Below the pieces are notes generated by a model. The model was not told where the DNA came from, ran no database searches, and saw nothing but the letters and a program-made list of their open reading frames with translations. A stretch of DNA of 63,554 bases, filler included, from Choristocarpus tenellus KU-1152 (taxonomy: Eukaryota > Protista > Phaeophyceae), in assembly GCA_964200185.2 (NCBI GenBank). It is 9 parts of 9 records of this genome, joined end to end, with 100 filler letters (N's around TTAATTAATTAA, not from the genome) between each part and the next. Parts side by side here need not be neighbours in the genome. Positions count along the whole stretch, not along the records: positions 1 to 10,608 come from CAXNAD020002837.1; 8 more parts are not named here. One strand, 5' to 3'. The first letter of the stretch is position 1, and each line of letters opens with the position of its first letter. The position numbers and the translations under genes are program-made. Positions 1 through 63,554 of this stretch are shown here, in pieces.

Positions 1-76
1 GTCTCTTCATTCTTATATTATTTCTTCTACAGAATCTTCTTTTACACATGAATAAAAAGCATATTCTTAAGAGGGA
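1..76 (+). repeat. Dispersed repeat family A (partial, contig end)
   Basis: ttcttctacagaatcttctt..acacatgaataaaaa matches 10709-10870 (same strand) and 10468-10608 and ~23065-23260 (opposite strand). Confidence 0.7.
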
Positions 77-1108
77 GATTGCCTGTACGCTCTAATAATC
101 AAAGCAAATGAAGCATCACAAACGTCTTTCTCGCTCTTCCCCAATCAACGATCAGGAGGGCTGTCACGAACAAAATCACTTTGAAGTTCTTGTGCCTTGT
201 CAACCAATCAATCAATACATATTTTACTTGTATAGAAAAGCACTCCCCACTTCAATCTACCTGGTCTCATGCCATCCTTTACTGTACAAAGACTAGCTCC
301 AACTTGCCTGTGCTCTACAAAACCGACCAAACCTATTGCATGTTTGGCACGTGAGTATTGAATCTTCCAAAAAACCCATAGAAAAGGTTGCGTCTATTGA
401 ATTCTCCTAATGGATTGCCACCTTCCAATTGTATGGAGAAAAAAGTCCTCTCAAGCTTTATAGACACAGGTTGCCACTTAGGCGCCACCCAACATGCAGT
501 GTCACATCCCATGTCCCGCCTGAATATCTGCAACATCCACCCTTCCCTTACATGCATGTTCTCAATTTGACATGCAAAGCAAGTTTACTTTGGAAAATGG
601 GCATATACAGATTTGCCTCTCAAAAGTGTAGACCACGGAAAAAAACATACCCATTGAAAGTTCTAGACTGCCTCCATGTAGCCACATACATGCTACAAAA
701 ACGACGACACATCCTATCCAACACTTGCCCCTCCATCTCCTCCCACAAGTGCTCTCCAGCCTGACTCGCGCCTGCATAATCACCTCCCCATTTCACACAC
801 ACCATCAGTCCTATACTCATAATCTCTTTGTCCCTGTAGTGTTCCTCACTCCAGAACACACACATGAAGCAAAAAAAAAAATATTACACCCTCGGTCAAA
901 TTCCAACTCCACAATAGTATCTAAAATGAGTTTAACTCACACTCACACATACACAGAGGTGTAGACCTCTGATTCTTTATTTTTTTATCACGACACCGGT
1001 CACAAAACTCCCTGCTCACGAGCGTGTGTGCACAAAACACACACTCGCAAACACTCACACCCATCCAGGCACGCACACACACACACACACACACATACAC
1101 AGGCTCAC

Positions 1109-1889
1109 CTTTTGGGAGGTGTCAGGTAGAAAGGTTGAACTGCCCTGACCCCACCTACTTCCCTCAAGGAAGAGTGGTAGTACTCCTGCATCGTTAAACA
1201 TTGATCGTTTGGGACAGGCCAAGAGCTGGGAGGATTTGGAAAATATTGGGGGTGAGTTTAGGGCAGGACAGACTCAAGAACGGTCTTCCAGAATATGCTA
1301 ATCCATTTGAGATCTCCTCCATGTTCAGTAGAAGTTAACTGAAAGTTGACCTCCAAGTACCACATGCCGCTGGCGTAAGTGCAAATCCTGTTCCCTCCTA
1401 TCTAGGGTTGGTGATAGCATTAGGGTACAGATCTCATTTTGGAGTGGATGGTGCGACTGTTTGGACTACTAAAAAGTGCGCACCTACCTTCCCGCTGTAG
1501 GACTACGAACTGCTGTGCCATTAACAGTACAAAATACGGCACTAACCGTCTTGCTGCTGTGGAGGGCAATCGCAATTTGTGCTTCATGTCTGGGGATCAA
1601 AAGAACAAGGTGGGGGTTATAGAACCCGTGAATCACTAACTGAAATGTCCGTATGAGTATACCTTAAGATAGATGTAATTAGGCACAAGCAGAAACCAGG
1701 GCTTGCCATTTCCAACACAAAACCGTAGTAACCTGGGGATGTGGTCCCCACTGTAGGGGGGATTGGTCAACACAACATCGTGGTCTGGAACACGACCCTC
1801 CTCCAACACCTGCTGGGGATACACAACAGTATGGGATGGAGAAATGCAACATGGTAAGAGGATTCAGGCAGGGAAATCAGAGAGGGGAA

Positions 1890-1946
<57 letters not shown>

Positions 1947-4900
1947 TGTCAAGTGGTAAGTGGGCACTGACCAGCTCCTTGGGGCCTCAGTGCACATCAT
2001 TTCTTGACATAGATGTTCAAGCAACCACTATTTCCACAACATAATGCCAAATTGGTTTATGTGGAGTCCTTTTCCACCTCAAATAATGGGTGAAGAAAGT
2101 GCATACAATAAAGTAAGCATGCGCACCCATGCCTGGGACACTAGCCAGTCCCACTAGCTTATGAAGGGCGAGAGGAACATTGTCACTCCTCAATACCTTA
2201 ATTTCGGTACAAGACTGTGCCCAACTAACCCCCTTCATGACGACTTTGAGGGCACCCACAGGCGTCACGAGATGCAGGCTTGAGGTACAAGAGTGGTTTG
2301 GAATGGAGTCACAATCGTGGGATATGTTGATGCCCATCTTCCTCTAGACCAAGGGTTAGGCTATCGATCTCGCTGTGGAACTAACTGATGGAAATACTGT
2401 TGCTTGTAATGCTATGTTATCATATAAAAAATCTTGGTAATAATTGGAATAAAGTACAAAAATCACTGTTCCTCATATGCCACAAATAGGCTACAGAGTT
2501 GAGATGCTTTCACTTTTTCAAAGGTAGAAGATCACTACTCCCTGCCAATAATAGGAACCTGGAGCTGATCTATACAGGGTTTTTCAACACACTCCAAAAT
2601 CTCTTGGTAGGTCATGTTCACTCCATGCCAAAAAAGGGTCCTACTATCTGCCTCCGGAAAAGAATGTAACACAGCATAGGATCACTACAAAGTAGAGCAT
2701 ACTTCCACAAATGAAGTTGCGGTTCAGAACAATGGCCTCGCCCTACTTCAAAAGGGTTGCAGCATTGAAAAAAAGTAAGAATTGCCTACTAAAGAGTTAC
2801 CATTTACAGTCCTCGATTCTGGCATTCTTCAAGGGAAGATCTCAACCCTACACCCAGCATTGCCACATCCACATAGTGTATGGAGTTGGCTTCAAAGGTC
2901 ACACTTCAATGAGGACACAATCGAATATGTTATCTATCCTTGGTGTACAGCAGCAATCAGGTTGGGCCACAGTTTCACAGCTTATTCCAGGATAGGGCCA
3001 TACGAACAAGAAGACGGCGGGAGAGGTAGCTTGCACACTTCCAGAATACAACTGTTCTTAACACCCTCCTCAATTCACTCATATTTCTCCACGCAACACA
3101 TCATAGTGATCCATCCTCCTTCACCCCTTCCATGAGATCTATGCTAACACACCTAACACTACGTGCTTTGTAGTTCATAGGATCTACCTATCATCCCCTA
3201 GTAGTACTCCCAACTTGGTGAGGACGCAACAACCATTTGCCGTATGCTATATCCATGACAGCGGACACAAGACTATTGATCTCATCTATCTGCTACAGAT
3301 GCTAAGGAGAAAGCATTTATGGGAAAAAGTGGGGGGGAGGTTGGGGGAGGGGCATGCCTTGTAGAAATCTTCCTTCCGATTGATCACTTGATGGAAACCC
3401 AACGCTGAGAGTCGGCCCACCACAGAGCCTTGACAGTAGTATGGGTCGTAGATCACTAGGTCCTTGGGTAACTTACCAAGGGATGCGGCAAGCCCTTTGA
3501 GTATGGGTGCAACATCAGCATACGCCCGTTCACTGGTTTCACAGTGATCAACATCCTATTAAACAAGTCAGTGGGGGGATAGGGTAGGGTTGAATAGGAA
3601 AACACCAATGATGGAGATGGGGCAGAGAGGTATTGACAATTCAAAGGAAGAGGAGTGACCTGATAGTGTGGGTGACTCGAGAATAGAATAGATGAATTGA
3701 GGTATGTTGCTGTGCCTTGTGCTTTATTGTAAGATACAACACCTTGTCTATTGAACACCCCAGTATTGCAGTATCATTTTCAAGCGCGAGGGATAGAGAA
3801 AGAGACATGGATATTTTTGAGTTAAGTTACGTCATGTGATCGAAATATCAAAAGGTCATTCATGTCAACAGCTGGAACTCTGCGTACCTCCACCTCAAAG
3901 GGGTACTCCACCACCTCAGGTACTGTGGACACTTCCTCTGATCTCCCCTGACCATTACATTCTCCCTTGTTCCCACCCAAACAACCCTCCTTGACACCAG
4001 TGGTGCCAGTGCTGCCCGTGCTCTTGTCTCCCTCCTTCGTCGTGTCCCTTCCGCTCTCCGAGGAAACATCCACTACCCCTGGCTTCTTATCCTTCTTATT
4101 TTTCTTCCTACTTTTCTTTTTCTTGCTTCTTTTCGTCACCAGTGGCACCTCTTTCCCCCGCCCCTTCAATGAGTCTTCCAAGTCTGACAAGCATCGCACC
4201 CTTCCATCGTGTAGATTGCTGTCACACGGTCTTGTCACCCCGTCCGAAGCGAAGGGCTCCTGATGCATTACCACACCTCCTTCCTCGAATATACCAACTT
4301 GGACCAGGTCTCCCTTGTCATCCCGAACGCCGGAGAACACTCGTCGGCGCGAGTCCACCAGTAGCATTTCCCCCTTGTGCATCACTCCTTCCATTGGACC
4401 TTGCTGTTCATGACCGTCTAAAGCTTCGCTAATATCGGTTTCATGGCTGTTATTGCCCTTATTGGAGTCTCTCTGGTGCAAATATTCCCCTGCCTTAGCG
4501 GTGCACTTCTTCCTTTGCCCTGAATCCGGCCCAGTTCTATCATCTGATCCGTTGACTCCAGGAAGAATGTCTGCAGTTGCGACTTGCTTCCCTCGCTCCA
4601 TATTTGAGCTCTCCTGGAACTCCGGATTCCTGCTCACACAAACCTCAACATCTGACACCGCCTTCGTATCATTTCTGGCCCGTTTCTTAATCTTCTTCCT
4701 GCGGGGTGCTGTAAGTTGTCCACATGCCACTTCCTCGTTGACAACGACATACTCCAGTCTGTCCCCCGTCGTGGGCTCCTTGCAATGTTTGCTTATCTTC
4801 TTGACACCTTTATTGCACCATTTGATATCTTTCCCCCCCTCCAAAATGGTGTTATTGTCCCCAGTAATCCTACAACCCCCCCCCTTTCCGAGTTCATCTG

Positions 4901-5057
4901 TACCCAGTTGTTGAGACTTGCGCTTCTTGCATCTGTTAACCTTGTTTGGTAGCTCTATTGGTGCATTCAACACCTCCAAGCCGGGGGGTTTCTTACCGTC
5001 CTGACTAGAATGGTCTTTCCCTTCACTCCTTGCTCTCTTCCGCCCCATGCCATTCAC
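1109..5057 (-). CDS. Putative SAM-dependent amino (N6-adenine-type) methyltransferase with long Lys-rich low-complexity N-terminus; 3' end not resolved
   Basis: Exons 5057-3888, 3555-3358, 1809-1663 and 1185-1109 splice in frame: ...YPFEVE|DVDHCETSERAYADVAPIL...DLVIYDPYYCQGSVVGRLSALGFHQVINRKEDFYK|VLEEGRVPDHDVVLTNPPYSGDHIPRLLRFC...KPWFLLVPNYIYLK|EYYHSSL...QPFYLTPPK. Contains motif I-like DPYYCxG and motif IV NPPY. Intron 2 uses a GC donor. Confidence 0.75.
1891..1949 (+). repeat. (TG)n microsatellite
   Basis: Long TG run inside an intron; similar CA/TG runs at ~1075, ~8330 and ~27800. Confidence 0.95.
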
Positions 5058-5269
5058 TTTGGACGTGGTACTGGGGTTTGAGATGGAGGTATGACCTGAA
5101 TCTAAAGGTAAACTTGTACAATAATGCCTACCCCTCCGACTTCGCTGAATTGTCTTGGCGTGACGTCAGATGTTACATACATAGGGTATTTATTCATAAT
5201 CAACTCGTACAACAAACCCTACCCGACTCAGGCAGCGCACATTGAAGGCGGTGTTCCAGAACAGATAGA
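5058..5269. promoter_or_regulatory. Short divergent (bidirectional) promoter region containing a TGACGTCA palindrome
   Basis: 212 bp between two head-to-head start codons; perfect CRE/bZIP-type palindrome at 5161-5168. Confidence 0.4.
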
Positions 5270-7786
5270 ATGAGGATCTTGCTCGCACTGATAGTGGCAG
5301 CCCTGGTCGGGTTAGCCACACCGTTGTCGTTGGGGAGAACGGGAATAGTGCATGATAGTCGCAAAATTTCGCGTCACACAAGCAGGTACTCTCACTACTC
5401 TGGGGTACTTAGCTTGATTATGATGAACAATGCTGTGAACCTCTGTCGTGTTCCTACTAGAGAATTCGATGCAGGTAAGATTAATGCTCTGATTTCTTCG
5501 TCGTTGACATCATGTCCACGCCGTCTTTTGTGGTGTGGCTAAACGCAGGCGAGAGCTGTTGGGGAGATCGACCTGACCACCTATCATTGTGCTGCCGCCC
5601 TGTTCGCAGCAGAGCTACGCCAACGATGATGTTTGGAAATTGGAAACGGGAGGAGAAGATTCCATTGCCTAGTGGCAGTACGTCAATCAAGGTCGCGCCT
5701 CTCAATGCGAAGAAGAGTCGGGTGAGACCCGTAGAGAGGTACATGGTGTTACGATGACGTTGGACCATTGCAAGTTGAAGTAGGCAAAGGGACTATAGTT
5801 GATACTACATTGGAAGTAAGGCGTTCCCTTTCGCAAGTAGCATATTCATTGTCATGTTCGAGAGCCAATCGCCATGCTTTCGAGACAGGGCTACGGGTTG
5901 GGAGACGATTCGACTTGGAAAGGGTGAAGATGTTAGTCCTGTGCAGGTGAAGGAGGTTTGAAGGTCTCGACGAGCAATCGGTCTGAATGGAACCCCAAAA
6001 TGGATACAAGTTAAAAAACTGATTGGACTAAGCAAAATATAATTTCAATCCCTCCATCTTGTGCTTTGCATGTAGTCAATTCCTCTGTTTGAGGTCAGGT
6101 CACACGCCTGTCGTACAAGCACGCAGAGGATGCGAATATTTTATCGTTGTTCCCTAGGTTGCCCCTTCCTGTTGCATAGATATTTTGTGTCACTTTACAT
6201 GTATAATTTCCTTCTCTCAACCCCTGGCACTCCGATTTACCAGAGGGGCTCAAGGGATGATGATGAGTGGGAAGAGAAGGTTATCGTCCCCGCATCCACC
6301 TACTTCGACTCCAAGGGCACTGACCCTGTGGTGGCAGTGATTGGTGAGTACCCCTGTACATTAGAGACTTCTGCTAGGAGCAGGTGGAGGTGGAGGTGTG
6401 AGAAAAAGCAGGCAAAGGTTAATAAGGAGATGATAAAAAGAGACGGATACTTTAAGGTGTTGTATACTGTGTGCATTTTAGAGAGGAGAAAGCAGGTCAG
6501 TGGTTAGCGACTTTGCTAAGAATATTAGGGCCGTTAACTGGATACTGTCGATAAATAGTTCTGGATTGGATTCCTCCCCTCCTCGTGGTATATTTTTCTT
6601 GTGTAGAACATGCGATTGTAATAGCCAGCCCTTATCATCAGCTTACTCTCTCCTGTTTTGCTATGGCATTAGCATGGGAAATTGTGATTCGTTATAAGTT
6701 CTTGAGTCCTTACATCTATGCTATTTCCGAGGTCAAATCTGATCCCAAACATCCAACCCTATGAAGCCACTATCTCACATGACAACGCAGATACTACGTG
6801 GAGGTGAGTTCCTTAGCCAATAGAACTCAACATCCGTATCTCATTCGAAACCAAAACATTTATCCTTCAACTTCAACCTTCGCCCCCTCCACCCTGCTGT
6901 ATTGATGGGTTACGTGTTGTCTGGTTTTGTGACCCCTTAGAGATGACGTACCCACGTTGATGTGGACCAAAATCCCTAGTTTTGATCTTCGTTTCAATCA
7001 GATCAAAGTCAATCTACTGGAGTGCAGTACTTTAGAAGCATTCTCTTTTGTTGATTGGAAGACAAGCGTCACTATTCTGAGTGATGTGAGCTCCCATGTA
7101 AAAGGACTAACACTGACCGATCTAATGTGTTGTGCAAGGGTGTGCTGTGGTTCCATGTGATGATCCTATGTGGGACTACTGCAGGAGGCACAGGAGATGC
7201 CACTGCTGTGCTCTTTTTCTGTGTTCTCCCTGATAGTGATGACATGTGATACTTGATTCGACACATAGTCAACAAGCCCCTTGTTGTTGTGTGCATGGGC
7301 ATGAATGAACTCGAGAAGCTCCAGTGCAAAAGTCCCACACCTTCACCCCGTACAAACCTGTGTCAGCTTAGTGTGTGTTCATAAAAATCGGTTTCTTGGC
7401 TCTTCTTTCATTTTGCGGTTCACAGCAAGAACAATATTTTCTTTCCAAGGGCAAAGGTGAGAGCCCCCAGCCCCCCGACGAGAGAGGACTTCACATCTCC
7501 TGCCACACACCACTACCCCACTCAAACCCACTGCCCTCCAATCTGCCCCTATTCCCACTCTCCTGCCTTGGATCTCACCCTGTTTGCATACACCCTCTCG
7601 TTCTTCCACTTGTACTGCAATGCAGTTACATGTTTGGTTTTCGTTCCCTTGGGCATCCTGGCCGTATGGTTCACAGCTCCTGTACCAGATGGAACGCCAG
7701 CCCCGGACCAGACCTACGAAGAGATGGTTGGGTCATCATCTTCGTCGAAATCATCTTCAGGAGTCAAACAATCAAGGCAATTCTAA
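5270..7786 (+). CDS. Small signal-peptide protein with one C-terminal TM helix (possibly plastid-targeted), function unknown
   Basis: Exons 5270-5385, 5461-5474 (14 nt), 5549-5721, 6244-6343 and 7626-7786, all GT-AG with matching phases. Hydrophobic N-terminus MRILLALIVAALVGLA, then an R/S-rich segment; TM segment VVAVIVTCLVFVPLGILAVWF. Confidence 0.65.
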
Positions 7787-10467
7787 GCACTCGTTGCTTC
7801 TTTTGATGCAGGGCCTGCTTTCACTTAGTTTCCTACCTTCCTCCACCAAAGACTACCTGTATCAGGTTGTGCGAGCATGTCATGGAATCACCCGTCTGTG
7901 GTGTACTTCATTTCACGGTGTCGCTGATGCAGGAAACTTGAACAAAATAATTCTTCATGGCTCCATTTTACTGTGGTACCTTGCATGGTCCATATTCTTA
8001 GAATTTGCAACGCATTAGTAGCAATCACTATACTCAAGAGGCGCCCCATCCCATGGTGAACACAAGAACATTGTCGTTTGCCTGTGTGCGTCAAGTTGCT
8101 GTTCACCATTCTTGACCCACATAAGTTGATGATTCTAGAGGTTCTGGGTCTGGGGGGAGTTATGGTGTCCCAGGCCCTGCAAAGGGGAAGGGGATACTTC
8201 TGTTGCTTTGTTGTCTAGGTAGTGCATGGGGAATGGAGAGGGACAGCGCAAGAAAAGGCTACAGTGTATTACACACATGCCAAGCCTACCCTTGAAATAT
8301 TCCAGCTTGTTTTGCCACAATGAGATGGTGTGTATGTGTGTGTGTGTGTGTAGGGACTTTTGCTTCACGGGTCCCAGCTACTGAAGAAGGGATTGTCGCA
8401 GCAGCTGGAGGAGTGCTAACATGCTTGTCCATCAGTTTGTCTTTTTTTTGGTACGTTTCAAGATCAATGTATATTCGTTGGAAGTACCTTACTGTTTCAT
8501 ATATATTTCTTCTCTTTACGCTGCTTTAGTGTGAAGAGCTGCTTGTCCTTGTAGCAATAGTTCTCCATTACATCTTCCCACATACCAAGTATGGAATAGT
8601 TAGGAGGGATTGTGGCTGACACACTGATATCCTACAATAGTTGCCGATAAATCATGTCCTTTCTATAGCATCATCAATCTCCTATCAGTAACTGGACGTA
8701 AAACACCACTTTTATCATGACCCGTGCTGGACCCCAAATGCGTCTCACGTCATTCCATGTGGTGAACTCTCTTTGGATAGATATGACTGCCCCATTTATT
8801 TCTACATACATACGATAGATACATACGTAACATTTTTTAAGTTTTTTGCAGTCATACACAAAAGATAATGTGGCAGAATATTTGGAGTTTGGGTTGATCC
8901 TACTACAGCAACATGAACCGAATGTATGTATTGGATCATGTGTATAAAATATACAACCAACTGTGTAAAAATGTGTGCACTCGCTAAAATAATATCCTCC
9001 TACAGGATGAATCAGAGTGGAGGGTGGTCGCCATCGGGTTCCTCGTTAAGTGTAGGCCGTTTTGGACACGTAAATGCCACCAATCCCGACAAGCACAAGG
9101 CAAGTCTCGGTGAAAACGGAGAGACCTTTCGTATGGTACTTGATCCAATCTGATAGGCGAACACAACTTGGTACAATATACTGACGACATAGCCGTCAAT
9201 ATGAATTCATCCGTACATAATCTAGATCACTTTTTTTATTACTGAGCGTCCGACACCGGTCACGTTTGGTAACACCTCAAAAAAAACACGCTCTTGAAGT
9301 TTTTTGCGAGCATGACAATCTGTCACGCTTGCTACAATGATATTCCTTTAAACTACCTGGAAAATTAGCTTCCGAAACTGATCATGACACCTGGTCACTA
9401 ATGTGTTCTGGATGGTGTTAAAATTTGAACAACAACAAAAAGCTGGATCACACGTGTTGTTGCAAATGCACGATACATTGCAGATCTAGGAAAAGAGTTG
9501 TGAAGGGTGGATATATATGTAGAATGTCTCTTTACTCCCAGCCAGCTGAACTATGGAACAACAGAAACGTAGTAGACAAATAGGAGCTATGTAAACGTAA
9601 GCATGAAAGGTCTGCAGGGTACCACAGTGTTAAGGCATACATAGCCCACCCAACAGGGCATCAAATCTATAATATTCACTCACAAAGCACTTGGTTGGGG
9701 TGGTTGGGTTAGGCACTAAATGGGGGTTGCTCGCACTTTTTGGAAATTACTTGGGACAACCCTGTTCAAAGTTACCGCACCAGTCCTATCAGTGCACTGG
9801 CACATGCAGCAGCAACAAAGAGGGCTCCTGTTGAGTTTGATGAGGCGATAAGGCTGTGGTTGACGGATTGGGATCACCTTATTAAGGATCAAACACAGCC
9901 TTACGAATCACATGGAATCTGATTTCCACTACATCGCTACCCCTATTTTTGAATGGTGCTGTGTTTAGCAGGTTGAGGTATTGAACTAGATTGTTCGAGG
10001 TCCTGGGAGATCCCCTTGTTTGGCACCAAGATAGGGGTGTAGTTGACAGGTTGCACTCTTCAAAGGTCGCCAAGGTCTAGTCTTTACGAGGATGTGACCA
10101 CCTCTCAGTCTGATTATCCCGTGCTCGCTTTAGCGAGTGTATACATCCGACCATTGCTTATCTATTGATTCAAAATAAACGAGAGGTACCCAGAGTTGCA
10201 TTTTAAGGATGCTGAAAAACGTATCCAAAATTCGGCTTTAAACCATAATCATGGTCTTTACGGGTCTCAAACGTTTCAATACAGAAACGTAAGAGCCGCT
10301 TCTTTATGCTACATATGGTTTAAATAAACCCTAAACATGATCTTTAGTGGTTTAGGGTTTATTTTAAACCCTGAGGTACGTTTACAGTTACTCCTATCGA
10401 ATCCGTAGTATGCGGTGTATGTATTTCTACAAACTGACTAATATTTTCGAAGAATACGTTTATGACT

Positions 10468-10608
10468 CTCTGTTAAGAATATGCTTTTTATTCATGTGTA
10501 AAAGAACATTCTGTAGAAGAAACAATTTAATAATGAAGAGACGGTATTTGTATTCTGAAGAATAACAAAAGGTTGGGTTTCAAGAACTAGAATATGTAAC
10601 AGTTCAGG
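10468..10608 (-). repeat. Dispersed repeat family A (contig end)
   Basis: Reverse-complement similarity to 1-76 and 10709-10870. Confidence 0.7.
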
Positions 10609-10708
10609 NNNNNNNNNNNNNNNNNNNNNNNNNNNNNNNNNNNNNNNNNNNNTTAATTAATTAANNNNNNNNNNNNNNNNNNNNNNNNNNNNNNNNNNNN
10701 NNNNNNNN
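10609..10708. other. Artificial contig linker (first of eight)
   Basis: N44-TTAATTAATTAA-N44 puts stops in all frames and recurs identically eight times. Confidence 0.97.
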
Positions 10709-10870
10709 ACAATGCTTCCTATTCCTGAACTCTTCCATGTTCTAGTTCTTGAAACCCAACCTTATCTTCTCATTCTTCAGAATGCAAACGCTGTCTCTCT
10801 TCATCCTTAGATTGTTTCTTCTACAGAATCTTCTTCTACACATGAATAAAAATAATATTTTTTAACAGAT
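10709..10870 (+). repeat. Dispersed repeat family A (contig start)
   Basis: gttctagttcttgaaacccaacc...ttcttctacagaatcttc; same family as above. Confidence 0.7.
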
Positions 10871-11152
10871 CGATCAATACGAGCGACTTTGTGCTTGTTT
10901 GTGTTCATGAGCGAGATATACTCCAATGAGGAGTTGCATTGTGCCTAGGATGCGAATTGAGCTCGATTGTGTCGAGCTTTGTGTTCTCAACGGCGAGAGG
11001 TTGAGAAGAGTCAGTGATGGTGTGCGGTAGTCTCGGGCGCCCTTCGTGAGGGAGTCCAGATAGTACGTTTAACTTTTAGCGTCAAAGACAGGTATTTTGT
11101 GTTTTTGTTTGTTTTCATGCCTCTGACCGAAGTGCAGTAAGTTGCTCGTGGC

Positions 11153-12472
11153 ATGATGGAAGCCGACCAATCAGCACTGTTCATGAGGTGGCTTACCCAA
11201 TCAGGAAGGGTACTATGCTGTTATCTCCTCCTTATCTTGGAAGCACCGTTTTCCAATCCTGCTATGTTGTGTTACAGTGCTTGGATCGATTTTCTTGCTT
11301 TTGCGAGTGGTCTCATGATTATGCATTTTTCTGTTTTTTTTTTCCAATGACAAAGGACACCCCTGTGCACACCTGGTATAAAGCAACTTTCTGTCGAAGA
11401 GAATACTTAGACCTTTCTGGTTGCATGGTGTGCAGACAAGAGCATTCGCAAGATACAAATGGTAAAACTGTGTCAGTATGGTCTTGGATTTACGATCCAG
11501 TGAAACAACCGAATTTTCTTTTCTGGAAAATTTCAGTCTTCCCCCTCAAGCCTCCTCGGATACAATGTCACTATTTTTTACGGTATACTACTTTGTCTGC
11601 AAACACTGCTGCTCCTGGAAACTCGGCCCCTTCTGCTGGAACGTATCCAGGATGAGAAGGCACTGAAAGCTCTCATGTATGTCCCGGAGTCATGGCGCTT
11701 GTTTTGTGTGCTGGAGACCATCGCACTCAGCTTTGCACTCGGGGTGACTTTCGCCATACTGACAGAGAAGAACATATCGGATAAAAACGACATCTGTGTG
11801 AATATTCAGTGCCTGTTCTTCACTATGGCAGCTATACCGTTTCACATAGTGGGTGTCACAATGGCTGCATCAGCGGTCTACGGTCTCCTGTCATTTTTTG
11901 TCCAGGCCTGTAGGGTAGGTAAAGAATGCATTCCTCCACACCAAGTGGGGTCGACTTGTGTCATTGCCGTGTGGATCGTGGCATGGTGGATTGATGTACT
12001 TGGTTCATCTGTTGGTTTGTATGACGACGTGATACGTAACGACCATCTTTTTTTTGTTGGGACCGCTTACAACTATGCCCTTTTTTTTTTGGCACAGTTT
12101 GCACTTGTAGTCGGTTTTGCCCTCCACACAACTGCGTATTTTATGGGTTGGCCTGATCGCCCACACACTCCTGCTGCTCTTGTTGGCACTGGTCTTGCCC
12201 AATGGGTATCATATACCATTGTTGAGATACTGGCGAGCCTCCCAGATTCTCAAGGGTATGTATTGTACATCGTTTTTTGTTCACTGGTTGTCCTTGGCAT
12301 TGTAGCCACAGTGGTGTGCAGGACGTTGAGGTCCTCCATGTGGCATCTGAGTGAGGGGTGGGATAGAAAAAGGCAGTGGAAAAGGATTGGGTTCTGGACA
12401 GTGGCGGGGATGTATGGGCACATCCTCTACTATTACGCTATCCTGTTTGGAGTTGAATACGAGGAGTTGTAG
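11153..12472 (+). pseudogene. Intronless polytopic membrane protein frame with three in-frame stops; the 3' 265-aa ORF (11675-12472) is intact
   Basis: One frame runs from ATG 11153 to stop 12472, interrupted only by TGA 11348, TAG 11408 and TGA 11501. Hydrophobic TM-like segments occur throughout, including between and after the stops. Confidence 0.55.
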
Positions 12473-13327
12473 AGCTTAGAAGATAATTTTATTCAGATGT
12501 GTATACACGTCATGTTGGTGTGGATGGCGGAAAGTTTCAAGGCTTGCTTGTTGAGTTATTTATGGAATTGTTCCTATCAAGGCCAGAACATTATAGGAGG
12601 TCAATTCAATCACGTAAGTGATGAGATGTCTCCTATCCATCCCCAACCCCCCAAACATTTGAGTAGTATGAAGAGGAAGGAAGGCTTGCGTCTCTCTGCC
12701 CCTTTTGCATTAGTTTGTGCCCCCATATGGCACTTTGAAGTGCCAGGTTCAGTATGTGTCCCACTAGTTTGAATTTGGAAATATTGTCAATAGTCAATTT
12801 TTAGGTAGGGAAACGAAAAAGGTTTGCGACTTGAGGAAATCACCCCCTGAGCTTTCTCCGCCATGATGCGTGTTGTTGTCCTTCCTGTTTTCCACCTAGG
12901 TAGAGCACTGTGCTAGAACTCCTCAGACTTGAACTGATTCGAATTTTGTTGTATGTAGACTCGATAAATGGAGAACAAGCTGGAGTTGGTTTTATGCCAT
13001 AGGTACCCTTGCCCTCAATCCCCAACGGTGCTATTACCCTGGTACAAATTTGGACTTGTGTAAGATTTTGCTCTTTCTTGCTTGTGGTTCACTTGTTGAC
13101 TTTAGTCCATGACATGTGACTCGTGAGAGTACTTCGATATTGTTGTTAGGACATTCATGGTACTAGGGTATAATTGACATCATCAAGATATTTTGTTTTG
13201 GGAGGGACGTGATTCTCGCATAATATTCATTTATCCATGGCAAGGAAAAAAGAGGTATGACTGAACTTGAATGCAAGCATTAGATGGTACACCCCACGCA
13301 ACTGGTCACTCCTCAAAAAGTCAAACT

Positions 13328-13555
13328 GAGAGGTAGGCAGGGTCACATTTGGAGGATCCCGAGAAAGGGGTACAAGATGCCATTTGTACACAATTAATTG
13401 CAGAGCATTTGCTGAAGTGGGGTGTCACTTTGTTTAAGGGGGGAACATAATTTTCGTGAACACTATTGTGCACGTTAAGCAATGAAATAAAGTGTATTGC
13501 ACAGGGAAAGAAAGATGAGTTGGGATGAAAAAGGGCCCAAACCTGTTCACCTCTC
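13328..13555 (+). mobile_element. MITE family D (~228 bp, GAGAGGT.. TIR)
   Basis: Ends gagaggtaggcagg / cctgttcacctctc; homologous to 14341-14570 (inverted) and 40247-40474. Confidence 0.7.
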
Positions 13556-14340
13556 GATTGGTTCGTCTCTCTCTTCTGCAACAAGTTATTGTATTCACAT
13601 TTAGTCAAGGTCTTGCGATTCTCTCATCTACTCCCGACCATGACCTCGGCTCCCTTGGTCTCCTCCGTCAAGTCGTACATCAATCCTTTTGCTTCTGAGA
13701 AGTGAGTTCTGGTTTTTTAATTTCAAAAATGTTGGGGTACTTCCAAGTCTTTTTCAATAATACTTACTTTTGTACATCTATACATACACAGTATTATTGC
13801 TGTGTAGAAGGTTCATGAAGGCATACGTGTCGACGTTCAGGGGAAGAGTGCACTATTTTTAGTATTTTTTTCTTTATTTTTGTTATTATTGTTTTGTTTT
13901 TTTTAGTATTACAGTTAATATTATTATTACTCACATTTAGTTTGGAATTTCTCCACTACCTCCTCTGCCCTACCTAGCCCATTGACCTGTTGTCTGATGT
14001 CAGTGCTCCATGCACCTTTTCTTAAACCCGTCAAACTACTTGTTCCACTGCAACAAATTGCACTGCCATCTCTTGTGTATGCTGATATTTTCTTGCTTGC
14101 TGGATTCCGGCAGCCCCCATCTACTTGTCCCTCCACCTTCTTCCTCAAGTCTGGTGCATCTCCCTGTTGTGTCCAAAATGAATCTTCATTCATATCCAGA
14201 ATATTTAAGATAGTCAAGTAAAGGTATACCTTTCCAATGCACATGCTAAAAAAAAGGAGACCCTTGAACGATCAAAGAGCTTCGTTCTTTGCAATCAATA
14301 TACTGCAGTAGTAGCTAGCGCTAAATGAACAAAATCAATT

Positions 14341-14570
14341 GAGAGGTACGCAGGTTTGGACCCTTTTGCACTCTAAGTCATCTTTCTTGTACTGTGCAAT
14401 ACTCTATTTCATTGATTAATGTGCACAATAGTCTACACAATTTTGACATTCCCCCTCTTTCTACATGCAAGGTGACAACGCAAGTCAGCAAAAGCTCTTC
14501 ATGCAATTGTAAAAATGGTATATTATGGCCCTTTCTCGGAACCTTTATAATGCGACCCTGCCTACGTCTC
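14341..14570 (-). mobile_element. MITE family D, inverted copy
   Basis: Ends gagaggtacgcagg / cctgcctacgtctc; flanks aatt / gatt. Confidence 0.7.
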
Positions 14571-16175
14571 GATTTGACTAAAACGTAAAATGGTCGATAC
14601 CATCTGTAACTATCATCGTATTGCACCCTTATCTCTACCTCGGAGTGATATCTTTTTACTTATTTGAAGAGAAAAAATAAATAAAGGGTTGCACGATCAT
14701 TTCCGTAGAAATGGTTCCACCTTTCTCTGTAGATTATCAAAGGGAGGGTGCAGGTAATTGTCATGCGACTTGCAGTTCAACTTTAGCACTACCCAGCAAC
14801 CGAGGACGTCCCTCTTTCCTTTATTAGTGTGATACGTACAGGTGCTGAGCAGTGTCAGAGTTGGATTCTATAGTGCAACACATCTTTTTCTTTCCGTCGT
14901 ATTTGCCCATCAGATCTGGCAATGCCACAACATCAATGACATCATATCCCAAGTATTGCGGACTAGTATCAGTAACAGCAGTAGCGCATTTATCTCTAGG
15001 TTTCTCTTGGCTACCCTTCTTACCTGCACCTCTTTGTATCTACTTTTTCGTAATTCTTTTCTTTTCTTTCATATTTCTTCTACCTCGATTCTTCTCAAGC
15101 ATTGTGTAAGAACGATATTGCTTTTCCTCGAGCTATCTGTATCTTTCGACCACGCGTAGGTCTAGGGCCTTCTCCGATCAATAACAAAAAAATAAATATA
15201 AAAATAAAACACAACAGAAGGGTGGAACCAGCCAGGTCTGATCAAGTGGGGCTGACATGGACCACTCCCTTTGCAACAATGTGTTTTAACCTAAGGCAGT
15301 CCATTCCATCATTCTACTCTCTGATGATCCTGAACTCATCCTGCCATAACCAAGTATTCCATGTGCACTGGCCTGCAACCTAGTCAGGTTACCACTCTGA
15401 TGGTCAGCTTGTCCTATTGAATAAAATTCCATCCCCAACCCTGGCAGGGTCCTGCCACATATATCCTGATCTGGTGAGAAGCCCTGCAAAGATCAAAGGA
15501 CTGTGCTGAAATTGCTGACTGACAGATGTGTGTGGTCTCTTCTTGTACATTGGTAATTGACTACCCACAATCACATTACAACAAGATGGTAAGTGTCAAA
15601 GGCAATGTGATTGATCATACCTCACAGAAATATTTGCTTGACTCAACAAACTACACATGACTACAGGCTGTTTCATGGGAGGCAAGTTGCCATCCTGCCT
15701 TGCCTCGAGTAAATGAGTGACATCGCTAGATTGTAATGGAGATTACGCACCTTCTTTTTCAACAGAGCGCATCTTACTGCTTGGTCATGTAGTCCTCTGG
15801 GTGTTCTCATCTACCCTCCTGTATGATTTGTTGCATTCTCAAAAGCTAACCTACTTACAACATGAAAGTGTAATCATGCAGGGGGTTCAGGTACAACGAG
15901 AGCTCATTGCGCTCTTGAATGGAGGGCAATGCCTTTCACCGCTTTGAAGTATTTCGATGCATCATGTTTCAACAAGCCCCCCCCCCCCTATTGCCTCTTA
16001 CCATGTGCATCACTCTTGGAAAAAGGCGACAAATACTTCCTGGGCTTACTTCTAGTAACAGATACATACGATTAATACATAAGCTACTCACTTGCACCAC
16101 ACACCTTGAATTATCCACACCACACAAAAAACTCACAACTGAGTACACAAAAGCTAAAAACAACACACAACATAC

Positions 16176-16178
<3 letters not shown>

Positions 16179-16215
<37 letters not shown>
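16179..16215 (+). repeat. (AG)n microsatellite
   Basis: Direct observation. Confidence 0.95.
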
Positions 16216-16221
<6 letters not shown>

Positions 16222-17581
16222 GCTCACAAACTATACCCCAATGAAAACTTAACACCAAGGAGAGTGTAACCGCCATCAGTAACCACTATGTGAAGTACAG
16301 AGATGTGACAGCTCTTGTAGCATTGATTCGAAGCCCCAAAGGTGCCAACACTATCGACACAACAAGCAGAACCACGATCCCCACCACTGGGTATAAAAAC
16401 ACCTCCGTCTTGTGCAGGAATGGAAGAGCTGGAAAAAGACAACATACCAACAGCACGGTTCAATCAAGTACAGGGGTCAGGATGGGGGCACAAAGGGACC
16501 TTTTGCTGATCACCTCATACTCATAACCACGATTGGACAAGATAAATGTTGTTGTAAAAGACATCTGGAAGCTAAGGGTCTCAATGCGCAGCCTATGCCC
16601 CCAGTACTCATTTAGCTTCATTACAATTATCACCAAGGAGGACAATCAGCGAAGAAGATAGGGAGGGCCCAACTGTGGTCTGCAGTAAGGTATGATACAA
16701 ATGTTGAAAAAACCTTGATACCATTTTGAGTATGAGTTATACCTACAGCCAACTACTCCATATTATTACACTGTGAAACCAGCCCCCCACTTCTTCAGAC
16801 AGCAGAAATATGCCTTTTTTTATTTTTCTAACTTGGTGGCCCACCCCCCAAAACAGTCATACTTCTTTTCACAGTCCCTTTAGAGATTGTCGACACCAGA
16901 ATTGGATCATTTTCCAACACACTCTGTCCTTTCGGAAGCTAAATGCTCCAACCTGTCCACCCCTAGAGAGCTCCTTCCTTCACCCTTAAACAACTCACGA
17001 AATTGAGGTCCCCTCCCAGACAACACCGACAAGCCTTTTCTAAACATTTTCTCAACATGGCAAGCACCAGATTCTCATGTCTCGAACATCACCTTGCCAG
17101 TAAAAATCATTATTACCTCTTACTGTATGGTACACTAATTAGCAGGGTGACACTACAAAACAGGTGACAAAAACCTAAACCTAGCGTTCTCTTTTTATTG
17201 CCAGGCTGGAACCACTCGGGTTGTGGAAAAATAATCAAAATAATCCAACCCAGAAAAGGACCACAATGTCTTCCTTTACAAGGGATAGTCTACCATAAGA
17301 GCAAGTGGCTGAGTGAGGGATGAAGAGCCAATCAAATAACACTTTGCTGTATCACTTGCTGTTTTAGTTCTTTAAACATGCTCGCCCCCACCAAAAAATT
17401 TCAAGTCTTGAAGCGTCGTCCCTCAGAGCACTGTTTGGACTCTGAAAAGGCACAATCAAGAAAAATCTACGTATGCTATGTACTCATGTCTAGCGTGCCA
17501 CACATCAGTTTACGGAGACATCGATGCAAACAGTCACCAAGATAATCCTTACTCCTGAATCACTTCCGTATTACTCCCCCC

Positions 17582-17618
<37 letters not shown>

Positions 17619-17745
17619 ACCGCCCCGCCGAAAACAAAAAAAAGANNNNNNNNNNNNNNNNNNNNNNNNNNNNNNNNNNNNNNNNNNNNTTAATTAATTA
17701 ANNNNNNNNNNNNNNNNNNNNNNNNNNNNNNNNNNNNNNNNNNNN

Positions 17746-17995
17746 CATGGAAACCCACTTAGAGTATGCTTCTGAGGAATAGATATGAATGCATGTATTA
17801 TGTAGGTATTTTTACAACAGGCCACGCCTTGTATATGGCATGGAAACCCACTTAGAGTATGCTTCTGAGGAATAGATATGAGTGCATGTATTATGTAGGT
17901 ATTTTTACAACAGGCCACGCCTTGTATATGGCATGGAAACCCACTTAGAGTATGCTTTTGAGGAATAGATAAGAGTGCATGTATTCTTTAGATAT
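17746..17995 (+). repeat. 93-bp tandem minisatellite, at least 2.6 copies, truncated by the contig start
   Basis: Unit catggaaacccacttagagtatgc... recurs at 17746, 17839 and 17932, nearly identical. Confidence 0.95.
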
Positions 17996-18884
17996 TTGTG
18001 TACCTATGTATCTATCTATGTATGTGTGTACAACATCACAATTTGATACTTTACACTGCAATGAGTTCAAATGTTGAGGTGATGTGATAGAAGGTACTGT
18101 TTGTCACAGGTGGTACTGTGATGTTTTTTTTGTTTGTTAGGGTTAGGGTAGTGGTACATGTTTCTGGTGTGGAGCTCTCTGCTGAGGCTATTCCGAGACC
18201 AAGGACTGGATAGGTACACGTTTCTAAGAATAGTCCAGGACTGTTCGTCGATGTAATGGCTTCATTGGTTTAGGGTTAGGGTTTTGGTTATTTGTGGTCC
18301 TTTTTGTGTTTGTGTCCACCTTGAGACCAGTCCCATTAGAATATTACACTTGGAAGGCATGTTTTGTTTGACTCTCAATGACATTCTAAGAAGTGTTATT
18401 CCTCTCATTTTTGTGGAAAGAATTAAAGGGTTAGGATTAGGGTTAGATCTTGTACAAGACATTTTCTCGAGTGACATAACTCTTTTTTTTCTTGAATGGA
18501 GATAGACTTGAAACCCCCTTCCTGTTCTGCACTAACTATTTATTCAAAGATTTTTGAGTGTTGAAGTTATACTTTAGCTCCTTGCTTTTTGAAACATCAA
18601 TATGATGCAATTTGTAGTGTCCTTGAGAAAGATTTTATAATTTTAATAACCTGAGAGGTAATATTCACGTACTTGCAGCAGACAGAAGGAATAGTCCAGT
18701 CAACGTGGGGGGGGGCTTTGTTCACCTCTTGACATTAAAAATACTGGAGATGTGTTTAACTCATGAAAACATTTTATTAGTTGTAGATATCTATGTATGT
18801 ATGTATGTCGATCGCAATATGTTTGTGTTTTTACATGATACACATTTATTTATTTTTGTGCCTTCCCCTAACCCTAACCCTCAG

Positions 18885-20695
18885 ATGACGGAGGTGTTCA
18901 GGGACATTTGTGCCACCGACTGGACGCAGTCATCAGCTGTGCATCCAACGGTGGCTGCGGCAGCCAAGCTGCTCTGTGTGAGTGTGTTGCTGGCAGTAGA
19001 TAGATGGCTCGCATCCAAGATCGACCCCATCCATCATGGTGCATGCAGCAGGCACCAGCATGGTGCAGTGAGAGGATTGTCACCCAAGTCCAAGAGGAGA
19101 AAGGTCAGGAGAGGGGCATTGGTGTTGGCCAAGGTGGTGTTGGGGCAAGGTTGTTGTCTCTGTAGTCTGTTGTAGTTGGGGGGGGGGGGGGGGTTTGGGG
19201 AGGGGAGTTGGGGGGTGTGATTGGGGGGGGGGGTGGTGGGGGGGGGGGTTTTGGTTTGATTTGGTTNNNNNNNNNNGGGCATTGGTGTTGGCCAAGGTGG
19301 TGTTGGGGCAAGGTTGTTGTCTCTGTAGTCTGTTGTAGTTGGGGGGGGGGGGGGTATTGGTGAAGCGAGTTGGGAGGTCTGCTTGTGTGGTATGATAGTT
19401 AGGGTTAGGGTTTTGATTTGATTTGATTTGATTTGCAATGATGTTTTTTTATTTCTTTAGAGTGGTAATAGTACAAGTGAATGAATGAGTGAGTGGGCCA
19501 ATTGGATTAAGTCATTTTCACTTTGGTTTGGTTTGGTTTGATATCCTTCTAGCCTCAGGCTAAGTATCAGGACCAAGACCAAGACATGGGAAAGACCACC
19601 CAGACAAGGACTCAATGTAAGGAATCAAGCACTCAAGGAGACCCTTGGGGACTAGGCACATCATCAAACAGCAAGAGCATGGTAAGAGGAGAAGGGGGCG
19701 GTGGAGGAGAAGGAGTCAGTGCAGCTACTGGTGGTACTGCTGCAAGTGACTGTGATGCAAACTCCAAAGGAGCTGGTACCAGGAAGGGCATCCTATCAAA
19801 ATCATATGATGTGCACCAGGTTGGTTACTGCTCTGGAGCTGACTCTGGGGCTTCTTGCAGCCCCAACTCGAAGACTAGAAGAAAGAGGGGGAGGCAGACT
19901 GGAGACACAGAGTCTGCAAATCATGATGTTGGCACTAGGGGAGAGGGGAGTCCAGAGCTGGGAGGGGGGGGTGTAGAAGTGGAGAGGGTAGTGGAAAATG
20001 TGCATGGAGGAGGTGATGAGAAAACTGCTGCAGATACAAGGCAGAGGGGGGAGGAGGAATGCAGTGGGCAGGGGGGAGGCGGTGACTCTGGTGACAAGAG
20101 CAGCGCTGATGGCACCCACACTCAGTCGACACAGAGGGATGCAGAGGTGATTTTGTGTGTGTGTGTCTGTGTGTTAGGGTGACTGTGACGGTTTGGGATG
20201 GGTAATGATGTAGAAAAAAAAAAAATCATTGTTTGTGGTTATTTGTAGTGGTGCAATGCCATAGGGTTAGGGTTATTCAGGGTAGGAAAAGCTTGAATGG
20301 TAATGCCCAGTCATTCTGTCCTACTAGTGATGGTGCACATGTATTTGCTTCTGGAGGTTAGGGTTAGGGTTAGGAGGGGTATAATTTTGTATGTATTTTT
20401 TTATCCTTATGGAGTGCACAGGGCGTTAAGGTTGGGGTTAGGGATACTTTATATTGGATACACACACACAAACGCCAATATTTTAGGCACTCGGATGTGT
20501 AGGATTTTTCTTGTGTTTTTTTAATGTTGATTTGTGATTTCATTGAATAGATTGGGATAACATGCTAACCCGTGCTAAACTAAATCAAGAATTATCTTAT
20601 TCGTGTAGGAAATTTCTTTGCCCAGCTCTAACCCTAACCCTAACCCTGACCCGGACTAACTTTTTCGTGTAAAAAATATAAATATAAAAAAAATG

Positions 20696-20726
<31 letters not shown>

Positions 20727-20897
20727 TTTTATATACGAGGAGCAGTCACATATACAAAAACAGGCTAGCCTACAGGTCCAGATGCATCAGTGGATACAAC
20801 AAGCTATGAACAGCTGGCCATCTGCCCCTGACGCTGCCCAGCTGCTGCTTAAACACATAATATGGATACACCGTGTAGGAGACCACATGTCTTCAGG
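18885..20897 (+). CDS. Internal exons of an uncharacterised protein (helical segments flanking a Gly/Ser/Glu-rich disordered exon)
   Basis: Exons 18885-19103, 19553-20146 and 20776-~20897 have AG/GT ends and phase-0 joins (MTEVFRDICATDW...; PQAKYQDQ...QRDAE; VQMHQWIQQAMNSWPSAPDAAQLLLKHIIW...). Confidence 0.5.
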
Positions 20898-21995
20898 GTT
20901 AGGGTTAGGGTTAGGGTTCTGGGACCAACAAAAGGGGGCAGAGAGGTGATGATGTTGATGGTGTTCCTTTTAATCCTAGCCCTAACCCTAACCCTAGCCC
21001 TGGTGTTTTGAATTTCTCGAGTGGAAGTGTTGATGGTGAAGTTCACGGGGGGGGGGGGGGGGGGGGGGGGGGTGTGGAGGGGGGGGGGGGGTTTGGTGCA
21101 TCACNNNNNNNNNNNNNNNNNNNNNNNNNNNNNNNNNNNNNNNNNNNNTTAATTAATTAANNNNNNNNNNNNNNNNNNNNNNNNNNNNNNNNNNNNNNNN
21201 NNNNAAGGTCAACAAAAAGTCTCACCCTTTCATTTTTCTAGGTACAACATCTGAAATTGTTGCACATATGCATTCAGACGTTTGCCTGCTTATAAAATCT
21301 AGAGATGACAAAAGGGGGTACAAGGATTTCAAGTAAAGTTGCTGGGAGAGTGTTAAGCGTACATCGTACAATATATACTTATAATTCATTAGTATTTTCA
21401 TATAGTTAAACATTATTATTGATCGAGAGGGGAATGGGTGGAATGCAATCATAGAATATAATAATAATAACGTTTAACCTAATGGTTTCGGCACAACCTT
21501 GAAAATGTTTCGCAACGAATTATCACGACTGAACGTATTGTTTCGAACTTATACCTTTGCGTAAATCAATAGCCTAGATCCAGAGATTTATTTGATGTGC
21601 TGATCGTCGATTAACTCGTTGGTCAACCTTTTCAAACATATCAAGATTGGTCACTGCCCTCATGTGCCGATTGAAATGTGACCATCCTCTTGCTGTCCTG
21701 TCTCATAGCAGTATGGCGATCATTATCTGGACTTGATTGTATCGGGGATCTTGTCCATATCATTGATTTAAACGGGGTTGTGGTTTATAGTATCTGGGGG
21801 GGTGGCGGCTGTCAAGTTGGGGCCATTTTTTCATGAAGCGATTTTTGGGTGATTGGGTTGCATACGTCAAATTGATCATGTAAGTGCACTTTTCCTGGTT
21901 TTGGTCAAAATGGACATCCTGGTGTAACCCCTCCCCCCCCTCACCTGGGTCTATCAACCTATTGTAGTTTGCACTGATTTGAGTTTTTGATGTAG

Positions 21996-23035
21996 ACGAT
22001 TCAATGCCTCAAGGTTGGTATTGCACAATATTGCAAGATGAAGGATACGCGCTGATCACGAACTTTTGTCCCATTGACCAAAGTTGTGTGCGTAGTGAGA
22101 TCTTGGCTGGCTGCATGCCCGTCATCATAGACAGTGGCTTCCGTTTGGTAGTCGCTCCATTCAACAGGTTGATAAATTACGATCAGATCATGATCACAGT
22201 GCCATCCCAGGTAAGGTCCTATCTCCACGGATGAACGAAAGAGGTATCTATGAGGGTTGAGGTCCGCAATGCTGGTGCTGAAACCAAGGTATTTGAACTG
22301 CTCACGAAGCACTACGCAGCTTGTCTACGTGGCCTTCAGTTTGTCGTATATGGCATGGATTGAGGGCACAGAAGCATTAGGCTGCACTGTTTGGTAGAGC
22401 TCTACTCTGACAAGAAGGTAAGGGTTAGGGTCAGCATCTGGTATAGTGGGCAACTGTTTGGGTAGACCAATTTTTCAAGTGTTTGCTCACAATGCTAAAA
22501 TCCATCATCGGTTATTGCTGGCGTGTATGATACTACCTATGTTCCTTTATTCTCTTCCTAATAATATGCTCTGTATGTCTTGTCGATACTACTCCCATCT
22601 AGCATGTATGCTGAACATGACCTCCACTCTATATTGGCCTCTCAGATATGGAACGAGGACCCAGTTGGCGCAGTGCATGAACTTTACACCCTCCCAGAAT
22701 GTAAGTTGAGGCCACTCTACGAGAGAATGATCGAGGCTCGAAAGGATCTGCTGTGGGAACATCCAGAAAGCAGGGTCGCAACTCATGGGCTGACAGAGAT
22801 CAAGGAAGATTGCCTCTCACCAGTAGGACCAAAAAACGTTCCCTACGAACCGCGAAAAAAATTTATGACAGACATCACACATTATAGTAGGGCTGGAATG
22901 TGGAACATCATCAGGGTTGAAAGGTGGACGGGACCATTTTTTCTGTCTAGTTCATGGTTTATATCGGTTGAAATATTTACAGACACATCGAGTCCAGTCC
23001 TAAGTATTCGAACATGTGTACAGTCAAACAGTTAG
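21996..23035 (+). CDS. Exostosin/GT47-like glycosyltransferase, 3' exons (divergent, possibly degenerate)
   Basis: Exon 21996-22210 encodes NFCP...SEILAGCMPVIIDSGFRLVVAPFNRLINYDQIMITVP, matching the GT47 pattern xAIxxGCxPVII...PF...I(D/N)(W/Y). It joins in phase 0 to the exon at 22646 (LYTLPECKLRPLYERMIEARKDLLW). Confidence 0.65.
22255..22440 (-). mobile_element. Possible non-LTR (RTE-like) reverse transcriptase remnant in an intron
   Basis: EQFKYLGFSTSIADL resembles the RT C-terminal F.YLG...ADL motif; the rest is decayed. Confidence 0.3.
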
Positions 23036-23558
23036 AGAGGTATCAGTGTCTTCTGATATCTATAGATGTTAAGAATATGCCTTTTATAAATGTTTAAAAG
23101 ATCACGTAGGAGAAACAACCAGTTCTTTGACTATGTTTCGATATCTCTGGATGATAAGAATATGCTTCTTATTCGTGTGTATTTACTCAACGTATCTGGG
23201 GGGGGGGGTGCCGGCGTCCGTTTTTTACCCTTAATAGAACATTCTGTAGGAGAAACAATAAGTTGTAAGACTTTGGTTCGATATATCTTGATGTAACAGC
23301 AGATTTCAAGAATTGAGGATGGGCTTGACCCAAAATTGACAGGGATAAAGTGTCGATATGTATTTTATTTTTTTTAAACATCGGGGATGTCCGCTTGTTT
23401 GATTGCCCTTGCCCCGATTGCGCTGAGCCAAGCTAGCTTTGCTTTCCAGAGATGTATTACTACGAAATATCGTTCATGCTACACTCTTCGGCGGTTGTTT
23501 CTAAGTTTGCAAACTCGTCAGCTACTTGAGAGTACAGCGGTGGAGGAATCGAGAACAC

Positions 23559-24105
23559 TCAAGAGGCTGCTCCTTTCCTCATGACCCCCGATGCGCTGCC
23601 CCCTCCCATATGCCCATCGTCATCCTCGTCATCCGAGCTTCCAATATCTGAATGGTACAAGGATTCCTCGAGCAGCTGGTCTTTTATGTCCTCTAGTATC
23701 GCATTGGCCACTCCATCGTTGTCTTTCATACCGATCCACGCTCTCGCTGCGTTGATGGAAGCCTGAGACGGTTTTCCACCGGGTTTCAGGTGCAGAGCGC
23801 CAAGAGCATCGGAGAGATCCTCCTTAATATATAGGGATACCTTGTGGGACGTACCTCTACAAGCAAAATGGCCACCTGTGATACTAGAGTACGCAGTACG
23901 GACATTACACAGTACGACAGAAACGCACGCAAAATATAAATAAATTCAATCGTGATCCTCCTCACCAGACAGTGCAGAAAGACAATTCAATCACGATTAC
24001 AGTCCACCTACTTTCAGACTGTCAATCCACACACTGACGCACCTCGATATATTTGGCACTCCTTGTAGACTTGGCGTCAGGCTTCAGTGTCTGCACTTTC
24101 TCCAT
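23559..24105 (-). CDS. Small uncharacterised protein or 3' end of a gene with an acidic tail
   Basis: Exon 24105-24043 (MEKVQTLKPDAKSTRSAKYIE, GT donor) joins in phase 0 to 23840-23559 (VSLYIKEDLSDALGALHLKPGG...SSDDEDDDG...AAS*) via an AAG acceptor. Confidence 0.45.
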
Positions 24106-24866
24106 GATGGTTGTCGCTGTTGGAAAATAAGTCATATATAGTCTGGACTCTTGGCGCTTGAGAGTCCCGAAGAGGAAATAAGAGTTGTTGGTTAGTCTTC
24201 TCAGTATCTCTGTTATTGCCCTTGTAAAGGTCCTTCTATCGGTGAGGATAGGATAAGTGGTTTAAAAACAACTGAGAAGAAGAGAAGAGGACTGAGGCAA
24301 CAAAAAGAAAGGGGATACCTTTGCTGATCCAAAGATCTGGTGTGTAAATAATTCAAGAGCTCACAAAATTGCAAGTCCGGTTCTAACAGTCATAACAAAC
24401 AATGACGTTGTACAACAGTTTATGATATCATTGTATATATAATTATTCTTGTACTTCCACGTCCAGTCAAACAGACATGAAAAACAATACAGTGGTGACA
24501 TACAAAAATATATTCAATACATTGTATGTATGATTAATGTTGTACTTCAACCTATTCTGCTCTAACCGCTGAGTAGTACAGTAGGTTACCCGATTTTGTT
24601 CACCCATGGGCATGCCCGAAAAATTCGGAACAAAAATTATGTTATACAAAATCGTATTTTGTACCACTTGGTACAAAACCGGGAAATCAATCGTGGAATC
24701 TACTAATTAATCCCGGTGAGCTGGAAATCAATCGTCGAAGCGACTAATTAATCGTGGTGAGAGATCNNNNNNNNNNNNNNNNNNNNNNNNNNNNNNNNNN
24801 NNNNNNNNNNTTAATTAATTAANNNNNNNNNNNNNNNNNNNNNNNNNNNNNNNNNNNNNNNNNNNN

Positions 24867-24954
24867 AACACGATAGCCAAAATTACATCAAAACCGCAAC
24901 ATTGGATTTTGGCCCCAAATGGACACGGCCCTACCCTCTACGATAATTTGGCTC
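24867..24954 (+). mobile_element. MITE family B, 3' fragment
   Basis: Matches the 3' end of 40680-40937. Confidence 0.8.
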
Positions 24955-25850
24955 CACAGCAAACTTTGAGTCCATATTTTTTTTCGTTTAGAGTAGAACA
25001 AAACCATTGGGGTTGGGGGTAAATTGTAGGTGCTGCCCCTTCACTAAGTTACACTTCTAGTCTCTTTGAATCGGCTAAACTGACTATTTTAAATTTTATC
25101 TATTTTATAACGATAACATATACTTCTAGTGAAATCAGTTTATTGCTGTCAGGTTAATCGCAAGTAGCGATTCTCGCAGAACACAGCACTTTGAGGTATA
25201 AGGACACACCACTTGCTTGGAGGCCCTGATGGGGGTGAAAGGGTTTTTGGGGCTACTCACAATAGCTCCATTTTGGTTTACTTTCCCTTTAGAAATGGAT
25301 CGCAGTAACGGGCAAGGGAATGAGGGCCTAACCTGTACTGATGGATTATATTATCATGAAGTGCTCGTCGTGTTATCAACAGGGCACACAGTACACTTTT
25401 TAATACACGAGGAATCAATTCATAATAATTGGAATCCCGATTTCTCAACTGCAAAGAAAATATGGTGATAATTTTCACATACATTCAGTCACAATCAGTG
25501 CCAGTTCAAACTGAAGTATTTTCACTGGTCATTCTGAGGGGAGTACGCCCAATGGATTCAGGAATATGATATGACAGATATATATATATATATATATATA
25601 ATATGTAATCGAAATTACTAGCACCGAGAAGTTTTTTGGAGCTTCTGTTGTTGTGTCAGATCCGCCAGGGTTCACAGAAGGAATAAATAATTCAATACAA
25701 TGAGAACAAACTGCCATTTCGAAATCCAAGTGGCTGTCCCCACTGATCACGATCCCATCGCCATACACAGCTTCAACCCCTCTTGCCAGTGGAGGTTTCC
25801 CTCCATGTTACCCCTGTCAAATACGTTCATACACACCAGCCCACACCTAC

Positions 25851-27927
25851 CGCTTGGACCCCTGAGCAGGCAAGGCTGTTATTGGACAAATATAGTTCCA
25901 CCAGGCAACTGTTGTATGCAAGTGCTTTTCCCAGAGTTACAGCGCTGTCCATTCGTACTGTGTTCCAACTCAGGTCCAACCTAGTCAGAGAGACGTTTGC
26001 CTGCAAGAATTGAAGTGAGTGAATGGGGCAGATAGAGTCATTGAGTAGATGATGAGGTTGTCAGGAAGAGAAGTAGGAGGGACAGATTTCCAGTCACAGG
26101 TTAGTCTCGTTCACTCAACCGCAACTTGGATTCTGAAGAGGATACCATATATAGCAACACGGTCATGATCAAGAGTAGCCCCTGGACAGACGCTTGTGGT
26201 TGAAATCATTATCAAATAACTATGAAAACACCCCTAAGTTGAGGCACCCATTGACTCACGTGTACATGGGATCTTCACTTAGCTTAAATAGTACTATTTT
26301 TTTTCTAGATGTATCTCTATCTCTCAAATTCTGATATGAGCTCTGCTGCTCTCGTGGCAACTACGGAGGATGTTCTGTGGCAAGGACAAAGGAGGAAAAA
26401 AAAAAAGGAAGGCTGTGTCACACTGGTACCTCTAGCATTTCCGCAATGGCTTCGCCCCCAGTAGTGAAATCAGGATTGACGAAGTTGTACGTCTCCTTTT
26501 GACCAATCATGTTGTCGCTGAGATCCAAGGACTCAATGGATAGGTTTCCTGACAATGTCTGTGAAAATTATCGTAAAAAATAGGCGGAAATTGAGAGAAA
26601 AGAGCTTGGTAAAACAAGCAAACTGAAGCCATTGCAGAGAAGAGGAAAGGCCAGTGGGGTACAGGGTGCCAGGGTAATTAATACAAGGCACTCTTGTACA
26701 CTTTGAATATGAAATTCGTTCGAAAATTATTGGTGAGAAATCAGCACCAGGGGGTAGTAATGGGGGTTACAAAAATGAGATGAGATGTTAGTGCTGACCA
26801 CAAGGTACTATGTCTTGTTTCATTCCTGCATGGAAACCAAGAGATTGGGGCAAATAGTATCCTAAAGGTGATTTCACATGTACAAGGTACACTACTATGT
26901 TTTGTTTCATTCCTGAATGGAAACCAAGAGACTGGGGCAAATAGTATCCTAAAGGCGATTTCACGTGTCCAATCAGGCCTCTGTGACCCTGTAGTGATAT
27001 TCTTGTAAGGGCAATTTCCTTTGATCTGGATACACCTTCCTTCTCCACCCTCCTGCCTGGAACCAAGTCCAGAGGAAAATCACCCGCAAAATGGGTATCT
27101 AACTGGGACTTAAAAAAAATAACCCATCAATTTTCAGATGGATTACCTGGTGTAAACCTCCCCAGAGTCTTGAATGTTTTGGATCTTGTTCTGAGCACAA
27201 CGACACATTATCTACAGGGGCAAAGGATAAAATGAAGTAACCACACAGTGACACCATATTGTGATGTCCCAAATAATCCATTTTTCCTACATTGGGGTAC
27301 AGTTAAAAACAACATTATGTATACCCAGCGTACATAGTTGATAAAGGCATCAAGGGATTTTTGTCCCTTGCTCTCCACCCTCCTGGCAGAGATAATTGCT
27401 CAGGGAATGTATACCCAGGAGACTATGGATGCTTGAGTAGCACAATTTGGGAATTTGGAACATGGCTTCGACTGGCTAAACTAGAAAGGGGGTTGGGTGT
27501 TGGTAGAGGATATGTACAAGGCATGACTTCAATCCACAATCTCTTATTCAACTGAAGGAAAAATAAAGTAGAGCTTTTGAGGGTGGACACAACTCTGACA
27601 TGCACAGTCTTGACTCACAAAGCGATTCAAAAAGCATACGGAAGAAAATGGGAGTACGATCTGCTCTTTGATTAGTACAGATGTAATGTGCCAATTGTAA
27701 TGCTCTGGAAAGAAGCAGTAAAATCTTTAGAGTACAACAGTTGGGCATGCTCTTTTCATGGCTGCAGTCAATTCAAACAAACAAGCGACACACAAGACAC
27801 ACAAGACACACACACACACACACACACACACGAACAATGATGCAATGTGAAACAAACCTCCATCAAGGCTGTGCACTCTGTATCATCGATGTCTGCATTG
27901 GACAGAGCAAGTGACTTCAGGGTACAC
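25851..27927 (-). CDS. Ribonuclease-inhibitor-type leucine-rich repeat protein, internal exons
   Basis: Exons 27927-27858 (CTLKSLALSNADIDDTECTALME), 26558-26430 (TLSGNLSIESLDLSDNMIG...FTTGGEAIAEMLE) and 26000-25851 (ANVSLTRLDLSWNTVRMDSAVTLGKALAYNSCLVELYLSNNSL); GT-AG, phase-0 joins. Confidence 0.85.
26801..26971 (+). repeat. Tandem duplication of about 85 bp inside an intron
   Basis: ttgtttcattcctg.atggaaaccaagaga.tggggcaaatagtatcctaaagg.gatttcac occurs twice. Confidence 0.9.
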
Positions 27928-29928
27928 CTGGACAAGCACGACGTAGACACAGAAATATCCAGTGTTGATATTGAGTGCAATTGGCAAAGTGACAAAAATA
28001 GAGTGTACGTAACATCAACAGGAAGAGGCCACAGGCTGTTCCTGGTGAGGTCGATTTGGTGGATGGTGAACTATACAGAGTTCTGGAAAAAACAGTGGTG
28101 TGTTTGTTTTTGCCATAAAAATGATGTTAGTTATGCCGCCTAATATGTTCTATATTTTAAGACCAGCACTTATCTCCTTGCCCTCTGTCTCAATTCAACC
28201 TCTTGTCTCAACTTCCATCTGCAATCTGACTCCCAGGTCTACAAGTTCCAGTCATGATCCTCCTCTATCATCGCCAATCCTGCCTTGTTCGACCTCTGAC
28301 CAAGACAACCCTCATCTGCGGCCCCAATCTATTTACAACCTTAACGCCCAAGTCAAAGCAGTAAAAGACACATCGTGGAAAAAATATATATATATTGTAG
28401 CAAAACCTTCTACCCCTACTATATCGCTTCTACGGATGATTTTAGCACGCAATACTCATTACGTCCCTATCTTGACCAACTCCAACACTCAGCCTCAAAT
28501 AAATTGTACCTGTTACGCTATGGTAGTTGGTGATTACCCTTGTGTCATACCAACGTATGGGGCATAGAGGATATGATATGAAATGCTATAGTTGGACAAT
28601 CAGAAATGCCTAAATTTGACATTGCACCAACACCCTTAACAATAGCACAAATCCATACTGTATGCATTATGCCCTAACCCTCTCAACGTTTGCCCAATTC
28701 CCTTTTGCTCTTTCGCATAAATAGTTTCACCATAAATATGCATATCATGAAACATCTGAGCACCACAGTCTCAGCCTCTCTCCCCACTACCCCCTTATCC
28801 CAAAGAGAACTAACCTGCCAGAGGCAATATACTCCCGCAAAGCCAATGTACTGCTGTCAATCTTGTTGCTTGACAGGTCAAGTTCAGTAAGACCACCCAT
28901 CCTTATCGCAGCTGCGACTATGCTGCCCTATCCCTCCGCAGTTTGTCCACCAATTGATTGAATACAAGCACATGGACAGGCAGAGTTGTGATATAGACCA
29001 CATTGGGTAGGGGAGAACGTTAGCAGAAATCCCATGGGTCTGATTTGTGGTCTTAGTGTATGTGATACGTAATATAACATTGATGTTGCTGTCACAACAG
29101 ACAGACAAGAGAGTATGTGGTAATTGTAAGATAGGGGCACGAAAAACGAACGCATTTTGCACAGAGGTGGCTCAAAGTATCTTTGGGGGAGGGGAAGGNN
29201 NNNNNNNNNNNNNNNNNNNNNNNNNNNNNNNNNNNNNNNNNNTTAATTAATTAANNNNNNNNNNNNNNNNNNNNNNNNNNNNNNNNNNNNNNNNNNNNAA
29301 TATAAGTACCCTTTTTTCTGGTTATGACCCAAATGGACACCCTGGTGTAGACCCCCCCCCCCCCCCCCCAGGTACTTTGGGTCATTGGTAGTATGAGACT
29401 AATCTTTCCGTGCATAGTATGTGTAAATAGGAAGTATTGCACATATGATGTGAACGACTTTCTCCCATTTCTATGTTGGTAGCCCTTGCAAAGGGCACAG
29501 TGTTGTTGTGAGTTCAGTAGAGACACAGCAATGGTGTGTCAACATATCCATAACTTCAAAAGGCACAATGTGAAATGAAGCAAACAATCAATCAATGACT
29601 GCTCTGGAATGTGAGTGCATGATACTGTGAAAATACTATCATGACTTCACACTAGCAAGGAGATCATACTGAACACCCCAGTACAATGTGCTGGACATAT
29701 GCATTGGAAAATTCTTTATAGGAGAAGGAAGTGAAGACCAACCAAACGATTTAGGCAGCAGGTTTCACCATATTACTATATTTGATTTCTTATGAGGGGG
29801 CGTTTCACCAGCACTGCATGGTTAGTTATCATCGTATATCATGCCTGTTAACCATCCTCAGGGTCAGAAAAGATCAAGATAAATAGATTCATTCATTCTT
29901 GTCTGCCATTGGTCAGATTCCTACCTTT

Positions 29929-30185
29929 GAGTCAAGGTATCTTAGAGGGTAGAGCCGTGCTCATTTGGGGGCCAAAATCTAAAGTTGCGATTTAGATATA
30001 ATTTGGCTATCATGTTTGTTAGGAAGTGTCAATATCCATGTTTCGGACACACCTTTCATAACATACACACTTTCCCTACTCCTAAATTTTTGGAGTAGGA
30101 CAATGTCATAAAAGAACCCATGGGAAGCCAAGCCCCCAAATGGACAAACAGGGCAAAACTTGTACCCTCTAAGATACGTTGACTC
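29929..30185 (-). mobile_element. MITE family B, inverted copy
   Basis: Ends gagtcaaggtatcttagaggg / ccctctaagatacgttgactc. Confidence 0.85.
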
Positions 30186-30202
30186 TTTGGGCAACCCAAC
30201 AG

Positions 30203-30268
30203 CTTGCTTACTACTTTTACTACTAATATCTTGCTTACTACTTTTACTACTAATATCTTGCTTACTAC
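30203..30268 (+). repeat. 27-bp tandem repeat, about 2.4 copies
   Basis: cttgcttactacttttactactaatat repeated. Confidence 0.9.
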
Positions 30269-30811
30269 TCGTTAATTTTGAAAACGAAATTCAAGGGGGC
30301 AGACAGACCGGTCTTGGTTCTGAGATGTTTGATCTAGAGCAAGGTATCAAAGCAAGCTATTATCAGGACTGTTCAAATTCTCAATCAATCACAAGTACGT
30401 ACATTATTGATAATAAAAAAGAAGACTTCATGTGGCATAGACCTGTTGGTGAGAGGAAGCAAACGCCTCCCTCAAATATGGGCATATTTCCTCCCTGAAG
30501 ACACCCGCAGATCGTTAGTTTGTGTTCAAAGAGCATAAGTCAGTCACTTCCAACATAGAACCAATCGCATTAGTCAGTCTGTCAAGTATGTTTTACTTCT
30601 CCCTGCATTTAATATTTGAAACCAAGGATGTCTATACATGCAATTCTATTCCCAGATGAGGTGGAACTGCGATATTCTACCTACTCTTGAACATAGATTT
30701 TCCAAAAAAGAATAGTCTCCACAGAACATTTTATGTCAGAATATATACGTAAGTCGGTCCTTGTCACTGAGGATCAAGTTCCTTGCAGTGTGTATATATT
30801 ATTGATAGTCT

Positions 30812-30998
30812 GACTCAAAGTATCTGGGGAGGGGTGGAGGCTGTCCATTTGGGTCAATTTTTTTATGTTTTAACTTTTGGGTGATTTGATTGGATACATC
30901 GGACAAATAACGGAATATAACGTAAATGCACTTCATACTGATCAGGGCCTGAATCGACGCCCTAGTGTAGACCCCCCCCTCCCCAGATATTTTCAGCC
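30812..30998 (+). mobile_element. MITE family C (~187 bp, G-run/C-run subterminal TIR)
   Basis: Ends gactcaaagtatctgggg / ccccagatattttcagcc. Other copies at ~21781-21955 and ~57847-58030, with halves at contig ends 29169, 29299-29382, 35141, 35260-35357, 39367, 39550-39620, 60595 and 63500. Confidence 0.75.
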
Positions 30999-31073
30999 TC
31001 TGGTGCTATAGCTAGGACATATATGTGCACAATTGCACACAAAGACTACAGCATAAACACAATGTGTACTCAC

Positions 31074-34000
31074 CCTTGACTCCATGACCTTTAGCTCTTG
31101 AAGCATGGCCTGTTTACTCTCCACGACAGGAGAAAGTGCAATCGCCATTCTCACCAGCAGGCCATCGTTCCGCCTCAATGCCAGGGACCTTGAGAGTCAA
31201 AGTTGGTATCAAGTTTCTTGATCGGAGGTCGGTTTCAATTTTTTCAAAATAAAAAAAATAGGATCTGTGAGAAGAAAAAAAATAAAACGTTTTTTCACCC
31301 AAGATCAACGGATATATGTATTATTAAAATAAAAATAGGAGTTTGAGGACACCAACTGAAAAAAAAAATAGCACTCCTACCTTTGGAACAGCCAGAACGT
31401 TATCATTACAGAAAGAGCACAGCATAACGAGTGAAAGTATCTTAGAGGGTACGAGTTTTGCTCTGTTTGTCCATTTGGGACTTGGCTTCCCATGGGTTTT
31501 AATGTATCATTTTCCTACTCCAAAATGTTTCTGAGTAGGTAAAAGGTATACCTTATGAAAAGGTGTGTCGGGGACAAGGATATTGAAACTTAACCCTAAC
31601 CCTAACAAACACGATAGCCAAAATTACGTCAAAATCGCAAAATTGGATTTTGGCCCCAACTGGACGCGGCCCTACCCTCTAAGATACTTTGGCTCTAATT
31701 ACAATGGTATCAACGATGTCGTTGATAACATTAACAATACCAATAAAAATAATAAAGAGGAATAATTATAACAATAATAACATTTATTTGACACATCTTG
31801 GAACAATAATTAGTAAAAGGCTTACATCCGAGAAAATAGAACATTTTTCGTTTATTATTCCTCAAAATCATTGCAACCATGTGGAGAGTACCTGATATAG
31901 TAGTCTCTAGCTCGAGGAAGATCTCCCTCCTCCTGCCAGTGGACACCAAGATTTACCATGACATCGATATTATCAGGGTCCATTGACAAAGCTTTCTCCA
32001 GGTATCCAAGACCCTCTGTATGCTCACCAAGGGACATCAAGGCCGCACCAAGATTATTCTGAACCACGACATTTTTTGGAGACCAACTGGACAAGTCACC
32101 AAGGTTAGGGTTAGGGATAGGGTTAAGGGTACCAAGGTGTAACAGAGGGATTGATGGAAATTGATCCGCCAGACAAGAACATATATATAAATAATATAAA
32201 TATATATATATAATATATAAATGTTATTGATCACACCCCACAGAGATAGAAAGAAAATAAGCCATGACATTGCTGGGCAAACTTTTATAAGCATAGACTA
32301 AAAAAGTGACTCAGCGAGGTGATCAACATTGAGGGAACTAAGCAAAAATTGTACTCAAAGTGAGTCAAATCGTACTCAAAGTGAGTCAAATTGTACTTAA
32401 AGTGAGTCAAATCGTACTCAAAGTGAGTCAAATTGTACTTATTGGAGAGGTGCGAGTGTAAGTATCTTAGGGTTAGGGTACGAGTTTTGCCCTGTTTGTC
32501 CATTTGGGACTTGGCTTCCCATGGGTTTTCTTATGACAATTTCCTACTCCAAAATGTTTAGGAGTAGGTAAAATGTGTATGTTATGAAGAGGTATGTCCA
32601 GGACAAGGATACTGACACTTAACCCTAACCCTAACAAACACGATAACCAAAATTACACCAAAATCACAACATTGGATTTTGCCCCCCAAATGACTCTATA
32701 TATATGTTGGGTTTTTTTCATTTGTATGACAAGCTACAATACACCAAGGAAATAGACTGGATGAGGTACTGAGTCAAGAAGATGCAACTACTGCTTTCTA
32801 GTCTACCCTAACCTTAACCCCTCATTCCTGATGCCACCGTCCTATCAATTCAAGTGGTGCTATGACCGTTACACACTAGGTTTGGTCGCAAACCCCCTGC
32901 CCCTCACTCTTGGCATCCAAATTCTGAGTAAGAGCAGATTCTAGGACACCTACCTGAGAATTTGTCTGTACCACTCCACGGCACCTTCAACATTGCCCAC
33001 TTCCTGCTTCAATGCCGCCAGGTTTGTCATAGCATGGAGGGTGTGTGCACTCCCCAAAGTTCCTGCCCTCAGGACAGACCACTCGCTTGAGTTGAGGTGT
33101 TTCTCATCTGATGATGATCCAGTGTCCTCAGGCTCTTGTTGACTTTCCATTGTCAGGACCTGTGCTTGTTTGTTGTGGAGCAGGAAGTTAGGAGGAGAGA
33201 ACTGGCTGTTGTTTAGGATATTTGGCAACATCCATCTAATTCCAAGGGAGATACATTGAAATGTATAGGATAAGAAATATATCGGTTTTCTGTATAATGG
33301 GGCAACTGCTTCAGGAAGCAGGATATACGCAGGACCTGTACTCTTGGGGTTGGTCCTAGGGCAAGGCTTGTTTGCACAGACAGTTGCGGATGATGTCTCC
33401 CACGAAAGGTGCCTTAGGTTGTGCATGTTTGGAAGAACAAGCTGGAAGCAGGTTTGCATTTGTGTCCTGGGAGTATCCTCGCCTTGAGGGGGAAACATCT
33501 ATTGAGTCATTCCAAGGATATTACAAAAAGCTGCAAAGAGTGTTTCAAAGTCAGAGATATGGATTGCTGAAGATGTTGAGATCCCACTACACAACAGTTG
33601 CAGTTGTGTCTCAATACTAACCCTTACCTGTATGTTAGGAACAAGCATGACTGGAAAATCCTCAAATAATCCCTATTTACTCCTTCACCTTTGTAATGTC
33701 TATGGTGTAGTGTGGCACTGAAATGATCTAGGCAATCAGAAACATTTAGTCTAATAAGGGCTCTCTATCAGAACTAGTACCAGAAGTGAGTGAGTGAATT
33801 GGTACTCTTGTGATACACTTCATGGAACAAGTGATTAGAACTGAGTCAAAGCATCTAAAAGAGTAGGAGTTTTGTTCTGTTTGTCCCTTCAGGGCTTGGC
33901 TTCCCACGGGTTTTTAATGCCCTTTTTCGGTTTTCTGTGTGAACACAGTTGCCTAAAATGTATACAACTATGAATGTTGTGTCGGAAACAAGGTCATTGA

Positions 34001-34494
34001 CACTTCATAACAAACACAATAGCCAAAACTTTTCAAAATCTCAATATTGGGTTTTGGACCCCGAACGGATGAGGCCCTACCCTCTTAAATGCTTTGACTC
34101 AACTCTAGACAAGCAAACTGATGGGACTTGCTGCAACTCAGGTCAATAGTACAAACAATGAGTTCTGCATACATGCTCTTTTTTGTACATACTAAATATA
34201 TTCTATTAGATCTCACCATGCACTAGAGATTCAACCAAAGATTCAAATCTTGGAGAATGAAAAGACAATGAAATATCATCTGTGTGCCACTTGAGGCAAT
34301 ATGATTGGCCCACCCTGCAACCTCGCTGCTTTTGCCCAATCACGTTTATATCAAACCCTACCTATGTAAAACAACTTTTTCATGGTAACGCACACCTTTA
34401 GGTAGCCCTCTCTGGCCTTATCCCGGTGCCCCAATTGATGCTGAGCCACTGCCACCTCCAGAGCAACAAAGGAGTCCTTAGCATCAAGCTCCGC
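31074..34494 (-). CDS. TPR-repeat protein, internal exons (possibly SPINDLY/GT41-like)
   Basis: Exons 34494-34396, 33159-32954, 32086-31892 and 31188-31074 splice in frame. TPR consensus in AMTNLAALKQEVGNVEGAVEWYRQIL and VQNNLGAALMSLGEHTEGLGYLEKALSMDPDNIDVMVNLG. The GT41 domain itself is not seen. Confidence 0.8.
31429..31695 (+). mobile_element. MITE family B with an internal CCCTAA insertion
   Basis: Full TIRs; flanks taac / taat. Confidence 0.85.
32346..32440 (+). repeat. 21-bp tandem repeat, about 4.5 copies
   Basis: aaat(t/c)gtact(c/t)aaagtgagtc repeated. Confidence 0.9.
32454..32697 (+). mobile_element. MITE family B, 3'-truncated, with two telomeric-repeat insertions
   Basis: Aligns to the other B copies except for ttagggttaggg at 32467 and aaccctaaccctaac at ~32621. 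Confidence 0.85.
33843..34100 (+). mobile_element. MITE family B with a perfect 4-bp TSD (AACT)
   Basis: aact|gagtcaaagcat...atgctttgactc|aact. Confidence 0.9.
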
Positions 34495-36461
34495 CTGGGG
34501 ATGAAGCAGGGAGGAAGGGTATCGAGATATAGCGGACAGATGATCTGAAAGGGTTAGGGTTAGGGTGAAATCAATTGACTCAGTGTGATTGTGAAAAGCT
34601 GTGTGGCTTGTAAGCATGTCACCCTTCTCAACAGTTACATAAACACTTTTGGCAAAGCAAAGCAAAGCAAAGCAAAGCAAAGCAGAGTGCGACTTGCGTT
34701 CCCATATCGGTTTCACCTCAGAAAGCACACACGTTTTCTCCAAGGAGAGTCAAACCAAGAAAAAATTCCCAAGCACTGGCTGGCATGCTGATTGACCACC
34801 TGCCTGTATGTCGTTGGTATCACACATAAGCCTGTACAAAGGAAAACAGCGTGCACGCAAAAAGAGCACAGCTTTCCCAACTAACCATACTAGTGCAGGT
34901 TGGAAGAGTGCCTGAAAAAAATAGTCATGACTATTTGCACCGATTGCTTCTCATAGCACCTGCAGTTATCTATCACATCAGCAGCCATATTCTGGGTCAA
35001 AATGGGGTGCAACACTACCATCTCTGTCTGACCTCCATTATCCTTCACAACGGTATTACTATCAATTGTGGAATCATTTCAAACACTACAAGCCTCCAAA
35101 GTTATTACTGCGACCATTTGCATCATACACAGCCATGTCAGGCTCAAAGTATCTGGGGGNNNNNNNNNNNNNNNNNNNNNNNNNNNNNNNNNNNNNNNNN
35201 NNNTTAATTAATTAANNNNNNNNNNNNNNNNNNNNNNNNNNNNNNNNNNNNNNNNNNNNGCGTCAGATGGACAATGAAAGTGCACTTTTCCTGGTTTTGG
35301 ACCAAATGGGCACTCTGGTGTAGACCCCCCCCCCCCTCGCCCAGATATTTTGGGTCCTTCAACAACTCGAAGACAAGAGTTCGGAACTCAGAGATTGATA
35401 ATGAAAGGGGGTGGGGAGTCATGTGGGTAGGGGTAGGGTTAGTTGTTGTATCGGTGTTCCAAACTGGCGGTTTGCAGTGATAATGTATCTCATATATTTC
35501 TGTGCGACATGGTCTGCGTTAGTTAGTGAGTTAAGGAGATTTCAAGAACAATGGAATGTTCCTATTACAACAGAGTGTTCAAGTGAGATAATCTCTAATG
35601 CCCTTGCTTGGATTTTTTGAAGTGGGTAAGATGAGACAAACCATCATGTTATCATTCACTTTGATGCCCGCCAGTATCATCAACCGACCAAAGCATGTTG
35701 ATTTCAATATCCAATATATCTCTGGTGATCGCCCACTCAACAAGAATCAAACTATTTCATTCTGAATTTTATAGTTCAACAAAGAATCTACTAAAACATT
35801 TATTCTACCAATAGAACTGAGTCATAGAGACACTCAAGTGTGTTGGGCACTTAACGGCAACCCATTGGATATAGAATAAAATCCACCCCTACCCCCCACC
35901 CCCTAACCACAACCCCCAAATACAAACAAGTGTTGCAACTTCTTGACTGCTCCTTAAATGTCTGTATCGAAATGTAAAGCGTTTAGCGTCATTATTCCAT
36001 TAGCAAGTTTGCGGGTCGACGGTACAATGATGGTTTTGAACGAGAGGTGCAAGCATTCTGGAAGAGCAATCGCTTGAGCCTCCCTTCCCCCACCGTGGGT
36101 CACTTTACGTGCGGACTGTCGAGCTCCTTTCATATGGAGTACACTTTCAATGAGGCATTCTATACCGTCCTGGGCACCCATTGTTTCCCTCCAGAAACAG
36201 CGTGTACTAAGAGCCTTGAGGGCACCGCATGCATACACATTGACCGATTTCCTCGCTGTCAGAGTGGTAAATATGTTGCGGAATATCAAATGTGGTAGAA
36301 AGTTCGACTTTCACAACGTAACTAGGTGATATGATAGCTCTGAAGCCATTCACTGTTCCAGCGACTGTTTGCGCACTAGTGAGAGATACAAACAAATGAC
36401 CCTCTTGAGCACTTGTTTTTCATGTTAAAACCAAAACGAAAAGGCGGCAATCGAAGCATCC

Positions 36462-36717
36462 GAGTGAAAGTATCTTAGAGTGTATGCGTTTTGCCCTGTT
36501 TGTCCATTGGGGCTTGACTTCCATGGAGTATTTGTATGACATCTCGTACTCCAGATTGGTTCGGAGTAGGAAAATTTGTATGTCATGAAAAGGTGCGTCC
36601 GGAACAAGGATATTTACACTTCATAACAAACAGGACAGCCAAAATTATATCAAAATTGCAATGTTAGATTTTATCCCCTAAATGGACGCGACTCTACCCT
36701 CTAAGATACTTTGGCTC
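36462..36717 (+). mobile_element. MITE family B
   Basis: Full TIRs; flanks atcc / accc. Confidence 0.85.
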
Positions 36718-37239
36718 ACCCTCGTATCCAATGTTTGGTCTAAATTTCTAGAGTAGGAGCAAGGAGTGGAGTAAGGGAAATTGATTTGGTGAGTCTTGTC
36801 CTCGCCTTGATTGTGGTAGCCAGTCCTCTGAGGAAGGCCAGGTGATGCAAGTACACCAGGAATACATGTGTCTTGGTTGCCTCGCTCTCTTCCCTGTCCA
36901 GGTTGGGTTATGGTTACAAGAAGGAAGAGGAAGAGACATGTAAGGAGGTGGATAGTATTGTGTTAAGCCTGAAGGGGTAACGGTACGGCACCACAGAAAA
37001 TGCTCGATCCATTCTCAGGTATCCCTTAGTCAAGAGCCTTTTGTCTTGAAGACCCTTGTTAGTGGTAGCTCAGTGTGCGGCCGACATACTGGTGGGCCTT
37101 CCCTGTTCGAAGTTGAGCAAGTGTTGAGAATATTGGGTATAACAAGAAAAACAGTAGGCTTCTGCTGTTGCAACGCTGGCCATGTTTCATATTTTGTCAA
37201 CTTTCTCTACAAACCTGTTTGTGGGATGTTTGTTCCTAT

Positions 37240-38720
37240 GTCCCACAATACATGAAAATACTAAGAGAGACAAGGGTTTCAAATGCCATATTTCTGAAAA
37301 GTGATAGTGTTCTCAGCCCTTTTCTCCACCTCCAATCGTCCCAGTAGAAATCATTTCCTACAGGTCTCGAAATATCTATGCTCTTATTGGTATGACAGGG
37401 TGTATAGTGTTTGTGCTTACGGTGCAAAATCTACGAGAGCATGTTGCCAGTACCCTGCATTGTTCAATGTTCCAGATGTGCATCGGCTTTGATGCTACCC
37501 ACGGCCTGCATATGACCACTTTCTTTGACAGTTGGAATCGGGTTGCACTCTCATCAAAATTTGAACTCTGATGTCGTACCCAACATTATTCAAAGTTTCA
37601 ATATGTTCCACCCCAGAATTGGATGCCCTGTTCACCACATACCTTCCACCTGATGTCCCACTCATCCCCACACCCATCGAATCAGAAATGGCAACCATCA
37701 GCCTTTAGAGCACAAGAACAAAAAGTGCCGAGAGACTTACCTCTCCATCACCCTTGGTTCTCTTCTAAAATCCGTATCCTGCAGCGAAACCACTGCCGTA
37801 TTCACCTGACCATGACCATAACCGGGGGTCGGAAGGGGTTGGAAGGGGTTGGAAAGGTCCCACCGCTCCATAGGAGGATATGGTGCATGGAAATCGAAGT
37901 AGGAAAGAGTTTGAGGTGTTGGGTGTCGGTTGGGGTTGAAGCTGCACAACATGATAAAGGTGGAGGGCAGAAGTTGGGGATTAGGATAATAGGGGTGAGG
38001 TGAGTACCATTTTGGGATGATAGATAGGGAGGCATATGCCGAGGCAGGTGCTGTGAGTCGCAGAGGATGCGAGAATAGATCTTGAAATTAACTGCCTGGT
38101 GATCATTCCGGCCGATTGATTATGCCAACCCTGAGGAAAGAGGGCTCTGAACAGGGCTACAATGCTCGAATCTCACCCACAATTGCAAAGCATGTTTCTT
38201 TCCAAGGAGAACCCCTTCTTTCCGTTGTTTTTTGCTATAGATATACCCCAGTATCTTGTAGCCGAGAATCAACAGAGAATGAGAGACAAACCCCAAACTA
38301 TAATTTCCAGTGAGACCTGTCGCAAGGTTGGTAATATGTCGTCCCTCTGTGCTCCATAGGCATTCCAACACCAAGACCTGAGAAAATGATCAAAATCGCT
38401 ATGCATACCCATCTCAAGGTACAAAGAGAGGCCACCAGTTTCAAACCCAACTTCTTCATGTAGCTCCTCAATAGTCAAAGTTAATGCCTGTATCTTAGGG
38501 TATACTATGTCTTGTGTTCGGTCTGAGGCTGAACGAAATCTGAGCCCACCTCTTCTTCGCAACAATGTAGATCACGTCCATTGCAGAGCATGGTCGAATT
38601 GGCTTCCACTTTACCCATGCCCTCAACGTGGCTCATGCTACCGATGTCATCTGAATGGACCGATGTCAGGGTGCAGTGAGCAGCAGAGAGGTGCGTATCC
38701 AACAATAAAGCAAAGGTAAG
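37240..38720 (-). mobile_element. Possible highly decayed LTR-retrotransposon (Ty1/copia-like) gag-protease remnant
   Basis: Fragmented minus-strand frames with weak resemblances (LTIEELHEE; TLNNVGYD..SGTLNNAGY..TLYTL) and many stops. No LTR identified. Confidence 0.25.
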
Positions 38721-40246
38721 AGCAACATTGGGCAGAGCATGAGGTAGACTGCAATTGCCATGAGATCAACAAAGGAAGAGGTTGAGGAGAAGCAACGGAG
38801 AGGTGCTGTTGCCCCCATGGTTGGGCCTGAGTTCGCAGGTCACCACGCTTATAGCGCTTTGGTAGATATTTGGATTGACTTTGGTGTCAGCATGTCAAGG
38901 TGTAAGCGCATCACAATGTATCACTGCCCACTGGATATATTGACGGTCAAGTACCTACTTTCCAGGGGTATATCTGATCAATTACAAATTGACTCTTACT
39001 GAGCAGGTCAAATTTGGGCTAAGGTGCACTGGGCATTAGCTCAGGAATTTGGTGCAATAATTGTGACCATGAAAATTGGAAGGAAACATACCTGTTTGTA
39101 GTGTTCTGGACTTGCACTGTTTCCTCAAGTGCACGGGCGTCGTAGTCGATAGCAATGAAGAGCAAATGCAACCTATTACTATGTTATTCTTATTTACTGA
39201 AAGTATAAGGGCATTCCAACGTTCCAAGTTCAGCACTAGTGCTGATACAAATGTGGTGCCAGTACTAGCATCAATGTATGTACAATTGCATGCAATACAT
39301 ACTTTACCTCTGCATCCTATCTCACCTACAACAACAAGCACAGTGTGAGTGTCCAAACACAGAAATGACTCAAAGAATCTTGGGGGGAGGGGGGGAGTGG
39401 CGACTGTCCATTCAGGACCCATTTTTCCATGTCTCGATTTAGGGTGGTTNNNNNNNNNNNNNNNNNNNNNNNNNNNNNNNNNNNNNNNNNNNNTTAATTA
39501 ATTAANNNNNNNNNNNNNNNNNNNNNNNNNNNNNNNNNNNNNNNNNNNNACTTTTTCTGTTTATGGTCCAAATGGACACCAGGGTGTACACCCCCCCCCC
39601 CCCCCCAGATACTTTGGGTCTGTGTCTGGAATAACAAGAATAATAGTCAGAAACAGGAAGAATTTTACTGTCCTTAGGAAAGGGCCGGAAGGATTTTCTG
39701 TACGACATTCCTGAATGCATTCCTTACTGAAACTGACTGTGCCATATCACGAAGTTGGTAGTGCATGGATCACAGATATCTATATTGATTTGCCTGTGAA
39801 TTATATATTTACTTAGCATCTTACTTGGAAATTAGTACTATGACAGTAGATGCCTCCAGAGAATCAAGTTGTCACTCCTATCTACCTCAATTTAATTGGT
39901 TTCCCTTTCTACTTTTAGGGTTATATTTTTTCATTGACCTTGGTCTGGATGTGGCAATGCACAAAGTCTCTTGTCCAGTCACCCTATGACAGTGTTTGTC
40001 AGCAGGTGTGAGCTTTTGTCACCCCTTCTAGCATGAGTGGTGCTTGATTTTCCCAGGGAAAAACATCTTTTGATGTTGCTGTTACTAAACTAGAATACTC
40101 TAGTCCTCCCCATTGATGTTGAAGTGACAAGTCAGGTTGTTTGGTATAACTAAAGCTAACATCCTACAGTGTATATTGTTTTTATGTTCACCCTAGCATA
40201 GGTCAAGGTTTACCAATGATAACTTATTTTTCCAGGCAATGTAATT

Positions 40247-40474
40247 GAGAGGTAGGCAAGGTTGCATTGTAAAGTTCCTGAGAAAAGGCAAAAGATGCCA
40301 TTTTGTACAATTAGAAAGAGCGGTCGCTGAATCGTGGTCTCACTTTGTGTGTACAAAGGAGGAATGCCAACTTTGTGAGCATTACTGTTCATGTAGTGCA
40401 ATAAAATAGGGTCTAATGCACAGGGAAAGAAATATGGCCTAGAGTGCAAAATGACCCAAACCTGTCTACCTCTG
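40247..40474 (+). mobile_element. MITE family D
   Basis: Colinear with 13328-13555; lies in a DNAAF1 intron. Confidence 0.7.
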
Positions 40475-40679
40475 GGTTACCCTGGCTCTTAGATGAATAA
40501 AATAGAGGGTAAAGTAACAATAGGTTCAGGGAAGAATTCCATTCTCACCCCTCATCTACACCGGTAAAGAGAATGCCATGAGTGTTTTGGAGGTGATACC
40601 GAGAGGGAAATTGTTTCGCTATTATTGTACATTGGCGTCTTTCCCTTAGCTGGCACACTTAATGCATATTCTTTAGTAT

Positions 40680-40937
40680 GAGTGAAAGTATCTTAGAGGG
40701 TACGAGTTTTGCCCTGTTTGTCCATTTGGGGCCTGGCTTCCCACGGGTTTTTAATGGCATTTTACCTACTCCAAAATGTTTCAGAGTAGGTAGAATGCAT
40801 ACGTTACGAAAAGGTGAGTCCGCAACAAGGATATTGGCATCTCCTAAAATACATGATAACCAAAACTACATCAAAATTGCAACATTGGATTTGTCCCCCA
40901 AATAGACGTGACTCTACCCTCTAAGATACTTTCACTC
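40680..40937 (+). mobile_element. MITE family B with perfect 23-bp TIRs and a 4-bp TSD (GTAT)
   Basis: gtat|gagtgaaagtatcttagagggta...taccctctaagatactttcactc|gtat. Confidence 0.92.
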
Positions 40938-40974
40938 GTATTTCAAGGACATTAGGGGACAAGTTGGCATGAAC

Positions 40975-41843
40975 CTGTAAGCTGGGGCATTGAAGTACAT
41001 GGCGAAGATCATCTGCGCTCTTGAGGCGGTTGTTGGCCAGTAGCAGTGTAGATATCATGCTGAGATGGCTTAAATTGTCCACTTGCTTGATGTAGTTCTT
41101 GCTGAGGTTTAGCGTGTCCAACTGAAACATTTGAGCGCGTAAAATGATACATATCATGAGTGAAAATGTATGTGCAAAACACCGACCATATTCAGAATTT
41201 TCACGATGCCTTTCAACAGACCAATAAAAGTCCTTGTCGCCTTAAACGCTAGAGTGGAAGCGAGACGACCAACTGAGGGTCTTCGAAAGGTATTGAGGAA
41301 AACCCATGCCTACTTGGTCGTGCAGACACATACACGATAGGATGCAAACAAGCAGAAGTGCGTACGTGGTAGTGAACGAAATGAAGCTGAGACTGCCATG
41401 CAATTCATTGGGATTAATATTTTCGAAAGGGCATGTTGACAAGACTTGCCTTCAACAAGGTTTCGAGCCCCTCAATGTTCTCGATCATGTTTTCTTGCAC
41501 GTATAGAGTCTTCATCTCTACCTGGTTTTCCAACCCTTCAAGCTTTGCGAGTCCATTTCCTTCCAACCATAAGACGCGGAGCCCAGTGTACTCCTCAAGG
41601 TTTTGGATTCGTCGAATCCCCTTGGCACAGAAACGACAATTAGAATACCAGAGTCTCAGGCATTAAGCTTCCTGTGCGTCGCGAAGCATTTAACTTGCAT
41701 TTTTGTTATAGGAGCGAGGGAAGATTTCCGACATGTGATATCCTTACCTTGTAATGCAGGTACAACTTATCATTTAGGGACGGTGTGGAATAGAGGCCGT
41801 TATCAATGCAACTCTTCTTCAGCATTTTCCGAGTAAGTTCCAT
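40975..41843 (-). CDS. DNAAF1: Dynein axonemal assembly factor 1 (ODA7/LRRC50), 5' exons
   Basis: Exons 41843-41748 (MELTRKMLKKSCIDNGLYSTPSLNDKLYLHYK), 41620-41450 (GIRRIQNLEEYTGLRVLWLEGNGL...) and 41121-40975 (LDTLNLSKNYIKQVDNL...). Diagnostic LYxTPxLNDxLYLHYKG..I.NLEEYTGL motif. Confidence 0.93.
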
Positions 41844-42011
41844 CTCCTCCTTTCTCCTCCTTGTCAACGTCTACAAGTGTCTGTCATACATACGCCGTAA
41901 CGATACCTTTTTGGTGTGGGAAGTTACACTTTCAACAGGTCACACGCCTTCGAAGCTCAATCAACATTCCATCCTCATCACCCCACATCAACCACCCTAA
42001 GAACAAGGTTT
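41844..42011. promoter_or_regulatory. 168-bp bidirectional promoter between DNAAF1 and TAP42
   Basis: Head-to-head ATGs at 41843 (-) and 42012 (+). Confidence 0.55.
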
Positions 42012-45000
42012 ATGGCTGCAATGGAGGGCTGCAATGTCCAACCTCTCCCATGGACACTCGAAGGACTCCTGGAGGAGGGTCAAAGGTTGCACTTGAAGGC
42101 GAGCGCCAAGGCAAACCCCATTGCATTTCATGTTGCAGTATCCACGAGGGTGAAGCTTCTGATCCCAATGAAATCGACCTCACTCCTTTAGGTGGATGAT
42201 GCAGACTTCAAGGATGACAGAGAACGGAAGGAAACTACGAGTCGTGCGGAGGTGGTTCTTACAGCCCTACAAGAACGGTTGGCCAGTGAGGGGGTAAGAT
42301 TGCATCGAATGAGGGAAGAATTCACGTCAAGGTCAGAGGATAAACCTTTCCTCTGATTATGCAACTTATCCCACCTGCCTGATATTCGATGGACAGGTAT
42401 TTTCAAAAAACGAGGAGATCGATGACATCTCTACGGATATGCTTCCGATGCTTGCAACTGATTTCTATCTGGGCTCGCTATTACTCAAGCTTCAATTCCG
42501 AGACCCAAGGGTAGGCTCGGAACGAACCCTTGAGTGTGGAAGGGATGGGTGATGTCTTGCTTTTCCATGCTCTTCATACCCTGCACAGCCCGATCATAGT
42601 TTTCCTCGTTGATGCAACCCTCACCTTTTCCCTAGAAACGCAAATCCCAGTGGATTTGGTTTCCTGGGAATACTGAGAAGAATGGTTGAGAACCTCTCTG
42701 GTTTGACGAGCAATTTTTTACATGCCATGCACTCAAACTGTCGTAAATTCGTGTATTGTATTAATAGATGGTAGTGTTTGGTTGAAGAATCTATCCATTT
42801 CATTACAGACTGAAAAATATCTGGGAGTCTGGGAGACTACGATATTTACATATCTTTACCTACTTTCCATGGTTAGCTCAGGTTACACCATGCTACTGGT
42901 TTTGGTGCTTATTATTTTTGCAATATTACTACTTTGACAGAGTCGCCATGCTGTGTTGAGGAGAGCTGAAACACTCCTATCTAATTATCTCGACCTGTGC
43001 GAGCGATTGAGAATTATGGCACGGCCAGACTGCCTTGCCTGGCGTGCTGTCACAACAAGTGCAGCAGATGAATCGGGTGTAGCAGCTGGTGTAGGACGAA
43101 CAGTGACCCGGGAACAGAAGATAGAGCGTTTCAGGTGAGAGGCTGGATCATATCACTCCCCCTTCGTTGGCAGGTGGCTTAAGATTGATTGTTCCTGGCA
43201 CACAAATTCTATAAAGATTATCACTAGTGTTTGTGTGACTGCATGGCTAGTGTTGAAAATAAATCGTTCTAGCTTACAACTTGCTGCACTTATTCCAGGA
43301 GGCAGAAGAAGGCCCGAGAGAGGATAAAGGAGATTGAGGGTGAGCTTAAACTTTTGGAGGCAAAGGTGTGTGCTCATTGTGTCACACTTGCTTCTAAATA
43401 CACCTTGTAATCTATAAACCGGAGATGATTGAATTGGGACAGCTAAGACTAGAACAATGTAGTTGGGGAGCCAGGCCTGTTCAGTAGCCTAAGGCAGTTG
43501 GACCTAAGAGCTCAGGATGGAACATTGTACTCTAATCCACTTCAGGTTTGAACACAGATTGTAAATGGAAAACATTGTCACCAGGATCCTTACAAAGAGA
43601 GATTGGTGCCTTTTGTTAACAATGAAATGTATTTCTTGCTGTTACCAGGAGTTTTGTGAGTTGAGTTGACTAAAGTGCTGAGTAGTACACACAATATCTC
43701 CACAGCTGCCCAGCAATCTTTTAATGGCGTGACACATTCATGAATCAAAGAGTGTTTTGCAAGTATACAGCCATCAGATAATGTTAATCTTTTATGTAAT
43801 ATGCAAGTCTTTGGTGTTGTCTGTGTCCGTTGACTGACCTGCTGATACATCGTTGTAACTGTTTGTCAGGGTGACTGCACAGAGTGGCAGGGGAATGGCA
43901 AGGATGAGGATGTGAGGCGGGAAAGGTCCATGTTGCTTTTGGGAAGTTTTGCAAGTGATGCATTGGATGAGCTCTCTGGTTTGACCAAGGTATCCTTTGT
44001 GTGTTCTGACTGGATGCGGAAGAGAGTCGTGTTGATAGGGTTTGAGTCTTCACCTCGTGAATTTGATGTTATGCAAGGGATCATATGTTGGGAAAAGACA
44101 ATTTCCTTGATCTGGACACACCTTCTGCATCCACAGACTCCTGAAGGAGATCACCTGCATTTTGGCCATGAAAATCGGGTCTGAGGATGAATATTTTTTA
44201 ACCGACCTCACGAACAAATGGCTTGACCTCCCCTCTCACCCTGAAGTGTAGTTTGGCTTATTAGTAGCTATTGTATGGCCTGGTGGAAGGTGAACGCCAG
44301 CAATCGCGTTCCTTAATTGATGAAAGTTTTGAAGCTTAGCCTATACTGCAGTTTCAAGAGCTGCATCCTAGTTTTGCCTTCAGTGTTTTGAATCATTAAT
44401 AGAGTTCTGATAGGGTGAACCTTTGTGGTGGAAGTTGGAAGTAGATGAACAGTGATATGTGGTCTCTGCCCTGCGCTTACTTGTTGTGAGGTGAGAGAAA
44501 CATAGAAATTACTTGTGTTTTAAAGCAGGACAACCCTTAAATTCAAGCTCTCTTGCTCATCACAATACCAAAAAGTTGGACTTTGTTCTGACCATCAAGT
44601 TGGACGATGGATGTCATTGTCTTTGGCTATTGTCAAAGTCAGCCTACCTAATTGTGTGTGATATTCCTTCAAATTCAGCAAGTTAGAATTACTAGGCTTC
44701 AGCACGAGGGGTGAAATCTTTGATGGGATTCAACAGGTACCTGCTCCCACACAGTTTTCTTGTAGAAAGACAACACCAAATACGAGGGATGATTTCTCAC
44801 ATCTGACCCTGATAAGATCACCATGACTCCAAGTCTTTCACAAGACTGAATATGGATATTCCACAATGGGGTCTAACAGGTAGGAAGATAATGTGTGTGA
44901 GTCAGTATTTCACAACGTCACATTACTGGTATGTTCCAAGGGCTTGCAGTGCTGTGGACAGTGAGTGCTGTTTTGAAGGACCCCTCAATGTCAGCTGTTC

Positions 45001-47417
45001 ATTAGCTCTATGTTGACGGTTTCGCACAAAAGACACCTGGGATATCTACCAACACATTTCCTTTGCTGAATCCCTGTTCTGCCAAGTTGAGTTTTGCATT
45101 TCAAGACCGATTTCCTGGAACTCCTTGAATTGTACCTGGAAGTGACTGCACCAAAGTGCCACAGACTGTATGGTGTAGGGTACACAATGAGCTTCCCTGT
45201 GGATATGGCCCTTATGATAGGTTTTGACCCCTTTTATCTTCTGTTTTCAGGAAGTCCTCAACAATCCTGTTTCTTTGATAGTTATCCTGAAAACTAAAGT
45301 TGATTTCTATCGCACTCCTTTCTTCTTCTATACAGGGAGTATGTGACTGACCTTGTACTTGATTATGTACCAAAAGGATAGGCTGCAAAGACAACAATAA
45401 CTAGAGCTTCAGCTACCCTCAATTTACGTTTCTGTATGTTCCATCTCTTTGTTTTGTGTACTTATGGTTGATACCTTTGCTTTTATGGTGAGGTATGATA
45501 TGTCTGTATGTTCTATGTTCTCCCTAGGGTTCGATAGAGTAAGCCTAGTTTTTGAGTGAACAACTCGTGTAATGGAGTAGTTGAAATTTCTTTTGGGATA
45601 CACAAGTTAAAGTTCCAATGATAACCTTTTAAACAACCAGGCCAGTGTCAATGTTTTGAGTTTTTATCTTTTTTGAGAATGATGTTGGGGAATGCTTTAG
45701 TACAGTGTAGAACAAACATGCTGTCGCAGGGGGTGGAAATCAGGTGTGAAACTGTAAAACCGTGCAAGAACATTTGGTTGACTTACAGGTGATAAGGGTA
45801 ATGCAAGACACCATAACTTTAGTACTTGTTGAGATTGGGTTGGGTGCACCATTTACCACTAAATGTGACACAATAAGAAAGGTGAAGGACAATCCCCCTC
45901 ACACTAGTCACTGGCGCTGTTGGAGACTACTTTTAGCTGTGCGAGGAGATTGACAATGTTTGACTATGGACTTCCTGAAGGATATGGGGAGGAGTTAGTT
46001 CTTGGGGTGTACGGACTTGTTTTGCATCAGATTTCTATCCAACTTTAATATTCCCTATCTTCCCAGGCCTTCATTGGCTCAGGGTATGGGATGCCAGCCT
46101 GCCCATTTTATGGTTGTTTCTTCTAGCGAACGAGAGGAAGCAGCAAACATGCTGGGGGAGTAAACTGAATTCTTTAAAAGTGTTACTGCCCTAAAATTGT
46201 TGTCTCCCTTTTCTAGGAGGTGGTCATGGTGCAGCATCTACTTGAAGCTGAAGATAGAGGGGAAGACAGTTTTAGCGTGATGAAAGATGCTCGGAATATC
46301 CAAAATGACATGACTGAAGACAGGATGGGGGGTCAAGGACTCCAGGTGGGTCAGCATTTTGTGCTCATAAATGACACATGAAAGGAAAAAGCTGGATAAG
46401 CAGAACTCACCTATATGTTATTATTGAATGTATTGCGTAAGGTTTACAGTAGATACCTTTGGTGAATCACTCAAGTACCCAAAGTCAGGTAATTTGTGGT
46501 GAAATGTATGGGGATGTTCAGGTGTTTTCATGGATGTAAGTACTATGGTGCTGGTGCCATTACATGAGGTGGAACACAGGGTTGGAAGAAACTTATTCAC
46601 ACTAAGAAATACAATTTAATTTTATTGGAAGTTGTTTTACATAGTGAGATGTGCAGTGAGTTACTGGTGTACCACAGTCAATGCAGGACAGATTGCAGCC
46701 ATTCTGGTTCACCATGATTTAACTTTTGGTTTATTGAAGGAAATTAGCATATTAGAAAGGGCAATAGTTATCAAGAGACTGAACCAGGTCAACCCCACCA
46801 TGTATTGTATTTGGGGTAATAGCTTCTCTACCCCAGAAGAGCACGAACACAATTTGGACGTACCCTCAGCTGGTATTGCAGTCAAGGGCTCAAGTGAGAG
46901 AATGATATATGGTATATGTTGAATGATATATAGTATGTGTTACATTATATGTTTTGTTGCCTTGTAGGTCACTCACATATCATCTTCTCAAGGGCGTTTA
47001 CAAATGCGCAAGGAAGAAGTGCGTGCTGGAGTGTTTAGGCCAACAGTGGAGCTGCCAACTATGACAGTGGAGGAATATGGGGAACTTGAGCTGGAGCGTG
47101 CAAGGCAAAGAGAAGTGAGGATCTTGTGCTTGTGAATGTCACACTTTCATTTTTTTCAGTGAACAGAAGCATTATTTACTGATCCTTGCTAACCTTTTTG
47201 GGATGAAATTTTTGTATGTAATTTGCTTCTGTGCCAGAAAAAAGAACTTGAAAGGACCAAATCAACTCCAATGCGCCGCTATGACCAGCTGGAGGGTGAT
47301 GGTGATGAGGACAATGAGGATTTGGTGGAGGAGGCTGTATACAGAGACCGAAAGTGGGATGATTGGAAGGATGCAAACCCCCGTGGGGCAGGAAACAAGG
47401 CAAATAAAATTATCTGA
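42012..47417 (+). CDS. IGBP1: TAP42/alpha4 (IGBP1) PP2A-family phosphatase regulator
   Basis: Nine exons (42012-42098, 42192-42293, 42397-42510, 42941-43134, 43299-43365, 43870-43989, 46217-46345, 46968-47114, 47238-47417) in frame. Motifs FSKNEEIDDIST, REQKIERF, LPTMTVEEY and WDDWKDANPRGAGN. Confidence 0.93.
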
Positions 47418-47775
47418 ACTGCAAAAGTGATTTTGGTTTGATCAGTGGTCTGCTCTGCAAGCGGACATGGTTATATGAAGGATACATGTCCCTTCTATGT
47501 AGTTCATTTCACCATGGACATATGCACCCAGTGTACTATAGCTGTATAAAAGATGACAAGACAACCACTAGCCCATAGGAGATGTGTCCTTTTGTCATAT
47601 GGGGCACTCTGTTCTTAGCTCAACATATATTTGTCAACTTTTGCAGATTAGGACCATCCCAATAGTTGTCAGTCTAAGATGCTGACACACGAACGTTCAA
47701 ATGCATGTGCTTGCTCTGGTTAACTTGGTTTCCTCATTGTGACGCTCTAGATGCTAATTGCCCTATGTATACGTG

Positions 47776-50700
47776 TCACCGCTGGGTGTAAATATATAGT
47801 TTATTGTTGCCAGCCACAGCAATGATGTTATCCCGAGGATGCCAGGACATATGCAGTATTTTCTTGTCGTACTCTAATGGACTAGCTTCCTCTTTCAATG
47901 ACAAAGGTTCTCTTAATGTCCGCCGTTTCCCCTTCTTGTTGGTTCGCTTGGAGTGGTCCTTGCTGACCTGTGTTGATGTGGCACAGAGATAAATCATTAA
48001 CAAATTGACATGTGAGCAGCACATTCTTACACCTTGGAAGATAGTGTGTTGACTCCTCACCTCAAACAGTGCTTGTGTCTGACCATATCGGTCAAACATG
48101 TGGCACAAGTTGTTGTATGAGCCAGTAAGCACACTGCGGGCATCCCCACTGATGGCGCACTCGAACTTGTCAAATATGCAGTCGTTGTCGTACAGATTAC
48201 ACAACTGGTGTGACACAGGGAATGGCATGCTTCAGGTGTGCGAGAATTATGGGTCATCTTAGAATTGTTCAACTTATGACATGTGCCTCAAATGTCTATA
48301 CTTTTGTTTCCACATTGTGCAACCTCAACCTTTGCTCTTATTGTTGTCAAGAGGTTGATCATCACCTGAGAACGCAGGTGCTCATGCACATTTATTGTCT
48401 TGACGGGTTGTGCTTCCATGTTGGCATCCCACAGTTTGAGAGTCATGTAGTCTCTTGATATGATGTAGCGCCCATCAAGTGTTGTTTTGATGTCGGAAAT
48501 GGATGCTACAATATCAGAAAACACTGATTTGCTTTCCAGGTCAGGTGGTTTCTCCAACACTGTAAGGTAGTTTTGTGTATATTTGGGTGAGAGATATCTA
48601 TGTAGTTTGAGACAGGATTGCATTGTAAGTAAACTGATTAGTGTACAGGGGAAAGCGTACTATTGTTAACATTTGAAATTCTTTGATATGAGGTTGTCAA
48701 TTTTGGTGAGTCTTGGCTGGTAACAATTCTGAATTATTTGGAGCAATGGAATGGGCTATCAACTTTGATGTGAACACATTGTTGGGTAATCTCCTATTGT
48801 CAACATGATAACTACAGGGTGATTGTGGTCCCAAGACCCATTTGAAAGCACTGTACAGATACTATTTGTTCTCAACGTCACACATAGAAAATGTGACTGT
48901 TGAAGAGTGACCTATTATACACAGGAATAAATGAAGTCTGTATACTATTGAATGCCCAACTGACACTCTGTGTGACCAGGTGTATGGTGATGAAACTAAC
49001 TTGTGAAGGTGAAACTAACTTGTGAAGAAGACACGCAAATAACAAATAATGTGTGATGAGGACTGTATAAATTCGGTGTGAACACATGGAGCCCCTAAAT
49101 TTGTTTGAAATGATCAAGAATGTGTGTTAATTGGTGCAAGCTTATGGTTTCAGGCAAAGATGTACTCTAGAGTATTATACTTGGATAAGTTTTTTGGCAC
49201 ACAAGTCAGAGTTCAAGTATGTGCAGTTTGATATATTTTTCAAAGGTGGTAAGATAATTTTGATCATGATTGAAGAAATTCAGTAATCCTACTTGGTAGC
49301 ATTTGTGTATATCTAAAATCAGTATGTTCATGGTGCTTGTACAGATGTCACACCTCAAACGCACGATGCGTCCACACCAGGTTGGAATTGCTGTGAATAC
49401 TTGAAACTTTTTGTATGCATGTGTCTCGATTTGGTGAGTCAAGATCCTGCCTTAATCATGGGACACCAACACTGGATTATGATGGAACATGAACCTACAG
49501 TGGAGATGGCACTCTAGGGTGTACTCTTCACCACAGAACAAATTGCTTACCTATCAATAGTGCAATTTAAAAGGCCAAGATAGAGGAAAGGAATACAAAC
49601 CTTTAGCATGATGATCACAAAGTGCAGATGCACGCATGTCTCCTATCTTTATACACCCCCGGCTGCTGCTGTACATGAACACATTACAGTGTGATGGATG
49701 AAATGTTGCTGATGTGATCACTTCCGTTAGCTCCTCCATGTTCTTTGGCTTCATGTCAACAATATCTGAGATGGAGGGTAACATTCAGGGTTTGTGGAAA
49801 ATGTGCAGTCAACTATCAACAGGAATACGAAAGTAAGATTCAAGCACATCATAAGTGTTCAGGGCGTTCACTGACAAGCACTGAGTGAGGCATGTCTAGT
49901 AGTCTGTGTGCCTGTGTAACTCAAAAACACAGCTCTTGCATTTGCTGTAAATACCCAACTTAATATTGTCATTTTGCGTAACATGCAAGGTCAACATGTC
50001 ATTGATGCCATTGCCTCAACATTTGCATGGGAGTGCCTTGTGTAGTTGCTGCAATATGTAGCTCTGGAGCAGCATTAATGGTCAGACGTTGCTACTGAAG
50101 CAGGAAGGATGCTCACTAAAGCTGTGATCGGTGATCTCCAGGTTCCACAGGTTGATCCTCAGGTCATCAGCTGAGATGAAATGCTCGCCATCGCTATTTG
50201 GATCTATGGAGTTCACATGGTACGCATGTGCATTTGCAAACACCCTCCGAGGGGTGGCATTAATTGTTGCTCCAGTAACCGAAACATGTGGGAGAGCAAG
50301 CACATTAGTGCTTCGATGGGAGGATCCCCTCTCTCTTGAGCAATCCTTTGCCAGGTAGGAAATTTTTTTCACTTGTTTTTCATTGATCTTCCACAGTTTC
50401 ACAGTTTTGTCTGCACAAGTGGGAAGCGGAGGGTCAATGAATATTTTCTACAATCTTCAACAGGAGCATATTTCTGAAGTCTGATACTAAACCCTAGATC
50501 ACTCACAGAAGATTCCTAGCCCTGAGTTCATGATGAGCTATATTAATCTTTTTGTTCAAGGGCAATGCAATGCCAGCTAGAGCTGGACCACTTCTATAGT
50601 GAGAGATCAGAGAAAATATTAGGCATGCCGAAGATTGGAGCTGGTGAAGATACTTCAGTGACAATGAATCCCAACTATGTTGAAGAATGTACCATACCTT

Positions 50701-51826
50701 ATCACACAGACCTCTATTGCAAACTTGTAACACTCGATTAGATCACTTGGCCCCATGCACCAACTCCCTTACAAATTTGGTCAAATGTTGCTCTACAATG
50801 TGGTTTTGGCAAAGCACACTCTTTCAGTATGCCAATGCTTACCATTCGTGGATAACAGGAACAGGGCATTGTTTGCTCGAGGGCACCACTTAATCTGGTT
50901 AATTTTCTCTTCAATCTCGAGACTTTTGAGATAGTCGAAGTCTGCCTCGTGTGACTGGAATTCAGTGTAGAACTTGTAGTCACTTGTCCGCTTTACCTTG
51001 CCACTTGAGCTAACCTGCGGGGGAGGGAATGCCCTGATATTAGAGAGAGCCGGGGGGAGAAGACCCAAGATGCATGAGGAACTGGTCAATGATAACGTTC
51101 AATAATTACGTATTTTGTTATCTGCATGTGGTATCAACAGAGATAACACTCTTCCTGAACTGGATTCTCACGTCCCCTGATGATGGGCGACCTGGTGAGT
51201 AGACGTGTGGGAAGTAAGTCTTGCATGCATGACTTGGAGTTCTTCTGGAAAGTCACAAGAAATCGGTCAGGTCAGCGGTTATTTGGAGGTAGATAAAGCC
51301 TTCTTCTCACCTTTTGTTTACCCGCGCTGCTCTTCTTGAAGATTACAACCCTCCCACCCCTGTCCCCTGTCGCCAGATACTCTCCTGTACTATCAAAATT
51401 AACGGCAGAGAGAATGTCCGCTGCGTCGCAAACGAACAAGAATATGAAAATGGATAAGTGAATTGTTAGGTTTGAATGCCAAGCAGATGTTTCGGACGTC
51501 GATCCTTTCATCCCTTTCCTTCCCTTCGATGTCCTCTTCTTCTCTGTAATGGCAATTGGCGACGCTTAATCCACTGGGTAGAACGAGGTAAGGTTGTACC
51601 AGAAGCTGCTATTTTTCGCACCTTCCGTAACCTCCTTTTCTGATGAACAATCTCCGAAGCATTGACTTAACTTGAACTCCAGAGATGTATCCTCGACCAC
51701 TCCCGTGTCCAACCCCCCAATCATCGGCGGAATTAGCGTTGAGGAGGAGATGTTCTGAGGAGGGGGACGCGGTGGTGGCTCCAGAACGAATGGGGCAAGA
51801 CCATTCCGAGACTTTGACCTCTCCAT
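47776..51826 (-). CDS. PPP2R2: PP2A 55-kDa regulatory subunit B (B55/CDC55)
   Basis: Eight GT-AG exons with hallmark sequences [86 protein letters not shown] and [10 protein letters not shown]. The start may be the ATG at 51826 or slightly upstream. Confidence 0.96.
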
Positions 51827-52532
51827 TATCTGTATGCCATCTCGAGCAGCCAGCATGTGTTGGGTTTGGAGCGATACCTTTGCAAGTTTGCCTGGAACAC
51901 AGCAAATGGACATCAACCACTCGAAATCACTCCACAACTACATATGAAACTGCCTACGATATCGTATCGTATCATCATAACCGTATGATTATCATTGCGC
52001 TCTTATATACGTATAGGAAAGGTACATTTATATATACCTATTTTTTTTTGTGTCAACCAAAACCACTCATATCCCCCTTTCTCTCCATTACATCCTCCAC
52101 ATCTTCGGCAATCCTAGGAAGAACTCCAGCACTTCGATATTAAATAACCTCGAGTGATTCATAAAGGTCAGAAAGGCTCCCAACATATATTGGTCCATCG
52201 TTAGGGAGGTGGAAAGTTTGCTGACCTCACAAAATCTCCCGACAAATATTTCCTTATCTCCAACTTTGAACCCTCCATACCGAGACATCCGTTCTCACCC
52301 TTCACTTTTGAGTGAGACGGATAGATTATCAATCTATCGCTCGTAACAGGAGATACAATGTTTATTGATATTATGGCGTGATGTTGGTGAATTTCCCGAG
52401 ACAGCAATCCTGTTGCTCATGGTTGCACCTTCCCCAACTTTCCGTTGAGCTCTGCGTTTTGACTGATGCTTACACGTGGGTTTGTACACACGCTTATTTT
52501 TTCTAATGCGTGGTGTTGTGCAGGGCTCAGAA

Positions 52533-55500
52533 ATGACGGACCTTTTTGTTGACCCCACCAAGAAACGCCGCCTGGATGAGGATGGTAACGCAGCTTCGCT
52601 GGTTGACCAGACTATGGATGCCCGCAAGGAAAAGCTCGAAGCTTGGCTGAAGCCTTTGAACAGCGAGCAGTTGATCAAGCTTCTTGTAGACATGTTCGTA
52701 CCTATATTCCATTCCCCCCTTTTGTGAATTGGGGTGTTTTGCTTATGGTCAGAATAGGAGGTACCCGAGTTGTGTGTGTTCTGGAGTTCACTTTTTTACC
52801 CTGTATGTGCAAGGGCGTTTCGACTTTAGTTAGGGTGCAGGCAGATACTCTGTGCTGTTAGCACCTTGATTTTGGTCAACTTGTTGTGTTCCTCATTTGT
52901 GCTTCGTCTGTATCTTGACTGGGATTTCGGGCCCTGTGGGTGCATCTTCTCTTCGTCTCTTGTCTGTGGTGCAATGAATCTGGTGTCCGGGGTGGTCTGG
53001 ACTTCGACTGGGTGCTGCTTGGAATGCCTGACTTCATGTGCTGTCTGCCTTGTGGATACGCGCGTTTCATTGACGCAATTGCCTTGCTTGGGGTTTATCT
53101 GGCGTGCCATGCGGGTGCTTGGAATGCCATTCTTCTTCTGCATATGGTGTCTCCAGAGGGTCTGTAAACACAAGTGCATTCGACGAGATTCACCAGGCCT
53201 GCAATGATATCCCGGTAGGAGAAAAATCTAAAAACAGAAAAAAGGCAACTAATCAAAATCAATTCACAAGCCTTACTACCAGGGTCGAACATCTATGAAC
53301 AGTCGACGGTTATGCACAAACAATGGCATGCCGGAAAGCACACCGGAAAAATACACAATTTTGCCTATAAATCAAGGCTGAGAACAGGCCAAGCATAATT
53401 TGTTTACCTAAAGATAGGTGCGGTGCGGCCGTTTCATTGCGTTATTGAGTTTGCGAATAGGACGTAGCAGTTCTTGACTTCTAGATGGGGATCTTCTCAA
53501 ATCAATTTATTCCGAGTTGCCCTATTGTTTTGGGGGTCTGATCGTCCTTAGTCTTTTTTCTCAATTATTTGTCAACTCTTATATAATGAGTGAAATTCAG
53601 GACCTAGTCTTTCTGCCCCCCATCTGTTATGGTCAGGTAAATAAGAAGATTTTTGTTCGTGGTCTTGCGTGGGAGACAAACGATGCATCGCTCCGAGCTG
53701 TTTTTGAGCAGTATGGGGATATTACTGAGGTAAGGGGAAGAAGCCTCAAGAGGATAGGTGGATGTCTCACCCATGTGACTTGGTATGTGTATCTTTGTTG
53801 TTTAGCAACATAGACGTAGAATTGTTGTAGTACTATGTGGAATAGTGTGACATCTGTACATAGCATGTTGCTAGAAATAAACCTTTCATATTCTCAGTCC
53901 AATCAGGAATAACAAAACAAGGGGACCCTTTATGTGGCTCTGCAGTGTGCAATACTAGTTTAAAAAGTTCTTTCTTGGGAATCTCCTTTTTGTTTGTAAA
54001 AAATGATCTATTGGAGGAATCAAACAATGAATCAAACAAAATTCAATATTCCTTTGATGAAAAATTTGACAAAACTCCACTTGCACACACACTTGCTGTC
54101 CAGGCTACTGTTGTGATGGACAAAAACACGGGGAAATCTAAGGGTTACGGCTTCGTAACTTTCAAGAATATGGATAGCACATATGCGGCTATAGAGATCC
54201 CTGAAAAGCTTATTGATGTGAGTAGACTGAAATTGTATGCTTTGAATTGTATCACTATGTATATCTGTATGCTTTCCTGTCCTATAATGCCTTATTCAAA
54301 TGAAATGTTTCCTTGATTCAGGGACGCACAAGCTTGTGCAACCTTGCAGCGCTTCGATCCACACAGCCTCTTCCCAAGATTACTGGACCAACACCCAATG
54401 CCATTACTGGAGGAATGGGGGGCATGGGTGGTGATGATATTGCCTTGAGGAAGATCTTTATTCGGGGCCTTGCCTGGTAAGAATATTGTTGATTACTTCA
54501 AGTATATCTCAAGATAGTATTTCAAATCACGCCAAATTATTAACTTTTGGCCTTAAAGTCTAAAAAATTGGAAAACGCTAGCAATGCACAGAATTTGATG
54601 CGGAAATAGTGAACATTTGAAAGAAAAATGCTTTGCCAGATTTGTGTCAACTACAAACACCCATCTCATTTACCATACAACGTATGTCAGGGATACTAAT
54701 GTTGATACACTGAGGACTATCTTTTCCCAATTTGGAGAGCTGGATGACGCAACAGTAACAATGGACCGCCAAACGGGAAAATCAAAGGGTTACGGTTTTG
54801 TAACCTTCCGCCAAGCGACCTCTGCTGCAGCTGCTGTTGCTGAACCTGAAAAACAGATAGATGTAAGGAAAATTGTGTATGAACTAAAGTGTTGTAGTTT
54901 CCTCCCTCACATTTGTACTTCGTATTATCATTAAACCTACATTAATATTATGCGCTTCAATTCCTGCTTCAAATGTATCACGTATTTGGATGTTTTTACA
55001 ATATCATGTGTGAACACATATTTATTTACTTGTCTCTTCTCACATTCTACTGCTTGCACTTGTTTTCACTATGAAGGGTCGCCTCACACATTGCAACATA
55101 GCTGCAGATGGAGCGTCGAACCGACCCAAGCCGATGTTTGGTGGTCAACAGGGGGGAAATCAGTGGGGAATGGGTGGCTTCCAGACACCAGGCACAGTAT
55201 TTTTCTACTGTAAATGTGACAATTGTGCAATGTTGATATTCTTTGTGACATACACTGAATGCTTAAATAAATTTCAAATGTGCTTTTTTGTCGGTATGTA
55301 TTACAGGTCATGGCTCTGGACAGTGGGGTGGCCAGCAAGGCTATGGAGCTCAGTGGGGGCAGTATGGTGCTCAGGTATGAAAGGATCTTGGTTCAGTTAT
55401 TTTGATTTTGTATGTTTTCCCATATATATCATACACTGAAAACCGTTATCATAAACTCTTACTATTAACTTGATTGTGATAATTTCTCAAAAAATATATT

Positions 55501-56748
55501 TTTCTTTTGACTACTAAATGTGTGTGTATTTGCAAGAGCTGCAGGATTAAATCTGTACAGTGCTGTTTATGTTTCAAGTCTGTATGGTCCCGATGCAAGA
55601 AAAACTATGCAACAAGTAAACTCTTTCAAATTCACACAGAAATGAGGTCATATTTTGTGTTTTTTAGACAGGCAATTATGTCAATTGTATAGTTGCTCTC
55701 CTTCGTGTTTGAGTGACCAACTGAAAGCTCACCCTCTACTTTCCCTTTTCCTATGTTGCTTCATGAAGGGATACAGTCAGAGTGGCTATGGTATGAATGG
55801 TGCTCAAGGTGCATTCAATGCTGCACAGGTTAGAGACTGCATGTATGATTTTTTGTCCATCAGCAAAACTATCACCAGGCTCCATACGAAACTGAATAGT
55901 TCAATTTTTTTCTTATCTGAACATTGAGAAAATAGGATGGTCCAAATAAACTCAATTCAACGTAAGCATATTGTGCTTGATGCTTAAAATCACTATATAT
56001 TCTCTTGATTACCCTGTAAGGAAAAAAAAGTTGAAAGTTCAGTTTTATAACATTGAGTGGAATAGTTCAGAATTTTTGTAGAGATAGGAGTTGCTCAATG
56101 AAAACTTTAATATTACTTCTGAATTGATTTTGATTTTGGGGGCTGCACAGAATGCAACAATCTGTGTCACTAACTTGGTTGTGACCTGTACCTGTTCGAT
56201 CAAGGCCCTCATTAAAAATGATGACACATAACAAACATTTTAGAAAGACCATGCCAGCTTTCATACGCTTTCACCGCTTTGATGATGAGCCTTCTGTTCT
56301 CTTGTGCCGTGGATTCTCTATGGACTGGGTCACCTCAATAGCTATTGTTCTTAACCGAGACATACTCTTCATACTCTTTAAACTGTCTTACTAAATGCTC
56401 TAGGAGTTGTTTACCTGATCAACGCAGGAGTTCAAATTTACCACTCATGATTTGCAGAGGTTGATGACTTCATAAAAATTGCTATGCTACAACTAGTAGC
56501 AATTACTAGTTGTAGCAGATTTATGATTACTCTTTTGAAAAGGTTCAACCATACATGTGGAGATATTCCCTTCGTCAAGGTTACCCTTATCAATTGCACT
56601 TTTACATCCTAAAGTTCACTTTCAAGTTACCTTGTTACATTTCCACCCATTGTAGCAGGGAGGTTATGGTGGTGGCCAAGCTGGTTACGGCCAGGTTGGT
56701 GCAATGGGCACTGGCTGGCAGGCTGGCTTTGGTGGGCAGCAAGGCTAG
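52533..56748 (+). CDS. Double-RRM RNA-binding protein, UBP1-associated protein 2 (UBA2)/hnRNP-like, with a G/Q/Y-rich tail
   Basis: Exons 52533-52693, 53157-53214, 53637-53729, 54104-54217, 54322-54476, 54691-54862, 55077-55191, 55307-55374, 55769-55828 and ~56656-56748 in frame. KIFVRGLAW and KSKGYGFVTF each occur twice; N-terminal LKPLNSEQLIKLL is UBA2-like. Confidence 0.88.
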
Positions 56749-59700
56749 GAAAAATGTAAAAAGACATCACAAGAATGCCCAGGGTTGAAGGTAGAGCTGT
56801 GTAAGCGCAAGTGAACATATTATTGGTTTGTCAAAGAATGGGAAGGTAAACGAATGGCTACAACAACACTGCAGATGTTACAACATCTGAAAAATGTTGC
56901 AACTGTTTGAAGGAGAAAATGAAGGTTTTGGGGTAGCTTCTGTTTTATAGCCTGTCAAAGGGTGGCTAAAACATCTACGCGCCTGAATATAAACATAGGT
57001 GCAAGCATTTGACTTGTTGAAGTCTATAGGGCGATTTCTGCTAAAGATGGCTAATCTGGCTGATTTTACTCTGATGAGGATTGCGCCATGGTGAAATCAT
57101 AGGTATTATCATATCCTACTTGGAATTTGCCTTGATTAGGGAAATATTTAGTGTAATGTGGGAATTGCATTGATCTTCTGGGGTAAACGGTAGTTCTACT
57201 CTATTTCAACTGGTTTATTTCTCATTTTTGGTGTGCACAACGGCTTTGCAATAATCATTCGCTTTGCTAAATTTAGTTTGCTGTGGTAGAGAACTGTAGG
57301 CAAATGATCAAAATTGCAGCATGCACATGTCAAAAGGTAAGGATTCAATTTTTCATGGATTGTGAGAATTTTGAGCTTTCTCATCAGAACCTCGACACAA
57401 TTTAGCTATGATGCCAACAGTACCTGGCCTTGAATGCTTCATGTAGTCACGCAATGCATCTGCAAGGATCTTCACCACCTTTTGGTAAGTCAGGTGAAGA
57501 ATATATGTTGCAAACTTAAAGAGACTGGGAAGAATACTGAGTTAGTTAGTTCATTGAAAATTGCTGGAAAGTATGGAATATACATTCTTCACATACTCAG
57601 AATTCTGCAGACTGTTACTTTCCTCTTCTACCAAACCTACTTGTGTATAAATTTTGATGGAGTTCATTTCTACATGGCTACGATAGATCTCAGCAGGTAC
57701 CAGACCGCATCATTCTTTGTTCCAAGATAAGATGTACACACCTTAAGTGTCAATTTTCACTTAAATTCAAATGAAATCAAGTACACACTCAGGTTCAATT
57801 CACTGTTTCAAAAAGAAATTTCAACACATCTAAATACTACAATTTGAGGCTTGAAAGTATCTGGGGGGGGAGGGGGGGGAATGAGTCTTTACCAAAGTGT
57901 CCATTGGAGTCCTTGCAGGAGAAGTGGACTTACATTATCCATTGATGCATGCCACTAAATGACCAAAAATTGTGACATGGAAAGATGGTGCACAAATTGA
58001 TATATCACCCCCACCCTGTCCCCCCCCTAAGCCTGTTACAGCAAGTAGGGCACAGACCGCTGAACCTGGAAAGGAGTATGTAGACTGTATCAATTTTATG
58101 ATAAGAGAAATATTGTTAGGTGCCTATGTTGACATACAATTGCTGTTTGGTGTCAGTATTATGTGCCAGAGTGGGAGTGGAAACTGTAGAGAAAAAGTCA
58201 ACAGTTGAAGGGTGAGGAAAATAACCGGAATCCAGATTAAACTATCAAGCAACACAATCCCACCTAATAAAATTATAACTTACTCATTAGTAGATATCAG
58301 GACAAATTGTAAATGGATACAAAGGAGGGAAAAATTATAGGCCAATGGAAGAAGTTAATCAGGGAGAGTAATTTTTTTTGCGTTTTTGACAACATGCAAG
58401 GGTGTAAAAAAATGGAGACAAGCAGAGAAAACGTTGAACAAGTGAATTGAAATGAGGATAGGACAAAAAGAGTAGCTTTTGGAATGTAAAACCTGAACCC
58501 TTTTTTGAACTTCTTCTGCAGTTCCGATCTTGTAGTAAATGCAATAAATTGCAGTATATTTGTCCCTACCCGATTATGTTCAGAGGGAGCAATTGATTGT
58601 AGAAACAGGATGCTAGGGTGAGCTGGAGGAAAAGGAATAATGGGAATTGCCTTGGTTTGTCCAGTGTGGTTCACATGTTCCAGTGGGTGGAAAAGAGGAA
58701 ATAGATTTGTGTTTACATTGCTTACACTGTCAAAATAAGTGTATTTTGTACCAATAAAATTGGATGATCTCGTTTTTAAAATTGATGGGTCCTGTTAGTG
58801 GGGGTTTGGTGTTTGTGGCTTGGTGGGATCTAAGGAATGAACACCTTCCGTCTTGTGCCAGTTCAGTTATATTCATCAGAGAAATGTCGGGAAAATATTG
58901 TGTTTCTTACTCTGTTTTTGTTGAACTGTTTCAAACAATTTTTGTTTTTCCAAAGTGTTTCATTTATTATTGTGAAATCAAAAGCAGTACGTAAGTATTC
59001 TGGTTGGTTTGGGTCTGTTCTGTGTGAAAAAAGTTGATAAAACTGTTACGAAATACGCATTTTATAAAACTCGTAGTAGGTTGGTAAAGGTGAGGTTGAG
59101 ATATCCCAGAAATGGAATGTCGTTGGTGAGTAGTGACAAAAGGAACTGGTACAGAATTTTTGCAAGCACACTCTGGTTTGTTTTTCCTAGCAAGCTTGTT
59201 CAAAGTTCTTACTTTATGCTGTATCGCACACGTTTTCATGCTTTGTTGGTGTTTTGAGGCTGAGACACTATCCTCTCACTCTGTTGTTGGAGTGTGGTGC
59301 ATTGGAGTGTATTTGATGAAGAATTTTGTAGATACAAAATGTTTAGCATTTAAAAAAATTCTCAAGAGTGGAAACAATTATCTTCCGGAAGAGATTATGT
59401 TCTGGGACGCAAACACTTGTTCCAGTACATAAAAATCTCTTACGCACAATTTTTTTTTCTATATTATAGATGTGAGTTCAGAAATAGTTGGAAAGAAGCC
59501 TTGTTGAATAATGAGGTATTGTGATGATGTTTGTCTATTATATTATGTCCAATGTGAACTCTAACATGAAATATTTTCATTATGAGAGGAAGGACTAATA
59601 ATGTTTTCTGAACGGTTTCTACGTAATAAAAAACATCCATTGCACTATTGAAGAACTGGGAGAGGTCTTTTTAGTCCCTGAATGTATTTTTTTCCCGGAA

Positions 59701-59749
59701 AGATGACCTTTGTGTTGATTTGTAGAATTTACTTTTTTTGCAATAGGAA

Positions 59750-60320
59750 CACAATGTTTTCTGTTGACCATTTGGCATATTTGTGAATCACCACATACAT
59801 TCTGACACTTCCGTCAAGGCAACAACAGAGTGGGGCAGTTGCAGTAGGGTATTAACATAGTGTTGTGTATTTTGGTCTTAAAAATGTAAACGTAAATAAT
59901 TTTTACCTATTTGATATCTAGAAGAATCTTCATCTACATATATTCTGATAGAGCAATCACTCACTGTGTCAACATATTAGGGAAGGTACAGTAGGGCAAC
60001 AATGAAGTGGTCTGTATCACCCTCAAAATATATGCCAATAGTGTTTCGTTGACTGCTTGGCATCTAGAAGAATGCTCACACACACACCATTCACTGCACC
60101 AAAGTGGGGCAAGTATGGCAGGACAGTAACATGGTGTTCTTCATGGGGGGCATTTCATCCGCGATAAAGTGTCAACAATGTTTTGTTGACCATTTTGGAT
60201 CTAGAAGAATCTCCATCACATATATTACGACCGACTGGTGGCGAACTTTATTAACAGAGTAGGGTGGCAGAGTAGGAAAAAAATATAGTTTTCTGTATCA
60301 GCCTTTAAACACCAACAGAG
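59750..60320 (+). repeat. Degenerate tandem repeat of about 140 bp, about 4 units
   Basis: gttgacca/c..ttgg.atctagaagaat motif recurs near 59760, 59910, 60048 and 60185. Confidence 0.6.
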
Positions 60321-61184
60321 TGTCTGCATGTGCATGAGACACCTTTAGATTAGGTCTCATACTGACAAGGTTCGCACCAGTGATAACTATGGTATACATG
60401 AAAAAAATCCATTTCAGTTCCTGTTAAAGAAACTGGTGTTCCCAAGACTTGTGTGTGTAAATAACTCGATTATTTCCTCATTATGTAGAACAGGNNNNNN
60501 NNNNNNNNNNNNNNNNNNNNNNNNNNNNNNNNNNNNNNTTAATTAATTAANNNNNNNNNNNNNNNNNNNNNNNNNNNNNNNNNNNNNNNNNNNNCCCCCA
60601 GATAATTTGGGTCTAATGCACATTTGTCCAAACCCTCACTAAAATATGGCATGGCAGCCTTCTTGTGGCAACTTCACACTCTGCCAGGGATGACTTGGAG
60701 AGGTTGACTTAGTTATGCTGTGGTTCTTCACGGCTGACTTATACCAATGGAGCTCAATTGCACTCCTGCAAATAATATTACTTAACCAGAAATGCTCAAC
60801 AATTATTTTCTTAGTGAAGTCGATGTTAAAACCCTCTCCAGTGCATGTGTGGTTCATTTTTTGTTATATGCCATCACGACAGCAGTTGAGTGTGTCTATC
60901 ATTGTTGATACTGCTAAATTCGTGAGATTTTGACCTGGCAAAGCAAATTATATTTTTGCAGATTACATTCACAAACATCTGCATTGCCTCAGAGGCTAAG
61001 AAGACAACTTCTCAATGGCTTGTCACATCTAATGTACTCCAAAGCTTCAATTTTTCTGTGGTATAGTATCAAGAAAAAAAATGGTGGGGTGTTTCGCCTG
61101 TTTAAACTACCAACAGCTTTGTGCCTCATGTACCATGCTGTAGTCTACAGCAAGCACACCGCGATCTATTTTGTTCCTTGCCAG

Positions 61185-63197
61185 GGAGCAAAGATAATGG
61201 GCCCCAAAGCAGAATTTGGGGTGCCTCTGGATCCTTACCGTATTAACTGCGAACATCGTGGCGAGTATGGGGAATTTGCACGTGCGTATACGCCTGCTGA
61301 GGACCCATTCATAGTGGATACCAGGAAAGACAGGGAAAATGGCAAGACTGAGGTGCTGACCATCACTTGTTACGACTTTGAAAAGGTTCTCAACTGGACG
61401 AGGTAGAGTGATGCTATCAAGACTAGATATGTCTAGTTTTTAGAATACATACACTGTGCAACAAGGTACTTTTCTGGAGTCCCACCTCAATTAGATTTTT
61501 TTTTTCAGTAGCTTACTTGCAGATGGAGGGTAATCACCAATTATTATTGTGTCCAAAAAACCTTCAATATTTCTTCCATGAGAGACATTTCATAGATTGA
61601 AACGGTTGTGTGCTTCCTAGTGGACATCAGAATGTGTGGGGTAAATCTAGCTCAAGACACCTACGCTTCAGTAGGTTCATTGTATGTGTACTTTGTAGCC
61701 ATTGCTCTGTGTGCTAGGGCAGTACCCATATTCGTTCTTAAGGGTTTATCAAGATTCCTTAATATTGTGGAGAAAGAACAATCGGCAACCTTCAAATACA
61801 CAACTATTGATGGCAACAAGGTGGACATAACTAGTTCTAGATTGCCCAACAATACCCAGTGAGATGTTCCAATGTATCACTCACAATCTTTTCTTAATTG
61901 TGGGTCTCAGTTTTGGCGAGGCTCTCAAGCATGAAAGGAATCATGGCAGTGGTAACACTCCTTTTTGGAGGGAATGATTACAGGAACAGGGGTACTTTCA
62001 AGCAATTCTCTAAGTGACACAAAATAATATTGCAATCTTGTTCATCATTGGTCTGCAAGGAATGTGGAACATAGATAGGATTGACAAAATTATTCTTTGC
62101 AGCTCAAATGCATTTTTTTGGTGGTCACTGCTTTGAATTGTTCTTCTATTACCTGCCCAATGATACCTAAGTTAATGTCGACTTGACCGGCATATCTCAA
62201 CAAACTACGAAATACTTGTGCATGGAGAACAGCTCTATTGCAGATTGATTGTTTGTTGAATCCTCCATCTCATTCTTCAGCCTCTTTACATTATCACCGA
62301 GTTTCTGGGCAAAGCTCCTCATGTCTGGAAAAATACTTCTTTCTCCTCACCTGCGCCATCCTGCACTCCTCCCAAACCCATTGCTGTGACCCGTTTCAGT
62401 ACTATATTGTGTCAAACCCATTTTTAGTTTTACAACATCCTCAGGTACATAAGGCCTGAGTAAGAAGTGCCTCGTTCAATAATCTCTATTGCACTCATAT
62501 TTCACATAGTTTGAGGTATTATTCTCACTCTACCATGTTAACTGGTATCCCCCAGGGAATACTTCGCGAGCATATTAAGGAAATATGCTATTGCAAGGGA
62601 GCTACCACCAGATGACCTCAAAGTCTCTGTTCGGACTATTTTCAACAAGCCTTCACAGGCTAGAAGGAAGATGGAGATACACACTGCAGGACAATTCCTT
62701 ACTGAAAGGGTAAGTGAGGCAAGATCTAACTTTTTGTGCATCTGACTATGCACTAGTCAACAAGGATAACGGCCGAGATTGGAGGGATATATTTTTGAGG
62801 GGTGGGAAGAGTCAAATAATTTTTGAGGGCAGGAGTTTTGCCTTGTTTACCTGTTCGGGTTTGGCTTCCCAAAGTTTTTTTATGCCCTTTTTCGGTTTTT
62901 CAGTGTGAACACAGATACCTAAAATGTAAAAAACTATGAATGGTGTGTCCGGAGGAAGGATATTGACACTTACTAGCAAGCATGATAGCCAAAATTCATC
63001 AAAATTGCAACATGTTACATTGGAGTTTTGACCCTGAACGGACGCGTCCTCCCCTTTTAAATGCTTTGGCTCGGATACATGAACATGGAAGACATCACTT
63101 TGGAAGAAAGAGATTAGTGAAGTCAATTGCAAGAATTCTACATGTTTGCAGGGAGCGAAGGAGAAGTCAAGAAATTAGGCATTACGGGTCTACCTGA
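61185..63197 (+). CDS. 3' exons of an unidentified protein
   Basis: Exon 61185-61402 (GAKIMGPKAEFGVPLDPYRINCEHRGEYGEF...CYDFEKVLNWT) has clean AG/GT ends and a phase-2 match to a putative last exon 63152-63197. Confidence 0.5.
62809..63072 (+). mobile_element. MITE family B (diverged)
   Basis: Ends gagtcaaa / tttggctc; flanks ggaa / ggat. Confidence 0.8.
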
Positions 63198-63554
63198 TAT
63201 TGTTGGGCTGAGAATTGTAGATAAAGCAGGGCCATATCTAAGGAGAGCACATGTGCTCTTGTGTGGCATTTGATGCTTTTCACAAAAGAACTTTGCAAGT
63301 TCTCACAGTCAGGAGTGAACCAAGCTCTTCAATATTGCTCGCGTTGTTCAATCCACCGCCCAAGGCAAATCACCGCTAGGTTGAAGGATCTATCTCACTT
63401 GAGAAGTGGGTCAAGTTGGAGACCCAAATTTTGCATATTACAGAAACGAAATATAGGTTGGTTAGTAGGAAGATGTCTACAAAGAACTGCATACCAATAG
63501 ACTCAAAGTATCTGGGGGGGGGGGGTGGCGGCCGTCCAGTTGGGGCCTATTTTC

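Follow-up and report, generated by a model that had tools for sequence, protein, structure and literature searches.

The window that we analyzed, a stretch of 63,554 nucleotides from Choristocarpus tenellus KU-1152, is confirmed by sequence comparison to carry, on its contig C2837, the first four of the seven exons of a real, intron-split nuclear gene for a methyltransferase of the NPPY type. In our view, with a probability of roughly 60%, this seven-exon gene is best explained as a whole as encoding a basic-armed amino-methyltransferase of the Group-2 type, whose substrate would be adenine N6 of nuclear or nucleolar RNA. The gene is a new member of a family that has already been catalogued in silico and yet is uncharacterised.

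Minus-strand exons at 5048-3888, 3555-3358, 1809-1663 and 1185-1109 join in frame. The earlier note had proposed a spliced eukaryotic gene of four such exons, and all the motifs that it quoted are present in them. The span that it gave, 1109-5057, holds at its lower end, where exon 4 terminates exactly at 1109, but the gene continues beyond it. Exon 1 (5048-3888) is an open reading frame of 387 codons starting with the ATG at 5048, and the deposited protein model, P0121, uses the same start and the same donor (GAG/GTACGC, GT at 3887-3886). Its end at 3888, short of the end of the open frame, is indicated both by this model and by the FEVE/DVDHCET spacing in the relative P0086. Translation of exon 2 (3555-3358, 66 codons) yields DHCET and the N-terminal helix, IYDPYYCQG and EDFY. 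The donor of intron 2 at 3357-3356 is a non-canonical GC (AAG/GCATGC), the only junction that retains EDFY and joins the NPPY exon in frame at the spacing of the family. Exon 3 (1812/1809-1663, 49-50 codons) encodes the catalytic strand 4 with TNPPYS, followed by DHIPR and KPWFLLVPNYIYLK; its acceptor is of the NAGNAG type, with 1812 or 1809 available, and family spacing favours 1809. Exon 4 (1185-1109, 77 nt) has QPFYLTPPK at its end and the donor AAG/GTGAGC, and it ends in phase 2, so that the window holds only part of the gene. Exons 5, 6 and 7 lie at 237-354, 609-686 and 973-1077 of another contig, C11952 (G000:C11952), and complete a frame of 627 codons. The seven exons total 1,884 nt in frame, all acceptors being AG and all donors GT save the one GC. 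The first part of intron 4 occupies positions 1-1108, runs off the contig and includes an (AC)n microsatellite at 1037-1101 (TRF); three-frame translation of this part revealed no family-like coding sequence. A candidate exon 5 within the window, after an acceptor at 922-921 (RYYCGVGI, with a stop after 8 codons), was rejected, as the true exon 5 is on C11952. In the remainder of the contig no Rfam family was found, and the other open reading frames carried no Pfam domain.

Exons 2, 3 and 4 each matched family members separately (E=1e-23, 4e-23 and 9e-6, respectively), and the three matches run contiguously along the single relative P0086. Identity is 56-60% to family members for exon 2, 60-69% to B-clade proteins for exon 3 and, for exon 4, 65% to residues 146-167 of P0086, which adjoin the exon 3 match. 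Such agreement, exon by exon and contiguous along one protein, is far beyond chance. Every exon except exon 6, for which no significant match was obtained, also matches the family on its own, and motifs specific to the B clade occur in exons 5 and 7. Exactly two family loci were found in the assembly, namely C2837 with C11952, and C1144. Since there are only these two and the copy on C1144 is complete, the tail on C11952 must be that of the window gene. The GC-AG intron, the choice at the NAGNAG acceptor and the link between exons 4 and 5 across contigs are predictions from homology alone. Deposited protein P0121, of 476 aa, contains intron-encoded residues after EDFYK, stops at 3286 and does not include the catalytic exon. 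It appears that the GC-AG intron was missed in this model, which reads through the GC donor.

The product of exon 1 is a basic arm of 387 aa with a pI of 9.0, mostly disordered (AF2 pLDDT below 50 outside residues ~215-262), in good agreement with the basic, disordered N-terminal stretch of about 390 aa described in the earlier note. The exception is a conserved island at 4406-4263 (minus strand; residues ~215-262), modelled with a pLDDT of 88-89 as five short beta-strands and characterized by a motif of the type EMLLVD..RVFS..RD..GDLVQVG. Discosporangium has this island as well, in the orthologue P0122, as do P0251 and P0239 of the B clade in their N-termini; no fold could be assigned to it by structural comparison (best Z 4.7, Foldseek E >0.2). 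Exon 1 also encodes the lysine-rich run KKKKSRKKNKKDKK at 4124-4083 (minus strand), which was likewise reported earlier and resembles a nuclear or nucleolar localisation signal; its footprint in the DNA is a tandem repeat of two 18-nt units at 4099-4134. A second basic run, RRKKIKKR, is found at residue 116. These runs may serve in localisation, and the protein would then be nuclear.

Concerning the catalytic core, DHCET (3549-3535), IYDPYYCQG (3453-3427) and EDFY (3372-3361) are encoded by the minus strand of exon 2, while DVVLTNPPYS (NPPY codons at 1764-1753) and KPWFLLVPNY both lie in exon 3. IYDPYYCQG is the SAM-binding loop (motif I) and EDFY is motif III-like. Among 97 family members, the T, N, P, P and S of TNPPxS are invariant, and the D, P, C and G of the SAM loop as well as DFY are at least 90% conserved. 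The order of the core is unpermuted, i.e., DHCET, N-terminal helix, SAM loop (DPYYCxG), DFY and NPPY at the end of strand 4. The closest relative, P0086 (57-65% identity to exons 2-4), was modelled with AF2 (pLDDT 83.7, pTM 0.75). In the model DH(C/F)ET is followed by a helix at residues 38-54, and motif I precedes motif IV. All Foldseek and VIA matches of this model are class I methyltransferases, including RlmJ, lmo1582, Trm14 and HemK by Foldseek (E~1e-4) and lmo1582, DrdV, METTL5, DIMT1, MmeI, M.TaqI and RlmJ by VIA (Z 9-11). Judging from the model of this relative, we are confident that the core is predicted to adopt the class I Rossmann fold of amino-methyltransferases, as the earlier note had anticipated for an NPPY enzyme. 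The structural neighbours span DNA, RNA and protein amino-methyltransferases at similar Z. In Group-2 (M.EcoKI/M.TaqI-like) enzymes the Asn of this motif, together with the Pro-Pro backbone, forms hydrogen bonds with the exocyclic amine of the flipped base, on which the Tyr stacks during methyl transfer from SAM. NPPY is likewise known from methyltransferases acting on DNA (N6A/N4C), on RNA (m2G) and on protein glutamine.

Neither Pfam nor NCBIfam has a model that picks up the core. Sequence searches of the PDB with single exons and with the 190-aa open reading frame of the paralogue returned nothing or chance matches, e.g., antibody light chains and laccase, and a PDB profile search with the 97 members returned ribosomal L19e alone, on the basic tail. 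With regard to known methyltransferase families, MT-A70 (PF05063) matched none of the members, and phage Dam (PF05869) gave no match above the gathering score among the 97. Other models were touched below threshold: PCIF1 (PF12237) by seven members (best E 1e-3, cut-off 31.1 bits) and with no WW domain, MTS of METTL5/HemK (PF05175) by 11 (best E 0.016) and, around NPPY, Eco57I (PF07669) by 23 (best E 0.0036), EcoRI methylase (PF13651) by three and N6_Mtase (PF02384) by nine of the 97. The view taken in the earlier note that the protein is not MT-A70, METTL5, HemK or PCIF1 is thus in line with the absence of any profile match above cut-off. A search of this genome for PCIF1 and MT-A70 returned no match, and its control was likewise silent.

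The core family comprises 2,761 cluster representatives, all eukaryotic and without a Pfam model. Members were found in brown algae, volvocine and other green algae, diatoms, the cryptophyte Guillardia, the euglenozoans Euglena and Diplonema and a colponemid-like protist, while none of the named matches retrieved came from an animal, a fungus or a land plant. The eukaryotic signatures of the family are DH[F/C]ET, PFY, DHPEGTGH or its B-clade variant and a basic tail of the NPRQRK type, together with spliceosomal introns. Phylogenetic analysis placed the window gene, by its exon 2, in clade B (SH-aLRT 99) and the copy on C1144 in clade A; the two paralogues belong to separate supported clades and both have intact catalytic motifs. 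Overall, there are at least three old eukaryotic clades across several supergroups. [quoted passage not shown] Most members, the window gene included, have no RNA-binding domain, and no fused domains were detected in the ten longest.

The earlier note had regarded the gene as the best candidate for an undescribed system, a claim that has to be given up. In the survey of Iyer, Zhang and Aravind (2015), Group-2 clade 3 consists of predicted RNA N6A-methyltransferases of microbial eukaryotes, often with two paralogues per genome and in some cases fused to CCCH and KH domains, the type protein being Chlamydomonas CHLREDRAFT_205675 (PMC4738411). Group-2 enzymes are described there as having an unpermuted core and an additional helix at the N-terminus in which a residue is conserved, and the survey's own lean for clade 3 was also toward RNA (PMC4738411). 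The core family fits this clade by shared features and not by a match to CHLREDRAFT_205675: the core is unpermuted, the N-terminal helix and the Asn of the strand-4 motif are present, the spread among microbial eukaryotes is broad, the genome holds two loci, and CCCH or KH fusions occur in some members. Proteins of Chlamydomonas incerta and C. schloesseri are members, and no C. reinhardtii protein was returned. Unlike the clade as surveyed, the window gene combines its 387-aa arm and beta module with the core instead of an RNA-binding domain, and the tree contains at least three clades versus two. Moreover, the survey lists bacterial cognates on conjugative elements or in R-M systems (PMC4738411), while no cognates on conjugative elements were recovered for the core family from plasmids, phages, IMG/VR or GTDB, the only link being at the profile level, to PHROG 799.

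Several better known systems are comparable in structure. Gamma-class methylases of the HsdM/M.TaqI type (lmo1582, M.TaqI, MmeI, DrdV) share the Rossmann fold, the I-then-IV order, NPPY and the N-terminal helix, and align with Z 9.4-10.9 over 158-189 residues at an identity of only 12-18%; unlike them, the core family has no target-recognition domain or specificity subunit. Comparable scores were obtained for rRNA m6A enzymes, i.e., METTL5 (Z 10.5), DIMT1 (10.4) and RlmJ (9.3; Foldseek E 1e-4). METTL5, RlmJ, ZCCHC4 and KsgA/DIMT1/Erm resemble the core family in being small, in having a single domain and in carrying a (D/N)PP(Y/F) motif, but the family does not belong to any of the sequence profiles of METTL5-type rRNA enzymes. 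The basic tails of the family would suit ribosome-biogenesis factors, and we know of no TRMT112-type partner for it. PCIF1/CAPAM, the cap-specific m6Am writer (Group-2 clade 1), falls in the same higher-order Group-2 in the survey (PMC4738411), but differs in having NPPF rather than NPPY and a WW domain, and it is outside the top structural matches. MT-A70 enzymes (METTL3/METTL14/METTL4/AMT1) are circularly permuted and carry DPPW.

The earlier note had suggested that the gene may be a domesticated nuclear 6mA/m6A writer. The likeness to phage and giant-virus methylases on which this was based is borne out: the profile of the phage family PHROG 799, annotated as 'DNA methyltransferase', matches 94 of the 97 members (best E 3e-12), with homology that begins at the N-terminal helix and extends past NPPY, and the small EcoRI-methylase-like proteins of giant viruses have a compact core of similar shape (161-aa Nucleocytoviricota cluster, TM 0.82 by target), giant-virus and phage clusters being the nearest non-cellular shapes. 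PHROG 799 is a distant profile relative of the family, and among profiles from outside the eukaryotes it lies nearest. A nuclear DNA N6-adenine (or N4-cytosine) methyltransferase of phage or giant-virus origin would also agree with the NPPY motif, with M.TaqI, HsdM, MmeI, M.BseCI and CamA as structural neighbours (Z 9-10.6) and with the NLS-like runs of the arm. However, pairwise comparison revealed no similarity of the family to phage, plasmid, IMG/VR or GTDB sequences: tblastn against phages and plasmids and pattern scans of IMG/VR and GTDB turned up no close relative of viral, plasmid or prokaryotic origin. Because the clades are old and extend over several supergroups and no such close relative exists among these sequences, a recent viral domestication is not supported. 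Furthermore, the domains to which relatives are joined, KH and CCCH, bind RNA and are not chromatin or DNA readers, the survey of the matching clade leaned toward RNA (PMC4738411), and brown algae have been reported to be without DNA methyltransferases, with 6mA and 4mC only at background in their sister species (PMC13076208). As brown algae appear to be without DNA methylation, a 6mA writer is not favoured and we consider a DNA substrate unlikely.

Another acceptor is quite unlikely, although the evidence against it is not decisive. The acceptor could be guanine N2 of tRNA or rRNA, as for Trm11/Trm14/RsmC-like enzymes, or a glutamine or lysine of a protein, as for HemK/Mtq2-like enzymes, given that (D/N)PP(Y/F) is common to N6A, m2G and HemK/Mtq2-like enzymes (PMC4738411 Box 1), that Trm14, aTrm11, TrmN, HemK and Mtq2 match the model with scores like those of adenine enzymes, and that MTS and UPF0020 are among the sub-threshold Pfam touches. 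However, no member reaches those Pfam thresholds, the top-ranking structural matches are mostly N6A enzymes, and the N-terminal helix and a degenerate strand-3 region fit Group-2 adenine methylases. Finally, the contig split, the GC donor and the short annotation might be read as signs of a decaying or non-functional paralogue, as might the deposited model ending ahead of the catalytic exon, the frame with two stops just downstream of exon 4 and the lack of a significant match for exon 6. This is very improbable, as all seven exons are open over 627 codons, motifs I, III and IV show no damage, residues specific to the B clade have been retained from exon 2 to exon 7, and the arm with its beta island is conserved in Discosporangium. 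The frame with the stops belongs to the intron, the genuine exon 5 being on C11952.

Returning to the reading that we prefer, an RNA substrate is more likely than DNA for the window gene product, because the KH and CCCH fusions and the two paralogues match the clade of predicted RNA N6A enzymes. The protein of ~627 aa would consist of the long basic arm, in which a single small beta module is conserved and NLS-like runs occur, followed by a methyltransferase of ~240 aa with the SAM-dependent Group-2 (M.EcoKI/M.TaqI-like) layout, and it would act on adenine N6 of nuclear or nucleolar RNA. Both paralogues, A and B, retain their catalytic motifs and may cooperate; the choice of RNA, of adenine as the base and of such a partnership are what we infer from these comparisons. 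A more specific proposal, which we hold with considerable doubt, is that A and B together form a protist and algal RNA m6A writer, or an adenine methylase specific for caps or ncRNA, that replaces or supplements METTL3-METTL14. The beta module of clade B and the basic arm might then constitute the targeting device. If true, this would be a second, independently recruited adenine-methylation system for eukaryotic mRNA or ncRNA.

The family consists of thousands of clusters strongly conserved across eukaryotic supergroups, with every catalytic motif kept, and still lacks a Pfam model; to our knowledge, no structure has been solved for its core. The neglect of the family is probably due to the lack of animals, fungi and land plants among the named matches retrieved. 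In the case of C. tenellus, the public model falls short of the catalytic exon owing to the missed GC-AG intron and the contig break, and orthology-based censuses of brown-algal methyltransferases will consequently miss or misjudge the gene. Should the enzyme act on DNA, adenine methylation would have to be considered anew in brown algae, for which an absence of DNA methylation is assumed; should it act on RNA, it would represent an unassigned writer in ecologically dominant algae.

The methyltransferase gene lies on the minus strand of a 10,608-bp contig (G000:C2837) of the brown alga Choristocarpus tenellus, in an assembly of 164 Mb and 27,310 contigs. All four exons proposed in an earlier note at 1109-5057 were retraced on this strand, and both the coordinates and the quoted motifs proved correct. 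Exon 1 (5048-3888, 387 codons) encodes a basic arm, exon 2 (3555-3358) carries DHCET, IYDPYYCQG and EDFY, exon 3 (1809 or 1812 to 1663) carries DVVLTNPPYSGDH and KPWFLLVPNY, and exon 4 (1185-1109) closes with …QPFYLTPPK, in phase 2. The exon 1 donor is in frame (3888|3887), and the spacing of the resulting junction FEVE|DVDHCET equals that of FEVKDDDHCET in P0086, the closest relative; the deposited model agrees on where exon 1 ends. The donor of exon 2 is GC (AAG|GCATGC), while the acceptor of exon 3 is a NAGNAG, in which 1809 is preferred by family spacing. The deposited Choristocarpus protein of this gene, P0121 (476 aa), runs on into the GC-AG intron over 3286-3357 (minus strand), a stretch that encodes its last 23 residues. 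Because this read-through soon meets a stop, P0121 lacks the NPPY exon and all later exons, a truncation that is an annotation error and not biology. Microsatellites of (AC)n/(TG)n with ~30 repeats occupy 1037-1101 (intron 4) and 1891-1949 (intron 2) and give rise to long HTHT/CVCV pseudo-ORFs. In the contig's upstream half (5100-10608), ORF, Pfam and Rfam checks recognised no gene: no ORF exceeds 144 aa, the longest ORFs lack any Pfam domain, and Rfam gave no match.

Downstream of exon 4 this contig holds no coding sequence for the rest of the domain; a candidate exon after the acceptor at 922-921 was rejected, as its frame hits a stop after eight codons. A genome search with the P0086 tail as query found a second contig, C11952, in which an acceptor is followed by exactly one base completing the dangling AG of exon 4. 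Exon 5 there reads YDYHSPRGS…KTSPFNTFWYIHLGS, paralleled in P0086 by RYYYWTPEGH…KTAPFMSFWYLHLAE. Exon 6 (L012:609-686) and exon 7 (L012:973-1077) follow on the same contig, the latter ending in a stop, and its IPF.MMDSNDPRRKK… fits the tail (L/I)P….SNDP.RRK of the B clade, one of three groupings in the tree described below. Since the assembly contains only two family loci and the other, on contig C1144, is complete, we infer that the C11952 tail belongs to the window gene as its end. The seven predicted exons total 1,884 nt, in frame, or 627 codons.

When each exon was searched separately against ~250 family proteins, the best E-values were 1e-23 for exon 2, 4e-23 for exon 3, 9e-6 for exon 4, 1e-5 for exon 5 and 9e-5 for exon 7, with no significant match for exon 6. 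Exons 2-4 align contiguously to P0086 residues 30-95, 95-144 and 146-167, and the exon matches exceed chance. For the single exons, the paralogue and 97 full-length members, Pfam and NCBIfam gave nothing above threshold, in agreement with the orphan status noted earlier; sub-threshold touches around NPPY involved only Eco57I, MTS, N6_Mtase, PCIF1 and EcoRI methylase. Scans of the assembly for PCIF1 and MT-A70 gave no hit, but their control was silent as well. A word-based search with the natural 190-aa ORF of the paralogue returned 252 proteins from brown algae, Chrysoparadoxa, volvocine algae, diatoms and marine transcriptomes, all hypothetical or unnamed and all without a Pfam domain. By exhaustive profile search, 2,761 cluster representatives were recovered at E≤1e-3 (977 at E≤1e-30). 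Named members include Gonium, Volvox, Edaphochlamys, Chlamydomonas incerta and schloesseri, Haematococcus and Tetraselmis, as well as Guillardia, Seminavis, Thalassiosira, Euglena and Diplonema. In the family alignment T-N-P-P-x-S never varies, and conservation of D-P-x-x-C-x-G and of D-F-Y is ≥90%.

The C1144 locus is an A-type copy (deposited protein P0266, 369 aa) with DHFETP, DHKxR and DHPEGTG. The window gene instead shows DHCET, DHIPR, VYxK and PPxRY.Y, with a divergent sequence in place of DHPEGTGH, and has these features in common with P0086/P0251, P0230, P0239, P0242, P0248, P0235 and P0247. All catalytic motifs are kept in both Choristocarpus copies. In a quick maximum-likelihood tree, rooted at the midpoint with SH-aLRT as its sole support measure, which the window gene entered as exon 2 alone, the B clade (SH-aLRT 99) united this gene, P0086/P0251, the other feature-sharing proteins and one Tetraselmis sequence, next to a brown-algal A clade (SH-aLRT 95) and a diatom-type clade, into which an Ectocarpus fasciculatus fragment and the KH fusion also fall. 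P0211 (E. fasciculatus, partial) gives Ectocarpus a third, diatom-type paralogue, with NDHFETP and GEHKQKLL. The Choristocarpus assembly yielded no such copy; the number of paralogues may differ between brown algae, or the assembly may have gaps. Intron load differs widely, with six in the window gene versus one in the paralogue (L006 4864-6218, plus strand), where it falls inside the DPYY|C motif. Just upstream of the latter, an ORF at L006 3480-3746 (minus) has by eye an acyl carrier protein-like end (…LDSLD.VE.VMA.E.EF…).

The exon 1 arm has a pI of 9.0 and contains the runs RRKKIKKR and KKKKSRKK…; 72% of its residues are polar, Gly or Pro. The orthologous arm in Discosporangium (P0122) likewise begins with MGRKRARSEG and has in common with it an island with the pattern GVMH.GEMLLVD…RVFS…RD…G.LVQVG. 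P0251 and P0239 carry weaker forms of this island N-terminally. In the window gene this island spans about 45 residues (~215-262; 4263-4406, minus strand). AlphaFold, with four sequences only, predicted disorder throughout the arm except in the island, which formed five short strands (pLDDT 88-89). The island matched no Pfam family and had no meaningful solved-structure match (best Z 4.7, mostly single propeller blades); as a guess, it might be a targeting or partner-binding module.

For the fold, AlphaFold2 was run on P0086 as a stand-in relative with a 97-sequence alignment, giving an alternating strand-helix core (pLDDT 83.7, pTM 0.75). The best Foldseek matches were RlmJ (23S m6A2030), lmo1582, Trm14, HemK, HsdM, M.BseCI and METTL16 (E 1e-4 to 1e-2). 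Exhaustive structural alignment gave a plateau at Z 9-11 with no standout match, including lmo1582, DrdV, METTL5, PH1948, DIMT1, MmeI, LlaBIII, HsdM, M.BseCI, M.TaqI, CamA and RlmJ. Together these matches place the modelled domain among the class I amino-methyltransferases of M.EcoKI/M.TaqI type, with no solved enzyme close; on the fold the earlier note was right.

A phage-like compact core, possibly domesticated, had also been suggested. At the level of deep ancestry the phage-like core stands: 94 of the 97 members match PHROG 799 ("DNA methyltransferase"; best E 3e-12), and the nearest non-cellular groups in the ESM Atlas are a 207-aa phage family, partly N6_Mtase-annotated, and a 161-aa Nucleocytoviricota family (TM 0.82 by target). 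No relative came up, however, when phage genomes, plasmids, IMG/VR and GTDB genomes were scanned with tblastn and by pattern, and nothing points to a recent domestication.

Domain fusions bear on the substrate: P0316 has a pair of KH domains (E=2e-26), the B-clade P0242 ends in a CCCH finger, and a 62-member chlorophyte Atlas cluster with the same fold is 100% zf-CCCH; no recognisable extra domain was seen in the ten longest family members. Group-2 clade 3, a predicted N6A-methyltransferase clade, has been described with two paralogues, wide protist distribution, KH/CCCH fusions and the Group-2 N-terminal helix, and RNA methylation with a METTL3/14-like dimer was suggested for it (Iyer, Zhang and Aravind, 2015; PMC4738411). 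The present family resembles it in all four respects, the match being one of description. According to a 2026 study, brown algae as a whole lack DNA methyltransferases, and nanopore reads of their sister species show 6mA and 4mC only at background (PMC13076208). The fusions, the clade 3 traits and this reported absence make a DNA 6mA role, one of the two (6mA/m6A) suggested in the earlier note, the weaker reading. Methylation of m2G type or of protein amines is a possible alternative activity; we favour a predicted RNA adenine-N6 methyltransferase. The claim of an undescribed system was overstated, the family being probably one already catalogued. To this uncharacterised methyltransferase family the window gene adds a new member, its B-clade long form.
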